From an uncultured Desulfobacter sp. (GTDB taxonomy: Bacteria; Desulfobacterota; Desulfobacteria; Desulfobacterales; Desulfobacteraceae): a stretch of DNA of 64,000 bases. The notes beneath the pieces were generated by a model that saw only the letters and a program-made list of their open reading frames with translations, had not been told where the DNA came from and made no database searches. Every line of letters starts with the position of its first letter. The stretch's first letter is position 1. A program made the position numbers and the translations under genes. Of the stretch, positions 1-64,000 are shown piece after piece. The DNA lies in assembly GCA_963665095.1 (NCBI GenBank), contig OY762069.1:6784001-6848000 (forward strand), read 5' to 3'.

Positions 1-2
1 AA

Positions 3-365
3 CGCTTTTTTGGTGCCGCCAGAAACATAGAGGAAGGTGGCAGTCTGACTATTATCGCCACGGCTTTGGTGGAAACAGGCTCCAGAATGGATGAAGTGAT
101 TTTTGAAGAGTTCAAGGGTACCGGCAACATGGAGCTTGTGCTTGACAGAAAGCTTGCTGATAAACGGGTGTTCCCTGCCATTGATATGAACAGATCCGGC
201 ACCCGTAAAGAGGAACTTCTTCTTGAACCTGAAGTGCTGAACCGGGTCTGGATCTTAAGAAAATTGCTTTCCAGTTTAAATTCTGTGGATGCTATGCAGT
301 TTTTACTTGAAAAAATGGACGGAACAAAGAATAATAAAGAGTTTCTTGAAATGATGAATTCATAG
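3..365 (+). CDS. rho: Transcription termination factor Rho, C-terminal part (5' truncated by window)
   Basis: Frame reads [45 protein letters not shown]...SGTRKEELL, the conserved Rho C-terminus. Confidence 0.98.
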
Positions 366-430
366 CAGGAAATTTTTTTTAACAATATTTAAGTCTTTTA
401 TAACGAAGACTGCAAGGAGCAACGTGTAAG

Positions 431-649
431 ATGAAAAAAGACATCCATCCGAACTACACAAGAACAACAGCAACCTGTGCCTGCGGTGCAACCTTTGAAG
501 TAGGGTCTACCAAAGAAAACATCAAGGTGGAAATCTGTTCCCAGTGCCATCCCTTTTTTACCGGCAAACAGAAGCTGGTTGATTCTGCAGGCCGCATTGA
601 CCGTTTCAAGAAAAAATACGCAGGGTTTGACGCAAGCAAGCTGGTTTAG
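431..649 (+). CDS. rpmE: 50S ribosomal protein L31 (zinc-ribbon form)
   Basis: MKKDIHPNY...CACG...[15 protein letters not shown]; follows rho. Confidence 0.98.
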
Positions 650-671
650 CTGTTTATATCGACAGTTGTGG

Positions 672-700
672 AAAGGGGTCTTGAATAAAGACCCCTTTTT
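672..700 (+). terminator. Intrinsic terminator after rpmE
   Basis: aaaggggtctt/aagacccctttt stem ending in a T run. Confidence 0.75.
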
Positions 701-730
701 GAATTTTCACCCAGGGATGATGGTTTTACC

Positions 731-1795
731 ATGATTGAAAAGTTAAAAGGTATTGAAGAGCGCTTTATCAAGCTCGAGCACCTGCTCAGTGATCCGGCAG
801 TCATGGCGGATCAGAAAAAGTATCAGGAGTATCTCAAGGAACACGGGGAGTTAAATAAAATTGTTCCGGTCTTCCGTGAATTTGAGGGGGCTCAGGGGGA
901 GCTGACAGAGGCTAAGGAGCTTCTCAAAGACAGTGATCCCGATATCCGGACCATGGCCAAAGAGGAGATCCCTGCGCTTGAATCCAGGATTGTAAAATTA
1001 AAAGAGCAGCTTAATATCCTTTTAATACCTAAAGATCCCAGGGATGAAAAAAATATTATCCTGGAAATCCGGGCCGGTACGGGCGGGGAAGAGGCTGGGA
1101 TTTTTGCTGGGGATCTGTTCCGCATGTATACCCGGTATGCGGAAAGCCGTAACTGGAAAATCGAGATAATTGAAAAAAATGATTCAGCTGCCGGCGGTTT
1201 TAAGGAAGTGGTATCCATGGTCCAGGGGAAAGGTGCCTATTCCCAGTTTAAATATGAGAGTGGGACCCACCGGGTACAGCGCGTGCCAGAGACGGAAACC
1301 CAGGGGCGGGTACATACTTCTGCTGTAACTGTGGCGGTACTGCCCGAGGCAGAGGATGTGGATATAGACATAAACCCGGCGGATCTTAAAGTTGATGTGT
1401 TCCGGTCGTCAGGACCTGGCGGGCAGTCTGTTAACACTACGGACTCTGCGGTTCGTATTACCCACATACCCACAGGTGTCGTAGCTACCTGCCAGGATGA
1501 AAAGTCCCAGCACAAAAATAAAGCCAAGGCGTTAAACGTTCTCAAATCCCGCCTTCTGGATGCCAAAATTCAGGAAGAGGAAGCCAAACGGGCTGCCGAC
1601 AGAAAAGGGCAGGTAGGCACTGGAGACCGGTCCGGGCGAATCCGCACTTATAATTTCCCCCAGGGGCGAATGACTGATCACAGAATCGGGCTTACCCTGT
1701 ATCGACTTGACAGTATCATGGAGGGGGATATTCAGGAAATAGTTGACGCCTTAAGAGCTTATAACCAGGCCCAGGCCCTTAAAGAGATTGGCTGA
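731..1795 (+). CDS. prfA: Peptide chain release factor 1
   Basis: [21 protein letters not shown] (PxT), [16 protein letters not shown]. Confidence 0.98.
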
Positions 1796-1812
1796 TCGTC
1801 GGGGGCCGGCTT

Positions 1813-2682
1813 GTGGCAGATGTCTGGACCATAAAATCCCTGCTTTCCTGGACAGATACCTATTTTTTAGATCGAGGAATTGACAGTCCACGGCTTACAG
1901 CTGAGGTGCTCCTGGCTGATGTCCTAGGCCTAAGGCGTCTGGATCTTTACCTGCAGCATGACCGTCCCTTGGAAAAGCAGGAGCTGGCCGACTTTAAGCG
2001 CCTGATTCAGCGTCGGACAGCCAAAGAGCCTGTGGCATATATCATTGGCCGCAAAGGTTTTTTCAAAGAGCAGTTTAAAGTGGGGAGTGGCACACTGATC
2101 CCCCGGCCGGATACAGAGGTGCTAGTGGAAACTGCAGAGGCCTGGCTTGCAGATTTCAGGGCGGAAAACCGGCAGGCTCGGGTGATTGAGCTTGGTGTGG
2201 GATCCGGAGCGGTTATCATCTCTTTGGCCAATCTTTATCCTCAGCATTTGTATTTTGGCTGTGATCTGTCAGGAGATGCCCTTGCCATGACATCTGTCAA
2301 TGCCAAAGAGCTTGCCGAAACGTCCATTGCTCTATTTAAAAGCAACTGGCTGTCAGCTGTGGCATATAGGGCCCAATTTGACCTGATTCTGTCAAATCCG
2401 CCATATATCCCCAGCACGGAGATCGAAAGCCTGGCTCCCGAGATTCGCGATCATGAGCCACGCATGGCTCTGGATGGGGGAAAAGATGGACTGGACGCTG
2501 TCAGGATAATCCTTTTTCAGGCTGGAGACCGGCTTTTTCCCCGGGGACAGCTTATGGTTGAAATAGGGCATGATCAGAAAACTGCTGTGGCAGCCCTTGC
2601 CAAACGATTTACATGGGTTTCTGACGTAATGTTTGTCAAGGACCTTGCCGGCCATCATCGTGTGGCTGTATTTAAAAAATAA
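1813..2682 (+). CDS. prmC: Release factor glutamine methyltransferase
   Basis: LIPRPDTE, ELGVGSG, SNPPYI, ALDGGKDGLD; follows prfA. Confidence 0.97.
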   Translation: MADVWTIKSLLSWTDTYFLDRGIDSPRLTAEVLLADVLGLRRLDLYLQHDRPLEKQELADFKRLIQRRTAKEPVAYIIGRKGFFKEQFKVGSGTLIPRPDTEVLVETAEAWLADFRAENRQARVIELGVGSGAVIISLANLYPQHLYFGCDLSGDALAMTSVNAKELAETSIALFKSNWLSAVAYRAQFDLILSNPPYIPSTEIESLAPEIRDHEPRMALDGGKDGLDAVRIILFQAGDRLFPRGQLMVEIGHDQKTAVAALAKRFTWVSDVMFVKDLAGHHRVAVFKK

Positions 2683-2683
2683 A

Positions 2684-2712
2684 TTGATTATTTCAGGTCT
2701 TTTTGATATAGA
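2684..2712 (+). promoter_or_regulatory. sigma70-type promoter of the rpsB operon
   Basis: TTGATT-17 bp-TATAGA with extended -10 TG. Confidence 0.55.
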
Positions 2713-2729
2713 AATTTGGATTTTGCTTT

Positions 2730-2815
2730 TGTATGCAAATAACGCACGTTCCTGGACCTTTGATCCGGTGCTTTTTAAAAGTCGATCGCGGGGATGAAGG
2801 GGGCGGAAGAACTTT
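2730..2815 (+). promoter_or_regulatory. Probable rpsB (S2) autoregulatory leader
   Basis: About 120-nt 5' UTR with AACGCAC near its start and a G-rich GGGG...GGGGGCGGAAGA block; positional analogy with known rpsB leaders only. Confidence 0.35.
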
Positions 2816-2841
2816 AAAACCATTGAAAAACAGGAGTTAAA

Positions 2842-3711
2842 ATGGCTTACATCACAATTAAAGAATTGCTGGAAGCTGGGGTACATTTCGGACATCAGAC
2901 CAAACGCTGGAATCCCAAAATGAAACGATACATTTTTGGTGCCAGAAACGGGATCTACATTATTGATCTTCAGCAGACAGTAAAGCTGTACAAGCAGGCC
3001 CATGATTTTATCAAAAATATTGCCGCCAACGGCGGGGATGTGTTGTTTGTCGGAACCAAAAAGCAGGCGTCTGAAGCGATTTATGAAGAAGCCAACCGTG
3101 CCGAAACGTATTATGTGGAAAACCGGTGGCTCGGCGGCATGCTGACCAATTTCCAGACTATTAAAAATAATATTTCCCGTTTCCATTTCCTCAACTCCAT
3201 TGAGAATGACGGTACCCTGGAGAATTATCCCAAAAAAGAACAGGCAAAAATGCTCAAGGACAAAGCAAAGCTTGAGTTTGCCATTGGCGGCATCTCCAAT
3301 ATGAAAAGGGTGCCCGCAGCCCTGTTTATTATTGATTCCAAAAATGAGACCATTGCCGTGAAAGAGGCAAAACGTCTGGGAATTCCCATTGTAGCCGTTG
3401 TGGATACTAACTGTGATCCGGATGATATCGATTTCGTGATTCCCGGAAATGACGATGCCATCCGCTCCATTCGGTTGTTTGCTTCAAGAATTGCCGATGC
3501 AGTCATTGAAGGGCGTCAGATCTGGGAGGAAAAGCAGCGTGCGGACACCGACAAGGAAGGGAAAGAGGGAAAGCCTTCAGAGGCTGTCGGTGAAAAGGTG
3601 GGGATTGAAGTTGTTTCCGACGGTACTGATGGCCCGGTCATTGAAAAAATCAAAAGAAAAACAGCTGTTGCCGAAGAGCAGGATGCAGTAGAAACGGCAG
3701 ATGCTGAATAG
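2842..3711 (+). CDS. rpsB: 30S ribosomal protein S2
   Basis: [37 protein letters not shown]. Confidence 0.99.
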
Positions 3712-3761
3712 TTTAAATGCAAATAATGATTTTGAAATTACGATAAGGAGCATATTAAAAA

Positions 3762-4358
3762 ATGGCTGAAATTTCTGCACAAATGGTAAAGGAGCTTCGT
3801 GCCGCGACCGGTTCGGGTATCATGGACTGTAAAAAAGTCCTGGCCGAAGCTGACGGAGACATGGACAAGGCAATTGAGCTTCTGCGCAAGAAAGGCCTGG
3901 CAAAGGCTGCCAAGCGTGCCGGTCGTTCCACCAGTGAGGGCATTATTTACTCCTATATTCATACCGGTGCCAAGCTTGGTGTTTTGCTTGAAGTCAATTG
4001 CGAGTCTGACTTTGTGGCCAAAACAGAAGATTTTTCCAATTTTGCCAAAGATATTGCCATGCACATAGCTGCTGCCAATCCGGCAGGCCTGACTTCCGAT
4101 GATGTGGATCCTGTGCTGATTGAAAAAGAGCGTGAAATCTATCGTGCCCAGATGCTGGAAGAGGGCAAGCCCGAGAACATCATTGATAAAATCGTAGATG
4201 GCAAGGTGGAAAAGTTCTATAAAGAGGTCTGCCTGATGAGCCAGCAATATATTAAAGATCCCCAGAAAACCATAGAAGATATCCTGAAGGAAACCATCGG
4301 AAAAATCGGCGAAAATATCCAGATCAAACGATTTGCACGTTTCCAGATAGGAGAATAA
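3762..4358 (+). CDS. tsf: Elongation factor Ts (short form)
   Basis: [27 protein letters not shown]. Confidence 0.98.
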
Positions 4359-4362
4359 GATC

Positions 4363-5085
4363 TTGGATAAACAACCTGAGTTTCAACGGGTTTTAATCAA
4401 GTTAAGCGGCGAAGCCCTGATGGGAAATCAGGGCTTTGGCATCACGCCTGAAATGATCAACTATGTGGCCGGTGAAGTAGCTAAGGTATATCATCTGGGC
4501 GTGGAGATATCCGTTGTAGTAGGGGGGGGCAATATTTTTCGCGGTGTGGCAGGTTCCTCTGCCGGCATGGACAGGACCTCTGCCGATAATATGGGAATGC
4601 TGGCTACAGTGATCAACAGCCTGGCCCTGTGCGATGCCCTGGAAAAGCATGATATTCCCACCCGGGTCCAGTCTGCTATCCCCATGGACAGGGTGGCTGA
4701 ACCTTTTATCCGCAGAAAGGCCATCCGTCATCTTGAAAAAGGCCGGGTGGTTATTTTTGCAGCCGGTACCGGCAACCCTTATTTCACAACAGATACAGCT
4801 GCCGTGCTTCGGGCCAATGAAGTTCGTGCCCAGATTCTGTTTAAAGCCACCCAGGTGGAGGGCGTCTATGACAAAGATCCCCAGGTCCATGACGATGCTG
4901 TGATGTTTGATAAACTGTCATATATGCGTGTGATTGAAAAGCAGCTGCATGTCATGGATATGACAGCCATTTCCCTGGCTATGGAGCACGACCTTCCTTT
5001 GCAGGTGCTCAATCTTCACAAGGCTGACAATATTTATAAAGCAGTCACAGGCGGGGACATCGGTACACGGATTTACAATACGTAA
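4363..5085 (+). CDS. pyrH: UMP kinase
   Basis: [25 protein letters not shown]. Confidence 0.98.
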
Positions 5086-5213
5086 AATCAGACATTCCTG
5101 TGCTTAAAGTCACAGGTGTATACTTGGCCTGGAATATTAAAACGAGGGTCTTATCTGTTTCAAATGTTTAAGGGTTGCAACCGTTGAATTATTTTTAAGA
5201 AGGATGTGTGGTT

Positions 5214-5771
5214 ATGATTAATGAAGTGCTTGAAGAAACCAGAGAGCGGATGGGAAAATCCGAGAAAGCTTTTGAAAGTGAACTGTCAAAAGTGCGTACC
5301 GGCAGGGCTTCCCAGTCTATGCTTGACAGCGTAAAAGTTGACTACTACGGCACACAGACCCCACTTCCCCAGATGGCCACCATATCGGTTCCTGAAAGCC
5401 GCCTTCTGACTGTAAAACCCTGGGATGCTTCCGTAATCAATGAGGTGGAAAAGGCCATCTTAAAAGCCAATCTCGGATTGACCCCGTCCAATGACGGCAA
5501 GCTGATTCGCATTGCCATTCCCCCTTTGACAGAAGAGCGCAGAAGAGAGATCGTGAAAAGTGTGGCCAAAACCTGTGAGGAATTCAAGGTGGCTGTCAGG
5601 AATATCCGCAGAGATTCCAACGAGATGATTAAAGACCTTCAGAAAGAGGGCGAGGTCTCAGAGGACGACAGCTTTAAAGGCCAGAAGCAGGTTCAAGAGC
5701 TGACAGATACTGCCATTAAAAAGCTGGACGACATTTTTGCCGCCAAGGAAAAGGAGATCCTTGAAGTCTGA
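5214..5771 (+). CDS. frr: Ribosome recycling factor
   Basis: RTGRA, VDYYG, PPLTEERR, VRNIRRD; ATG 5214 preferred over GTG 5208. Confidence 0.98.
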   Translation: MINEVLEETRERMGKSEKAFESELSKVRTGRASQSMLDSVKVDYYGTQTPLPQMATISVPESRLLTVKPWDASVINEVEKAILKANLGLTPSNDGKLIRIAIPPLTEERRREIVKSVAKTCEEFKVAVRNIRRDSNEMIKDLQKEGEVSEDDSFKGQKQVQELTDTAIKKLDDIFAAKEKEILEV

Positions 5772-6498
5772 TTCCCAGCTGCCTGACGCGCTTGATCTCG
5801 ATGCCCTGCCCACCCATGTAGCCTTTATTATGGACGGGAACGGCCGTTGGGCTAAAAAGCGGCTGATGAATCGCGTAAAGGGGCACAGGCAGGGGGTTGA
5901 AACGGTCCGGGACATGGTTTCCGCCTGCGGAAAGTTAGGCATTCCCATGTTGACTCTGTACGCTTTTTCCACTGAAAATTGGGCACGCCCTGCAGATGAG
6001 GTCAGTGCCCTGATGGACCTGCTTAAACGTTTTCTTAAGGACCAAAAGGATGAGCTCCACGAAGAGGGCATTCGACTTAACATCCTGGGGCAGGTGGAAA
6101 GACTCCCCAAAGACGTTCAGAAGGAAGCGGTTCAGGCCCAGGCACTTACGAAAGACAACACAAAATCTACCCTAAATCTTGCCATTAGTTATGGCGCCCG
6201 GGAAGAAATTACCCGGGCAGTCCGCAATATCGGGGCTAAAATCCGGTCAGGTGAACTTGATCCGGAAGATATTACGGATAAAACCATATCTGATCATTTA
6301 TATACAGCAGGGATGCCTGATCCGGATCTGATTATCCGAACATCTGCTGAATTCAGGCTGTCAAATTTTTTAATGTGGCAGGCCGCCTATTCCGAGCTTA
6401 CATTTACCCCAACACTGTGGCCTGATTTTACCAAGCAGGAGTTCTACAACATCTTAATTGACTATCAACAACGCGATCGTCGGTTCGGGAAAGTGTAA
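5761..6498 (+). CDS. uppS: Undecaprenyl diphosphate synthase
   Basis: IMDGNGRWA, YAFSTENW, PDLIIRTS, RLSNF; TTG 5761 follows AAGGAG and overlaps the frr end. Confidence 0.97.
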   Translation: MKSDSQLPDALDLDALPTHVAFIMDGNGRWAKKRLMNRVKGHRQGVETVRDMVSACGKLGIPMLTLYAFSTENWARPADEVSALMDLLKRFLKDQKDELHEEGIRLNILGQVERLPKDVQKEAVQAQALTKDNTKSTLNLAISYGAREEITRAVRNIGAKIRSGELDPEDITDKTISDHLYTAGMPDPDLIIRTSAEFRLSNFLMWQAAYSELTFTPTLWPDFTKQEFYNILIDYQQRDRRFGKV

Positions 6499-7313
6499 TG
6501 CAGCACTTAAAACGATGGATAACCGCTTTAATTCTCATCCCGTGCCTGCTATGGGTCATTATCAAAGGCTCCATCCTGCTTTTTGCCGCCTTGGTATCTG
6601 TGGCAGCGGCTTTATCCATCCGTGAATACCTTGATATTATCTGTGCCAATGATACCGGGCCCGTATCACACGCCACCCGAATTATCTCATATACCGCATG
6701 CATGACGCTGGTCATGGGGGCTTGTCTGGGATCCTGGCAGGTGCTTTTTTTCATCCTTGCGTTGGATATGATGGCCCTTTGCGTGTTTGTACTCTGGCGG
6801 TTTTCAGTGACCCCACATATTTTTGATCTTGTGGCCCGGCAGGTGCTTGGCGTTGTTTATATTCCATTGTCCATGGCTCTTCTGGTGTTTATCCGGGAAA
6901 TGGATCAGGGGACCTGGTGGATCATCTGGCTTTTGATTGTCTGTTTTGCCAATGATACAGGGGCACTGTATGTCGGCACATTTAAGGGTAAACATAAGCT
7001 GGCCCCTAAAATCAGTCCTAATAAAACCATTGAAGGGGCTGTGGGGGGTATGGCAGTTTCTGTGACGGCCGGCTTTATTTTCAATCTTTTCTTTTTTAAA
7101 GATTTTCCCCTTGCACTGACTGGTATTTTTTGCGCTTTGATGGTTGCTGCTGCCGGCCAGATCGGCGATCTGTTTGAATCCGCCATGAAGCGCGTTGGGC
7201 ACATCAAGGATTCAGGCCGGCTTCTGCCAGGTCATGGTGGGATGCTGGACCGCATTGACGGGTTGCTTTTAGCCATACCGGTTTTTTATTTCTTTCAGGT
7301 GTTTGTTCTTTGA
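6498..7313 (+). CDS. cdsA: Phosphatidate cytidylyltransferase
   Basis: ISPNKTIEG, GDLFESAMKR, KDSGRLLPGHGGMLDRID. Confidence 0.97.
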   Translation: MQHLKRWITALILIPCLLWVIIKGSILLFAALVSVAAALSIREYLDIICANDTGPVSHATRIISYTACMTLVMGACLGSWQVLFFILALDMMALCVFVLWRFSVTPHIFDLVARQVLGVVYIPLSMALLVFIREMDQGTWWIIWLLIVCFANDTGALYVGTFKGKHKLAPKISPNKTIEGAVGGMAVSVTAGFIFNLFFFKDFPLALTGIFCALMVAAAGQIGDLFESAMKRVGHIKDSGRLLPGHGGMLDRIDGLLLAIPVFYFFQVFVL

Positions 7314-8470
7314 AGTCACTATCCATACTGGGTTCCACCGGTTCCATCGGTACATCTGCCCTTAAGGTGGTTCGCATGCATCCGGATAAATTCCGAGTAA
7401 AATGTATGACCTGTGCTACCAATGTGAGAGTTCTGGCGGAACAGATCCAGGATTTTAAACCTGAAATGGTGGCGGTTCTGGATGCCAGGGGGGCTGATGA
7501 GCTTGCCCTGAGTCTGGCAGGGCAATATCTGCCCGAGATCTTATGGGGTGAGTCCGGGTTTATTGCCGCGGCTCAGTGGGATGAGACTGACATGGTGCTT
7601 GCTGCCATGGTGGGCGCTGCCGGCCTGGTACCGGCTCTTGCTGCCATTGATGCCGGCAAACAGATTGCGCTTGCCAATAAGGAGACCCTTGTGATGGCCG
7701 GTGATATTGTTATGGCCAGGGCAAAGGAAAAGGGTGTGGCGATTCTTCCCGTTGACTCTGAACACTGTGCCATATTTCAGTGCCTTCAGGGCAACCGTGC
7801 CAGGGATCTTGAGACAATCTTTTTAACCGCTTCAGGCGGTCCTTTTCGAAATCTTGCCTATGATCAGTTCGAGACTATCACTCCGGCCAGAGCGTTAGAC
7901 CATCCCACCTGGAATATGGGAGCCAAAATCTCCATTGATTCGGCCACGCTGATGAACAAAGCCCTTGAAATTATAGAGGCTGTAAAGCTGTTCAGTGTTA
8001 CCCATGATAATATTCAAGTTCTTGTCCACCCCCAGAGCATTGTCCACTCCATGGTGGGGTTTAAGGACGGTGGTATCATGGCACAGTTGGGCCAGCCGGA
8101 TATGATGCATGCCATAGCCTATGCCTTTTCTTATCCAGAGCGGCTGGACCTGGCATTGGCATTTCCCGATTTTTCCGGGCTTAACGGTTTAACCTTTGAT
8201 GCCCCGGACACCAAAAAATTCCCCTCCCTGGAATTTGCCTTTGAGGCCTGCCGACGGGGCGGAACAATGCCTGCCGTCATGAATGCTGCCAATGAAGTGG
8301 CTGTTGACGCATTTCTTAAAGAGCGCATCCGTTTCTTGGACATTTTCACACTGATCAGCGAAGTCATGGGAACCCATAGCTGCATTGACAATCCTGAGCT
8401 TTCAGGTATTATTGAGGCCGACTCCTGGGCCAGGGAAAAAGCGGTTTCCCTGATCCAGCGTCTGGCGTAA
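7310..8470 (+). CDS. dxr: 1-deoxy-D-xylulose 5-phosphate reductoisomerase
   Basis: LGSTGSIG, LANKE, PVDSEH, TASGGPF, HPTWNMGAKISIDSAT. Confidence 0.98.
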   Translation: MKSLSILGSTGSIGTSALKVVRMHPDKFRVKCMTCATNVRVLAEQIQDFKPEMVAVLDARGADELALSLAGQYLPEILWGESGFIAAAQWDETDMVLAAMVGAAGLVPALAAIDAGKQIALANKETLVMAGDIVMARAKEKGVAILPVDSEHCAIFQCLQGNRARDLETIFLTASGGPFRNLAYDQFETITPARALDHPTWNMGAKISIDSATLMNKALEIIEAVKLFSVTHDNIQVLVHPQSIVHSMVGFKDGGIMAQLGQPDMMHAIAYAFSYPERLDLALAFPDFSGLNGLTFDAPDTKKFPSLEFAFEACRRGGTMPAVMNAANEVAVDAFLKERIRFLDIFTLISEVMGTHSCIDNPELSGIIEADSWAREKAVSLIQRLA

Positions 8471-8489
8471 ACCAACCAGGAAGGCCGAT

Positions 8490-9572
8490 ATGGGGCACTC
8501 TCTTATTGCATTTATCATCGTTATTGGTGTTTTGGTTTTTGTCCATGAACTGGGGCATTTTCTTGTGGCCAGGGCCTGTGGTGTGGGGGTTCAGGTCTTT
8601 TCTTTAGGATTTGGTCCAAAAATTTTTAAATTTACCCGGGGTATGACCGTATACTGTATCTCCGCCATTCCTTTGGGCGGATATGTGAAGATGACCGGGG
8701 AGGAACCCGGTGATGCCCACGCCCTTGACGAGAAAGACCTGCATCTGTCTTTTACACATAAAAGTGTGGGACAAAGGGCCTTGATTGCGGCAGCCGGTCC
8801 AGCATTCAATTTTCTTCTGGCCATTGTAATTTTTTACCTGCTCTACCAGTTTTCAGGGGTCTACATGGGCCTGCCAAAAGTAGGTCAGGTGGTGGCGGAT
8901 TCACCTGCCATGGCCGCAGGTATTCAGAAGAATGATGTGATAAGAGAGATTGACGGCGTATCTGTTGCTTCATTTGAAGATATCTCCCAACTGGTGGCAA
9001 AAAGTCAGGGCGATTCTCTGGAAATTCTTGTGCAGCGTGAAGGTGAGGTTAAATCTTTCTCACTGACACCCATGCCCCGTGGGGAAAAGAATCTGTTCGG
9101 CGAAACCGTGAACCGGTATGTGATCGGGATTATCGGGACCGGAGAAACATTTCACCAGCCGTTGACTGCCGTGGACGCGGCGGCAAGAGCGGTGGCCGAC
9201 ACCTACGGCATGGTGAAACTGACTCTGCTGTCAGTGGTCAAGATGATTGCCGGTAAAGTCTCTGCGGACAATTTGGGTGGTCCCATCATGATCGCCCAGA
9301 TGGCAGGGGAACAGGCCCGGGCCGGGTTTGAAAATTTTGTATGGTTCATCGCCCTGATTTCTGTGAATCTGGGTATCATCAACCTGTTTCCCATTCCGGT
9401 ACTGGACGGGGGGCACCTCTTATTTTTAAGTATGGAAGCGGTCATGGGACGCCCTGTAAGTACCCGGGTCCGTGAAAAGATGGTACAGTTCGGCGCAGCC
9501 GTGCTGATGACCTTAATGATCTTTGTTTTTTATAATGACATAGTAAAATTATTCAACGGTGGATTACAATGA
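8490..9572 (+). CDS. rseP: RIP metalloprotease RseP
   Basis: HELGH, AGPAFN, PDZ domain, NLFPIPVLDGG. Confidence 0.97.
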   Translation: MGHSLIAFIIVIGVLVFVHELGHFLVARACGVGVQVFSLGFGPKIFKFTRGMTVYCISAIPLGGYVKMTGEEPGDAHALDEKDLHLSFTHKSVGQRALIAAAGPAFNFLLAIVIFYLLYQFSGVYMGLPKVGQVVADSPAMAAGIQKNDVIREIDGVSVASFEDISQLVAKSQGDSLEILVQREGEVKSFSLTPMPRGEKNLFGETVNRYVIGIIGTGETFHQPLTAVDAAARAVADTYGMVKLTLLSVVKMIAGKVSADNLGGPIMIAQMAGEQARAGFENFVWFIALISVNLGIINLFPIPVLDGGHLLFLSMEAVMGRPVSTRVREKMVQFGAAVLMTLMIFVFYNDIVKLFNGGLQ

Positions 9573-12568
9573 TTTCCAACATCGAAATCACATTAAAACG
9601 GGATTTGAGGGATGCAGAGGGTGAGGCCCTGGTCAAAAAGGCCCAATCCTACTTTGGCATTAAAATAGATCAGGCTCGGTGCATTAATATCGTGACCGTT
9701 GAGGCGGACCTGGATAACGAAGCCCTGGAAAAAATACGCAAAGAGGTGTTCACCAACCCGGTGACACAGGTCTCCAGCCTTGATCCACTGGATATTGAGT
9801 TCGATTTCTGTATCTGGATCGGCTATCGCCCCGGTGTCCGGGACAATGCCGGGGCTACAGCTGTGGAGGCGGTCAGGGATCTGCTGAAGAAAGACTTTTC
9901 CACAGACCAGGGTATTTATACCTCAAAGCGGTATTGCCTCACAGGGCCAGGGCTCACCCGGGAAGATGCTGAAAAGATCGCCTGTGAGATTTTATCCAAC
10001 AGCATTATCCAACAGTATAAGGTTTTCACAAAAGATCTGTGGGATAAGAAGACCGGTGCCGGTGTGACGCCTGCGAAAGTAATCCTTGACCATGAACCCT
10101 CCTTTGATGTGGTGGATATCGACACGGATGAAACCCTGGCCAGGATTTCCTTTGAGCGCAGTCTTTCTTTGAACGCAAAAGATATCCCGGTGATCCGGGA
10201 ATATTTTCTGGATAAAAAGGTGCTTGCTGACCGCGAAACAGTGGGGCTTTCCAAACCAACGGATGTGGAGCTTGAGTATATCTCCCAGGCCAGATCCGAC
10301 CATTGCTGCCACACCACCTTTAACGGTATTTTCCGGTACACGGACACTGAAACCGGTGAAACTGCCGTGGAAAATTCTTTATTTAAGACATACATCAAAG
10401 AACCGACCCTGGCGCTTAAGGAGACCAGGGAGTGGGTGGTTTCCGTCCTCTGGGATAATGCGGGCGTAGGGGCTTTTGATGATGAAAATAACTATGTGAT
10501 CACCGGAGAGACCCATAACTCTCCTTCCAATATGGAAGCTTACGGCGGTGCCATTACAGGCATTGTCGGTGTTTACCGTGATCCCATGGGAACAGGTCTT
10601 GGCTCCAAGCTTTTTATGGGCAGTTTCGGGTTCTGTGTGGGCGACGTCAACTATCAGGGGCCATTGAAACCGCCGCTTCATCCAAGACGCCTGCTTGACG
10701 GGGTGATCGAAGGGGTCAAGGATGGAGGAAACAAAAGCGGGGTGCCCACCACCTTTGGGCAGACCCTGTTTGATCCTGGATTTATGGGAAAGGCCCTGGT
10801 GTTTGTGACAGCACTGGGCATTATGCCTAAAACCATAGCCGGCCGTCCCAGCCATGAAAAGACCACCTCGCCGGGGGAGTTGATCATCATGAGTGGGGGT
10901 CGGGTGGGCAAAGATGGCATCCACGGGGTGACAGCCTCATCCAAGAGCTACTCGGAAAACACACCTGCCGGGCACGTCCAGATCGGAGATCCCTATACCC
11001 AGAAAAAAATGCATGATTTCCTGCTGATATGCAATGATGAAGGCCTGATTACTTTTATTACAGATAATGGGGGCGGTGGCCTCTCCTCATCAGTGGGAGA
11101 ATCGGCCATGCTGTCCAACGGCTGCGAAGTGTGGCTGGATAAAGTGCCTTTGAAATATGAGGGCCTGGACATGTGGGAGATCTGGATTTCCGAGTCCCAG
11201 GAGCGCATGACCATTGCCATCAAGCCGGAAAATCTGGATCGATTCATGGCGCTTTCCGACCTGCACGAAGTAGAATCCACCGTGATCGGCAAATATACCG
11301 ACTCCGGCAAGCTGCACATAAAATATCATGATCAGACCTGTGCTTATGTGGACATGGATCTTCTGGATAAGGGGTTTCCAGCCTGGGAGTTTGATGCGGT
11401 GTGGACAGCCCCGGCGTTCCGGGGTCTGGCCGAGCCCGTTATCTCCAGCCCCACCAATTTCAATGCCGTGCTTGAGGCAATGCTGGCCCGGCCCAATATC
11501 TGTTCCAAAGAGTGGATCATGCGCCAGTATGACCATGAGGTCCAGGGTGGTTCCGTGGTTAAGCCCCTTTCCGGTGTCAAGCGCAATATCCCGTCGGATG
11601 CATCTGTGACCCGGCCGGTGCTCACCAGCAACCGTGGGCTTGCATTTTCCCAGAGCATTCTACCCTGGTATTCAAAAATTGACGCCTTTCACATGATGAC
11701 CTGCACCATTGATGAGGCGGTTCGCCGGTTGATTTCCGTGGGAGGTACCCTGGACCATATCGGCGGGGTGGATAATTTCTGCTGGCCTGATATCGGGTAT
11801 GATGCTGCCTCCAACCCGGACGGAAAATTTAAGGCAGCCCAGCTCGTCAGAGCCTGTCGGGCGCTCAAGGAGGCCTGTGTGGCCTATGGGGTACCGTTGC
11901 TTTCAGGCAAGGATTCCATGTATGTGGACGGTCATCTGGAGGGGCAATTTGGTGAACGGATCAAGGTATCAGCCCTGGAAACCGTACAATTTTCAGCGGT
12001 TTCACTGGTCAGTGATATCAGCAGGTGTGTGACCCTGGAGCCCAAGTGCGCCAATGATCTGGTCTATGTCATGGGAAATACGGCAGATGAACTGGGCGCT
12101 TCGGAGTACTATGAGATGTTCGGCAAAATCGGACTCAATGTTCCGCAGGTGGATTTTTCAAAGTTCAAGGTCGTATATCGGGCCCTGGAGAAAGCGGTTG
12201 AAAAAGAACTTCTGGCCTCCTGCCATGCCGTGGGCCGCGGCGGATTAGGGGTGCACTTAAGCCTGCTTACCATGGCAGGCGGACTTGGACTGGATATTGA
12301 TCTTGTCGGTCTGCCCGTGGTCGTGGACAGGGCATTGGCGTTTGAAAAATTGCTGTTTTCAGAATCGGCCGGACGTCTTATTGTCACGGTGAATCCGGAA
12401 AACAGGGCAACATTTGAAAAACTTTGCAAGGGGCTGCCCTGTGCCTGTATCGGCACTGTGACAGACAGCCATGATCGGCTCAGGATAAAAGGCGCGGACG
12501 CTTCTGTGGATCTGCCGGTTTCAGCCCTTGAAGCAGCATTTAACAAGACCTTTGGAGAGATGATATGA
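9569..12568 (+). CDS. purL: Phosphoribosylformylglycinamidine synthase PurL with N-terminal PurS-like extension
   Basis: SDHCCHTTF, ETHNSPS, SESQERM, QYDHEV, DNFCW, GKDSM, FSES. Confidence 0.95.
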   Translation: MISNIEITLKRDLRDAEGEALVKKAQSYFGIKIDQARCINIVTVEADLDNEALEKIRKEVFTNPVTQVSSLDPLDIEFDFCIWIGYRPGVRDNAGATAVEAVRDLLKKDFSTDQGIYTSKRYCLTGPGLTREDAEKIACEILSNSIIQQYKVFTKDLWDKKTGAGVTPAKVILDHEPSFDVVDIDTDETLARISFERSLSLNAKDIPVIREYFLDKKVLADRETVGLSKPTDVELEYISQARSDHCCHTTFNGIFRYTDTETGETAVENSLFKTYIKEPTLALKETREWVVSVLWDNAGVGAFDDENNYVITGETHNSPSNMEAYGGAITGIVGVYRDPMGTGLGSKLFMGSFGFCVGDVNYQGPLKPPLHPRRLLDGVIEGVKDGGNKSGVPTTFGQTLFDPGFMGKALVFVTALGIMPKTIAGRPSHEKTTSPGELIIMSGGRVGKDGIHGVTASSKSYSENTPAGHVQIGDPYTQKKMHDFLLICNDEGLITFITDNGGGGLSSSVGESAMLSNGCEVWLDKVPLKYEGLDMWEIWISESQERMTIAIKPENLDRFMALSDLHEVESTVIGKYTDSGKLHIKYHDQTCAYVDMDLLDKGFPAWEFDAVWTAPAFRGLAEPVISSPTNFNAVLEAMLARPNICSKEWIMRQYDHEVQGGSVVKPLSGVKRNIPSDASVTRPVLTSNRGLAFSQSILPWYSKIDAFHMMTCTIDEAVRRLISVGGTLDHIGGVDNFCWPDIGYDAASNPDGKFKAAQLVRACRALKEACVAYGVPLLSGKDSMYVDGHLEGQFGERIKVSALETVQFSAVSLVSDISRCVTLEPKCANDLVYVMGNTADELGASEYYEMFGKIGLNVPQVDFSKFKVVYRALEKAVEKELLASCHAVGRGGLGVHLSLLTMAGGLGLDIDLVGLPVVVDRALAFEKLLFSESAGRLIVTVNPENRATFEKLCKGLPCACIGTVTDSHDRLRIKGADASVDLPVSALEAAFNKTFGEMI

Positions 12569-13392
12569 GCGGGAACAGCGAGGTGAAGGCGCTGGTACTC
12601 ACCGGATTCGGCCTGAACTGTGATTACGAGACAGCCTATGCGTTTGAGCAGGCAGGGGCCACAGCCCACAGGGTGCATATCAACACCCTGATCCGAAGGG
12701 ATGTCAGTCTTGAGGATTTCCAGATCCTTGCGTTCGGCGGCGGGTTTTCCTGGGGGGATGATCATGGGGCCGGCGTCATCCAGGCGCTGAAGCTGAAAAA
12801 TAATATTGGAAAAGACCTTTTGGATTTTGTCGCTGCGGGGAAACTGGTAATCGGGATCTGTAACGGATTCCAGGCACTGGTGAATTTAGGCCTTCTGCCC
12901 GGGCTGGATCAGGATTATACCCAGCGGTCCGTGGCCATTACATATAATGACTGCGGCAATTTCCGGGACCAGTGGGTCCGGATGGTGCCTGATGCGCAAA
13001 GTCCCTGTGTATTCACCAAAGGCTTAGGCGTGTCCGATTATCCCATACGTCACGGAGAGGGCAAGCTTGTGGCAGATCCGCAGGTGATTAAGTGCCTTGC
13101 GGCCAACCATCAGGTGGTATTCCGGTATGCAGATAATGAAGGAAAGCCCGCAAATGGCGTGTTTCCCTTTAATCCCAACGGGGCAGTGGATGATATTGCC
13201 GGCATCTGTGACCCCACAGGCCGGATTTTCGGTCTTATGCCGCATCCTGAAGGATATAACCATGTGACCAACCATCCGGACTGGCCCAGGCTCAAAGAGA
13301 TGGCAAAACGCAGAGGGGAATCTTTGGAACAACGTGTGACCACCGGCATCCGGCTCTTTGAAAATGGTGTGAATTATATCCGGAACCTGTAG
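12565..13392 (+). CDS. purQ: FGAM synthase glutaminase subunit PurQ
   Basis: GGGFSWGD, GICNGFQ, HGEG, GLMPHPE. Confidence 0.96.
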   Translation: MSGNSEVKALVLTGFGLNCDYETAYAFEQAGATAHRVHINTLIRRDVSLEDFQILAFGGGFSWGDDHGAGVIQALKLKNNIGKDLLDFVAAGKLVIGICNGFQALVNLGLLPGLDQDYTQRSVAITYNDCGNFRDQWVRMVPDAQSPCVFTKGLGVSDYPIRHGEGKLVADPQVIKCLAANHQVVFRYADNEGKPANGVFPFNPNGAVDDIAGICDPTGRIFGLMPHPEGYNHVTNHPDWPRLKEMAKRRGESLEQRVTTGIRLFENGVNYIRNL

Positions 13393-13400
13393 TTTTGACG

Positions 13401-13436
13401 GTCCATCCGCAAAGATCCCATTTGTGGATGGACTCT
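13401..13436. repeat. REP-like palindrome (family copy 1)
   Basis: gtccatccgcaaa-7 nt-tttgtggatggac(tct). Confidence 0.6.
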
Positions 13437-13508
13437 GACCATGTCCCGATACCCTAGTCCCGATCATTATAAACAATTATTGATACATTTTAGTTGAGAA
13501 CACTGAAC

Positions 13509-14204
13509 ATGCTGGGAACATTTGTCAATTTTTTTGCCATTCTTGCCGGTACGGCTGTGGGGCTGCTCTTTCGAAACGGCATCCCGGAAAAGTATAACAA
13601 TACGGTACTGCAGGCCATTGCCCTTTCCGTGATCCTCATCGGGTTAAAAAGTGCGCTGGGCTGCCCCGATGTGCTGGTGATCATCATCAGTATGGCTGTG
13701 GGGGCGATTCTCGGTGAATTCATTGGCGTTGAGGCCCATCTGAAAAACTTAGGCGATTTTCTGGAAGAGAAATTTACAGATCCGGAAGCCACAACCCCCT
13801 CTTTGTCCACTGCCTTTGTCACGGCATCACTGTTGTTCTGTGTGGGGTCCATGGCCATTGTCGGCTCCCTTGAAAGCGGTCTGACCGGCAACCATGCCAC
13901 CTTGTTTGCCAAATCGTTCCTGGATGGTGTGACTTCCATTATTTTGACGGCCTCTCTGGGTATAGGGGTGGGGCTGTCTGCTGTGGCGGTTCTTGTTTAC
14001 CAGGGGGCAATTACGCTTGCGGCAGGCATCATGAAGCCATACCTGATTCCATCTGTTGTCAGCCAGATGTCCGGGGCAGGGGGGTTGCTCATTGCCGCCA
14101 TCGGGTTAAACATGATCCGTGAAAAAAAGATTGCTGTGGGCAATATGCTGCCTGCCATATTTTTGCCGCTGATCTATTATTTTGTTACCACCTTATTTAC
14201 GTAA
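13509..14204 (+). CDS. DUF554 (YdfK-like) membrane protein
   Basis: MLGTFVN, LLFCVGSMAIVGSL, KSFLDG, GNMLPA; many hydrophobic helices. Confidence 0.9.
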   Translation: MLGTFVNFFAILAGTAVGLLFRNGIPEKYNNTVLQAIALSVILIGLKSALGCPDVLVIIISMAVGAILGEFIGVEAHLKNLGDFLEEKFTDPEATTPSLSTAFVTASLLFCVGSMAIVGSLESGLTGNHATLFAKSFLDGVTSIILTASLGIGVGLSAVAVLVYQGAITLAAGIMKPYLIPSVVSQMSGAGGLLIAAIGLNMIREKKIAVGNMLPAIFLPLIYYFVTTLFT

Positions 14205-14207
14205 TTA

Positions 14208-14223
14208 AGAGCCCATCCACAAA
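14208..14223. repeat. REP-like half copy (family copy 2)
   Basis: agagcccatccacaaa; 15/16 match to the reverse complement of 13421-13436. Confidence 0.55.
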
Positions 14224-14235
14224 CAGAGGTGTTTT

Positions 14236-14898
14236 ATGCCAGTGGATATTGCGTTTTTTCTGGAGACATTAAAACAGGAGGTTGAGAACTATCAGGTGCC
14301 GGTGGTGGACCTGATTGCTGTTCAGACCAATTCCCCTTTCAAAGTCCTTGTGGCCACCATCCTGTCGGCCAGGACCAAGGACGAGGTCACCGCTGCTGCT
14401 GCCGGAAGACTTCTTGAGGCTGCCCCGGATTCTGCAACCTTAAAACACCTGTCTGTACCGCGTATCCGGGAATTGATTTATCCTGTGGGGTTTTACAAAT
14501 CCAAGGCCGAGTATCTTGCCAAGCTGCCGGCTGCCCTGGACACCTTTGGGGGGCAAGTGCCTGATGAGATTGATGACCTTGTCACCCTGCCGGGTGTGGG
14601 GCGTAAAACTGCCAATCTGGTCCGGGCCGTGGCCTTTGGCAAAGATGCCATCTGTGTGGATACCCATGTCCACCGGATCATGAATATCTGGGGGTATGTC
14701 AAAACCCGCACCCCCCTTGATACGGAAAAAGCTTTAAGGAAAAAGCTGCCGAAAAAGTACTGGCAGGAGGTCAACCGGATTCTGGTGACATTTGGCCAGG
14801 GAACCTGCCGGCCAGTGGGGCCTCATTGCTATCGCTGTGTCCTTGAAAAATATTGCCCTCAAAAAGGGGTCCGTCCGGCAAAATCGCCAAAAAAATGA
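14236..14898 (+). CDS. nth: Endonuclease III
   Basis: ILSARTKD, HhH LPGVGRKTAN, VDTHVHR, C-X6-C-X2-C-X5-C iron-sulfur motif. Confidence 0.95.
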   Translation: MPVDIAFFLETLKQEVENYQVPVVDLIAVQTNSPFKVLVATILSARTKDEVTAAAAGRLLEAAPDSATLKHLSVPRIRELIYPVGFYKSKAEYLAKLPAALDTFGGQVPDEIDDLVTLPGVGRKTANLVRAVAFGKDAICVDTHVHRIMNIWGYVKTRTPLDTEKALRKKLPKKYWQEVNRILVTFGQGTCRPVGPHCYRCVLEKYCPQKGVRPAKSPKK

Positions 14899-14906
14899 TT
14901 GGGAGG

Positions 14907-14940
14907 AAGCTCTCTCAAAATTAGTTTCTGAGATGGGTTT
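14907..14940. repeat. Degenerate REP-like palindrome between convergent genes (copy 3); possible terminator
   Basis: aagctctctcaaaa-ttag-tttctgagatgggttt. Confidence 0.4.
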
Positions 14941-14998
14941 TAAACCCCGGCCGGCCTATGAGCTGAATATTTCCTTATCTGCTGCTGACAGTTAACTT

Positions 14999-16156
14999 TC
15001 AATTTTGCATAATATGGGGACAGGTTTTTCCCATAATATCCTCAGGAGTATAGGCCTTTAAAATTTCTTTGATTCTATCTGTGGTATCAGGCCTGTCAAA
15101 AGGACTTTCCCAGAACAGCAGCCCTGTCTTAAATTCCGGACAAAGTGCTTTGTTTAATGCCTCTTTGATTAAGATGCTGTCAATCTCTGCCTGAATCATA
15201 TGCCCGGGGTTGTCCCTGAATCTGATCCTGTCACCCACCGAGACCACAGGGGTTTTCATCCGGGCACCAAGTACCACGCATTCATCGGTATTGCCCAAGA
15301 CTGCCTGGGCATGTGCCATTGCAGAAGCAATCTCAGAATCGGACTGGATGAAAGTGCAATGCCTGGAAGATGGAGATAAATACTTATCCATTTCCGCTCT
15401 CATAATTCGGCCAAAGCCTTTGGGGCCAGGCTCCAGACAAACCAGCGCATATTTTTTAAAAAGTGGGTCACTGACAACAGACATCACTGATGCCATCATG
15501 GCGGCATTTCTGGAACCAAGACTGCGGTCCGGCACCATGGAGATAAAGAGAAAGGGGCTTACCGGATCCTTTAATGCCGGGATACAGTCAGTATCAGGTG
15601 TTTCGGTGGAACCATTCAAAGGGGTTGCGCTCAGGGTGCCGACATTAAACACCCTGTCCGGATGTTCACCAAATCCAATCACCCGTTTACGGTATGTTTC
15701 TGTCGCCGTAAAATGCAGATTTGCAATTTTGGCAATACCCAGGCAGAAGTTATTCTCAAACGGTCCAAATTGCCTTTCTCCCCCATTTATGTGTGCCACC
15801 GGAATGTCATTGAGGCAGGCCGCCACAGCTGCTGAGAATGCCTCATGGGTATTGCCGGTCACCACGACAATATCCGGGGAAATGGTTTTCAGGGCTAAAT
15901 AAAGGCCATCCCTGGAAATTTTACTGGCTTTACAGGGGCTTTTACCGGCATGCACCCGGATGTCAAGACATTCCCAGGGCTCGTCGGCATTGGACGACAC
16001 CATGGCTGAATACTGAATTTCCATATCCGGGCCAAGGTGCCGGCATGAAGTAAGAACGCTCAGTTCAAGGGTTTCGTCTTCTTGAATGGCGTTAATTAAG
16101 GGGATCAGCCTGGGGGCCGGTGCCAGTGTGTCTGAAATAATGCAAATTCTTTTCAT
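14999..16156 (-). CDS. Divergent UDP-GlcNAc 2-epimerase (NeuC-like) fold protein with degenerate catalytic motifs
   Basis: PDIVVVTG, IPVAHINGGE, KIANLHFTATETYRKRVIGFGEHPDRVFNVG; canonical GTRxE, GDR and GNSS motifs altered. Confidence 0.8.
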   Translation of the reverse strand: MKRICIISDTLAPAPRLIPLINAIQEDETLELSVLTSCRHLGPDMEIQYSAMVSSNADEPWECLDIRVHAGKSPCKASKISRDGLYLALKTISPDIVVVTGNTHEAFSAAVAACLNDIPVAHINGGERQFGPFENNFCLGIAKIANLHFTATETYRKRVIGFGEHPDRVFNVGTLSATPLNGSTETPDTDCIPALKDPVSPFLFISMVPDRSLGSRNAAMMASVMSVVSDPLFKKYALVCLEPGPKGFGRIMRAEMDKYLSPSSRHCTFIQSDSEIASAMAHAQAVLGNTDECVVLGARMKTPVVSVGDRIRFRDNPGHMIQAEIDSILIKEALNKALCPEFKTGLLFWESPFDRPDTTDRIKEILKAYTPEDIMGKTCPHIMQN

Positions 16157-16237
16157 GGGCCTCTTTCATCCTTGAAACAGGTGACTGGGAAAAACTTTCC
16201 TGATATGCACCTGAAATTAACCTTGAATATGATTTAT

Positions 16238-16253
16238 AGCAGATTGCGTGCCG
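16238..16253 (-). promoter_or_regulatory. sigma54 (-24/-12) promoter motif for the NeuC-like gene
   Basis: Minus strand CGGCACGCAATCTGCT with exact GG-N10-GC spacing, about 80 nt upstream of the start. Confidence 0.65.
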
Positions 16254-16305
16254 GCGTGATTTTCATCAAATGCCTGATGGGGAAGTTGCAGATAGATCTA
16301 AACAC

Positions 16306-16344
16306 AAAAAAAAGCCCCGGACAGGTTTGGATCCTGTCCGGGGC
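16306..16344 (-). terminator. Intrinsic terminator of the 79-aa ORF
   Basis: gccccggacagg/cctgtccggggc stem with a T8 tail on the minus strand. Confidence 0.8.
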
Positions 16345-16367
16345 GGGTTGTCTGTTAAAGGGGCTTT

Positions 16368-16607
16368 CTATTGAAGCTGCTCTTTCATGGTAATATCATG
16401 CCGCCGTTCCTGAACGGTCTTCTTTCCAAGCTTTCTATCTTGGCCTTCGGAATAGGGTGATGTGCAAAATTTTTTAAGTTTCTCCACGTTACCCTCAAGG
16501 TCCATGCGCCGAATGGATGAAAGGCCTTCAATGCAACTATTATATTTTCTGTTAAGTTTCCGTTTTACTTTAATTTCCTGGTGCCGTCTGACTGCTCTGT
16601 CTCTCAT
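16368..16607 (-). CDS. Small basic hypothetical protein (79 aa)
   Basis: AAAGGAG RBS, own promoter and terminator. Confidence 0.75.
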   Translation of the reverse strand: MRDRAVRRHQEIKVKRKLNRKYNSCIEGLSSIRRMDLEGNVEKLKKFCTSPYSEGQDRKLGKKTVQERRHDITMKEQLQ

Positions 16608-16694
16608 ATGTCAGGCTCCTTTCATATAATAGTGTAACAGATATAACTTCAAGCCACCTTTGTCTTGTTTAACAAAGGGTAACCCATAGTTTTG

Positions 16695-16723
16695 AGTATA
16701 AGCAGTCTATTTGCCTTTGACAA
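16695..16723 (-). promoter_or_regulatory. sigma70-type promoter of the 79-aa ORF
   Basis: TTGTCA-17 bp-TATACT on the minus strand. Confidence 0.65.
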
Positions 16724-16745
16724 GAGGCAGGTGGAGATACGGTCA

Positions 16746-17657
16746 CTACCCCTTGTGTACAAGGGCTTTAAGAATGTGACTTACCATGGCCGGGTTCTCC
16801 TTGAGCCGGCGGGTGGAGTATCCGAACCACTGTTCTCCAAAGGGAACATACACCCGCATTCTGTGACCATTCTGCACAAGCTCCTGGCGTTTTTTCGGTG
16901 TCACACCATAAAGCATCTGGAATTCATATTTGTTTTTTGACACCTGGTATTTGTCGATCAGGTCAAGGGCGCCTTTGATCAGGGGGGCATCATGGGTGGC
17001 AATGGCGGCATATACCCCGTTTTTGAACATAAATTCGAGATCCTCAAGAAAATGGGCATTGATTTCGTGGTACTGCTTGTAGGCAATTTCTGCCGGTTCC
17101 ACATAAATACCTTTAACCAGTCGGAAGTTTAAGTCCGCGTCATCACGGCGCAGATCCAGCATGGCGTCAATATCCCCGATGGTCCTTTTTAAATATGCCT
17201 GGAGAACCAGGCCGATATTTTGGGGGAATTCCTGCTTCAGGCGACGGAATATATCAATGGAGTCATCAACACAGGGGGAATCTTCCATGTCAATGCGGAT
17301 AAAGTTGCCATGGGAGGCTGCTTCTGCGGTCATTTCACGGATGAACTCGAAGCAGGCCTGTTTGTCAATGAGCAGGCCGAACATGGTGGGTTTAACAGAG
17401 TAGTTGCCGTTAATACCGGCCGCCTCAATGGTACGGATCAGATTTAGGTAATCATCCCTGTTTTTTTCAGCCTGGGACAGGGTTTGAATAAATTCCCCGA
17501 GAATATCCAAGGTCACCATGACATTTTCCTGATTCAGGGCCTGGGAAACAGTAATGGCATCTTTGATACTCTCACCGGCAATATAGCTTTTGGAAAACTG
17601 CCAGATCAATTTCGGGGGGAAATGGGGCAGCATCTGGCTGATAATTTTATTTAACAT
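16746..17657 (-). CDS. Monofunctional proline dehydrogenase
   Basis: YIAGE, LDILGE, RIDMED, QAYLKR, RLVKGIY, ATHD, EFQMLYG, YVPFG, RRLKENP. Confidence 0.95.
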   Translation of the reverse strand: MLNKIISQMLPHFPPKLIWQFSKSYIAGESIKDAITVSQALNQENVMVTLDILGEFIQTLSQAEKNRDDYLNLIRTIEAAGINGNYSVKPTMFGLLIDKQACFEFIREMTAEAASHGNFIRIDMEDSPCVDDSIDIFRRLKQEFPQNIGLVLQAYLKRTIGDIDAMLDLRRDDADLNFRLVKGIYVEPAEIAYKQYHEINAHFLEDLEFMFKNGVYAAIATHDAPLIKGALDLIDKYQVSKNKYEFQMLYGVTPKKRQELVQNGHRMRVYVPFGEQWFGYSTRRLKENPAMVSHILKALVHKG

Positions 17658-17708
17658 GATAATCTCCTGATGTTTTTATTAATGGTTTAACCATTAAACT
17701 TTAATTGA

Positions 17709-17737
17709 ACTATGTAAGTATTTTGGTACGTTGTCAA
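17709..17737 (-). promoter_or_regulatory. sigma70-type promoter of proline dehydrogenase
   Basis: TTGACA-17 bp-CATAGT on the minus strand. Confidence 0.55.
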
Positions 17738-17865
17738 GATTTTCTTTCAGTATAATTCCATGATTTTTACCGTAACGCAGCCGTTGCAGATATATGGACA
17801 GCCAATGAAACAGGAAAAACTGCCAAAAAGGTATTGTTGGCTCTGTCTGGCACAGGGGGGGGATA

Positions 17866-19329
17866 CTATTTACGAGGGGCAGCTATGCTCTGATGGATAA
17901 TGCGACCAAGCACTGCAATGCTGTGTTCAAGCGCATCACCCCAGGCAAGCCCGCAATTCAGGCGCAGGCAGTGCCGGTATCGGTCCGTGGTGGAACAGAT
18001 CAGTCCCGGCATGATGGAAATATTGTGCTGACGCGCCTTCTGGAAAATTTCCAGGGCATCAATATTCCTGTTTAGCGCAATCCACAAAAACATGCCGCCT
18101 TTGGGAAAGGTGATCCGTGTATCTTTGGGAAAGTGTGCGGCAATGGCAATGGACATGGCAGATATTTGATTTTTGATCTGATTTCTAAGTTTACGTAAGT
18201 GTCGGTCATAGGCGCCTGTTTCCAGAAACCGGGCTGTGATTTTGTGACCTGTATCAGGACCTGAAATCTGGGAATTTAGCTTCAGGCGCAGGACCTGGCT
18301 GTAAAAATTGCCCGGGATGGTCCACCCGGCCCGAAGTCCCGGGGCCATGGTTTTTGAAAAGGAGGAGCAGTACAAAACATTACCGGTTGTATCCATACTT
18401 TTAAATGTGGCGGGTCGGGCAGTGCCAAAATAGATATCGCCGTAAATGTCATCCTCAATAATGGGGATATTATGGGCTTGAGTAATATCAAGGATCTTAT
18501 TTTTTGCATCCACAGGCATCAAAGATCCCATGGGATTTTGGAAATTGGTGCTCAAAAGACATGCCCTGACAGGATTTTCGGCAATCATGGCCTTAATATT
18601 TTCCGGGTCCATGCCCTGCTCGGGACATCCCGGCACTTCAAGCACATACATGCCTAAGTCTTCGATGAGCTGGAGAAAGCAGTGAAAGGCAGGTGACTCC
18701 ACCAGAATTATATCACCCGGTCCGGCAACGGCTCTTAAGCAGAAGCTGACAGCCTCCAGACAGCCATTGGTGGTGATAATGTCGTCCGGCCCCACCCGGC
18801 AGGCCTGACCCATCATCAGCCTGGCCAGGGCATAACGCAATTCAGCAGATCCTGCGCAGTTGTCATAGGTGCCCATGCCCAGAACGATATCCTGGACTGA
18901 CATTGATTTGGCAATGCGTGACAACTGCTTAAGGGGCATCAGGCACGGGTCTGCAACAGCCGCACCCAGTCGGACCATGCCCGGACGCTGGAGATCCGAT
19001 ACAATGGCTTCGGCCAGATCATTTATTTTTACACGGCTGGGCAGCGCTGCCTTTCTTGCAATATCCGGAAGAGGCAACGGGCTTTTATTCAGGGCACTGA
19101 CAAAAAAGCCCGATTTTTCCTTTGCCGATACACATCCCCGTTTTTCAAGTTCAATATATGCCTGGTGAATGGTGGTGATGCTTAGTCCCAGTCTGTTATG
19201 CAGTTGTCTTAAAGACGGCAGCCGTTCCCCGGCACGGTATTGACCCGATATGATTTTATTTTGGATATCATCTGCCAGGGTCGCATATCTGAAATTGGCC
19301 TGAATGCCTGATTGTTTCTGATTTGCCAT
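17866..19329 (-). CDS. MocR/GntR-family PLP-dependent transcriptional regulator
   Basis: N-terminal wHTH (GERLPSLRQL...AYIELE) plus aminotransferase domain (IIEDDIY, SFSKTMAPGLRAGW). Confidence 0.95.
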   Translation of the reverse strand: MANQKQSGIQANFRYATLADDIQNKIISGQYRAGERLPSLRQLHNRLGLSITTIHQAYIELEKRGCVSAKEKSGFFVSALNKSPLPLPDIARKAALPSRVKINDLAEAIVSDLQRPGMVRLGAAVADPCLMPLKQLSRIAKSMSVQDIVLGMGTYDNCAGSAELRYALARLMMGQACRVGPDDIITTNGCLEAVSFCLRAVAGPGDIILVESPAFHCFLQLIEDLGMYVLEVPGCPEQGMDPENIKAMIAENPVRACLLSTNFQNPMGSLMPVDAKNKILDITQAHNIPIIEDDIYGDIYFGTARPATFKSMDTTGNVLYCSSFSKTMAPGLRAGWTIPGNFYSQVLRLKLNSQISGPDTGHKITARFLETGAYDRHLRKLRNQIKNQISAMSIAIAAHFPKDTRITFPKGGMFLWIALNRNIDALEIFQKARQHNISIMPGLICSTTDRYRHCLRLNCGLAWGDALEHSIAVLGRIIHQSIAAPRK

Positions 19330-19437
19330 TTGCGCTATATCTGTTATGGAAATAAATAATATTTTTTGTAACTGTTTTTTATTCTGGTTTTAATTTATTA
19401 AAGATATCTTTTGCAACATTTAAATAGAGGACGATGA

Positions 19438-20313
19438 ATGAAACAGATGTTTTTGTATGTGCTGACCATTTTAATCTGGGGGTCCACCTGGATTGCCATA
19501 AAATTTCAACTGGGGCCTGTGGATCCCATGGTTTCAATTATATACCGGTTCGGAATGGCAGCGGTTCTGCTGTTCTGCTTCTGCAGATTAAAGGGACTGT
19601 CGTTAAGGTTCTCATTTCAGGAACATCTGTTTATGGCATTGCTGGGGGGCTTTCTTTTTTCAGTGAATTACTGGCTGGTGTACAAGGCTGAGGTCTATCT
19701 GACCTCAGGGATTGCCGCCGTTACTTTTTCGTCCCTGGTATTTTTCAACATTGCCAACAACGCGGTATTCCGTCATGTACCGGTGAACAGACGCATTCTT
19801 GCCGGTGCGGTTGTCGGGATAACCGGGATCTGCATGATCTATATCCGGGAGATCAACTCTTTCAGCCTTGAGGATCAGGGAATAAAAGGGCTGATACTTG
19901 CGTTGTCTTCGGTCATGCTGGCCTCTTTAGGCAATATCGTATCTGCCAGAAATACCCAGAAACAGATCCCTGTGATCCAGGCCAATGCCTTTGGCATGGC
20001 CTATGGTACGATGCTTTTGGTGTGTGTGGCTCTGTGCATGGGAAAAACGTTTTCCTTTTCATTGTCCGTTCCCTATATCGGATCCCTGGTATTTCTGTCT
20101 TTGTTTGGTTCAATTATAGCGTTTGGCACCTACCTCACCCTGGTGGGCAGCATGGGGGCGGACAAAGCCTCCTATGCCATCACGGTGGTGCCGGTGGTAG
20201 CCCTTGCCATATCCACGGTTGCCGAAGGATACACCTGGACGGTACCCGCAATCGCGGGGCTTTTTTTTGTCCTGGCAGGTAATGTCATCGTATTGGCCCG
20301 CCGGCCGGCCTGA
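19438..20313 (+). CDS. EamA/DMT-family exporter
   Basis: LIWGSTWIAIK, ten predicted TM segments, GSIIAF; divergent from the MocR regulator. Confidence 0.93.
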   Translation: MKQMFLYVLTILIWGSTWIAIKFQLGPVDPMVSIIYRFGMAAVLLFCFCRLKGLSLRFSFQEHLFMALLGGFLFSVNYWLVYKAEVYLTSGIAAVTFSSLVFFNIANNAVFRHVPVNRRILAGAVVGITGICMIYIREINSFSLEDQGIKGLILALSSVMLASLGNIVSARNTQKQIPVIQANAFGMAYGTMLLVCVALCMGKTFSFSLSVPYIGSLVFLSLFGSIIAFGTYLTLVGSMGADKASYAITVVPVVALAISTVAEGYTWTVPAIAGLFFVLAGNVIVLARRPA

Positions 20314-20454
20314 TGGAATCGTAAACTTAAAGGCAGTGTATCTGGTAATATCAGGGGGGGGCAAAGGCCAGCATGAACTTGACATAAGCCTTGTGGTTAT
20401 TTAAAAATGGATATTGCGTTTCTCAATTCCAAACCACAAGCTAAGGCGAAAATC

Positions 20455-21765
20455 ATGATGAAATTCATCGTCAAATGTCTGCTATTGGCATGTATTCTAT
20501 TGATGCTGGCCTGCCCGGTTATTTTTCTGCTCACGGTTATTGACAAAGAATCCAAAGTTGATAAGTCCCCGGAGCTCTCTTTTGACAACGTGACGCGGGT
20601 GGAGCAGCTTGTCAAAAACAACAAACCTGATTCCATTCTTAAAAAAGAGGTCCGGCATGTACAAATGTCTGAACAGGACTTGAATCTTCTGGCCGATTAT
20701 GGGGCCTCCCAGTTAGGCAATGATGTGATTGTCTATCCTGAGATCCGTCTGGTTGATCCGCTGATCTATCTTTGTGCGACAGTAAAAATCCCTAAGACCC
20801 CGCTGGGCGAATATATCAACACGGAAATTAGGTTGGTCATTAATGATGGCAAACCTGATATCGACTACATCCGTATCGGCAGAATGAATATTCCCGGTGT
20901 TATTATTAATTTTGTGGCATCATTTGTCGGTCAGCATCTTTTAACCCCTATGGATTACAATCTGTTTGCCCGGACAATGAATGACCTGAAATCTGTTTCA
21001 ATCCGGGAAAAGCAGTTATTACTTGTGTACCAATGGAACCCGGATTCCCTGGCACAGATCCATGAAAGTGGAAAAGATTTTGTAATTCCCCCCGAACATC
21101 AGGATAAACTGGTCTTTTATGCCAATGCACTGACAGATCTTGCCGTTACCGTAAAAAAATACCATAGCGGCCCCATTTCCCTTTCCCGGGTGATCCGTCC
21201 TTTGTTTCAGCTGGCCTGCGAACAAAGCTCAGTTTCCAAAGATCCCGTGAAGGAGAACCAGGCATTGCTCCAGGTATTATCATTGTTCTGCTTCGGCCAT
21301 GGGATAGATAAACTGGTCAGCGTGGAAAAATTTAAACAGGTCAAACCGCGTACAAGTATCCATTTCACCCTTAGCGGCAGGGATGATCTGCCCAAACATT
21401 TCCTTATTTCCGCCGGCCTGGCAGCTTCCGCCGGCAGTAAACTGAGTAATTTTGCGGGACTCTCCAAAGAGGTGGATGATTCAGACATGGGAAGCGGGTT
21501 CAGTTTTGCCGACCTTGCCGCAGACCGGGCCGGGGTGAGGCTGGCAGAACTGGCCACTGAGTCTGGTTCCGGGGCGTCCAGGCTGCAGCAGAAAATGGCT
21601 GCCGTTACAAAGGAGAACGAGTTCATGCCGCAGATTGACCGCCTGCCCGAAGGGATCATGGAACTGGAATTTAAAAAACAGTACAAAGATCTTGATTCAA
21701 AGGCTTATGCCATGATCGACGACGAGATCACCCGGCGGATTGATGCATGCAGCGTGTATAAATAA
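20455..21765 (+). CDS. Hypothetical membrane-anchored or exported protein
   Basis: Long ORF, N-terminal hydrophobic helix, C-terminal DLPKHF...KEVDD...GSGFSFADLAADRAG; start 20455/20458 preferred because a TTGACA promoter's -10 abuts ATG 20407. Confidence 0.8.
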   Translation: MMKFIVKCLLLACILLMLACPVIFLLTVIDKESKVDKSPELSFDNVTRVEQLVKNNKPDSILKKEVRHVQMSEQDLNLLADYGASQLGNDVIVYPEIRLVDPLIYLCATVKIPKTPLGEYINTEIRLVINDGKPDIDYIRIGRMNIPGVIINFVASFVGQHLLTPMDYNLFARTMNDLKSVSIREKQLLLVYQWNPDSLAQIHESGKDFVIPPEHQDKLVFYANALTDLAVTVKKYHSGPISLSRVIRPLFQLACEQSSVSKDPVKENQALLQVLSLFCFGHGIDKLVSVEKFKQVKPRTSIHFTLSGRDDLPKHFLISAGLAASAGSKLSNFAGLSKEVDDSDMGSGFSFADLAADRAGVRLAELATESGSGASRLQQKMAAVTKENEFMPQIDRLPEGIMELEFKKQYKDLDSKAYAMIDDEITRRIDACSVYK

Positions 21766-21818
21766 TCAAGCAAGTTCAGGTTGCATCGTTCAGTCCTTGT
21801 GTGGTAATTAATTGGCCC

Positions 21819-22151
21819 ATGAAACAATATGTCATTGATGGATTTACGCTCAAGGATTATTCCGCGTTAAAACAGTATCTGGACACCTGTCTAGAGGCGG
21901 CGACTGTCAGCGGTATTTACTGGCTTGAACTGGCACCGGATGTTTTAACACCGGTTCAGGCACAGCACACGGAGTGCGCCCCCCATGTGTTTGCCCTGAT
22001 GCTGGAGGAGACTGCGTTATCCTGTGAGCTGCTGGTAAGAATCAAAAGCAATATCAAGTGCGACTGCATGGGTTACGCCACACAGCTGCAGCGCAACTGG
22101 CTGGTGGACTGGACAGATGCTGTTTTGGAAAAACTGTCTATCCGCGTCTGA
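21819..22151 (+). CDS. Hypothetical protein with CxxH and CxC motifs
   Basis: MKQYVIDG...ECAPH...KCDCMGYA; directly upstream of rnj. Confidence 0.75.
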   Translation: MKQYVIDGFTLKDYSALKQYLDTCLEAATVSGIYWLELAPDVLTPVQAQHTECAPHVFALMLEETALSCELLVRIKSNIKCDCMGYATQLQRNWLVDWTDAVLEKLSIRV

Positions 22152-22173
22152 CGCCGGGTCTGGAAAATAACAG

Positions 22174-23826
22174 ATGCTTAAACTCATACCCCTGGGGGGG
22201 CTTGGAGAGATCGGCCTGAACATGATGGTGGTGGAGTATGATGATGTCATCTTCATCATTGATGCAGGCCTGATGTTTCCTGAAGACCACATGCTGGGCG
22301 TGGATATTGTCATTCCCGCCATGGATTATCTGCGGGAAAACATGAGCAAGATCGAAGGCATTATCCTGACCCATGCCCATGAAGATCATATCGGGGCCTT
22401 GCCCTATCTTCTGCGTGAAATCCGACTGCCGGTCTACGGCACCGCCTTTACCCTTGAAATTGTTCGCAATAAACTCATTGAGTTTGAACTCAACACCCGG
22501 GTGGATTTAAACCTGGTCAATCCCGGTGAAGTGTTAACCATTGAGCCTTTTGAAATTGAATTTATCCGGGTCAGCCACTCCACCATTGACGGGGTGGGGC
22601 TGGCCATTACCACGCCGGAAGGGGTGGTGGTCCACACCGGGGATTTCCGTATCAGCCATTCTGCTGACATCATGAAAAATACCGATATTTCCAGCTTTGC
22701 ACGGTTTGGTGAAAAAGGGGTGCTAGCCCTGCTTTCCGACTCCACCAATGTGGAGGTGGAAGGGTATGCCATGTCCGAACAAGAGGTGGCCAAAAATCTG
22801 GGCAAACTGGTTGAAGCCTCACCGGGCAGGGTCATTGTCGCCCTGTTTGCCTCCAATGTGTTTCGCATCCAGCAGGTGATCGATATTGCCCGGCACAATA
22901 ACCGTCGGGTGATTTTCAACGGCAGAAGCATGGAACAGATCACAGACGTGGCCATGCGTCTGGGTTATCTGGACTGTCCGCCCGGTCTTGTGGTGGATAT
23001 CAAACAGATAAACACCTTTCGGGATGATGAGGTGATCATCATTACCACCGGCACCCAGGGCGAGCCAATGTCAGCACTTGCCCGCATGGCCTCCGGCATC
23101 CACAAGCATATCAATGTGCGCAAAGGGGATACGGTCCTTTTGTCCAGCAAACATATCCCGGGCAATGAAAAGGCCATTGCCGGCATCATCAACAAGCTCT
23201 ACCGCAGAGGTGCGGATGTGGTCTACTCAAAAATTGCCGCCATCCACGCGTCGGGTCATGCCCACCAGGAAGAGTTGAAAATGATGATCAACCTTACCCG
23301 GCCAAAGTACTTTATTCCCATCCACGGTGAGTACCGTCATCTTGTGGTGCATGCCCGGCTTGCTGAAAAACTGGGACTGCCGCGAAACAATGTAATTGTG
23401 GCCGAAAACGGTCAGGTAATTGCCTTTGACCATGAAAACGGCGGCCGGATCGCGGAACGGGTCCAGACCGGCAGGGTCCTTGTGGACGGCAAAGGCATCG
23501 GTGACGTAGGCCGGTCTGTACTCAAAGAGCGCAGGGAGCTCTCCGAGGGCGGCCTTGTGGTGGTGACCATGATTATTGACGAGGAGACCGGGGTGGTACT
23601 CTACGGCCCGGAGCTTGTCTCCAAGGGGTTTGTTTTTGATTCCGCCACAGGATATCTGGTGGACGATGCCCAGTGTGTGATCTTAGAGATTGTTGAAGAG
23701 ATTGAAGCCGGTCTGGACGACCGCGTGGATCTCTTACGTAAACGCCTCCAGCGGGCGCTTAAACAATATTTTGCCTTTGCCATCAACCGGCGTCCCCTGA
23801 TTGTGCCTGTAATCATTGAAGTATGA
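22174..23826 (+). CDS. rnj: Ribonuclease J
   Basis: PLGGLGEIGLN, THAHEDHIG, HTGDF, TGTQGEP, HASGH, PIHGE. Confidence 0.97.
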   Translation: MLKLIPLGGLGEIGLNMMVVEYDDVIFIIDAGLMFPEDHMLGVDIVIPAMDYLRENMSKIEGIILTHAHEDHIGALPYLLREIRLPVYGTAFTLEIVRNKLIEFELNTRVDLNLVNPGEVLTIEPFEIEFIRVSHSTIDGVGLAITTPEGVVVHTGDFRISHSADIMKNTDISSFARFGEKGVLALLSDSTNVEVEGYAMSEQEVAKNLGKLVEASPGRVIVALFASNVFRIQQVIDIARHNNRRVIFNGRSMEQITDVAMRLGYLDCPPGLVVDIKQINTFRDDEVIIITTGTQGEPMSALARMASGIHKHINVRKGDTVLLSSKHIPGNEKAIAGIINKLYRRGADVVYSKIAAIHASGHAHQEELKMMINLTRPKYFIPIHGEYRHLVVHARLAEKLGLPRNNVIVAENGQVIAFDHENGGRIAERVQTGRVLVDGKGIGDVGRSVLKERRELSEGGLVVVTMIIDEETGVVLYGPELVSKGFVFDSATGYLVDDAQCVILEIVEEIEAGLDDRVDLLRKRLQRALKQYFAFAINRRPLIVPVIIEV

Positions 23827-26219
23827 AAAAAGAACTGTACGGCATTTTTCTTCTTTTTCTGATTATTCTGACCTCGGTCAGCCTTTTTTCCTATCATGCA
23901 GCCGATCCCTGCGTTGGAAGCAACTTTTTCACCCTGCCTGACCATGTACACAATCTGTTTGGTCTGGTGGGTGCCCATACGGCCGGATTTTTTATCTTTC
24001 TTTTCGGCATCGGGGCGTTATGGGTTCCCTTGATTTTTTCCATCCTTGGTGTTTGGGTGCTAAGGAAAAAATCCAGCCGTGTGATCTGGATAACCCTTTC
24101 CGGCGGTATGATTCTCATGATCTCCACGGGCAGTGTTTTCTTCTTGTTTAAAGATACCTATCAGTTTTCAGACACGGTTATTTCAGCCGGCGGTGTGGTG
24201 GGAAACGGACTGGCCGATGCCCTGCTCAAATATGCCAATACCATGGGATGTGCAGTGGTTTTAAGCTTTTTTGTGCTGGTGGGATTTATGCTGGTGACGG
24301 GAATATCCCTACGGAATCTGGGGCTATTTATCTGGACCCGGCTGGTGCGGCTTGGCCGCACTATGAAGCAGGACATGGCTGAAGGGGCACAGTATATCCG
24401 TGACAAAATGGTACAGTACAGACAGGCTCGACAGGCCGCCCGGCTGGAACGGGCTGAAAAGCTCAAAGAGTTAACCCTGCTGCCCCACAGTGCCCCGGAT
24501 GAATGTGATGAAGAAGCGAATGAGGCGTGCCAGGGGCCTAAGTCTGCTGTCAACACCGGTGACCCTGAACCTGTTATTGTTTCAGAATCTTTGTCCGATA
24601 CCCTGCCCGAGCCGAAAAATAATAAACGCGTTAGTGCCGGCAGCGCATCCGGCAGCAGTTCCGGTCCCACCATTGTGGCCGTGGAGACTGATGACCGGGA
24701 ATATGTGGCCGACACTGGCTTTAAGGATATCCGGGAGCAGGTTGATTTTGTTTTACCCAACCTGTCCTTTCTGGACGAAAAACCAAAGATCCGCAGGCAG
24801 ATTAATACGGATGAACTCCAGGCCAAGGCCAGGATTTTGAAAAAAAAGCTGGAGGATTTTAAGATCATGGGCGAGGTGGTGGAGATTTTGCCGGGCCCTG
24901 TGATCACCACCTTTGAGTACCGGCCGGCCCCCGGCATCAAGCTTTCCAAAATCGTGGGACTGTCAGATGATTTGGCCCTGGCGCTCGCCGCCATCTCTAT
25001 CCGCATTGTGGCCCCGATTCCGGGCCGGGATGTGGTGGGCATTGAGATTCCCAACGAGGAACGCGAAATTGTCAATTTAAGGGAAATGATCTCCTCAAAA
25101 GAGTTTGTTCAGTCAACTTCTCTGCTCACCCTGGGGCTGGGTAAGGATCTCTTAGGCCAGCCTGTGGCCACGAAAATGGATAAAATGCCGCACCTGCTCA
25201 TTGCCGGTGCCACCGGTACCGGTAAGAGTGTCGGGTTGAACTCCATGATTATCAGTCTGCTTTACAAGGCTTCCCCGGATGAAGTCAAACTGATCATGAT
25301 TGACCCCAAGCGTATTGAACTCTCGGTATACAATGACATTCCCCATCTGATTACACCGGTGGTCACAGATATGAAAAAGGCCACCAATGCCCTTTTCTGG
25401 GCGGTCCGGGAGATGGAGCGCCGGTATGAACTGCTGGAATTATCAGGATTGAGAAATATCAGCCAGTACAATGAGATGGTGGAGGACCGGCTCAAAGAGA
25501 TGCCCTCCGGTACTCCGCCTGAACAGATGGAACTTCCAGGGGGCCTGCCTCTGGAACAGCTGCCATACATTGTGGTCATTGTGGACGAACTCGGGGATCT
25601 GATGATGGTGGCCTCCAAGGATGTGGAGTATGCCCTGACCCGTCTGGCCCAGATGGCCAGAGCTGCCGGTATTCACCTGATCATCGCCACCCAGCGCCCG
25701 TCTGCCGATGTACTCACCGGCACCATAAAGGCCAACTTCCCGACCCGGATTTCCTTCCAGGTCTCCTCAAAAATAGACGGCCGGATCATCATTGACCAGG
25801 GCGGCGCGGAAAGTCTGCTCGGCAATGGAGATATGCTCTTCTGCCCGCCGGGCACCGGTAAACTGATGCGTATCCAGGGTGCCTATATTTCAGAAAAGGA
25901 GATCTCCCGTATCACTGCTTTTTTAAAAGATCAGCGGCAGCCCGATTACGATGAAGAGGTGACAATGGGCGATGATAATGGTGAGGAAAAGACCTTTGAC
26001 GAATCAGAATATGATGAAAAGTATGACCAGGCTGTGGCCCTGGTGACCAAGGACCGCCAGGCATCCATCTCCTATGTGCAGCGACGGCTTCGCATCGGAT
26101 ATAACCGGGCGGCCCGGCTTATTGAGATGATGGAGCATGAAGGGATTGTCGGACCGCAGATCGGCTCCAAACCCCGTGACATTCTGGTAAAAAGCTATGA
26201 TGAGGATATTGCAGGATGA
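23823..26219 (+). CDS. ftsK: DNA translocase FtsK
   Basis: N-terminal TMs, AGATGTGKS, IDPKRIE, ATQRPS, gamma domain QRRLRIGYNRAAR. Confidence 0.98.
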   Translation: MKKELYGIFLLFLIILTSVSLFSYHAADPCVGSNFFTLPDHVHNLFGLVGAHTAGFFIFLFGIGALWVPLIFSILGVWVLRKKSSRVIWITLSGGMILMISTGSVFFLFKDTYQFSDTVISAGGVVGNGLADALLKYANTMGCAVVLSFFVLVGFMLVTGISLRNLGLFIWTRLVRLGRTMKQDMAEGAQYIRDKMVQYRQARQAARLERAEKLKELTLLPHSAPDECDEEANEACQGPKSAVNTGDPEPVIVSESLSDTLPEPKNNKRVSAGSASGSSSGPTIVAVETDDREYVADTGFKDIREQVDFVLPNLSFLDEKPKIRRQINTDELQAKARILKKKLEDFKIMGEVVEILPGPVITTFEYRPAPGIKLSKIVGLSDDLALALAAISIRIVAPIPGRDVVGIEIPNEEREIVNLREMISSKEFVQSTSLLTLGLGKDLLGQPVATKMDKMPHLLIAGATGTGKSVGLNSMIISLLYKASPDEVKLIMIDPKRIELSVYNDIPHLITPVVTDMKKATNALFWAVREMERRYELLELSGLRNISQYNEMVEDRLKEMPSGTPPEQMELPGGLPLEQLPYIVVIVDELGDLMMVASKDVEYALTRLAQMARAAGIHLIIATQRPSADVLTGTIKANFPTRISFQVSSKIDGRIIIDQGGAESLLGNGDMLFCPPGTGKLMRIQGAYISEKEISRITAFLKDQRQPDYDEEVTMGDDNGEEKTFDESEYDEKYDQAVALVTKDRQASISYVQRRLRIGYNRAARLIEMMEHEGIVGPQIGSKPRDILVKSYDEDIAG

Positions 26220-26839
26220 CCCCAAACCTGGATTTTTCTTTTTTAAATACTATCAAGGGGTTTATGCCGGATCATGAGGCCTTTGCCCTTTATAATCTGG
26301 CCCTTGATGCATCCAATGCCGGCCCTGTGCTTGAAATCGGGTCCTATTGCGGCAAATCCGCCGCCATTATCGGCGCCGCATGCAAACAGAACAACGGCAT
26401 TTTGTTTTCCGTGGATCACCACACAGGCTCCGAAGAACAGCAGCCGGGCCAGGAGTACTTTGATCCGGACCTCTATGATGAACAGACCAGGGGTGTCAAC
26501 ACCTTTCCTTTGTTTCGAAAGACCCTGGAAAGGGCCGGACTTGAAAATACCGTTGTGCCCGTTGTCGCATCCTCACATGTGGCCGGCCGCATGTGGAATA
26601 CGCCGCTTGCCATGGTTTTTATAGATGGCGGACATACTTTTGAAGCGGCCCATACCGACTTTCTGACCTGGGCGCCCCATATTATCACGGGAGGGCTTCT
26701 GGTGATTCACGATATTTTTTTCAATCCTGAAGAGGGCGGCCAGGCACCGCGGCAGGTATATGAAGAGGCCATTGCCACCGGACGGTACGAAATTCTTGAG
26801 ATGACAGGTACCCTGGGGGCGTTGCGTGTTAAGCCCTGA
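26216..26839 (+). CDS. Class I SAM-dependent methyltransferase (Methyltransf_24-like)
   Basis: LEIGSYCGKS, DHHTGSEE, FIDGGH, IHD. Confidence 0.9.
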   Translation: MTPNLDFSFLNTIKGFMPDHEAFALYNLALDASNAGPVLEIGSYCGKSAAIIGAACKQNNGILFSVDHHTGSEEQQPGQEYFDPDLYDEQTRGVNTFPLFRKTLERAGLENTVVPVVASSHVAGRMWNTPLAMVFIDGGHTFEAAHTDFLTWAPHIITGGLLVIHDIFFNPEEGGQAPRQVYEEAIATGRYEILEMTGTLGALRVKP

Positions 26840-26871
26840 GGCATGGTCCAAAATTTTTTTAAGGAGGCGGT

Positions 26872-27345
26872 ATGGCTGAAAAAGTTGATCCGGCCCAGAT
26901 GCTTGAGACCCTCAAACACTATTATCTGGAATGGCTGCCGTTTAACAAGGTGCTTGGCGTCCGTATTGACCATCTTGATTACGACACAGGCAAAGCCGTA
27001 ACCTCCTTTCCCCTCAAGCCCGATCTCATCGGCAACTCTACCGCTGGTATCCTGCATGGAGGAGTGACTGCTGCGGTGATTGATCTCACAGGCGGCCTTT
27101 CGGCACTGGTCTGCTGTGCCAAAGCCCACATACACCTCTCACCGGAACAGATCCAGGAAAAACTTGTATCCTCCGCCACCATTGACATGCGGGTGGATTA
27201 TCTTCGGCCCGGAAAAGGAGATATGTTCACATGCACAAGCCTGCCCATAAAGGCCGGGTCCCGCATTGTGGTCTGCCGGATTGATCTGGTCAATGATAAG
27301 GACCAGGATATTGCAGCCGGGACCGCCACCTATACCACAGGCTGA
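26872..27345 (+). CDS. PaaI-type hot-dog thioesterase
   Basis: GILHGGVTAAVID, TIDMRVDYLRP. Confidence 0.9.
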   Translation: MAEKVDPAQMLETLKHYYLEWLPFNKVLGVRIDHLDYDTGKAVTSFPLKPDLIGNSTAGILHGGVTAAVIDLTGGLSALVCCAKAHIHLSPEQIQEKLVSSATIDMRVDYLRPGKGDMFTCTSLPIKAGSRIVVCRIDLVNDKDQDIAAGTATYTTG

Positions 27346-27358
27346 TCTGTCAGATCCA

Positions 27359-28429
27359 TCAGGGTCTCTTTGGGTTCTGGGGCTTTTCCTTAAGTTGACG
27401 AATTTTCATTTTTTCAAAGGTGGCTCTGAATTTTTCGCACGGATCTTCGTATGATACCCGTTGGGTAAACAGCAGATAGTCAGCCACAGGGTTTGGCTCA
27501 AGCCCCTCAAGGTCCAGAGGGGAAATATAGTGATCCAGCCCGGCCGGTTCTCTGTTTATCTCTGTCATAGCCAGGTTCACCTGGGACACGGCCGGATAAA
27601 GGTGTTTTACCCGGTCAATCACCCCAAGCCCGTAATCTGTATGTCCGGCCCCTATTATTACCACCACCGGTCCGGCCATGGTACTGTCAGGGGTCTGCTG
27701 TATTGCTTTGGCAAGCTGGACCACAGATAAAGCCATGCGGTCGTTTCTGGCAAGCCATGTGTCGTAAAGCCGGTCCGTCATCCGGCCATGGTCCATACCG
27801 CAGTGAACCTGTACGAAAACAGATTTCATGTAGCTCTCATATACCGGATCACAGAGACGGGTTGAAAAAATAAGCTGGTTTTCAAGGGCAGAAAGTCCCT
27901 CAATTCCTTTGCGGGTAATTCTGCGTTTCTGGGTGGCGGACAGATCCAGCCCGGCCGCAGGCAGGCCGTTGTCTGCAGCAAGCTGTATCAGATCCCAGTA
28001 ATATCCCCACATCTGGTCGGGCTGGGTATCCCAGCCAAGTTTCCGGCGTATCTGCTTTTCAACATTTTTTTCCATGCCAGGGACATGGGCTTTTTGACGG
28101 GCATCCACAAGATTGAGCAATAAAGGGGTGTCCTGGTATGAAAAAAATTCAAAACCCAGGGACGGGGACCGCCCCTGGTCAATGAGCGTCTGGATTACCC
28201 GGTGCTGGAAAGCATGGTGCATGGGATTGTCGTGTTTTTCCGACAGGTATATGACATCATGCTGCACCAATGCCTCCACAAGCTGTGAAAAACTGACCGG
28301 GGTACCGGTATCTGCATTTACAATGGTGCCGATTAACGGATCATTCCGGGGTGCCTGCTTCGAAGTCGTGACACAGGAACTGTTCAGAAGCAGTATCATT
28401 GAGAATAGCAGGAATACTAAAAATTTCAT
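27359..28429 (-). CDS. ChaN-family lipoprotein
   Basis: Lipobox-like LLLNSSC, EKHDNPMHH, GFEFF, RNDRMA, GAGH. Confidence 0.8.
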   Translation of the reverse strand: MKFLVFLLFSMILLLNSSCVTTSKQAPRNDPLIGTIVNADTGTPVSFSQLVEALVQHDVIYLSEKHDNPMHHAFQHRVIQTLIDQGRSPSLGFEFFSYQDTPLLLNLVDARQKAHVPGMEKNVEKQIRRKLGWDTQPDQMWGYYWDLIQLAADNGLPAAGLDLSATQKRRITRKGIEGLSALENQLIFSTRLCDPVYESYMKSVFVQVHCGMDHGRMTDRLYDTWLARNDRMALSVVQLAKAIQQTPDSTMAGPVVVIIGAGHTDYGLGVIDRVKHLYPAVSQVNLAMTEINREPAGLDHYISPLDLEGLEPNPVADYLLFTQRVSYEDPCEKFRATFEKMKIRQLKEKPQNPKRP

Positions 28430-28474
28430 ATTTTAAACCTAAAGGAAACCCCTCTGGCATCTTATAAACCTGTG

Positions 28475-29263
28475 TTAATCGCCGTCCAGCATCCGGCCGA
28501 TGGTGCCAAGAACGGACCCTTCCCCTTTATCTGTACCGCCGACTTTGGGTGCATGGCTGATGATACGGTCTGCCAGGCGGGAGAAGGGAAGGCTTTGCAG
28601 GTAAACAGTGCCGTGTCCGGCCAGGGTGGCAAGAAACAGGCCTTCACCGCCAAAGAACATGGATTTAAGCCCGCCGGCGCGCTGGATGTCATAGTCGATG
28701 CCTTCGGAAAATGCCACAATACACCCGGTATCAACCATGAGTCTTTCACCGTTCAACTCTTTTTTTACAATGGTGCCTCCTGCATGTACAAAGGCCATGC
28801 CATCTCCTTCCAGGCGTTGAAGAATAAACCCTTCACCACCGAAGAAGCCAGCCCCAAGTTTTCGATTAAAGGCGATGGTTACTTTGGTGCCCAGTGCCGC
28901 ACACAGAAAGGCATCTTTCTGGCAAATTAACTGTCCGCCCACAGTCGCCATATTTACCGGGATGATTTTTCCTGGGTAGGGTGCGGAAAAGGCCACACGC
29001 TTTTTGCTGCCGCCCTGATTGGTGAAATGGGTAATAAACAGACTTTCACCTGTTATGGCGCGTTTGCCTGCGTCAAACAGTTTGCCCATAAATCCTTTGT
29101 CCGGTGCAGAGCCATCCCCCATTTTGGCTTCAAAAGAGATGCCTTCTTCCATCCAGTTCATGGCCCCGGCCTCCGCGATGACAGTTTCACCCGGGTCCAG
29201 TTCCACTTCCACAGTCTGCATATCATCACCGAAAATTTCATAGTCCACTTCATGACATTTCAT
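28475..29263 (-). CDS. TIGR00266/AIM24-family protein
   Basis: [35 protein letters not shown]. Confidence 0.93.
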
Positions 29264-29430
29264 TGTTTACCTCCTTTAAACGTATTGGAAAGAAATGTTT
29301 GAACAGTTGCCGTCCTGGCAGATTTGTGCTTTGTGCAAATTCGGTGCACAGTATATCAGATTGATCAGAGGATTTCCTGTAAAAACATACTGGTTTTTTA
29401 ATTGATGTGGGCGGCAGTTGGCTGAATGAA

Positions 29431-29604
29431 AAAAGTTAAGGCATTGCACAGAAATAAATTATGCAGATTGCGCCGAATTTTTATTCGTATTTAAGGCGGG
29501 GCAATGCGCGCATAACGAGCTATGTAAGTGTTGCCCCAACGAAAAATACGGATAAAAAGGCAAGCAAGATGTGTGATTTATTTTTTTGCAATGCCTAAGC
29601 TTTT
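29431..29604 (+). repeat. 174-nt imperfect inverted repeat; candidate ncRNA or single-strand hairpin element
   Basis: Stacked stems 29431-65/29570-604, 29478-92/29544-58 and 29498-514/29521-37. Confidence 0.75.
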
Positions 29605-29609
29605 GAAAT

Positions 29610-29639
29610 AAAAAAAAGCCACTGCAATGACAGTAGCTT
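29610..29639 (-). terminator. Terminator of the tRNA operon
   Basis: aagctactg/cagtggctt stem plus T run on the minus strand. Confidence 0.7.
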
Positions 29640-29649
29640 AATTTGTTAC

Positions 29650-29741
29650 TGGCGGAGAAGGAGAGATTCGAACTCTCGGTGGAAGTTTCCCCCCACAACC
29701 GCTTAGCAGGCGGTCCATTTCAGCCACTCATGCACTTCTCC
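29650..29741 (-). tRNA. tRNA-Ser(GCT)
   Basis: GGAGAAG/CTTCTCC acceptor stem, ACCGC-CT-GCT-AA-GCGGT anticodon arm, long variable arm, GTTCGAATC, encoded CCA. Confidence 0.97.
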
Positions 29742-29752
29742 GCAAGTATTTT

Positions 29753-29840
29753 TGGCGGAGGAGGTAGGATTCGAACCCACGAGGCTGTTACACCTAACGG
29801 TTTTCAAGACCGCCGCCTTCAACCGCTCGGCCACTCCTCC
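29753..29840 (-). tRNA. tRNA-Ser(TGA)
   Basis: GGAGGAG/CTCCTCC acceptor stem, GCGGT-CT-TGA-AA-ACCGT anticodon arm, long variable arm, encoded CCA. Confidence 0.97.
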
Positions 29841-29855
29841 AAAAATAACCCGCGC

Positions 29856-29884
29856 AATATAACATCTTGTTTCTGGTTGGTCAA
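29856..29884 (-). promoter_or_regulatory. tRNA operon promoter
   Basis: TTGACC-17 bp-TATATT, extended TG, GC-rich discriminator gcgcgg. Confidence 0.75.
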
Positions 29885-30008
29885 TTAAAAAGTCAAAGAG
29901 AAAAAGGCAGAAATCAGACAAACAGATCATAGCCTGTACAACGGGCTTTTTATGTCCTTTATTTCCGGGAACAGCCTTATAAACAGCGGCTTAAAGACGT
30001 TTAAATCA

Positions 30009-30036
30009 TTGACAGGTGAAATCAATGGGCTATATT
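30009..30036 (+). promoter_or_regulatory. sigma70-type promoter of the argS operon
   Basis: TTGACA-16 bp-TATATT. Confidence 0.6.
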
Positions 30037-30075
30037 AAGAAGTTTCAAGTCAATAGATGATAACAGGAGAAATTA

Positions 30076-30528
30076 ATGAAGCAAAAAATCAGGTTTGAAA
30101 AAAATACCAAAGATGGTGTGTTCACCGTGCTTGAATCCAGCGAGGTCGATCCGGGTGTCGTTATGCCGCTGCAGGAGGAGGAGTATGACCTTGATCAGGT
30201 GGCAAATGCCGTGGCAGAAGGGTTTACAGCCTTTTTAACCGTATTTCGGCGCCGCAGTTTTTTCCCCCCCAGGGATCTGTCCGAAAGATTATTTGAAAGT
30301 GCCCAGCAGTTTTTTGCCGACCCTGATGCTGATAAGGTTGAGATAGAATATAATGATATAGACGCCTTTCCCGGGGAAGAAGATTTCCGCCTTGATGACG
30401 ATGATGTGGAACTCGATGCGCTGCTGGATGAAGATGGGGATACCAAGGAAGACGAGATCAAAGAGATTGATGATGAAGATGATACCCCCAGATTCACCCC
30501 TGAAGATACTTCTGAACACGAGAATTAA
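30076..30528 (+). CDS. Hypothetical protein with very acidic C-terminal tail
   Basis: AGGAG RBS; stop 6 nt before argS. Confidence 0.85.
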   Translation: MKQKIRFEKNTKDGVFTVLESSEVDPGVVMPLQEEEYDLDQVANAVAEGFTAFLTVFRRRSFFPPRDLSERLFESAQQFFADPDADKVEIEYNDIDAFPGEEDFRLDDDDVELDALLDEDGDTKEDEIKEIDDEDDTPRFTPEDTSEHEN

Positions 30529-30534
30529 TTCCAT

Positions 30535-32220
30535 ATGAAAACAAAAATCAGAGCCATGGTCCTCAATGCCGCTGCCGTTGCTTTTGAAAAGGGCCTTTTG
30601 CCTTCAAACCAGGTACCGGATTTCGAGGTTGAGGTACCCAAGCATGACGGGCAGGGGGATTTTTCAACCAATTTTGCCATGGTTTCAGCCAAAACCCAAA
30701 AGATGGCGCCGGCTAAAATAGCTAAAATTATAGTAGATATTATGTCTTCGCCGGACGACAAGGAGATGGGACAGGCGCTCGAGAAAATAGAGACAGCCGG
30801 ACCCGGATTCATCAATTTTTTCCTGGCCCATTTTTCCTGGCACCCGGTGGTGGACCAGGTGCTGGCTCAGGATACTGCCTTTGGTGCCTCGGATTTTGGC
30901 AAAGATGAAAAAGTCCAGGTGGAGTTTGTCTCTGCCAATCCCACAGGCCCGCTTCATGTGGGGCATGGACGGGGTGCGGCTGTGGGTGATGCGGTGGGCA
31001 ATATCCTCTCCTTTGCCGGGTTTGATGTACAAAAGGAGTATTATATTAATGATTCCGGCCGTCAGATCCGTACCCTTGGTACCTCTGTATGGCTGCGCTT
31101 GCAGCAGTCCCAGGGCAAAGAGATTGATTTTCCGGAGGATTGCTACCAGGGGGATTATATCCGCACCCTGGCCCAGGAGGTGCTTGACGCCCGGGGGGTG
31201 GACGTGGTTGAGGTCCCTGATGCTGAAGGTATAGATATCTGTGCCCGCTTTGCGGCCGGCAGGATTCTGGAAGATATCCGGTCAGACCTTGATGCTTTCG
31301 GGGTGGGTTTTGATAACTGGTTCAGTGAGCAGAGCCTTTATGATTCCGGCCGGGTGGCATCGGCCATTGAGAATTTTAAGCAGAAAGACCTGATTTATGA
31401 AAAGGACGGTGCTTTATGGTTCCGTACAGAACAGTTCGGAGATGAAAAAGACCGGGTGGTGGTTCGAAATAACGGGCTGACCACCTATTTTGCCTCGGAT
31501 ATTGCCTACCATGATGAAAAATATGAACGCGGGTTTGACCGGGTTATTGATGTCTGGGGCGCAGACCATCACGGATACATTAATCGGATTAATGCGGCTG
31601 TTGTGGCCACAGGGCGTAAAAGTGAACAGTTTGAGGTTATTCTGGTGCGGCTGGTTAACCTGCTCCGGGACGGCCAGCCCGTACAGATGTCCACCCGGGC
31701 CGGGGAATTTGTGACCCTTAAAGATATTGTGGACGAAGTGGGCAAAGATGCGGCAAGGTTTATGTTTTTGAGCCGCAGTTATGATTCCGGACTGGACTTT
31801 GATCTGGAACTGGCCAAGAAAAAAAGTTCTGACAATCCAGTGTATTATGTGCAGTATGTCCATGCCAGAATCAGCGGCATTTTAGGCAAGGCAATGGAGC
31901 AAGGCTTTATTGAACAGGCGGATTTTAATAAGGGTGTTCATCTTGACCTGCTTGTGGCGGAAGAGGAATTAAAGCTGATCAAGCATCTGGCAGGATTTAA
32001 GGAGCAGGTGGAGAAAAGTGCGGCAACACTTCATCCCCATGTGATTTTTACCTATCTGATGGCCCTTGCGTCTGCATTCCACGCCTATTATAACCATCAT
32101 AAAGTTATCACGGATGATAAACCGCTGTCTTTGGCACGGTTATCCCTGGTACTGGCGGTTAAAAAGGTTATCCGGAACGGACTTGGGCTTTTAGGGGTGT
32201 CTGCCCCTGAAAAAATGTAA
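30535..32220 (+). CDS. argS: Arginine--tRNA ligase
   Basis: [45 protein letters not shown]. Confidence 0.98.
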
Positions 32221-32272
32221 GGGGGTTCAGATCCGCGGAATCGGGGCATACGGCAGATATATTCTGATTGGT

Positions 32273-32995
32273 TTGTGGATGTTTGCACTGGGTATGTTTG
32301 TCGGCAGGAACAGCGGTCCTGTCTGTTTTGAGACCCGGCCCTTTCAGGAGCGCATCGGCAAGATGGTGATGGCTCTGGCCGACAAAAGACCCGACGAAAA
32401 AAAAATGGAACTGGAGTTTTATAAAGACCTTGCAGAACCGGTCTATCATCCCATCAAAGGTCGAGACGAAGATTCAACGCAAACGGCCTCTGCTGCGGGT
32501 TTGCCGGAAAATGCAGACAGTCCGGAAAACAGATCTGAAGCAGCTGTGATCCCGATGAAACACAGTAAAAAGCTGGCAACGCTGAATTTGCTGCCGGCTG
32601 AAAGTAAGGCCCCAAAAGTTGCATCGGGAAAAAAGAGTATACCGCCGGAACAAAAGCTTCAACGCTCTGGTATAACTAAAAATACCGCTATCAAACCATC
32701 ATCACCTGTCGGCGGTGAATCTCTGAATACAAATGCAGGCGGACAAGCGACACAGGCCGCACAGGGTGCATATACCATTCAAGTGGCCTCATATAAAAAT
32801 TTTAATGACGCTGTAACCCAGATGACCATCCTGGAAAAAAAAGGAATTTCTTCATACCGGGTGCGTGGAGAATTGGACGGCACAACCTGGTACCGGGTAA
32901 GAACCGGATCTTTTGCAGATTATAAAGCCGCCCAGGCGGGTCTGGACGCGCTTGGGCGCAACGGTGTCAAAGGAATGGTTATAAAAAAGGAATAA
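32273..32995 (+). CDS. SPOR-domain (FtsN-like) cell division protein; true start probably upstream
   Basis: TM segment FALGMFVGR, LEFYKDL, C-terminal YTIQVASY...WYRVRTG; argS-SPOR synteny. Confidence 0.85.
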   Translation: MWMFALGMFVGRNSGPVCFETRPFQERIGKMVMALADKRPDEKKMELEFYKDLAEPVYHPIKGRDEDSTQTASAAGLPENADSPENRSEAAVIPMKHSKKLATLNLLPAESKAPKVASGKKSIPPEQKLQRSGITKNTAIKPSSPVGGESLNTNAGGQATQAAQGAYTIQVASYKNFNDAVTQMTILEKKGISSYRVRGELDGTTWYRVRTGSFADYKAAQAGLDALGRNGVKGMVIKKE

Positions 32996-32997
32996 GC

Positions 32998-33285
32998 ATG
33001 AAAATATCACAGCAGGAAGTCGAAAAAATAACCCATCTGGCCCGGCTGGATGTGGCGGACGATCTCAAAGAGACCCTGGCCGGTCAGTTAAGTGACATTC
33101 TTGACTATATAGATACTTTAAAGGATGTAAATGTGGAAGGGGTTGCACCGGCATCCGGGGCGGCGTTTATAAATAATGTACTCAGGGAGGACACGCCTGC
33201 ACCATCTCCGGGGCCTGATGTCACCCTGGCCAATGCCCCGGAACGCGACGAAGATTTTTATGTGGTGCCCAAAGTAGTGAAATAG
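32998..33285 (+). CDS. gatC: Asp/Glu-tRNA amidotransferase subunit C
   Basis: HLARL, LRED, NAP...VPKV. Confidence 0.96.
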   Translation: MKISQQEVEKITHLARLDVADDLKETLAGQLSDILDYIDTLKDVNVEGVAPASGAAFINNVLREDTPAPSPGPDVTLANAPERDEDFYVVPKVVK

Positions 33286-33303
33286 GTATAAAAAGGAAGC
33301 AAA

Positions 33304-34776
33304 ATGAATCTGCACACCCTGACCATTGCACAGGCCCGGGATCTCTTGGTCAAAAAGGAGATCTCTTCGGTTGAACTGACCAAAGCCTTTCTTGAACGTA
33401 TTGAAAAATTTGATGGCGGCATTGGTGCCTTTATCACAATGGACCCTGATTTTGCCCTGGCACAGGCCCAAAAGGCGGACCAGGTGATCGCCAAAGGTGA
33501 ACAAAAGGAATTCACCGGGATTCCGGTGGCATTAAAAGACCTTTTGTGTACCAAGGGCGTAAAAACCACCTGCGCGTCAAAAATTCTTGAAAATTTTGTT
33601 CCCCAGTACGATGCCACAGTGGTGGAGAAGTTTAAGGCCCAGAATGCCGTACTTATTGGCAAAACCAATATGGATGAGTTTGCCATGGGCTCTTCCACGG
33701 AAAATTCCGCCTTTTTCGCCACCCGCAATCCCTGGAATGCTGATTGTATCCCGGGTGGCTCTTCAGGCGGGTCTGCTGCCGCTGTCGCTGCTCAGTTCTG
33801 TGCCGGTGCGGTGGGGACCGATACCGGCGGATCCATACGTCAGCCAGCCTCCCACTGCGGGGTGGTGGGGCTTAAGCCTACCTACGGCCGAGTTTCCCGG
33901 TACGGGGTGGTGGCCTATGCATCTTCTCTGGATCAGGTGGGGCCCATTACGCGGGATGTGACGGATGCAGCCATGATGCTGAACCTGTTGGGCGGTCATG
34001 ATCCCAAAGACTCCACCAGTGCGCCAGAGGATATGCCGGATTTTACTGACGGCATTGCCATGTATAAAGACAAGGGGCTTTCCGGCATGACAGCCGGCAT
34101 CCCTAAAGAGTTTGCAAGCCTTGATGGTGTTGATCCTGAGGTCATGGAGATGTTTGAGAATGCCAGGAAGACCCTGGAGGGATTGGGCGTAACAATCAAA
34201 GAGATCTCTTTGCCCCACACCAATTACGTGGTGGCTGCCTACTATATCATTGCCCCCTGTGAAGCCAGTGCCAACCTTGCCCGGTTCGACGGGGTGAGAT
34301 ACGGATACAGGGATATGGGATCCAACGACCTGATTGATATGTATAAAAAGACAAAGTCCAAGGGTTTTGGCCTTGAGGTCCAGCGCAGGATTATTATCGG
34401 CACCTATTCCCTGTCTGCCGGATATTATGATGCATATTACGGACGTTCCTCCCAGGTTCGGGCCCTTATTATGGATGATTTCAGGCGCGCCTTTGAGGTG
34501 TGTGACATTATTCTGTCTCCTGTGGCGCCGACCCCGGCGTTCAAGATCGGGGAGAATGTGGAAGATCCTTTGACCATGTATTTAAGCGATATTTTTACCC
34601 TGTCTGCAAATATGGCAGCCGTGCCCGGCCTTTCCGTGCCTGCCGGTATCAGCAGCAAGGGGCTTCCCATGGGGCTTCAGATGATGGCCCGGCATTTTGA
34701 TGAGGTCTCCCTGATTCGGGCAGGGTTTGGATTTGAGCAGGCCGTGGGAAAAAAATTCGGATTTCCCGAACTGTAA
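33304..34776 (+). CDS. gatA: Asp/Glu-tRNA amidotransferase subunit A
   Basis: [52 protein letters not shown]. Confidence 0.98.
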
Positions 34777-34892
34777 GTGTTTGAGTCAGTCCTGCCCGGG
34801 CATGATGCAGGCGGCGTGGTGTAAGAGTATCACTGCGTTACCTGCTGCAACCCGGCAGGAACAACACGCAGGATCACACAAGGAGAAGACCT

Positions 34893-35084
34893 ATGTCCAC
34901 CATCATGCCCCAAAGTGATCGTTTAAAAAAAGCCATTGAATGGATAAGCGAGCAGCGTAAGGCCGAATCTGACCGGAATTTGACGGCCCTGGCCGATGAG
35001 GCGGCCTTTCGTTTTGATTTGAGCCCCAAAGACGGAGAGTTTCTGCTTCGTTTCCTTAAAGAAGGACCGGATAATATGCCATGA
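34893..35084 (+). CDS. Small hypothetical protein (63 aa) coupled to mutL
   Basis: AAGGAG RBS; ATGA overlap with mutL. Confidence 0.75.
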   Translation: MSTIMPQSDRLKKAIEWISEQRKAESDRNLTALADEAAFRFDLSPKDGEFLLRFLKEGPDNMP

Positions 35085-37054
35085 GCCGGATCCGTATTCT
35101 GCCCGATATCCTCTCCAACCAGATCGCTGCCGGCGAGGTAGTGCAGCGGCCGGTGTCGGTGGTTAAAGAGCTGGTGGAAAATAGCATGGATGCGGGTGCT
35201 GACCGGATTATGGTGGAGATCGAAAACGGCGGGAAGTCTCTGATACGGGTGTCTGACAATGGCGAGGGATTATCACGGGATGAAGCGGTGCTGGCCCTGG
35301 AACGGTATGCAACATCAAAAATATACACCAAGGACGATCTGTTCTCCATCACCACATTCGGGTTCAGGGGCGAGGCGCTTCCTTCCATTGCATCGGTGTC
35401 TAAGTTTTGCCTGGTTTCACGGACCCGGGGGAGTGACACCGGAACAAACGTGGCATTGACCGGTGGCAAACTATCCGGCGTGACCGATACCGGAGCGCCT
35501 CCCGGCACCATGGTGGAGGTCCGGCAGTTGTTTTTCAACACACCTGCCCGCAGAAAGTTTTTAAAAAGTGAGAATACCGAATCCGGCCATATTTCCGATG
35601 CCCTTGCCGGACTTGCCATGGGAAACCCGCAGGTGGGATTTCGTCTTGTTGTCAATCGTAAGCTGATTAAAAATTTTCCTCCGGGACAGACTCTTTTCCA
35701 GCGGGCGCAGATGGTGCTTGGAAAAGAGGCCTCTGGACATCTATATGAGATGCAGTGGCCCCGGTTGTCCGAAAGAAGCGGACCAGACGGCATACAAGAC
35801 GATCTTGTTATTCACGGAGTGTGCGCCAATCCAAACATTTCCCGGAGTACATCCGGCCGGATTTATCTTTTTGTCAACCGGCGGCTGGTGTATGACCGGG
35901 GGCTGGTTGCCGCCATGTTTCAGGGGTACCGGGGCAGGATTATGAAGGGACGGTATCCGGTGGGAGCGGTTTGTGTGGAGTTGCCCTGCGACCAGGTGGA
36001 TGTCAATGTGCATCCGACTAAACGTGAAATTAAATTTATCTCCCCTGCACCTGTATATCATGCCCTGACCCGGGCCGTATCTGACGCCTTGGCCAAAGGC
36101 CAGGAAGATAAAATGTCTTATTCCCGTGCGGTTATACAGGAGCGGCAAGCCCCGGTGCCGGTTAGAGATGCCTTGGAAGCGGATGTACTGTCTTATAAAA
36201 AGGAGACGCCGGATTTGTTTGGCAGAGCACAGCCAAAGGAGTCCCCGCCGGTCTATGGGGCTGAGGATCGTGATTCTCAGACTCTGCAAGTCAAAGAGAC
36301 CGTGCAGACAGGTACCGCCCTGTACGGTCAGTGGGATCTGGAAAAAGAAAAAGAGGAACGTCCTGCTTTTTCAGCTAATGAAAAAAACACATTAGAGTCT
36401 GAGGGCGGGGTGCCGGTGGGGCGCTGTCCGGAAACAGATTTTCCTGCATCTTCAGAATCGTTTTTAAATTCATCCTCCCTTTTCAGGGTCATCGGTCAGG
36501 TGTTAAATACCTATATTGTGGTAGAAAGAGACAATCACCTGATTCTTGTAGATCAGCACGCTGCCCATGAACGTATTATGTTTGAAGAACTCGAACGTCG
36601 TTATCGCAGCCTGGATGTTCAAAGCCAGACACTGGCCGTTCCTGAGGTGCTGGATCTGACGCACAAGGAGGCTGTGCTGCTTGAGGCCATTATTGATGAA
36701 CTGGCCTCCTTTGGTATTGGAATTGAACCCTTTGGGGGGACTTCCTTTGTGATAAAATCGGTACCCGTGCTGGTGGAAGAGAAACAGGTGGGGAAAATGG
36801 TTCAGGAGATCGTGGAAAAAATAAGCCGGGATAACGGCACAGGGCTCAAAGATCAGTGGCTTGAGGATTGCCTTTCTACCATGGCCTGTCACAGAGCGGT
36901 CAGGGCCAACCAGGCCATGGACAGCAAGGAGATGACCGCTTTAATAGAAGCACTGTTTCAGTGCAGCAATCCAATGCACTGCCCGCATGGCCGTCCCATC
37001 ATTGTTTCCTTTGATGCCCGCCGGCTTGAAAAGCTGTTCAAAAGACTTGTGTGA
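35081..37054 (+). CDS. mutL: DNA mismatch repair endonuclease MutL
   Basis: NQIAAGEVV, GFRGEAL, DVNVHPTK, DQHAAHER, CPHGRP. Confidence 0.98.
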   Translation: MSRIRILPDILSNQIAAGEVVQRPVSVVKELVENSMDAGADRIMVEIENGGKSLIRVSDNGEGLSRDEAVLALERYATSKIYTKDDLFSITTFGFRGEALPSIASVSKFCLVSRTRGSDTGTNVALTGGKLSGVTDTGAPPGTMVEVRQLFFNTPARRKFLKSENTESGHISDALAGLAMGNPQVGFRLVVNRKLIKNFPPGQTLFQRAQMVLGKEASGHLYEMQWPRLSERSGPDGIQDDLVIHGVCANPNISRSTSGRIYLFVNRRLVYDRGLVAAMFQGYRGRIMKGRYPVGAVCVELPCDQVDVNVHPTKREIKFISPAPVYHALTRAVSDALAKGQEDKMSYSRAVIQERQAPVPVRDALEADVLSYKKETPDLFGRAQPKESPPVYGAEDRDSQTLQVKETVQTGTALYGQWDLEKEKEERPAFSANEKNTLESEGGVPVGRCPETDFPASSESFLNSSSLFRVIGQVLNTYIVVERDNHLILVDQHAAHERIMFEELERRYRSLDVQSQTLAVPEVLDLTHKEAVLLEAIIDELASFGIGIEPFGGTSFVIKSVPVLVEEKQVGKMVQEIVEKISRDNGTGLKDQWLEDCLSTMACHRAVRANQAMDSKEMTALIEALFQCSNPMHCPHGRPIIVSFDARRLEKLFKRLV

Positions 37055-37198
37055 CATCAGGGGATGGGATATAAACCGGGGACATTTATGTCTGGATTTT
37101 CATGCCATGAAGGCAGCAGAAAATCGGAAAAAAGTGAGCGGACCTGATGCACAGCCTTTAAGGTCCGGCAAGATTAATCTGACAGGAGTTAAAATTCC

Positions 37199-38851
37199 AT
37201 GCAAAAATTTACGCGAACCAGGCTGCATCCCACGGCAGTTGTCTCTGCCATTGTTCTTTTACTCTTTGCATTATTATCTGTTTTTTCAGTTAATCAAGGA
37301 TTCTGCGACGCACCTAAAACCGTGGCTGTCTTTCCCTTTGAGATGAATTCTTCCCAGGATTTGACCTTTTTGCAGAAGGGGTTGGTTTCAATGCTTTCCT
37401 CTCGCCTGTCTGATGCAGGAAAGGTTGAGATTCTGGGCCGGGAAACCATTGACCAGGCCCTTGCTGACGCAAAGGCTCAAGGGCTTGTTAAAGACAGCTT
37501 CACTGAAGCGGCGGCCAGAGAGATAGGGAAAGATCTGGGCGTGGATTACGTACTTTTCGGGAGCCTGACTCATTTTGGAGAAAGTGTCAGCCTGGATGCC
37601 TCCATGGTTGATGTTACAGGCCAGCAGGAGACCCTGACTTTTTTTGAGCAGAGCAACTCCATGGGGGATGTGATCCCTTTGGTCAATACCTTTGCCGGGG
37701 ACATCAATATGAAGGTGTTCAACCGCAATATTGACAATAGATTGTATGCCGCGCCCCAGAAAAAACCGACAACATCTGGCGGGCTTCAACCTGTCGGCGG
37801 TGCCGGACTTCATGGGGGCGGAATGATGGCTATGCAGGCAGCCCAAAGTTTTAGCACCCATCTTAAGGTGGATGACGTGATCAGGGCCATGGCCATCGGA
37901 GATCTTAACAAAGACGGACGGACCCAGGTGGTTACAGCAACGGATTCTGCGCTGCAGATTTACCACTATGACAGCGGTCTGCTGACCCTTGAAGAGAATA
38001 TTACCTATCAATCCTATCTGAGAATTATCGGCCTGGATGTGGCAGATATCAATGGCAATGGATATCCGGAGATTTTTGTCACCGCCATGACTATTAACCG
38101 GGAGACCCTGTCCTCTTTTGTTGTGGAATATAATGGATCTTCCTATGCCTCGCTGGTTGATGGACTTTCCTATTACTTCCGGATCATTGACTCCGGGGAC
38201 GGGACTCCGGTGCTTTATGCGCAGGATAAGGGCCGGGGGCCGTTTGCCGGCAAAATTTACATCATGAATCCAGCCGGCAATGGGTATGAAGAGAGTAAAA
38301 AGGTTCGCATGCCCAGGGGGACTTGTGTCCTTTCCCTTGCCAGGGGGGCGGTCCGGGAAGATGCTGCCAATGATTTTCTATGCATCAATCAGCATAACCG
38401 CCTGATTCTCATCAGCGACACAGGCAAGGATGAGTGGGAAAGTACAGATAAATATGGAAAAACGAATAATTACTGGTTGTTGGATGCTTCCGGCGGAAAT
38501 GATGGCTATCAGGAGCGGGCATACCTTAATCCCAGGATAAAATTTTCTACTATGGGTGAGGAAAAAAAGAATAAAGCATTTATTGTGACCAATACTGAAG
38601 CGGGGGGGGGATCCATCGGGCGAATTAAGCGGTTTAAGGAGGGACGCATCGGGGTCATGTCCTGGAATGGGATCGCAATGGCGCCGGTTTTTGAGACAAT
38701 GCCGCTTCAAGGCTGGATATCTGATTTTGACATTGCCGACATAGACAATGATGGGAAAAAAGAATTAGTGATTTCAGTTGTCAGCGGCAGCAAACTGGCG
38801 ATAATTGCCAAGGATAAGGCCTCAAACATTATCTCCTATAAACTGGAGTAA
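37199..38851 (+). CDS. Exported protein: TolB-N/CsgG-like domain plus FG-GAP/VCBS repeats
   Basis: Signal peptide; VAVFPF...DYVLFGSL; GDLNKDG, ADINGNGYPEI, ADIDNDGKKEL. Confidence 0.8.
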   Translation: MQKFTRTRLHPTAVVSAIVLLLFALLSVFSVNQGFCDAPKTVAVFPFEMNSSQDLTFLQKGLVSMLSSRLSDAGKVEILGRETIDQALADAKAQGLVKDSFTEAAAREIGKDLGVDYVLFGSLTHFGESVSLDASMVDVTGQQETLTFFEQSNSMGDVIPLVNTFAGDINMKVFNRNIDNRLYAAPQKKPTTSGGLQPVGGAGLHGGGMMAMQAAQSFSTHLKVDDVIRAMAIGDLNKDGRTQVVTATDSALQIYHYDSGLLTLEENITYQSYLRIIGLDVADINGNGYPEIFVTAMTINRETLSSFVVEYNGSSYASLVDGLSYYFRIIDSGDGTPVLYAQDKGRGPFAGKIYIMNPAGNGYEESKKVRMPRGTCVLSLARGAVREDAANDFLCINQHNRLILISDTGKDEWESTDKYGKTNNYWLLDASGGNDGYQERAYLNPRIKFSTMGEEKKNKAFIVTNTEAGGGSIGRIKRFKEGRIGVMSWNGIAMAPVFETMPLQGWISDFDIADIDNDGKKELVISVVSGSKLAIIAKDKASNIISYKLE

Positions 38852-38977
38852 ATGAAAAAAGATTTGACAAAGACTGAAAAAAAGAATTAAGTAGGAAACT
38901 GATTCGGTGTTTGGCTTTAAAAGGAGGCTTGATACTGAATCTCAGGCAGTTTGTTTTAATTTTAAAAGGAGAAAAAG

Positions 38978-39997
38978 ATGAAAAAATTGATAGTTGCTGT
39001 AGCAGCCCTTGCTCTGATGGCAGGTTCTGCATATGCAGCAGAGTGGAATTTCTACGGGAATGCCCGTGTACAGACTAGTTGGTATAATTGCGATGTGATT
39101 GACGGTGCCTCTGGGGATACCGTTTATTCTGAAGGCCTTTTGAGCACAGCCAGAATTGGTGCCAAAGTTAAAGTATCTGACGAACTGAGCGGCCGTTTTG
39201 AGTACGGTGCAAGTGGCGGGAATGCTAATGTTCGTCATTTGTACGGGACCTGGGATTTCGGCGGCGGTTCTCTGACGATTGGTCAGACTGACACTGCTCT
39301 TAACATCACTTACTCCAGCCAGATTGCTTTGTCCAACTTCTCCACTGAAAACGGTCTGGGCGGATTTGGTGATTGCGATACCGGTCGTGCTCCTCAGTTG
39401 ATGCTGACCTTTGGCGGATTCAAAATTTCTGTGCTTGCAACCAGCACTGATAACAATTACAGCGTAGATACTGAAGCTGTTATCCCTAAAATTGTTTTAA
39501 GCTATACATTTGGATTTGACATGGGTGAAGTTACTTTGGGTGGTGGTTATAATACTTTTGATGCTGCCGATGAAGATATTACCTCCTATGTCGTTGGTGC
39601 TGGCACCAATCTGAATTTTGGCCCGGCCGGTTTATTTGCCACTGCTGTATATGGTCAGAATACCGGCAACATTGTTGGACCGACATATACCGGTATAGGA
39701 GCTATTGCTGGTACTACCGTCACTGGTGAAATAAATGATGTTGAAACTATGGGTTTCACTTTTGGTCTTCTTTTTACGGTTAACGATATGTTCGCCCTTG
39801 AAGCCGGTTATGGTTATGTTGTAGACGAATATGACGAAGGTGGTGCCAAAGATAAGGCCGAATCTTACTATATCCAGGCTCCCATCACACTTGCCCCGGG
39901 CGTTGTTGTGGTTCCAGAAGTTGGTATCGTGGATATGAAAGAGACCGCCCAGAACGAATGGACCTATTTTGGTGCCAAATGGCAGATCAACTTCTAA
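38978..39997 (+). CDS. Outer-membrane porin-like beta-barrel 1
   Basis: Signal peptide AYA, WNFYGNARV, amphipathic strands, C-terminal FGAKWQINF. Confidence 0.85.
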   Translation: MKKLIVAVAALALMAGSAYAAEWNFYGNARVQTSWYNCDVIDGASGDTVYSEGLLSTARIGAKVKVSDELSGRFEYGASGGNANVRHLYGTWDFGGGSLTIGQTDTALNITYSSQIALSNFSTENGLGGFGDCDTGRAPQLMLTFGGFKISVLATSTDNNYSVDTEAVIPKIVLSYTFGFDMGEVTLGGGYNTFDAADEDITSYVVGAGTNLNFGPAGLFATAVYGQNTGNIVGPTYTGIGAIAGTTVTGEINDVETMGFTFGLLFTVNDMFALEAGYGYVVDEYDEGGAKDKAESYYIQAPITLAPGVVVVPEVGIVDMKETAQNEWTYFGAKWQINF

Positions 39998-40035
39998 TTT
40001 AGAAGTTACCCCAAATATTAAAGCTGCCTGATTTT

Positions 40036-40076
40036 AACGGGCTGCTGGTCATAGTGACCAGCAGCCCGTTTTTTTT
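40036..40076 (+). terminator. Intrinsic terminator after porin 1
   Basis: Perfect 16-bp stem aacgggctgctggtca/tgaccagcagcccgtt plus T run. Confidence 0.9.
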
Positions 40077-40175
40077 ATTGTTCTTGTTTTTTTCGGGTAA
40101 TTTTACTGCTTTTCATCAGGGCGATAACAGTAAACGGTATTAATTTTTTTTATTTTATTAATTTATTTTTTAAAA

Positions 40176-40205
40176 TGTAAAAAAATGTTTACAAAATCAT
40201 TGACA
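40176..40205 (+). promoter_or_regulatory. Palindromic operator TGTAAA-N6-TTTACA next to the TTGACA -35 of porin 2
   Basis: TGTAAA aaaatg TTTACA at 40176-40193; TTGACA at 40200-40205. Confidence 0.5.
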
Positions 40206-40350
40206 ACAGGTCTTGGTTTCTGATTTAGTGAGGCATGCGTTAATTTGAGTACGGTCTTTCCCTATATATAAACAAGCGTTTGAAAAGGAGCGTTTGTTTT
40301 TTTTCAGGCGGGAAAACCAAAGTATCAATCCCTCAACAAAAGGAGAAAAG

Positions 40351-41676
40351 ATGAAAAAGTTATTTGTGATCGCTGTTCTACTTGTTTTTTCGTCAGGTTT
40401 TGCTTATGCCGCTGCTGAATGGGACTTTTACGGATCTGCCCGTGTCTCCACGTTTTATACCAAGTGGGATCAGAATATGCTGGATGCTGCTGGTGGCGGG
40501 AATCCTGTTTATGGCACGGGTCCGGATACAGAAGCGTATGAGGAGGCTCTGTATGGAAACGCCCGTATTGGTGCCAATGTAAAGGTCAGCGATGCCCTGT
40601 CCGGACAATTTGAATACGGTACAACAGGTGGTGTGGCAAATCTTCGTATTCTCTGGGGCGAATGGAATTTCGGAAGCGGTTCTTTAGGGGTTGGTCAGAA
40701 CTATACGCCGCTGCTGTTTCCATACTCTAACCAGGTTTACGATATTAACGCCCTGGGGTTGGGTGACACCAACATGAGTCTCATGGGAATGCTTTACGGC
40801 AAAAGAGAGCCTATGGTCCGTTTAAAATTCGGAACCTTCCAGGTGGCCCTTGTTAAACCTAGACTTTGGGTTAACAATTGTTTCACAAACTCAGGGACCG
40901 CAGCTGAGAGAGATGCTGCTGCGACTTCGGCTTTTTATGCGGAATATGCCAGTAGCGGCGATATGGCTGCTGCACAAGCAGCTGGGCAGGCTGCAGCAGT
41001 AGAGTATATTACCAATACAACCGGCTTGGTAGATTCCCCTGACACGGATGTTAAATTTCCAAATATTCAGCTAAAATACAGGCTTGATTTTAGCTGGGGG
41101 CATTTGAATTTTGCCGGTGGATATCAGAAATTTGATATTACAGATGCCGGTGAAGATTTTGATGTGACTTCATATGTCCTTGCGCTTGGAAGCCGTGTGA
41201 ACCTAGGCAAGGCTTATTTCAAGGCAAGTATTTGGGGTGGGCAGAATGTTGGCAACCTGGCAGATATTCTTGTCAGTGGCCAGCTTTGGTCCAGTACAGG
41301 CAATTTGGGTACTGGTAACACAGATGGTGCAGGCATGGGACTTGCCCAGTGGAGCGACGGAACCCTATACAATATCAGCAATGGTGCCAGCGGTTATGAA
41401 AAAGGTATTATAGATAACGATGCACTAGCCGGTCTGTTTGTCGCTGGTTTGGAAATTAAACGTGGTCTTTACCTTGAATCAGGAATTGGTTACACCCGTA
41501 CCAAACTGGATATGGATGGTGCTGAGAAAGACGATTGTCTGACCTGGTATGTTCAGTCTACTATCTTCCTGGCCGAAGGTGTTTTCCTGACACCGGAAAT
41601 TGGTGCGCTTGATGCCAGGCAAGAGGGGCAGATGGAAATCTTTTATGCAGGTATTAAATGGCAGATTAATTTCTAG
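40351..41676 (+). CDS. Outer-membrane porin-like beta-barrel 2 (paralog with long insertions)
   Basis: WDFYGSARV...YAGIKWQINF; ATG after AGGAG. Confidence 0.85.
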   Translation: MKKLFVIAVLLVFSSGFAYAAAEWDFYGSARVSTFYTKWDQNMLDAAGGGNPVYGTGPDTEAYEEALYGNARIGANVKVSDALSGQFEYGTTGGVANLRILWGEWNFGSGSLGVGQNYTPLLFPYSNQVYDINALGLGDTNMSLMGMLYGKREPMVRLKFGTFQVALVKPRLWVNNCFTNSGTAAERDAAATSAFYAEYASSGDMAAAQAAGQAAAVEYITNTTGLVDSPDTDVKFPNIQLKYRLDFSWGHLNFAGGYQKFDITDAGEDFDVTSYVLALGSRVNLGKAYFKASIWGGQNVGNLADILVSGQLWSSTGNLGTGNTDGAGMGLAQWSDGTLYNISNGASGYEKGIIDNDALAGLFVAGLEIKRGLYLESGIGYTRTKLDMDGAEKDDCLTWYVQSTIFLAEGVFLTPEIGALDARQEGQMEIFYAGIKWQINF

Positions 41677-41716
41677 CTGAGTATACTATAACAATTTAAA
41701 TCCCGCCTGAAAGCTA

Positions 41717-41755
41717 AAAAGGCCCTGCAAGAAAATTGCAGGGCTTTTATTTTTT
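41717..41755 (+). terminator. Terminator between convergent genes (possibly bidirectional)
   Basis: aaaaggccctgcaa/ttgcagggctttt. Confidence 0.75.
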
Positions 41756-42389
41756 AGAACAGATATTTCCAGACTTTCCAGCCGATCTTTTTTTCAGATT
41801 TCCAGTCAGCAGGGACCTGCATGAGATTTTCAGGATTCTGGTGTTTCTGATCGTTGAGTTGTTTCTGCTTTTGCTGCTCCATCTGCTCCCAGGTAACAGT
41901 GGAGCGTTGAAACACTTTATAGTTTATGGCCGCAGCAATGCGGTCCACCTGTTTAATGAGATCATCTGCATTCTGTGATTGTTCATAAAAAGAGATGTAT
42001 TGTTTTTCAGTTGTATCAAATATTTTTGTATCAATGCTGAAGGCGCCGGAGAGGCTGGTGATGGTCCCAAAAACAACATAGCGGCTGCCAGTTTTTTTTG
42101 CTGTCTGCCGGACAAGCTCATTCTCAGATAAATCGCTCAATCCCGCCTTAAGCGCTGCCATTTGTTTGGGCGGCACCACAGCCACCTTATCCGGCCAGGT
42201 CAGTCTTGAATATAGCATGGTTGAGATTCCTGCCTTTATATATTCCATATCTTTGTCGGCATTGACGGCAAAGGGGAGGACTGCAATGGTCTCCAGGGAG
42301 GAGCTGGCAGAACTGTTGCACGGAAAGACAAACACGGACAAAATGAAAATCGTCACAAGGGATTTTGGTAGCACAGCTGAAACTTTCAT
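41754..42389 (-). CDS. Exported TolB-N/CsgG-like single-domain protein, paralog of the 37199 N-domain
   Basis: IAVLPF...SRL...YVVFGTI...FYEQS...INYKVFQR. Confidence 0.8.
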   Translation of the reverse strand: MKVSAVLPKSLVTIFILSVFVFPCNSSASSSLETIAVLPFAVNADKDMEYIKAGISTMLYSRLTWPDKVAVVPPKQMAALKAGLSDLSENELVRQTAKKTGSRYVVFGTITSLSGAFSIDTKIFDTTEKQYISFYEQSQNADDLIKQVDRIAAAINYKVFQRSTVTWEQMEQQKQKQLNDQKHQNPENLMQVPADWKSEKKIGWKVWKYLF

Positions 42390-42401
42390 ATAACCCTTCC
42401 T

Positions 42402-43826
42402 CTACAGTTTTGATTTGAGCATAGGAGTGACTACTTTGGGGTCTGCCTTGCCCCGGGTTTTTTTCATCACCTGCCCCATGAAAAAGCTGAACAGTTTGGT
42501 TTTCCCCTCTCTGTAGGCCTGTACCTCATCGGGGTTTTCCTTTAGAACCGCCTCTACTAACGCCTCAAGCTCTCTCTGGTCTGATACCTGCTCCAGGCCT
42601 TTTTCCGTGACAATGATTTCAGGGTCTTTCCCGGTTTCTGTCATCTCCTCAAATACAGTTTTTGCGGCATTGGCATTTATTTTGGACGATTCAAGAAGAG
42701 CTAAAAGCCTGGAAAATGCATCTGCTGAAACCGGTGACTCACAGACATCTATCCCCCTGGCATTGAGCATCCCCATCAGCGTGGTCATGGTCCAGTTGGC
42801 CGCCTGTTTAATATCTTTTAAGGGTTTAATGACCTGTTCAAAAAAGGTTGCCATATCCAGGCTTGCGGTAAGCACCCCGGCATCGTAATCGGACAGGCTG
42901 TAGTCACTCATGAACCGCTGCTTTTTTTCATCCGGCAGTTCAGGCATGGTGGTACGGACATCATTGATCCAGGTGTCATCTACAATCAGGGGCACAAGAT
43001 CCGGATCCGGAAAATATCTGTAATCATGGGCCTCTTCCTTTCCGCGCATGGATGCGGTGCGGTGGTTGGCAGGATCCCACAGCCTTGTTTCCTGGATCAC
43101 CTGCCCGCCTTCTTCCAGTACATAGGTCTGGCGCTGGATTTCATAACGGATGGCTTTTTCCACATTTCTAAAGGAGTTCAGGTTTTTTAATTCGGTACGG
43201 GTGCCGAACGCTTCCTGGCCCACGGGGCGCAGGGAAACATTGGCATCGCATCTGAACGAGCCCTGCTCCATGTTTCCGTCACACACATCAATGTATTTGA
43301 GAATGGCATGCAGTTTTCTTAAATATGCACCGGCTTCTGCTGCGGTCCGGATGTCCGGTTCACTGACGATTTCAATCAGCGGGACCCCTGTCCGGTTGAG
43401 GTCAACCATGCTTTTATCCCGCAGGTCGTCATGGATCAGCTTGCCGGCATCCTCTTCCATATGAATGCGGGTGATGCCGATACGTTTTTCAATTCCATCG
43501 GCTTCTATATCCAGAAAACCGTGTTCGGAAATAGGTTTGGCATACTGGGAGATCTGATACCCTTTGGGCAGATCCGGATAAAAGTAGTTTTTCCGGTCAA
43601 AGCGGCTTTCCCGGTTGATAGTGCAGTTGGTGGCAAGGCTCGCTCTGATGGCAAAGGTGACTGCCTGTTTGTTTAAAACGGGCAGAACGCCGGGCATGCC
43701 TGTGCACACCGGGCAGGTATTTGCATTGGGAGCCTTGCCAAATGCGGTTGAGCAGTTGCAGAAAATTTTTGTCAGTGTTTTTAACTGGGCGTGGACCTCA
43801 AGTCCGATAACAGGTTCAAATGCCAT
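42402..43826 (-). CDS. gatB: Asp/Glu-tRNA amidotransferase subunit B
   Basis: [45 protein letters not shown]. Confidence 0.98.
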
Positions 43827-44086
43827 GGGTTGTTTTTATTCCTTTAGGTGCCCGGCGTATGAAGGCATTCATACCCGGGGTTCAGTTCTTACCAGCCTTT
43901 CTTTATAGCCTTGATATTTTTAATTATCAAGGGTACCAAAAGAGAATTACTTGCAAAAGATGGCTCAAACCGATAAAACAATTGTCCTTTTTTACAGGTG
44001 GTGTCTGTCCGGAAATTGAGAAAAAAGCTAAAGGTGGATAGACGCCGTGTAAATGAATCAGGGATGATGAAAGGAATCCCTTTAAT

Positions 44087-44278
44087 ATGAAATTTTTTTT
44101 CTGTGTGATAGGCATGGTAATGATCGTGGAAGGGCTGCCGTATTTTATCGCCCCTCACAGGATGCGGGAGATGGTCACCGTGATTTTACAGATGCCGGAA
44201 GCAACCCTGCGCCGGTTTGGATTCTTTCTGATGGCGGCAGGGCTGGCTGTGGTGTATCTGGCCATGGGGGCGCATTGA
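44087..44278 (+). CDS. DUF2065 small membrane protein
   Basis: GMVMIVEGLPYFIAP...LRRFG; TGATG coupling to queA. Confidence 0.85.
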   Translation: MKFFFCVIGMVMIVEGLPYFIAPHRMREMVTVILQMPEATLRRFGFFLMAAGLAVVYLAMGAH

Positions 44279-45357
44279 TGTATCAGCTTTCCGACTATTA
44301 TTATGATCTGCCTGAAGCCCTTATTGCCCAGGCACCCTGTGCACACAGGAGCGAGTCACGCCTGTTGCATCTGCAAAGGGCAACCCATGAGATTTTCCAT
44401 CACAGGTTTCTTGATCTGGAACAACTGCTGCACCCGAGAGACCTTCTGGTGGTCAACGATACCCGGGTGGTGCCGGCAAGGCTTTTGGGGCGTAAAAGCA
44501 CCGGCGGCCGGGTGGAGGTGCTGATTATTGATTATGCAGCCGGCATGAAGCACCTGGCTGAAAGCGGAACGTTTCAGTGCGACTGCCTGATCCGGGCCTC
44601 GCGAAGGCCTGCCCCCGGTACCGTGCTTGAACTGGACCCGGGTATCCGGGCAAGGGTGGTGGCCCACCGGGACCGGATATCTGAAGTGGCTTTCGAGGGT
44701 GAAAAGACATTTCTGGCGCAGCTGAAAAAAGGCGGCAAGGTGCCTTTGCCACCCTATATCAAACGGTCCCAGGCCGACGGCCCCATGTCCGAAGCCGATG
44801 AGGAAAAAGACCGGCGCAGTTACCAGACTGTATATGCAAATGCCGACGGGGCTGTGGCTGCGCCTACAGCAGGGCTCCATTTTACCGAAGCGCTTCTATC
44901 AAAATTGGGCGCTAAAGGGGTTGAGGTGGCCAGGATTACCCTGCATGTGGGATACGGCACCTTTGTCCCGGTGAAGGTGGCAGATATCCGGGACCACCAG
45001 ATCCATTCAGAGTATTTTATTGTAAGTGACAGGACCGCTCAGCAGATCAACCAGGCCCGTGAACAGGAACGCCGGATCATTGCCGTGGGTACCACCTCGG
45101 TGCGGACCCTGGAATACTGTGCCGATGATCACGGCAGGATAACCCCCGGTCAGGGCCGGTGTGATCTGTTTATCTATCCTGGCTACCGGTTTAAATGTGT
45201 GGATGCCATGATTACCAATTTTCATCTGCCCGAATCTACACTTCTCATGCTGATATCTGCCTTTTATGACAGGGAGAAAATACTTGAGGCGTACAGGACG
45301 GCTGTGGCAGAAAAATACCGGTTCTTCAGTTACGGGGATGCCATGTTTATTGAGTAG
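44278..45357 (+). CDS. queA: S-adenosylmethionine:tRNA ribosyltransferase-isomerase
   Basis: LIAQAP, NDTRVVPAR, PLPPYI, AAPTAGLHF, TNFHLP, YRFFSYGDAM. Confidence 0.98.
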   Translation: MYQLSDYYYDLPEALIAQAPCAHRSESRLLHLQRATHEIFHHRFLDLEQLLHPRDLLVVNDTRVVPARLLGRKSTGGRVEVLIIDYAAGMKHLAESGTFQCDCLIRASRRPAPGTVLELDPGIRARVVAHRDRISEVAFEGEKTFLAQLKKGGKVPLPPYIKRSQADGPMSEADEEKDRRSYQTVYANADGAVAAPTAGLHFTEALLSKLGAKGVEVARITLHVGYGTFVPVKVADIRDHQIHSEYFIVSDRTAQQINQAREQERRIIAVGTTSVRTLEYCADDHGRITPGQGRCDLFIYPGYRFKCVDAMITNFHLPESTLLMLISAFYDREKILEAYRTAVAEKYRFFSYGDAMFIE

Positions 45358-45416
45358 CCGGAGCGTATATAATGAGTATAGATTATGATAACCGTTTAAA
45401 TTATGTGTAAGATTAA

Positions 45417-46550
<1,134 letters not shown>

Positions 46551-46556
46551 ACGTCT

Positions 46557-46907
46557 ATGCACGAGATGGGTATTGCCCAGCAGCTTGTTACAATAGCCTT
46601 GGATGCCATTCCGGATGACATTGAGAACCCGCGGGTGGAAAAATTAAATTTAAGAATTGGAAAACTGGCCTCTGTGGTGGAGCACAGCCTTTCCTTCTGC
46701 CTTGAGATTATTACGAAAGACACCCCCCTTGAAGGTGCTCAGATGGTGATTGAGGCCGTGCCGGTGCAGCTTCGCTGCGAAACCTGCAACCACCTATGGC
46801 AGACAGATGAACCGGCCTTTGGATGCCCGCAATGCAGGGACGGAAAAGTCACCATGATTTCAGGCCGGGAAATTGAAATATCGTCCATTGAACTGGCTGA
46901 TGACTAA
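46557..46907 (+). CDS. hypA: Nickel metallochaperone HypA
   Basis: MHE N-terminus, two CxxC, SGRE. Confidence 0.95.
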   Translation: MHEMGIAQQLVTIALDAIPDDIENPRVEKLNLRIGKLASVVEHSLSFCLEIITKDTPLEGAQMVIEAVPVQLRCETCNHLWQTDEPAFGCPQCRDGKVTMISGREIEISSIELADD

Positions 46908-47028
46908 CCGGCATCCTCAAAACAGCCCCTGGATCCAGTTGTTTTATTTTGAAATATGTTTAACGTTAAAGCTGGTATTATCAGGCACAGCCAAAGGGAT
47001 AATAATAAACTATAGTTGAGGAGTACCC

Positions 47029-47694
47029 ATGGAAATCAATATTCAGAAAAGAATTCTGGAAAAGAATGAAACCGAGGCAGACAGAAACCGGGCATTTTTT
47101 AATGAAAAAAAAGTATTTGTACTGAACATGATGTCCTCGCCGGGCTCCGGTAAGACAGAAACCCTGTGCCGGACCCTGGAGCAGCTGATGCCCGATATCC
47201 GGGTGGGGGTGATTGTGGGCGATGTTTGTACCACCAACGATGCAGACCGCCTTCAGGTCACGGGTGCCAAAGTGACCCAGATCAATACAGACCAGTTCGG
47301 CGGGGACTGCCATCTGGCGGCCCATCTCATTGACGCTTCCGCAAAAACACTGGGGTGTGACGATATCGACCTGCTCATTGTGGAAAATATCGGCAACCTG
47401 GTCTGTCCGGCTGAGTTTGATATTGGCGAAGATGCGAGAACCGTGGTGTTAAGTGTTACAGAGGGCGAGGATAAGCCTCTTAAATATCCGCTTATGTTCC
47501 AGGTGGCGGACTGTGCCATTCTCAATAAGATTGATCTTTTGCCCTATCTTGACTTTGATGCGGCCCTGGCCGTGGAAAATATGGGAAAGGTACATCCGGG
47601 AATGCCGGTGTTTGAGCTTTCCGCCAAAACCCGGGAAGGGTTTCAGCCCTGGCTTGCCTGGTTGCGCGCCAAGGTAAGAGAAAAGCTGGGGTAA
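47029..47694 (+). CDS. hypB: Nickel-insertion GTPase HypB
   Basis: SSPGSGKT, CHL, ENIGNLVCPAEFDIGE, EGEDKPLKYP, NKID. Confidence 0.96.
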   Translation: MEINIQKRILEKNETEADRNRAFFNEKKVFVLNMMSSPGSGKTETLCRTLEQLMPDIRVGVIVGDVCTTNDADRLQVTGAKVTQINTDQFGGDCHLAAHLIDASAKTLGCDDIDLLIVENIGNLVCPAEFDIGEDARTVVLSVTEGEDKPLKYPLMFQVADCAILNKIDLLPYLDFDAALAVENMGKVHPGMPVFELSAKTREGFQPWLAWLRAKVREKLG

Positions 47695-47731
47695 CTTTCA
47701 TATCTGCGCAGTGCACAAGAAAGAGGTGTAT

Positions 47732-48673
47732 ATGCAGTTAAAAAGAGCCGCATTTGCCGGTTCCTGGTATCCGGGCGACAGGCAGCAATGCCGATCCGCC
47801 ATTGAAGGGTTTTTAAGAGACCTGGACAAAAAAGGTGCCGGACGAAAGGAAATTTCGCTGCCGGAAAATTCTGTGGGCGGCATTGTGCCCCATGCCGGGT
47901 GGATCTATTCAGGTCACATCGCCTGCCGGGTGTTTGCCACATTGGCTCTGTCTGAAAAATCAGAAGATACTGCGGCGAATCGTCGGACGGACGCCCCCCC
48001 GATCACTTCAGTCGACACCATTGTTCTGTTCGGCGTTCACATGCATGCCTCGTCTCCGGCTATGGTATTATGTGCGGGTGCGGTGGATACCCCGTTAGGG
48101 GAGATTCCGGTGGACAAGGTACTCACTGACACAGTGTATAAAGATCTTGCATCGGCCGGTGAAAATATTCAAACCCTTCAACCTTCCCGGTTTCCTGAGG
48201 AGAATACTCTGGAGGTGCAGTTTCCGTTCATCCGGTATTTCTTTCCTGAAGCGCAGCTTTTTATCTGTGCGGTGCCGCCATCGGATATGGCTGAAAAAGC
48301 AGGGCATGCTGTGGTGGATGCGGCAGGCCGGCTTCGGAAGCGAATCATTGCGGTGGGGTCCACAGATATGACTCATTATGGCCCAAGATTCGGGTTTGAG
48401 CCAGCCGGTTCAGGAAAAGCGGGACTTGACTGGGTAACCAGGGAAAATGATGCTTGTGCCATCCGTGTACTTCAGACCATGGATACGGCAGATATTATCC
48501 ATCAGGGGGTGACCCGGCATAATATGTGCTGTTCCGGCGCTGCCTGTGCGGCTGCCGCTGCTGCAAAAAAAATGGGCGCCATCAAAGGCGTCTGCCTTGA
48601 CTACGCCACAAGTTTTGAACAGTCAAGGGCGGCTGATTTTGTGGGATATTGCGGGGTGGTGTTTGGCTCCTGA
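47732..48673 (+). CDS. AmmeMemoRadiSam system protein B (MEMO1 family)
   Basis: AGSWYP, VPHAGWIYSG, TPLG, STDMTHYG, VGY. Confidence 0.9.
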   Translation: MQLKRAAFAGSWYPGDRQQCRSAIEGFLRDLDKKGAGRKEISLPENSVGGIVPHAGWIYSGHIACRVFATLALSEKSEDTAANRRTDAPPITSVDTIVLFGVHMHASSPAMVLCAGAVDTPLGEIPVDKVLTDTVYKDLASAGENIQTLQPSRFPEENTLEVQFPFIRYFFPEAQLFICAVPPSDMAEKAGHAVVDAAGRLRKRIIAVGSTDMTHYGPRFGFEPAGSGKAGLDWVTRENDACAIRVLQTMDTADIIHQGVTRHNMCCSGAACAAAAAAKKMGAIKGVCLDYATSFEQSRAADFVGYCGVVFGS

Positions 48674-48705
48674 ATAAAAATAAAACAGTGTCATTGATAA
48701 AACAA

Positions 48706-48742
48706 CACGGCCCGTTTGAATGATTAAATCAAACGGGCTGTG
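48706..48742. terminator. Hairpin between convergent MEMO1 and gltX
   Basis: cacggcccgtttga/tcaaacgggctgtg. Confidence 0.6.
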
Positions 48743-48765
48743 CGTTAATTCTGATCAGTATACAA

Positions 48766-50169
48766 TTACGCCTGAGTGGCACAAAATGTCGCGGCCTTCC
48801 TGATGCGCTGAACAGATTTTTCTTTCCCCAGAGCTATCAGCATTTCAAACATACCCGGGCTGACCGTAGTGCCGGTGACCGCCACCCGGAGCGGTTGTGC
48901 AATTTTACCGAACCCAAGTCCGGTATCTTCCATGATCTGTTTGAATACCTCTTCCTGAGCGGGCTGGGTGAATTCTGTGAGGGCATTCAGGGCGTCTGCA
49001 CACCGGTTGAGCAGATCCTGGGTACCGGGCTTCAGAAATTTTTTGGCAGCCTTCTCTTCAAACTCAATGTCATCCTTATAGTAAAACGCTGCACCCTGGG
49101 CCATCTCCACCATGGTTTTGCTGCGGGGCTGCAGGGTTTCGATCACCCCGTGGGTAAATGCATCGTTTTGAGCCTCAATGCCCAGTTCGGCCAGATGGGG
49201 CAGAAGGTCGTCTGCCAGTTCGGCCGGGCTTTTTTTCTGGATATGCTTGGCATTCAGGGCGTGGAGTTTATCCATGTCAAACATACCGGCCGAACGGCCC
49301 AGATGTTTGAGGTCAAATTTTTCAATCAGCTCCTGCCGTTCAAAGAACTCCTGGTCACCATGGGACCAGCCCAGACGTACCAGATAATTGATCAGGGCGT
49401 CGGCCAGAAATCCCATTTTTTTGTATTCACCCACGGACATGGCGCCGTGGCGTTTGCTTAACCGGGACTTGTCCGATCCCAGCACCATGGGGACATGGCC
49501 GAATATGGGCAACGGCGCCCCCAGCGCTTTATATATCAGGATCTGCTTGGGGGTGTTCACCAGATGGTCATCTCCTCTGATGATGGTGTTGATGCCCATG
49601 GTGATATCGTCCACCACCACGGCCAGGTTGTACATGGCCATGCCGGAACTGCGCTGGATGATAAAGTCATCAATTTCTGCATTCTGGAAAGCAGTATCCC
49701 CTTTGACAATGTCCTCAACCACAGTAACGCCTGTGTCAGGGGTTTTTAAACGTACCACGGTGTTGTCAGATTTTTTAAGTCCACGGTTCCGGCACTTGCC
49801 GTTGTACATGGGTTTAAGGCCTTTGGCCTTGGCCTCCTGCCGCATGGCCTCCACCTCTTCAGGGCTGCAGTCACAGTAATAGGCATGACCTTGTTCCACC
49901 AGGCGGTCAATGTGCTCGTTGTAAATGTCATGGCGCTGGGTCTGGAAGTAGGGGCCTTCATCCCAGTCAATCCCCAGCCACGTCATGGATTTCAGAATGG
50001 CATCCACTGATTCTTTGGTTGAGCGGTCAACATCGGTATCTTCAATGCGCAGCACAAACCGGCCGTTATTTTTTCTGGCCCACAGCCAGTTGAAAAGCGC
50101 TGTTCTTGCTCCTCCGATATGCAGGTAGCCTGTGGGGGAGGGCGGAAAGCGGGTAATAACAGTATCCAT
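48766..50169 (-). CDS. gltX: Glutamate--tRNA ligase
   Basis: RFPPSPTGYLHIGGARTA, RIEDTD, IRGDDH, LSKRHGA. Confidence 0.98.
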   Translation of the reverse strand: MDTVITRFPPSPTGYLHIGGARTALFNWLWARKNNGRFVLRIEDTDVDRSTKESVDAILKSMTWLGIDWDEGPYFQTQRHDIYNEHIDRLVEQGHAYYCDCSPEEVEAMRQEAKAKGLKPMYNGKCRNRGLKKSDNTVVRLKTPDTGVTVVEDIVKGDTAFQNAEIDDFIIQRSSGMAMYNLAVVVDDITMGINTIIRGDDHLVNTPKQILIYKALGAPLPIFGHVPMVLGSDKSRLSKRHGAMSVGEYKKMGFLADALINYLVRLGWSHGDQEFFERQELIEKFDLKHLGRSAGMFDMDKLHALNAKHIQKKSPAELADDLLPHLAELGIEAQNDAFTHGVIETLQPRSKTMVEMAQGAAFYYKDDIEFEEKAAKKFLKPGTQDLLNRCADALNALTEFTQPAQEEVFKQIMEDTGLGFGKIAQPLRVAVTGTTVSPGMFEMLIALGKEKSVQRIRKAATFCATQA

Positions 50170-50442
50170 TTAAATCTCCAATCAATAGAAAGCCTGAAAG
50201 AAATTTCCTGCAGACTTTCCAAAAGGGTGTAAAATCGACGCTTTATCTACCATAACGGCGGATTGAAGGCAATACAGAGGCAAGACAAAATTTTAAAGTT
50301 TTCTTTTTAAAAAAAATCAATTCACCACGCTTCAGGATTTATCTTATTGACTTCACAGGAAAACTGAGGTATTTAAATGTGTTTTAAATCTTGATGAAGA
50401 TTAATTGAAAACCAAATAAAATAATATAGTTAGGAGAAACCC

Positions 50443-50631
50443 ATGGCCGTACCAAAGCAGAAAAGCTCCAAGGCAAGAGGAAGAAAAAGACGTACCCATT
50501 ATAAAACCCAGGCACCCACAGTCACCCTGTGTCCTGAATGCCAGGAACCCCGGTTGCCCCATACCGCATGCCCTGAATGCGGTGCTTACAAAGACAGAAA
50601 TGTAAAAGCCGATATGGATGCGGACGATTAG
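50443..50631 (+). CDS. rpmF: 50S ribosomal protein L32
   Basis: MAVPKQKSSKAR...CPEC...PH..CPECG. Confidence 0.97.
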   Translation: MAVPKQKSSKARGRKRRTHYKTQAPTVTLCPECQEPRLPHTACPECGAYKDRNVKADMDADD

Positions 50632-50665
50632 TCCGGCAGCCTGCAGAAATTCAAGGAGTCAGGAC

Positions 50666-50899
50666 ATGACCATTGAAACCAAAGTACAAAAAGTGATTGC
50701 TGAAAAAATTCCGGATATTGATATTGATGATGTTGTGCCTGAAGCCTCGCTCATTGAGGACCTTGGGGCTGATTCTCTGACGATCGTGGAACTTATCATG
50801 TCCATGGAAGAGGTGTTTGAAATCGAGATCGATGATGACGAGGCCGAAGGCCTGGTTACTGTTAAAGATGTCATAGATTTCATCAAGGCAAAATCATAA
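50666..50899 (+). CDS. acpP: Acyl carrier protein
   Basis: EDLGADSL, MEEVFEIEIDD; ATG 50666 after AAGGAG. Confidence 0.95.
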   Translation: MTIETKVQKVIAEKIPDIDIDDVVPEASLIEDLGADSLTIVELIMSMEEVFEIEIDDDEAEGLVTVKDVIDFIKAKS

Positions 50900-50933
50900 A
50901 CATTTTGTCTTGGGCAAAGGGGCCGGATGAAAA

Positions 50934-51374
50934 ATGGATAAGGACAAAAAAATCATTATCGGCAGTGATCATGCTGCATTTGGATTAAAAGAGAAGATAA
51001 AGAAGCAACTCTTTGATCTCGGCTATGAGGTTGAAGATGCAGGCACCCACAGTGAAGCGTCCGTGAATTATGCTGATTACGGTAAAAAGGTGGCCAAAGC
51101 GGTTGCTGGCGACAGTTTCCCTCGTGGTATCCTTCTGTGCGGTACAGGTCTTGGCATGTCCATGCAGGCCAACCGGTTCAAAGGAGTCCGTGCGGCACTT
51201 TGCTCTGATATTTTTTCGGCCCGGATGAGTCGGCTGCATAATGATGCCAATATCCTGGTCATGGGTGGCCGGGTTGTGGGTGATATTCTTGCCTTTGAAC
51301 TGGTTAAAGAGTGGCTTGCCACGGATTTTGAAGGCGGACGCCATCTGGATCGGATTCGTACCCTGGATGACTGA
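50934..51374 (+). CDS. rpiB: Ribose-5-phosphate isomerase B
   Basis: GSDHA, CGTGLGM, HNDAN, FEGGRH. Confidence 0.97.
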   Translation: MDKDKKIIIGSDHAAFGLKEKIKKQLFDLGYEVEDAGTHSEASVNYADYGKKVAKAVAGDSFPRGILLCGTGLGMSMQANRFKGVRAALCSDIFSARMSRLHNDANILVMGGRVVGDILAFELVKEWLATDFEGGRHLDRIRTLDD

Positions 51375-51495
51375 CACACAGGATAAATATCACTACTGAA
51401 ATTAATCGCTACTGGCTGAGCAGATCACTACCATGCAACTAACGCTGATAAACGGATCGGTCAAATAGCGCAGATCCCTGATAAAGACTGAAAGA

Positions 51496-52734
51496 ATGCA
51501 ATACATAAAATCAATTGACCCGCAGATTGCCTCTGTGATTGAAAATGAAGCAGCCCGCCAGGAATTCGGCCTGAATCTCATCGCCTCTGAAAATACAGTG
51601 AGCCGGGCAGTGATGGAAGCGCAAGGGTCCATCATGACCAACAAATATGCTGAGGGGTATCCTGCCAAGCGATATTACGGCGGGTGCCGGTATATGGACC
51701 AGGCGGAAAACCTGGCCATTGATCGGGCAAAAAAACTGTTTGGTGTAGAATTTGCCAATGTTCAGCCCCATTCCGGTTCCCAGGCCAATATGGCAGCTTA
51801 TTTTTCCCTGCTTTCACCTGGAGATGGAATCCTTGCCATGGATCTCTCCCATGGCGGACACTTGACTCATGGGTCCGGGGTCAGCTTTTCCGGCCGTCTG
51901 TTTAACTTTTCCCATTATGGCCTGAATCCTGAAACTGAAACCATTGACCTGAATCAGGTGGAGGATCTGGCCCGAAAAAACAAACCCAAAATGATCGTGG
52001 CAGGTGCGTCTGCCTATCCCAGGATTATTGATTTTAAAGGATTTTCCCAGATTGCCAAGTCTGTGGGGGCATTGTTCATGGTGGATATGGCCCATATTGC
52101 AGGTCTGGTAGCCGCAGGGGTCCATCCCACACCTGTGGGACATGCTGATATCATCACCTCCACCACCCATAAAACCTTAAGAGGTCCCAGGGGTGGTTTA
52201 ATTTTGACTTCCGAAGCGCATGGAAAGAAGGTAAATTCCCAGATCTTCCCGGGCATCCAGGGCGGGCCGCTCATGCATGTGATCACCGCCAAGGCAGTGG
52301 CCTTTCAAGAAGCTCTGACGCCTGAATTTAAACAGTACCAGCAGCAGACGGTTAAAAATTGTTCTGTTCTGGCAAAAGTCCTGATGGAAAGAGGGTATAA
52401 GCTGGTATCCAATGGAACAGACAACCATATGGTACTTGTGGATTTCTCCGGCCTGGATATCACAGGTAAAGATGCGGAAGACCGCCTCGGTCAGGCGGGT
52501 ATTACGGTGAACAAAAACACCGTACCCAATGAGAAAAGAAGTCCCTATGTGACATCCGGCGTTCGTATCGGCGTACCTTTGATTACTTCCCGGGGAATGA
52601 ATGAAGATGCTGTCACTGCTGTGGCAGGCTTTATCTGTGATGTGCTGGATGATGAGGCCAATGTATCCCGGGTGGCTGACCAGGTTAAGGCGCTTTGTAC
52701 TCAGTATCCCTTATACGGGAATGAATCTAACTAA
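51496..52734 (+). CDS. glyA: Serine hydroxymethyltransferase
   Basis: [33 protein letters not shown]. Confidence 0.99.
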
Positions 52735-52736
52735 TT

Positions 52737-53219
52737 ATGACTGTTTTTCCTGATCCGCCGGGCAAAAATGGCGAAGATCGTCCGTCATGGGATGAATATT
52801 TCATGGCCATTACGGATCTTGTGGCTTCCCGGGCCACCTGCATCCGACGCAAAGTTGGGGCCGTGCTGGTCAAGGAAAAACGCATTTTATGCTCCGGTTA
52901 TAACGGCGCGCCCTCCCAGGTTCCCCACTGCAGTGAGACCGGATGTCTTCGGGAACGGCTCAATGTGCCTTCCGGGGAAAAACATGAGTTGTGCCGGGGC
53001 GTTCATGCTGAGCAGAATGTGATCATCCAGGCCGCTTTTCACGGCATCCCCGTGGCAGGTGCCTATCTTTACTGCACCACCCAGCCCTGTTCCATCTGCG
53101 CCAAGATGATTATTAACGCAGGGATTGTAAGAGTGTATTACAAGGAGGGATACGATGATCCCCTGTCTTTGGAGATGTTTGACCAGGCAGGGGTGGAACT
53201 GATCTGGATTGGCGCCTGA
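52737..53219 (+). CDS. dCMP deaminase (ComEB-like)
   Basis: [23 protein letters not shown]. Confidence 0.93.
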
Positions 53220-53239
53220 ATTACATAAAAGAGGCTGAC

Positions 53240-53743
53240 ATGAAGTGCCCTTATTGCGGAGAACTGAACACCCGAGTGGTGGACTCTAGACCCGGCAAAA
53301 TCGAATTTGAGGTCCGGCGCAGAAGAGAATGCTTAACCTGTGCCAAGCGGTTTACCACCTATGAACGGGTGGACCAGGTTCCTGTCATGATTGTTAAAAA
53401 AGACAGTCGCAGGGAAGAGTTTGACAGGGATAAAGTGCTTAAAGGTATTCAGAAAGCCTGTGAGAAACGGGCCATCAGCGTGGATCAGATCGAAGAGATC
53501 GTGGACGGCATTGAAAGGGACTTGCGGGAAGGCCGTGACCGGGAAGTCTCCTCCAAGGTGGTGGGAGAAAAAATAATCAATGCCCTTAAGGACCTGGATG
53601 ATGTGGCATATGTCAGATTTGCCTCTGTCTACCGGGAGTTTAAGGATATCACGGATTTTATCCAGGAGCTTGAGCGCCTGCTTCCCCGACAAATTTCCAA
53701 TTCTGCATCCGAACCGGATAAGGACCCCGGACAGCAGCAATGA
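53240..53743 (+). CDS. nrdR: Transcriptional repressor NrdR
   Basis: MKCPYC, VVDSR, RRRREC, ATP cone, AYVRFASVY. Confidence 0.98.
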   Translation: MKCPYCGELNTRVVDSRPGKIEFEVRRRRECLTCAKRFTTYERVDQVPVMIVKKDSRREEFDRDKVLKGIQKACEKRAISVDQIEEIVDGIERDLREGRDREVSSKVVGEKIINALKDLDDVAYVRFASVYREFKDITDFIQELERLLPRQISNSASEPDKDPGQQQ

Positions 53744-54870
53744 CAGATCACGATTATATGGCAAAAGCCTTGGCACTGGCAGCCCAGGGTAAAGGCTATA
53801 CTTCTCCCAATCCCTGCGTGGGCGCTGTGGTGGTTAAAGATGGCCAGATCATCGGCCAGGGCTTTCATCCCAAAGCAGGCGGACCCCATGCCGAGGTGGT
53901 GGCCATTGATGATGCTGCGGCCCATGCCCCTGAAAAGCTAACCGGATCTACCATCTATGTGACCCTGGAACCCTGCAACCATTTCGGCAAAACCCCGCCA
54001 TGTACCCATAAAATCCTTCAGGCTGGAATCCGCCGGGTGGTAGTGGCCTGCAAGGACCCCAATCCCAATGTCCTTGGCGGTGGCAGCGATTTTTTAAAGG
54101 AAAAGGGGGTTGAAGTGGTGTCAGGTATCCTGGAGGCGCAGGCCAGGGATCTGATTGAAGAGTTCATCTGGTATACCCTGAACAATAAATCTGCTTTTGT
54201 GACATTGAAATGTGCCGCCACCCTTGACGGATATATTGCCACAAGAACCGGCGATTCCCAGTGGATTACAGGCCCGGCTGCCAGGCAGTTCGGACACGAG
54301 CTGCGTCACGAAAACGATGCCATTCTCATTGGATCCGGCACACTGCATGCCGATAATCCCAGCCTTACCGCAAGAGTCCCCGGCAAACAGACCCGTGATC
54401 CGGCCCGGATTATTCTGGACAGTCGTTTGAGTGTCCGGGAAGATGCCAAAGCTATTGTTCAGGCATCTGGTTCCCCAACCATTATTGTAACGGCCCCGGA
54501 CCCGGATCCGGAAAAAGTTGCCCGTCTCAAGAAAAGAGGGGTGCAGATAGTTGAATGCCGCCAAAAAGAAAATCTGCTTGATTTAAATGACCTGATGATT
54601 AAGTTAAAAGGGTTGTCCATTACCAGTATCCTTGTAGAAGGTGGCGGAAAGGTGGCTGCATCGGCCCTTTCAGCAGGTATTGTTAATAAGGTCTGCTTTT
54701 TTTTAGCCCCGAAAATTCTAGGTGGAAATGATGGGATTCCGGTGTTTAAAGGCAGGGGTCCTGAGAAGATAGATGAGGTATTTGAGCTGGCCCGGGTTGC
54801 CACACGGCACCTTGACAGGGACATTTTGATTACAGGCTACCTTGCCCGCAAAGGGGTAGAGAGGTGTTAG
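53740..54870 (+). CDS. ribD: Riboflavin biosynthesis deaminase/reductase
   Basis: PNPCVG, HAE, LEPCNH..KTPPC, SQWIT, VEGGG. Confidence 0.98.
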   Translation: MTDHDYMAKALALAAQGKGYTSPNPCVGAVVVKDGQIIGQGFHPKAGGPHAEVVAIDDAAAHAPEKLTGSTIYVTLEPCNHFGKTPPCTHKILQAGIRRVVVACKDPNPNVLGGGSDFLKEKGVEVVSGILEAQARDLIEEFIWYTLNNKSAFVTLKCAATLDGYIATRTGDSQWITGPAARQFGHELRHENDAILIGSGTLHADNPSLTARVPGKQTRDPARIILDSRLSVREDAKAIVQASGSPTIIVTAPDPDPEKVARLKKRGVQIVECRQKENLLDLNDLMIKLKGLSITSILVEGGGKVAASALSAGIVNKVCFFLAPKILGGNDGIPVFKGRGPEKIDEVFELARVATRHLDRDILITGYLARKGVERC

Positions 54871-54892
54871 TCTTCTGGCAGGAGCGTGAAAC

Positions 54893-55561
54893 GTGTTTAC
54901 GGGAATTATAGAGAGTCTGGGTATCATCCGGCGCATTGAGACCAAAGGTGAGGGACGGGTGATGGTCATTGCATGTGACCTGGATCTTTCTGCCACAGGC
55001 ATCGGGGACTCCATTGCCGTGAATGGGGCCTGTCTGACAGCCGTCAGTCTTGGAAAAAACGAATTCAAAGTGGACATGGCCCCGGAAACCGTCTCCCGGA
55101 CAACCTTTACCAGCCTCGGGCCGGGATCCCGCGTGAATATTGAACGGGCATTAAAACTGTCAGACCGCATTGACGGCCATCTGGTATCCGGTCATATAGA
55201 CGGTACTGGCGTGGTCACCTCTATTCAGAATCAGAGCAACGCCGTGATTGTTGATATCGAGGTACCGGAAGTGCTGGCTTATGAAATGATCGAAAAGGGG
55301 TCAGTAGCTGTGGACGGGATCAGTCTGACCATCAATCGCTGCTGGATGAACGGCTTTTCCGTGAGTATCATTCCTCACACCGCCAAGATTACAACCATTG
55401 GGTTCAAAAAGGTGGGGGACCGGGTTAATATTGAAACAGATATGCTGGGAAAATATGTAAGAAAGTTTTTAGCCGGGCAGGGGAAAAGTGCCAATGATGC
55501 AGGCGCCGACGAGCGCAACGATATCAGCATCTCATTTCTTGCCCAGAACGGTTTTTTATAA
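54893..55561 (+). CDS. ribE: Riboflavin synthase (alpha chain)
   Basis: MFTGII, GDSIAVNGACLT, GHLVSGHIDG, KGSVAVDGISLT. Confidence 0.97.
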   Translation: MFTGIIESLGIIRRIETKGEGRVMVIACDLDLSATGIGDSIAVNGACLTAVSLGKNEFKVDMAPETVSRTTFTSLGPGSRVNIERALKLSDRIDGHLVSGHIDGTGVVTSIQNQSNAVIVDIEVPEVLAYEMIEKGSVAVDGISLTINRCWMNGFSVSIIPHTAKITTIGFKKVGDRVNIETDMLGKYVRKFLAGQGKSANDAGADERNDISISFLAQNGFL

Positions 55562-55668
55562 CAGCCACGGACTGTCCTGGTTTTCACCCGGAACAAGCCC
55601 GCTGCAAAGATGGAAACTCGTTATCAAGTGTCAGTGGAACAGAGTTTCTTATAGAAGAGGATGGAGAT

Positions 55669-56874
55669 ATGTCGCACTTAACCATTGAACAGGCAATTGA
55701 AGATATTAAGAACGGAAAAATGGTCATTCTGGTAGATGACGAGGACAGGGAAAATGAAGGGGATCTGACCATGGCGGCAGAAGCGGTAACCCCGGAGGCC
55801 ATCAATTTTATGGCTAAGTATGGACGGGGGCTGATCTGCCTTTCTCTGGATTCAACGATTGCCGATAAACTTGATCTGCCCATGATGGTGGACCACAACA
55901 CCTCACAGTTTGGCACAGGGTTTACAGTCTCTATCGAGGCAAAACGCGGCGTGACCACAGGGATCTCAGCTGCTGACCGGGCCACCACCATATTAACAGC
56001 TGTTGCCGATGAAACAAAGCCGTCTGATATTGCAAGGCCTGGACATATTTTTCCTTTACGTGCCCGGGACGGCGGCGTGATGGTGCGTGTGGGTCAGACG
56101 GAAGGCTCGGTTGATTTAGCCCGTCTTGCCGGACTTAAACCGGCAGGCGTTATCTGTGAGATCATGGATGACGACGGTACTATGGCCCGGATGCCTTCCC
56201 TTGAAGAGTTTTCAGAAAAACACGGAGTGGGCATCTGCACAGTGGCTGACCTTGTCCAGTACCGTCTGAAAACGGAAAGTTTTGTGAAACGGGCCGCTGA
56301 AACAGTGATTCCCACCCGAATAGGCGGAGAGTTCAGGATCATTGCCTATGAAAACGATATTGACAATCTGACCCATATTGCACTGGTCAAAGGTGACATT
56401 GATTCGGAAAAAGCCACTCTGGTCCGGGTACATTCTGAGTGCATGACCGGTGATATTTTTTCCTCTTTGCGCTGTGACTGCCAGGACCAGCTCTATCGGG
56501 CCATGAAAATGGTGGATGATGAGGGAAGCGGGGTTATTTTATATCTACGCCAGGAAGGCCGGGGAATTGGACTTGTCAACAAGTTAAAGGCTTATGAATA
56601 CCAGCGCCAGGGGCTTGACACCGTGGAGGCCAATGAAAAACTTGGCTTTGATGCAGATATGCGTGATTACGGGGTAGGTGCCCAGATCCTGGTGGATTTA
56701 GGCGTTCGTAAAATGCGTCTGCTCACCAACAATCCCAAGAAAATGGTTGGTCTGGAAGGGTACGGATTGAGTGTCGTGGAGCAGGTGCCCATTGAGGTGC
56801 CGCCCAACAGTTACAACCAGGGCTATCTTAAATGCAAGCAGGCCAAGATGGGACATTTACTACATATTAAGTAA
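55669..56874 (+). CDS. ribBA: DHBP synthase / GTP cyclohydrolase II
   Basis: [38 protein letters not shown]. Confidence 0.98.
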
Positions 56875-56888
56875 CAAAGGAAACGATT

Positions 56889-57356
56889 ATGCCTAAAATA
56901 ATTGAAGCCAATCTGGATGCCAAGGGGAAGAAATTTGGCATTATTGCCTCCCGGTTTAATGATTTTATTGTAGATAAACTTGTGTCCGGGGCTGTGGATG
57001 CTTTGGTCAGAAGTGGTGCCAAGGACAATGATATAGCCATCCTTAAGGTGCCGGGCGCATTTGAGATCCCCTTGGCTGCCGCCAAAATGGCCGACCAGAA
57101 AAAATATGACGCCATTATATGCTTAGGTGCCGTGATTCGTGGTGCTACTACCCATTATGATTATGTGTGCGCAGAAGTATCCAAGGGAATTGCAGCCGTG
57201 AGCCTGGATGCAAAAGTGCCGGTAATGTTTGGTATCCTGACCACCGAAACCATTGAACAGGCCATTGAACGTGCAGGCACCAAAGCCGGGAACAAAGGTT
57301 TTGATGTGGCGCTAGGGGCTGTTGAGATGGCAAATCTTTGTAAAAATATGGAATAG
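56889..57356 (+). CDS. ribH: Lumazine synthase
   Basis: [27 protein letters not shown]. Confidence 0.98.
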
Positions 57357-57359
57357 TAC

Positions 57360-57773
57360 ATGGGTAACAGGCGCAAATCCCGGGAACTGGCCCTTCAGGC
57401 CCTTTTCGCCCTGGATCTGAATAAAACCGTTTCCAAGCTGCAGCTGGATGAATTTCTTGAACAGCATGGAGAAGATATCAGTGACCCTACCCGTCAGTTT
57501 TTCCAGGAGCTTGTGGATGGCGTGCAGACGGACCGGGAAAAGATAGACAGCCTGCTGGATCAATGGGCCAAAAACTGGAAAATATCCCGGATGCCGGCAG
57601 TGGACAGAAATATCATGCGCATTGCTGTGTTTGAAATGCTGAACCGCCCGGAAATCCCTGCGTCCGTATCCATTAATGAGGCGGTTGAAATCGGTAAAAA
57701 GTTCGGCACCCGGGATTCCGGGCCGTTTATCAACGGGGTGCTGGACCGGATCAGGTCCATGCAGGATCTATAA
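57360..57773 (+). CDS. nusB: Transcription antitermination factor NusB
   Basis: RRKSRELALQALF, INEAVEI, FINGVLD. Confidence 0.97.
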   Translation: MGNRRKSRELALQALFALDLNKTVSKLQLDEFLEQHGEDISDPTRQFFQELVDGVQTDREKIDSLLDQWAKNWKISRMPAVDRNIMRIAVFEMLNRPEIPASVSINEAVEIGKKFGTRDSGPFINGVLDRIRSMQDL

Positions 57774-57788
57774 ACTAAGGAGGACGGT

Positions 57789-58409
57789 TTGATTATACAG
57801 AAACTGGAAGTCGGTCCCATTATGGCCAATTGTTTTATTCTGGGATGTGAGGATACCAAAGAAGCCGCAGTTATTGATCCGGGAGATGATGCAGACCGCA
57901 TATTGATGGTCCTTGCCAAAGCTGAGCTTAAGTTGAAGTACCTGATTAATACCCATGGCCATTTTGATCATGTGGGGGCAAATAAGAGAATGAAGGATGC
58001 CACTGGTGCCCAGATTGCCATTCATCCGGATGATGAGTCCATGATAGTGGACCTGTCCCGCCATGCTGCCATGTTCGGGCTTGCTGCTGAAAATTCTCCG
58101 CCTGCAGATATTTTTCTGAATGACGGCGATAAGATATCCTTTGGCAATATAACCCTGGAAGTTATCCACACCCCGGGTCACTCCCCAGGTGGCGTCAGCC
58201 TCTACACATCCGGCCATTTGTTTGCCGGCGACACCCTTTTTATGGGGTCCATCGGCCGCACGGACTTGCCGGGTGGAAATTACGACACGCTTATTTCGAG
58301 CATTAAGAGCAGGCTTCTGACCCTGGATGAAGATACGATGGTATATACAGGACATGGCCCGGAAACCACCATTGGCAATGAAAAACGGATCAACCCCTTC
58401 CTTAGATAA
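57789..58409 (+). CDS. MBL-fold metallo-hydrolase (glyoxalase II/YcbL-like)
   Basis: THGHFDH, TPGHSPG, GDTLF, GRTDL, GHG. Confidence 0.93.
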   Translation: MIIQKLEVGPIMANCFILGCEDTKEAAVIDPGDDADRILMVLAKAELKLKYLINTHGHFDHVGANKRMKDATGAQIAIHPDDESMIVDLSRHAAMFGLAAENSPPADIFLNDGDKISFGNITLEVIHTPGHSPGGVSLYTSGHLFAGDTLFMGSIGRTDLPGGNYDTLISSIKSRLLTLDEDTMVYTGHGPETTIGNEKRINPFLR

Positions 58410-58421
58410 TGCCCTTACATA

Positions 58422-58476
58422 TTTGTACCCTGGATCATAAATATCTGGCTGTGATATTTATGATCCGGGGTGCGAA
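58422..58476 (+). terminator. 24-bp hairpin closing the rib operon
   Basis: tttgtaccctggatcataaatatc-7 nt-gatatttatgatccggggtgcgaa, with 3 G-U pairs on +. Confidence 0.65.
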
Positions 58477-58690
58477 ATTTCCCTTCCTGTCTTTGTGTGT
58501 CGGTGCTCCTTAATCAATTGGTAATCATAATTTCAGGAACCAAACTTGTATTTGGGAACGGGATGAGATACTTTTATTCGATTATAAACCGGCCTGAATT
58601 TTGGGCATCAATCTTTCCCGAAATTTGAAGTCTGTTTTTATTAAATCCATGGAGCACCAAGAGGAATATACAAAATAATTGGATGCACCA

Positions 58691-59407
58691 ATGAAACAGA
58701 TCAATTTAATATTTGCCATACTTTTACTGATGCTTGCCCTGGCTGTGCCTGTAAATGCTTTAGCCGGGCCTAGAGCGGTGCCTGTGGCTCCTTCTTATAA
58801 TTTTGAGGCGGTGCCTGAAGGACAGCATATTTACCATGATTTTGTTATAAAGAACGAAGGTGATGCGCCTTTGAACATCACCAAGGTTCAACCTCCTTGA
58901 GGCTGCGATAGCAAAGCCTATGACAGGCAGATTCCCCCGGGCGGGGAAGGTAAAATCACCATTGGTTTTAAGACCGCTGGATATGGCGGCCGGCAACTTA
59001 GCAAGAAAATTATGGTTTATACCGATGATCCTGGCAATAAAAAAATTTACCTGGTCATAAGTGGGACTGTTAAAGATATCATCAAGGTCGCGCCGCGCAC
59101 TGTCAGTTTAAGCGGTGCCCCGGGCCAGACGCTGAGTGCCGTGGTTAATATCGAGGCCGTTGAAGGCAATGAACTCAATATCCTTGATATCCGTCAAAAG
59201 TTCAATAAGCAGATCAAATCCGAACTTGTCCGGCCTGTTAAAGGTGAAAAAAAATGGCAGGTAAAGATATCTTGCCATTCAGACCAGCCGGCGGATCTCT
59301 ATGATTTTATTACGCTAAAAACCGACAATCCTGATAAACCGTTATTGAAAATCAGGGTGTATGCTATCTATGACCGGGTCACTGGATCGGGTGCATCAGG
59401 GTCTTAA
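58691..59407 (+). CDS. Exported DUF1573-like Ig-fold protein with in-frame TGA (candidate selenoprotein, U-G-C motif), 238 aa
   Basis: Signal peptide; HDFVIKNEGDAPLNITKVQPP-TGA(58898)-GCDSKAYDRQIPPGGEGKI continues in frame into the 59012 ORF. Confidence 0.85.
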
Positions 59408-59453
59408 AGATTTTAAAGGACAACAGCGAAAGCCAAAAAGGAATATAATTATT

Positions 59454-60095
59454 ATGGACGCAGCCCAGATCAAAGCTGTTGTATTTGACTGCGATGGCGT
59501 GATGTTTGATACAGCCCAGGCCAACCGGATATTTTATAATGAAATTCTGGCTGCCTTTGGCAAGCCCTGCCTCAATGACGAGCAGTTCATCAATGTGCAT
59601 ATGATGACGGTTAAGGCGGCTGTGACGTATCTTTTCCCCGAACTGGATGATGTTGTGCCTGTGTATAAGAAGATCAAAAGTATCGGGTATGACACGGTTG
59701 TGCCGTACATGCAGATGGAAGCAGGCCTGACCGAACTTTTAGCCGATCTTAAGGCTGCCGGCATGATCCGCGGTGTGGCCACCAACCGGACCAATACCAT
59801 GGAAAATGTACTTGTTACCCATCATCTTTCAGACGCCTTTGAAATTGTTGTCACGGCATCTGATGTGGTGAACCCGAAACCGGCGCCGGACCAGCTTGAA
59901 AAAATCATGGCTGCGTACGCCCTTCTGCCTCGTCAGATCGTGTTCATAGGGGACTCTGTATATGATCAAAGGGCAGCTGAATCAGCCGGTACCTGGTTTA
60001 TTGCATTTAAGCAGCCCGGGCTTGATGCTCATGCCCATGCTGTCTCCATGAATGAGATTAAAGAACTGTTAAAGATAAGCGAATATAATTCTTGA
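59454..60095 (+). CDS. HAD-family phosphatase (PGP/PpaX-like)
   Basis: VFDCDGVMFDT, ATNRT, KPAP, FIGDS..D; ATG 59454 preferred. Confidence 0.92.
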   Translation: MDAAQIKAVVFDCDGVMFDTAQANRIFYNEILAAFGKPCLNDEQFINVHMMTVKAAVTYLFPELDDVVPVYKKIKSIGYDTVVPYMQMEAGLTELLADLKAAGMIRGVATNRTNTMENVLVTHHLSDAFEIVVTASDVVNPKPAPDQLEKIMAAYALLPRQIVFIGDSVYDQRAAESAGTWFIAFKQPGLDAHAHAVSMNEIKELLKISEYNS

Positions 60096-60216
60096 CAAAT
60101 CTGTCAATCATCATTAAATCTTACGAGATTTTTAAAAAAAATTGAAGTCGGTTGCCGGGTCAAGGCATCTGACACGTTATAATGGCAGTTAACCATAGAT
60201 AAGGAGAATGACGTAT

Positions 60217-61494
60217 ATGTCTAAATTAGTTGCACCCCACGGTGGTAAAGGTCTTGTATGCTGCAAGCTCGAAGGCGCAGAACTGGAAGCTGAACTGAAA
60301 AAAGCCGCAGGTCTGAAAAAAATTGAAATTTCTTCCCAGGTTAAAGGCGATCTGATCATGCTGGGCATTGGTGGTTTCTCTCCGCTGAACGGCTTCATGA
60401 CCAAGGCTGACTGGAAAGGCGTTTGCGAAGACTTCCTGATGGCCGACGGTACTTTCTGGCCGGTTCCCGTTATGCTTGACGCTGCTGCTGATGATGCAGC
60501 AGAGATCAATGTTGGCGACGAAATCACCCTGGAAAGAAATGGTGAGATCTATGCTACCATGAAGATCGAAGAAAAGTTCGAGATGAGCGAAGATGAGAAG
60601 AAATGGGAATGCGAGAAAGTTTACAAAGGTCATGGCGAAGAGTCTGCTGACGATTGCTTCTGGAAAATCGCTATGGAAGATCATCCTGGCGTCCAGATGG
60701 TAATGGCCAGAAAAGAGTTCTGCCTGGCAGGTCCTGTAAAAGTTCTCTCCGAAGGCGAATTCCCCGAAAAATTCAAAGGCGTTTACCTGACTCCTGCTGA
60801 AACCCGCGCTATCATGGATGAAAAAGGCTGGGCAAACGTTGCTTCCATGCAGCTGAGAAACCCCATGCACAGATCCCACGAGCATCTGTGCAAGATCGCC
60901 CTTGACGTATGTGACGGCGTTCTGATTCATTCCCTGATCGGTAATCTCAAACCCGGCGATATCCCTGCAGAAGTACGTATCAAATGCATCGACACCCTGA
61001 TCAAGGGTTACTTTGTACCGGAACACGTTATCAACGGCGGATATCCTCTGGACATGAGATATGCTGGTCCCCGTGAAGGCCTGCTGCATGCTACCTTCCG
61101 TCAGAACTACGGTGTTAACAGAATGATCATCGGCCGTGACCATGCCGGCGTAGGTGACTTCTACACCCTGTTCGAAGCACAGGAAATTTTCGACACCATT
61201 CCCATGCCGGAAGAAGAAGGCAAACGCCTGCTGTGCGAGCCTCTGAAAATTGACTGGACCTTCTACTGCTACAAATGTGACGGCATGGCTTCCATGAGAA
61301 CCTGCCCCCATGGCAAAGATGACCGCGTAATCCTCTCCGGTACCAAACTGCGTCACGCCCTGTCCAACGGTGAGCCCGTTGTTGATCACTTTGGCCGTGA
61401 AGAAGTTCTGGTTATCCTTAGAGAGTACTATGCCAGCCTGACCGAAAAGGTTGAGGTTAAACTGCAGAGCCATGCAGAAGGCACCAAGATGTAA
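60217..61494 (+). CDS. sat: Sulfate adenylyltransferase (dissimilatory type)
   Basis: [55 protein letters not shown]. Confidence 0.98.
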
Positions 61495-61533
61495 GCTGGC
61501 CTTCCCCGGCTGACATCAGCTTAATTTGAAGTC

Positions 61534-61570
61534 AAAGCGGCGCTTTCCCTGGTGGGGAAGCGCCGCTTTT
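61534..61570 (+). terminator. Terminator after sat
   Basis: aaagcggcgctttccc/ggggaagcgccgctttt. Confidence 0.85.
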
Positions 61571-61647
61571 GGTCTTTACTCTTAACACTGTTAAACGATT
61601 ACAAACATGCAAATCAAAATGAATCAACCCAAAGTGATGCGGGGCAT

Positions 61648-61883
61648 ATGCAATTCAAAATTCTTGTTTTTTTTCTAATGATAATCCTTGTTTGTTGCCC
61701 TTCAGCTTTTGCATGTACCAGCTTTGCTTTATACGCAATCAAACGTTTTACGGTATGAATTTTGATTATTTCTCGACTCCCATTAAATTTCTAATCGAAT
61801 CCGGGTTGGGAATGAATATATTTCATCTGTCCTTCTTATATGACCAAACCGTTAAGAATTCTGAATATAAGGGATGCGTTTAG
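61648..61883 (+). pseudogene. Frameshifted, truncated Ntn-hydrolase (linear amide C-N hydrolase-like) remnant
   Basis: Signal peptide AFA/CTSFALY, then NQTFYGMNFDY in the neighbouring frame; stop at 61883. Confidence 0.6.
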
Positions 61884-61989
61884 TATTATAATAGATCAGG
61901 CGATCTGCATATATGAAGTAGACACGATTCTTTGTGGCAACTTTTTTAATAGAAGCAGCCTTTGAATCAGTTCAATCAATAAAAATTGA

Positions 61990-63999
61990 TCAATCCAGAC
62001 GCAAATCCCTGCAAGCGTTGGTACCGTCTGCCATGGGCAGGGCCTCGTTAAATATTTCCAGCAGTTTTACCGTCTGTTTAGCCATCATGACGCAGTTGCC
62101 GGAGATGGCATAAAACATGATGCTCAGACGGGTTTTTGAGGATTCCTCACGGATTCTGGCAATCTGGTTGGCATTGTATTCATCCACAAGATCCCTGAGA
62201 TAGTGAAACCTTGCAGCAATATGGTTGCAGTCTACAATATCTTTTTTTGTAAACGCGGTTTCCACCTGTTCAAGGATGTAAAAAATTTCTGTTTTTATCT
62301 CTTTCAGTTCTCTGATCTGAGAAGGCAGAAGGCCTTTGTGGCGGTTGGCCACATGCATGGTACAGCGGATGACGGTATCCCTGTGGCCGTCAGTCAGTTT
62401 TTGAATGCGGCGTATAATCTGGTAATAGTTGAAGGAGCCTTTATGGTCAGTACGCTGCAGGAGCCTTAGCACCTTAAAAATATTTGCTATAATGATATTA
62501 CCGCTTAGCTGAAACTGTTTTGTCTTTTTACGCTGGGCCCGAAGAGTTTCCAAATCTTCTTCAAACAGGGCATCAAACCCGGTTCCTAAAGATTCCCGAA
62601 TTCCTTTCAACAGAAGGGCTAAGTGATCAAAGGTGGCTGTTACTGATGATTCAAAATCTTCCACTTTTTCCAAATGATAGATGGTGATCTCTTCTTTTGT
62701 TTTTTCATTGCCTTCGTGGCGTTTTTTGTTTCTTCTGATCATCAGGAAAACAAAAATCATAAGGCAGACTACCCCTGGAATCCGGAAATAATGGATAATA
62801 TTGCCGCAGGTAAAGGAGACCACAAAGGCAATCAGCGCGGTCATAAACCAGCCGCCTACCACGGTTAAAACGCCGGTGATCCGGTAAACAGCACTTTCTC
62901 TACCCCATGCCTGGTCGGAAAACGAAGACCCCATGGCCACCATAAAGGTGACATAGGTGGTGGACAGCGGCAGTTTCAGGGAGGTTGCAAAGGATACAAC
63001 GGCAGATGCCACCATCAGGTTGACAGATGCCCGCAAGAGGTCAAAGGAGGGTTTCTCTTTCACGCTGACATGGGTGTTTTCAGGCACCGGACTGATTCGT
63101 CTGGCCACAATTTTTTTAATTCCAGGCGGGGTGATTGTGTTAATTGAACTGAACAGACTGTGGAAAAGATTGACAATGCGTCGGGAAAGCCATACGGATT
63201 CAAACCGCTCCATGCCTTCGTCCTGCTGTCCAAGGCTGATCTCTGTTTCAGTGACTGTTTTTGCCTTTTTGGACACCCACAGGGTGGTCACCATAATGGC
63301 ACCCGCGATCAGCATAATCCAGGTCTGGGAGTGAATAGGCCGGCTTAACGCCTCCATGGTGATAGTCATGGGATCTGCTGATGCAATGGCTGTCCTGAAG
63401 GCGCTGAGGCCGGCTAAAGGAACCCCGATGAAGTTGACCAGATCATTTGCAGCAAATGCCATGGCTAAAGCAAATGTTCCTACAAGCACAATAAGTTTGA
63501 GTATGTTGACTTTGAACGCGCTGATAAGGACTTGCAGGATAACAGCAGACACAACAAAAAGAGCACCCATGATGACAAAAGAGTGGGTTTTTATCCATAA
63601 TACCGTCTGGTTATCCATAAACGTGGCGCCTTTGGAACCTTTTACCAGAATAAAGAAAGTGATGACTGTCAAAGCCACACCGCCCCAAATAGCACCGTAA
63701 TACCGGAGGCGTTTTTCATACTCAAAGGTGAAAATCAATCTGGAAATGAACTGAACAATCGCCCCGGAGGCAAAGGCCACCACAATGGATAAAAGTATTC
63801 CGCCGATAATGGCAATGGCTTTGGATGTATTGATGTAATCCATAAGCCCGAGAGTACTGTTCGTCTGGGCGGCAATTTTCACCACAGATAAGGCCACGGC
63901 GGCACCAAGAAGTTCAAAAACAATGGATACTGTGGTGGACGTGGGCAGCCCATAGGTGTTGAACAGGTCAAGCAATAGTATGTCTGTAAGCATGACTGC
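61990..63999 (-). CDS. PiT-family inorganic phosphate transporter with C-terminal helical (PhoU-like) extension; 5' end outside window
   Basis: GLPTSTT, AFAANDLVNFIG, LPLSTTYV. Confidence 0.9.
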   Translation of the reverse strand, partial: AVMLTDILLLDLFNTYGLPTSTTVSIVFELLGAAVALSVVKIAAQTNSTLGLMDYINTSKAIAIIGGILLSIVVAFASGAIVQFISRLIFTFEYEKRLRYYGAIWGGVALTVITFFILVKGSKGATFMDNQTVLWIKTHSFVIMGALFVVSAVILQVLISAFKVNILKLIVLVGTFALAMAFAANDLVNFIGVPLAGLSAFRTAIASADPMTITMEALSRPIHSQTWIMLIAGAIMVTTLWVSKKAKTVTETEISLGQQDEGMERFESVWLSRRIVNLFHSLFSSINTITPPGIKKIVARRISPVPENTHVSVKEKPSFDLLRASVNLMVASAVVSFATSLKLPLSTTYVTFMVAMGSSFSDQAWGRESAVYRITGVLTVVGGWFMTALIAFVVSFTCGNIIHYFRIPGVVCLMIFVFLMIRRNKKRHEGNEKTKEEITIYHLEKVEDFESSVTATFDHLALLLKGIRESLGTGFDALFEEDLETLRAQRKKTKQFQLSGNIIIANIFKVLRLLQRTDHKGSFNYYQIIRRIQKLTDGHRDTVIRCTMHVANRHKGLLPSQIRELKEIKTEIFYILEQVETAFTKKDIVDCNHIAARFHYLRDLVDEYNANQIARIREESSKTRLSIMFYAISGNCVMMAKQTVKLLEIFNEALPMADGTNACRDLRLD

Positions 64000-64000
64000 C

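Follow-up and report, generated by a model that had tools for sequence, protein, structure and literature searches.

A gene of the catalogued OS_HP2/DUF1573 family in an uncultured Desulfobacter sp., with an in-frame TGA codon that is very likely decoded as selenocysteine

In 2007 Zhang & Gladyshev described six new selenoprotein families from the symbionts of Olavius algarvensis (PMC1976440), OS_HP2 among them, and the table of that paper, in the portion available to us, gives 0 Cys homologues for OS_HP2. It returns in the accessible part of the GOS paper (PMC2398784) as the entry 'OS_HP2, pfam07610, UxC', and DUF1573 with a UGC motif is tabulated in reviews of 2022 and 2026 (PMC9312934 and PMC13188914, excerpts of both). 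Judging by the listings of a full-text literature search for DUF1573, no functional study of the domain was found. The family raises the question of what role a Sec/Cys pair plays in the periplasm of sulfate reducers when it sits on an Ig-like domain that is no enzyme.

We analysed a stretch of 64,000 nucleotides from an uncultured Desulfobacter sp. (contig OY762069.1, positions 6,784,001 to 6,848,000), hereafter the window, to which positions refer unless stated otherwise. By sequence comparison, the segment 58691-59407 is one gene of the catalogued OS_HP2/DUF1573 family, in which selenocysteine is very likely inserted at the TGA of codon 70 (Table 1). Read through the TGA, the product scores 134.8 bits (E 1e-39) against a cut-off of 100 with the NCBIfam model NF041425, 'OS_HP2 family (seleno)protein', residues 34-128 being aligned to profile positions 4-98 of 98. 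The Pfam model PF07610 (DUF1573) aligns with residues 35-127, codon 70 included (E 4.4e-20; 72 bits, with a cut-off of 26.1), and PF22544 (HYDIN_VesB_CFA65-like_Ig) also matches this first domain (E 8.2e-11). Membership of OS_HP2 follows from the score above the NF041425 cut-off, the pfam07610 domain and a U-x-C motif whose predicted Sec is aligned to the Cys of homologues. Since 2007 OS_HP2 has stood in selenoprotein catalogues as a predicted family, and it has an NCBIfam model of its own; the locus has little discovery value. It does have some value for annotation: translation table 11 splits the gene, and gene tracks that are blind to Sec miss a conserved exported protein.

Table 1. Coordinates of the gene, its parts, its neighbours and the other genes with an in-frame TGA
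Feature	Position (in the window unless stated)	Strand	Description
Whole OS_HP2/DUF1573 selenoprotein gene (predicted)	58691..59407	+	238 codons and TAA stop 59405-59407, read through one TGA
Predicted Sec-type signal peptide	58691..58765	+	residues 1-25: MKQ, hydrophobic core, VNA-LA / ALA-GP
Domain 1, DUF1573 / HYDIN-VesB-like Ig-like beta-sandwich	58793..59074	+	residues 35-128, bears U70-G71-C72
TGA codon 70, predicted selenocysteine	58898..58900	+	first Cys of the family C-x-C motif
TGC, Cys72, partner of the predicted Sec70	58904..58906	+	invariant in 49 aligned sequences
Hairpin 1, SECIS candidate A	58916..58928	+	GCCU-AUGAC-AGGC, 4 bp here, loop start +20 nt from UGA
Hairpin 2, SECIS candidate B	58932..58948	+	UUCCCC-CGGGC-GGGGAA, 6 bp, loop start +38 nt from UGA
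Domain 2, second Ig-like beta-sandwich	59081..59371	+	residues 131-227, strands 131-134 ... 218-227; T211 invariant
HAD-IA family hydrolase	59454..60095	+	46 nt downstream of OS_HP2; HAD_2 E 3.1e-28
Sulfate adenylyltransferase (sat)	60208..61494	+	downstream of HAD; ATP-sulfurylase and PUA_2
Terminator-like hairpin after sat	61534..61569	+	16-bp stem, 10 G-C pairs, T-rich tail
fdhA-type genes with a TGA	own genome, G000:C1: 5449832-5452912, 6288026-6291043, 4644945..., 4650579..., 2245932...		

The segment is a single frame whose sole interruption is the TGA. An earlier note on this DNA had taken the two ORFs called here, 58679-58900 (73 aa, TTG start) and 59012-59407 (131 aa), for one frame broken by a single TGA and followed by 37 open codons, and translation agrees: the ORFs share a frame, only the TGA and the 37 open codons (58901-59011) lie between them, and the read-through product from the ATG at 58691 has 238 aa. 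This ATG was picked as the start, being the aligned place where orthologues begin MK.... The protein reads ...FVIKNEGDAPLNITKVQPP-U-G-C-DSKAYDRQIPPGGEGKI...VYTDDP..., or, at the motif itself, ...NITKVQPP-U-G-C-DSKAYDRQIPPGGEGK..., and its hydrophobic N-terminus is MKQINLIFAILLLMLALAVPVNALA. The note had also set the TGA at the first Cys of the CGC motif in a DUF1573-like Ig fold, which the PF07610 match spanning the TGA bears out, and had called the protein exported with a signal peptide, in line with the hydrophobic N-terminus, with a lone helix at residues 2-17 in the AlphaFold2 model and with equivalent N-termini in the orthologues. As read from the sequence, the predicted signal peptide carries no lipobox Cys, and cleavage would fall near residue 25.

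The AlphaFold2 model, built on an alignment of 49 sequences, has a pLDDT of 94.4 and consists of the N-terminal helix and two beta-sandwiches, at residues 29-128 and 131-227. Domain 1 is made of strands 35-42, 46-55, 61-67, 72-77, 86-94, 101-111 and 118-128, with pLDDT mostly above 94, and U70-G71 lies in the turn between strands 61-67 and 72-77. Domain 2 has neither a Pfam match nor a C-x-C motif. Across the 49 sequences N55, G57, U70, C72, G87 and T211 are invariant and H49 is nearly so. C194 was considered as a resolving Cys and rejected, its conservation being confined to part of the genus. A Foldseek search with the model returned tandem ASH/HYDIN-type Ig-like domains (9ijj_C at E 3.7e-11, chains of 7sqc, CEP192 SPD-2) and no enzyme fold; with Pfam and AlphaFold2 likewise giving Ig-like beta-sandwiches only, the claim that the protein has no enzyme domain held as well. 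A sequence search of the PDB with the family profile gave nothing below E 0.1.

Two kinds of structural relative deserve comparison. The ASH/HYDIN/CFAP65-type (MSP/PapD-like) domains of the ciliary central apparatus are the best structural matches and agree with the Pfam HYDIN match, but they belong to eukaryotic proteins with a structural role that have no Sec/Cys centre; the likeness is one of fold only. The protein 2qsv of Porphyromonas gingivalis W83 shares the tandem beta-sandwich (Foldseek E 1.5e-9), and its second domain is a weak profile match to DUF1573 (E 0.13), but it differs in having no C-x-C at the aligned place in the alignment obtained, with low TM-scores of 0.35-0.38 and an identity of 16%; as its function is unknown, it adds nothing on mechanism. 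Compared with the thiol/selenol oxidoreductases, the protein has no known redox fold and no CxxC or UxxC, its motif being UxC, and a redox role is therefore a matter of analogy and not of class membership.

There are two modest handles on function: a cytochrome-fused paralogue, and the neighbourhood of the gene, with HAD at the level of the order and sat at that of the family. The HAD gene, whose product reaches the cut-off of no NCBIfam equivalog, is the next gene downstream in 30/30 near loci, and the same holds for 17/20 loci that belong to other families or genera within the order. Outside the order this is true of a single locus among 20, and a family-wide partnership of OS_HP2 with HAD was rejected on that count. 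The sat gene follows HAD in 29/30 near loci (in the remaining one the contig ends first) and in 2/20 wider loci, both of the same family. The OS_HP2-HAD link is thus a synteny across one order, and sat is limited to one family. Among OS_HP2, HAD and sat there is no site comparable in strength to the terminator-like hairpin found after sat, only weak ones of 5-9 bp inside genes, and the sequence makes co-transcription of the three possible. Upstream of OS_HP2 lie nusB and an MBL-fold gene. The latter (57789-58409, +) encodes a glyoxalase-II-like or sulfur-dioxygenase-like hydrolase that falls below every NCBIfam cut-off, and it is not a conserved partner, since it stands upstream only in some loci of the same genus (5/30 near loci). 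In the other families of the order the conserved neighbours are the housekeeping genes priA and polA and a CoA-binding protein, which offer no functional clue.

The paralogue lies in the same genome (G000:C1:2737467-2738615, +; L018:961-2109) and joins a tetrahaem Cytochrome_C554 domain to a DUF1573 domain, with the motif S-C-A-C, and a second Ig-like domain. Like the OS_HP2 protein it is exported and has, after its C-x-C-bearing DUF1573 domain, another Ig-like domain; it differs in carrying Cys and not Sec in this genome, in its N-terminal tetrahaem domain, and in its sequence, which is 28% identical over residues 38-171 and scores 48.3 bits with NF041425, below the cut-off. In another genome (G042:C48:593-1737, -; L140) the two halves of the module are separate genes: one for a cytochrome and, 63 nt downstream of it, one for a DUF1573 protein with the motif S-stop-S-C, in which a TGA takes the place of the first Cys. 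By analogy, the fused and split pair may be a weak Rosetta-stone hint of periplasmic electron transfer. Cytochrome fusion as a general feature of the family was tried and rejected: the longer frames among the phylum homologues extend at other ends, and none of 20 of their read-through ORFs holds a CxxCH.

Where a family has both Sec and Cys forms, the Sec position is usually a redox-active one. For this reason, and because the paralogous C-x-C module is fused or adjacent to a tetrahaem cytochrome c, we lean slightly, by analogy, towards a redox function of the U-G-C turn over metal binding. The cytochrome link, however, belongs to a paralogous subfamily at 28% identity. In the likeliest alternative the protein is the same selenoprotein, but the turn would serve mainly as a site for soft metals (Cu(I), Hg, Cd, Zn or similar), perhaps together with His49, rather than as a redox catalyst. 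This would suit a non-enzymatic Ig-like sandwich on which, among the invariant and near-invariant residues, U70, C72 and H49 alone have side chains that could act as ligands, and the published Sec tables, in the portions available, include several families that handle metals (a cation-transporting ATPase, MerT, YHS and CobW-like proteins; PMC9312934, PMC13188914); yet the gene has no metal-handling neighbour here, with nusB and the MBL-fold gene on one side and HAD and sat on the other, and the partner of the paralogue is a cytochrome. We give a chiefly metal-binding turn somewhat less than an even chance.

Decoding of the TGA as selenocysteine, which is common to the redox and the metal-binding view of the turn, can be judged from the genome and from the orthologues. 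The genome of the window holds selA (598.1 bits), selB (347.8 bits), selD (366.8 bits) and tRNA-Sec (74.7 bits, at C1:5485637-5485730), all above their cut-offs. The selD gene (G000:C1:6745510-6746433) itself bears one in-frame TGA, as does each of five FdhA-type (formate-dehydrogenase-type) genes, and a PF07992 search of the same genome for further TGA-bearing genes found none with stops. The window contains two matches to the tRNA-Sec model at 29652-29743 and 29757-29840 (-), of 39.2 and 40.8 bits and below the gathering score of 47, which probably represent ordinary long-variable-arm tRNAs.

Conservation of the TGA was followed with a six-frame search with the read-through protein. A match was found in 59 of 61 related genomes, and the best match holds exactly one in-frame TGA in 57 of these 59, the identities ranging between 68% and about 30%. 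In all of the TGA loci fetched from these genomes (50/50) the TGA occupies one and the same column, with G-C right after it, and the 20 homologous loci that are free of stops have C-x-C there (CGC, CSC or CRC) in 19 cases and C-C-G in one. Twenty further loci from other orders of the phylum behave alike, with U-G-C in 14/14 TGA loci and C-x-C in 6/6 Cys loci. Over order and phylum together, U-G-C occupies one column in 64/64 TGA-bearing loci, and Cys occupies it in 26/26 stop-free loci (C-x-C in 25 of the 26). At E <= 1e-10, NF041425 matches 116 of 301 sampled genomes of the phylum, and 37 of the best 50 of these matches hold one TGA. The in-frame TGA is conserved far beyond chance. The two sides of it are under the same degree of constraint, with a median dN/dS of 0.166 upstream and 0.176 downstream (Nei-Gojobori, NG86; 29 sequences of the same family, 406 pairs, of which 130 with dS < 1.5, with L032 dropped because of its truncated N-terminus). 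Four public assemblies from 4 studies, each of which holds 58600-59500 in one contig, keep the TGA unchanged; two of them (X1 and X6) have 2-3 differences elsewhere in that segment, and the other two (X3 and X7) are near-identical to the window and may be its own source. The observations that the earlier note had named as support (a TGA conserved at one column, Cys there in other homologues, purifying selection on both sides, a Sec machinery in the genome) were thus all made, and the possibility it had raised of a TGA unique to the strain did not survive the orthologues, nor did a sequencing error survive the four assemblies.

One genome (G041:C37:14664-16232, -) carries a Sec copy and a Cys copy in tandem (L057 and L087) upstream of HAD, in another family, and in a further genome (G048) the orthologous position adjacent to HAD holds the Cys form only; together, these two cases point to Sec/Cys exchange inside an orthologue group.

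That Sec and Cys alternate, and do so at a single column, is the hallmark of selenocysteine; together with the full Sec machinery in the genome it speaks against a TGA that is read by other means (near-cognate Trp or Cys). A related proposal, that the TGA serves chiefly as a selenium-dependent attenuator of HAD and sat, can draw on the lack of a strong terminator-like site among the three genes, such that translation of the first could affect those downstream; the HAD link, however, is that of one order and the sat link that of one family, whereas the TGA is found throughout the phylum. We regard decoding by non-Sec means and attenuation, taken together, as very unlikely. Still less probable is a pair of genes, in which a 69-aa exported peptide would end at the TGA and an independent protein of 131 aa would start from the ATG at 59012. 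Both pieces are indeed ORFs, but a single Pfam/NCBIfam domain spans the TGA, the structural model has one beta-sandwich running through it at pLDDT above 94, the 37 intervening codons are open and conserved in all orthologues, and the Cys-form homologues are single uninterrupted genes. A pseudogene, dead through a fresh nonsense mutation or an apparent one through sequencing error, would account for the frame split by table 11 into 73 aa and 131 aa and for the lack of an Rfam SECIS match, but this reading is refuted by conservation of the TGA across orthologues (the same column in 64/64 TGA loci, to about 30% identity), as well as being at odds with a downstream dN/dS as low as that upstream, with the four assemblies that keep the TGA and with a family model that is itself named (seleno)protein, and we leave it next to no chance.

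If the TGA is decoded as selenocysteine, a SECIS element is to be looked for in the RNA that follows it. The alignment of 49 TGA-bearing orthologues, from which L087 was left out, has no gap in the 81 nt around the TGA, and two conserved hairpins lie within 51 nt after the TGA. Hairpin 2 appears in both the MFE and the centroid fold of the window and in the folds of most of the 49 orthologues; in their alignment (A1), 87.4% of the cells are paired and 4/6 pairs change on both sides, a result reached by 0/500 shuffles. Some of these compensatory changes alter amino acids (for instance IAPGGRG in L047). In a more distant group of 14 orthologues its register is shifted by 3 nt, its core is invariant and covariation is lacking. 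There it is hairpin 1 that stands out, with 5-7 bp at the same place, 80.6% of the cells paired and 5/7 pairs changing on both sides, against 31-50% paired in slid controls, in which both helices were scored together. When the folds of 15 TGA loci from other orders were inspected, without a tally, most showed the two hairpins again. In the 60 nt after the codon the mean MFE is -16.5 kcal/mol for 49 TGA genes versus -13.1 for 19 Cys genes, and the mean z relative to shuffles of synonymous codons is -0.97 versus -0.18 (L060 and L087 left out of the MFE comparison). Taken alone, the window gives a weak signal: folding of the 71 nt around the TGA is no more stable than that of dinucleotide shuffles (z -0.21), and modestly more stable than that of synonymous shuffles (z -1.38, with 17/200 as low).

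A scan of 58400-59700 against Rfam at E <= 10 found no SECIS family, only three snoRNA or miRNA matches at chance level. Hairpin 2 overlies the codons of I-P-P-G-G-E. Those for Pro-Pro-Gly-Gly (CCN/GGN) are complementary by nature, and some of its pairs may therefore owe their presence to the peptide motif. The program bSECISearch reportedly looks for an apical loop at 16-37 nt from the UGA with a G early in the loop. Set against this, hairpin 1 fits the spacing and is weak here, with neither a GG loop nor a G at the loop start, and hairpin 2 has a G-rich loop and lies at the far edge of the spacing. At the nucleotide level, the stretch from the TGA to hairpin 2 is unusually conserved, since in the sequencing runs compared contigs of other organisms match the window at >= 90% only there (58895-58956); the loose ends of those contigs show another TGA-GG-TG context.

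From these data one might picture the following course of events. SelB with Sec-tRNA(Sec) would be recruited by one hairpin or both while the ribosome stands at UGA70, and the resulting product of 238 aa would be exported via the Sec pathway, losing its signal peptide near residue 25. The mature protein would fold in the periplasm into its two Ig-like beta-sandwiches, and the U70-G71-C72 turn would form a selenol/thiol centre, engaged either in selenenylsulfide cycling (redox) or in the binding of a soft metal. A more detailed speculation, by analogy, is that the turn is a periplasmic redox centre exchanging electrons with c-type cytochromes, and that the UGA is decoded through an unusual tandem-hairpin SECIS, in which hairpin 1 brings a SelB-binding hairpin at +38 into range. 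As a whole we consider this version rather unlikely.

The genome itself offers a comparison for the hairpins. Its selD and fdhA genes have SECIS elements that consist of one hairpin each, 6-9 bp long, with a GGC or GGUCU loop starting about 20-24 nt after the UGA. Hairpin 2 resembles them in its G-rich apical loop (CGGGC here, GGC in the distant orthologues), but the OS_HP2 gene departs from them in having two shorter hairpins, with loops at +20 (without GG) and +38; as far as the sequence goes, SelB presumably binds one of these or the pair. With the OS_HP2 family as described, finally, the locus shares an HMM score above the cut-off, the pfam07610 domain, the UxC/UGC motif with Sec in first place and hosts of deltaproteobacterial or Desulfobacterales type, and it differs in no family-defining feature. 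Beyond the published OS_HP2 accounts, in the portions of them available, it adds two hairpins after the UGA, many Cys homologues, and a downstream neighbourhood conserved at the level of the order for HAD and of the family for sat.
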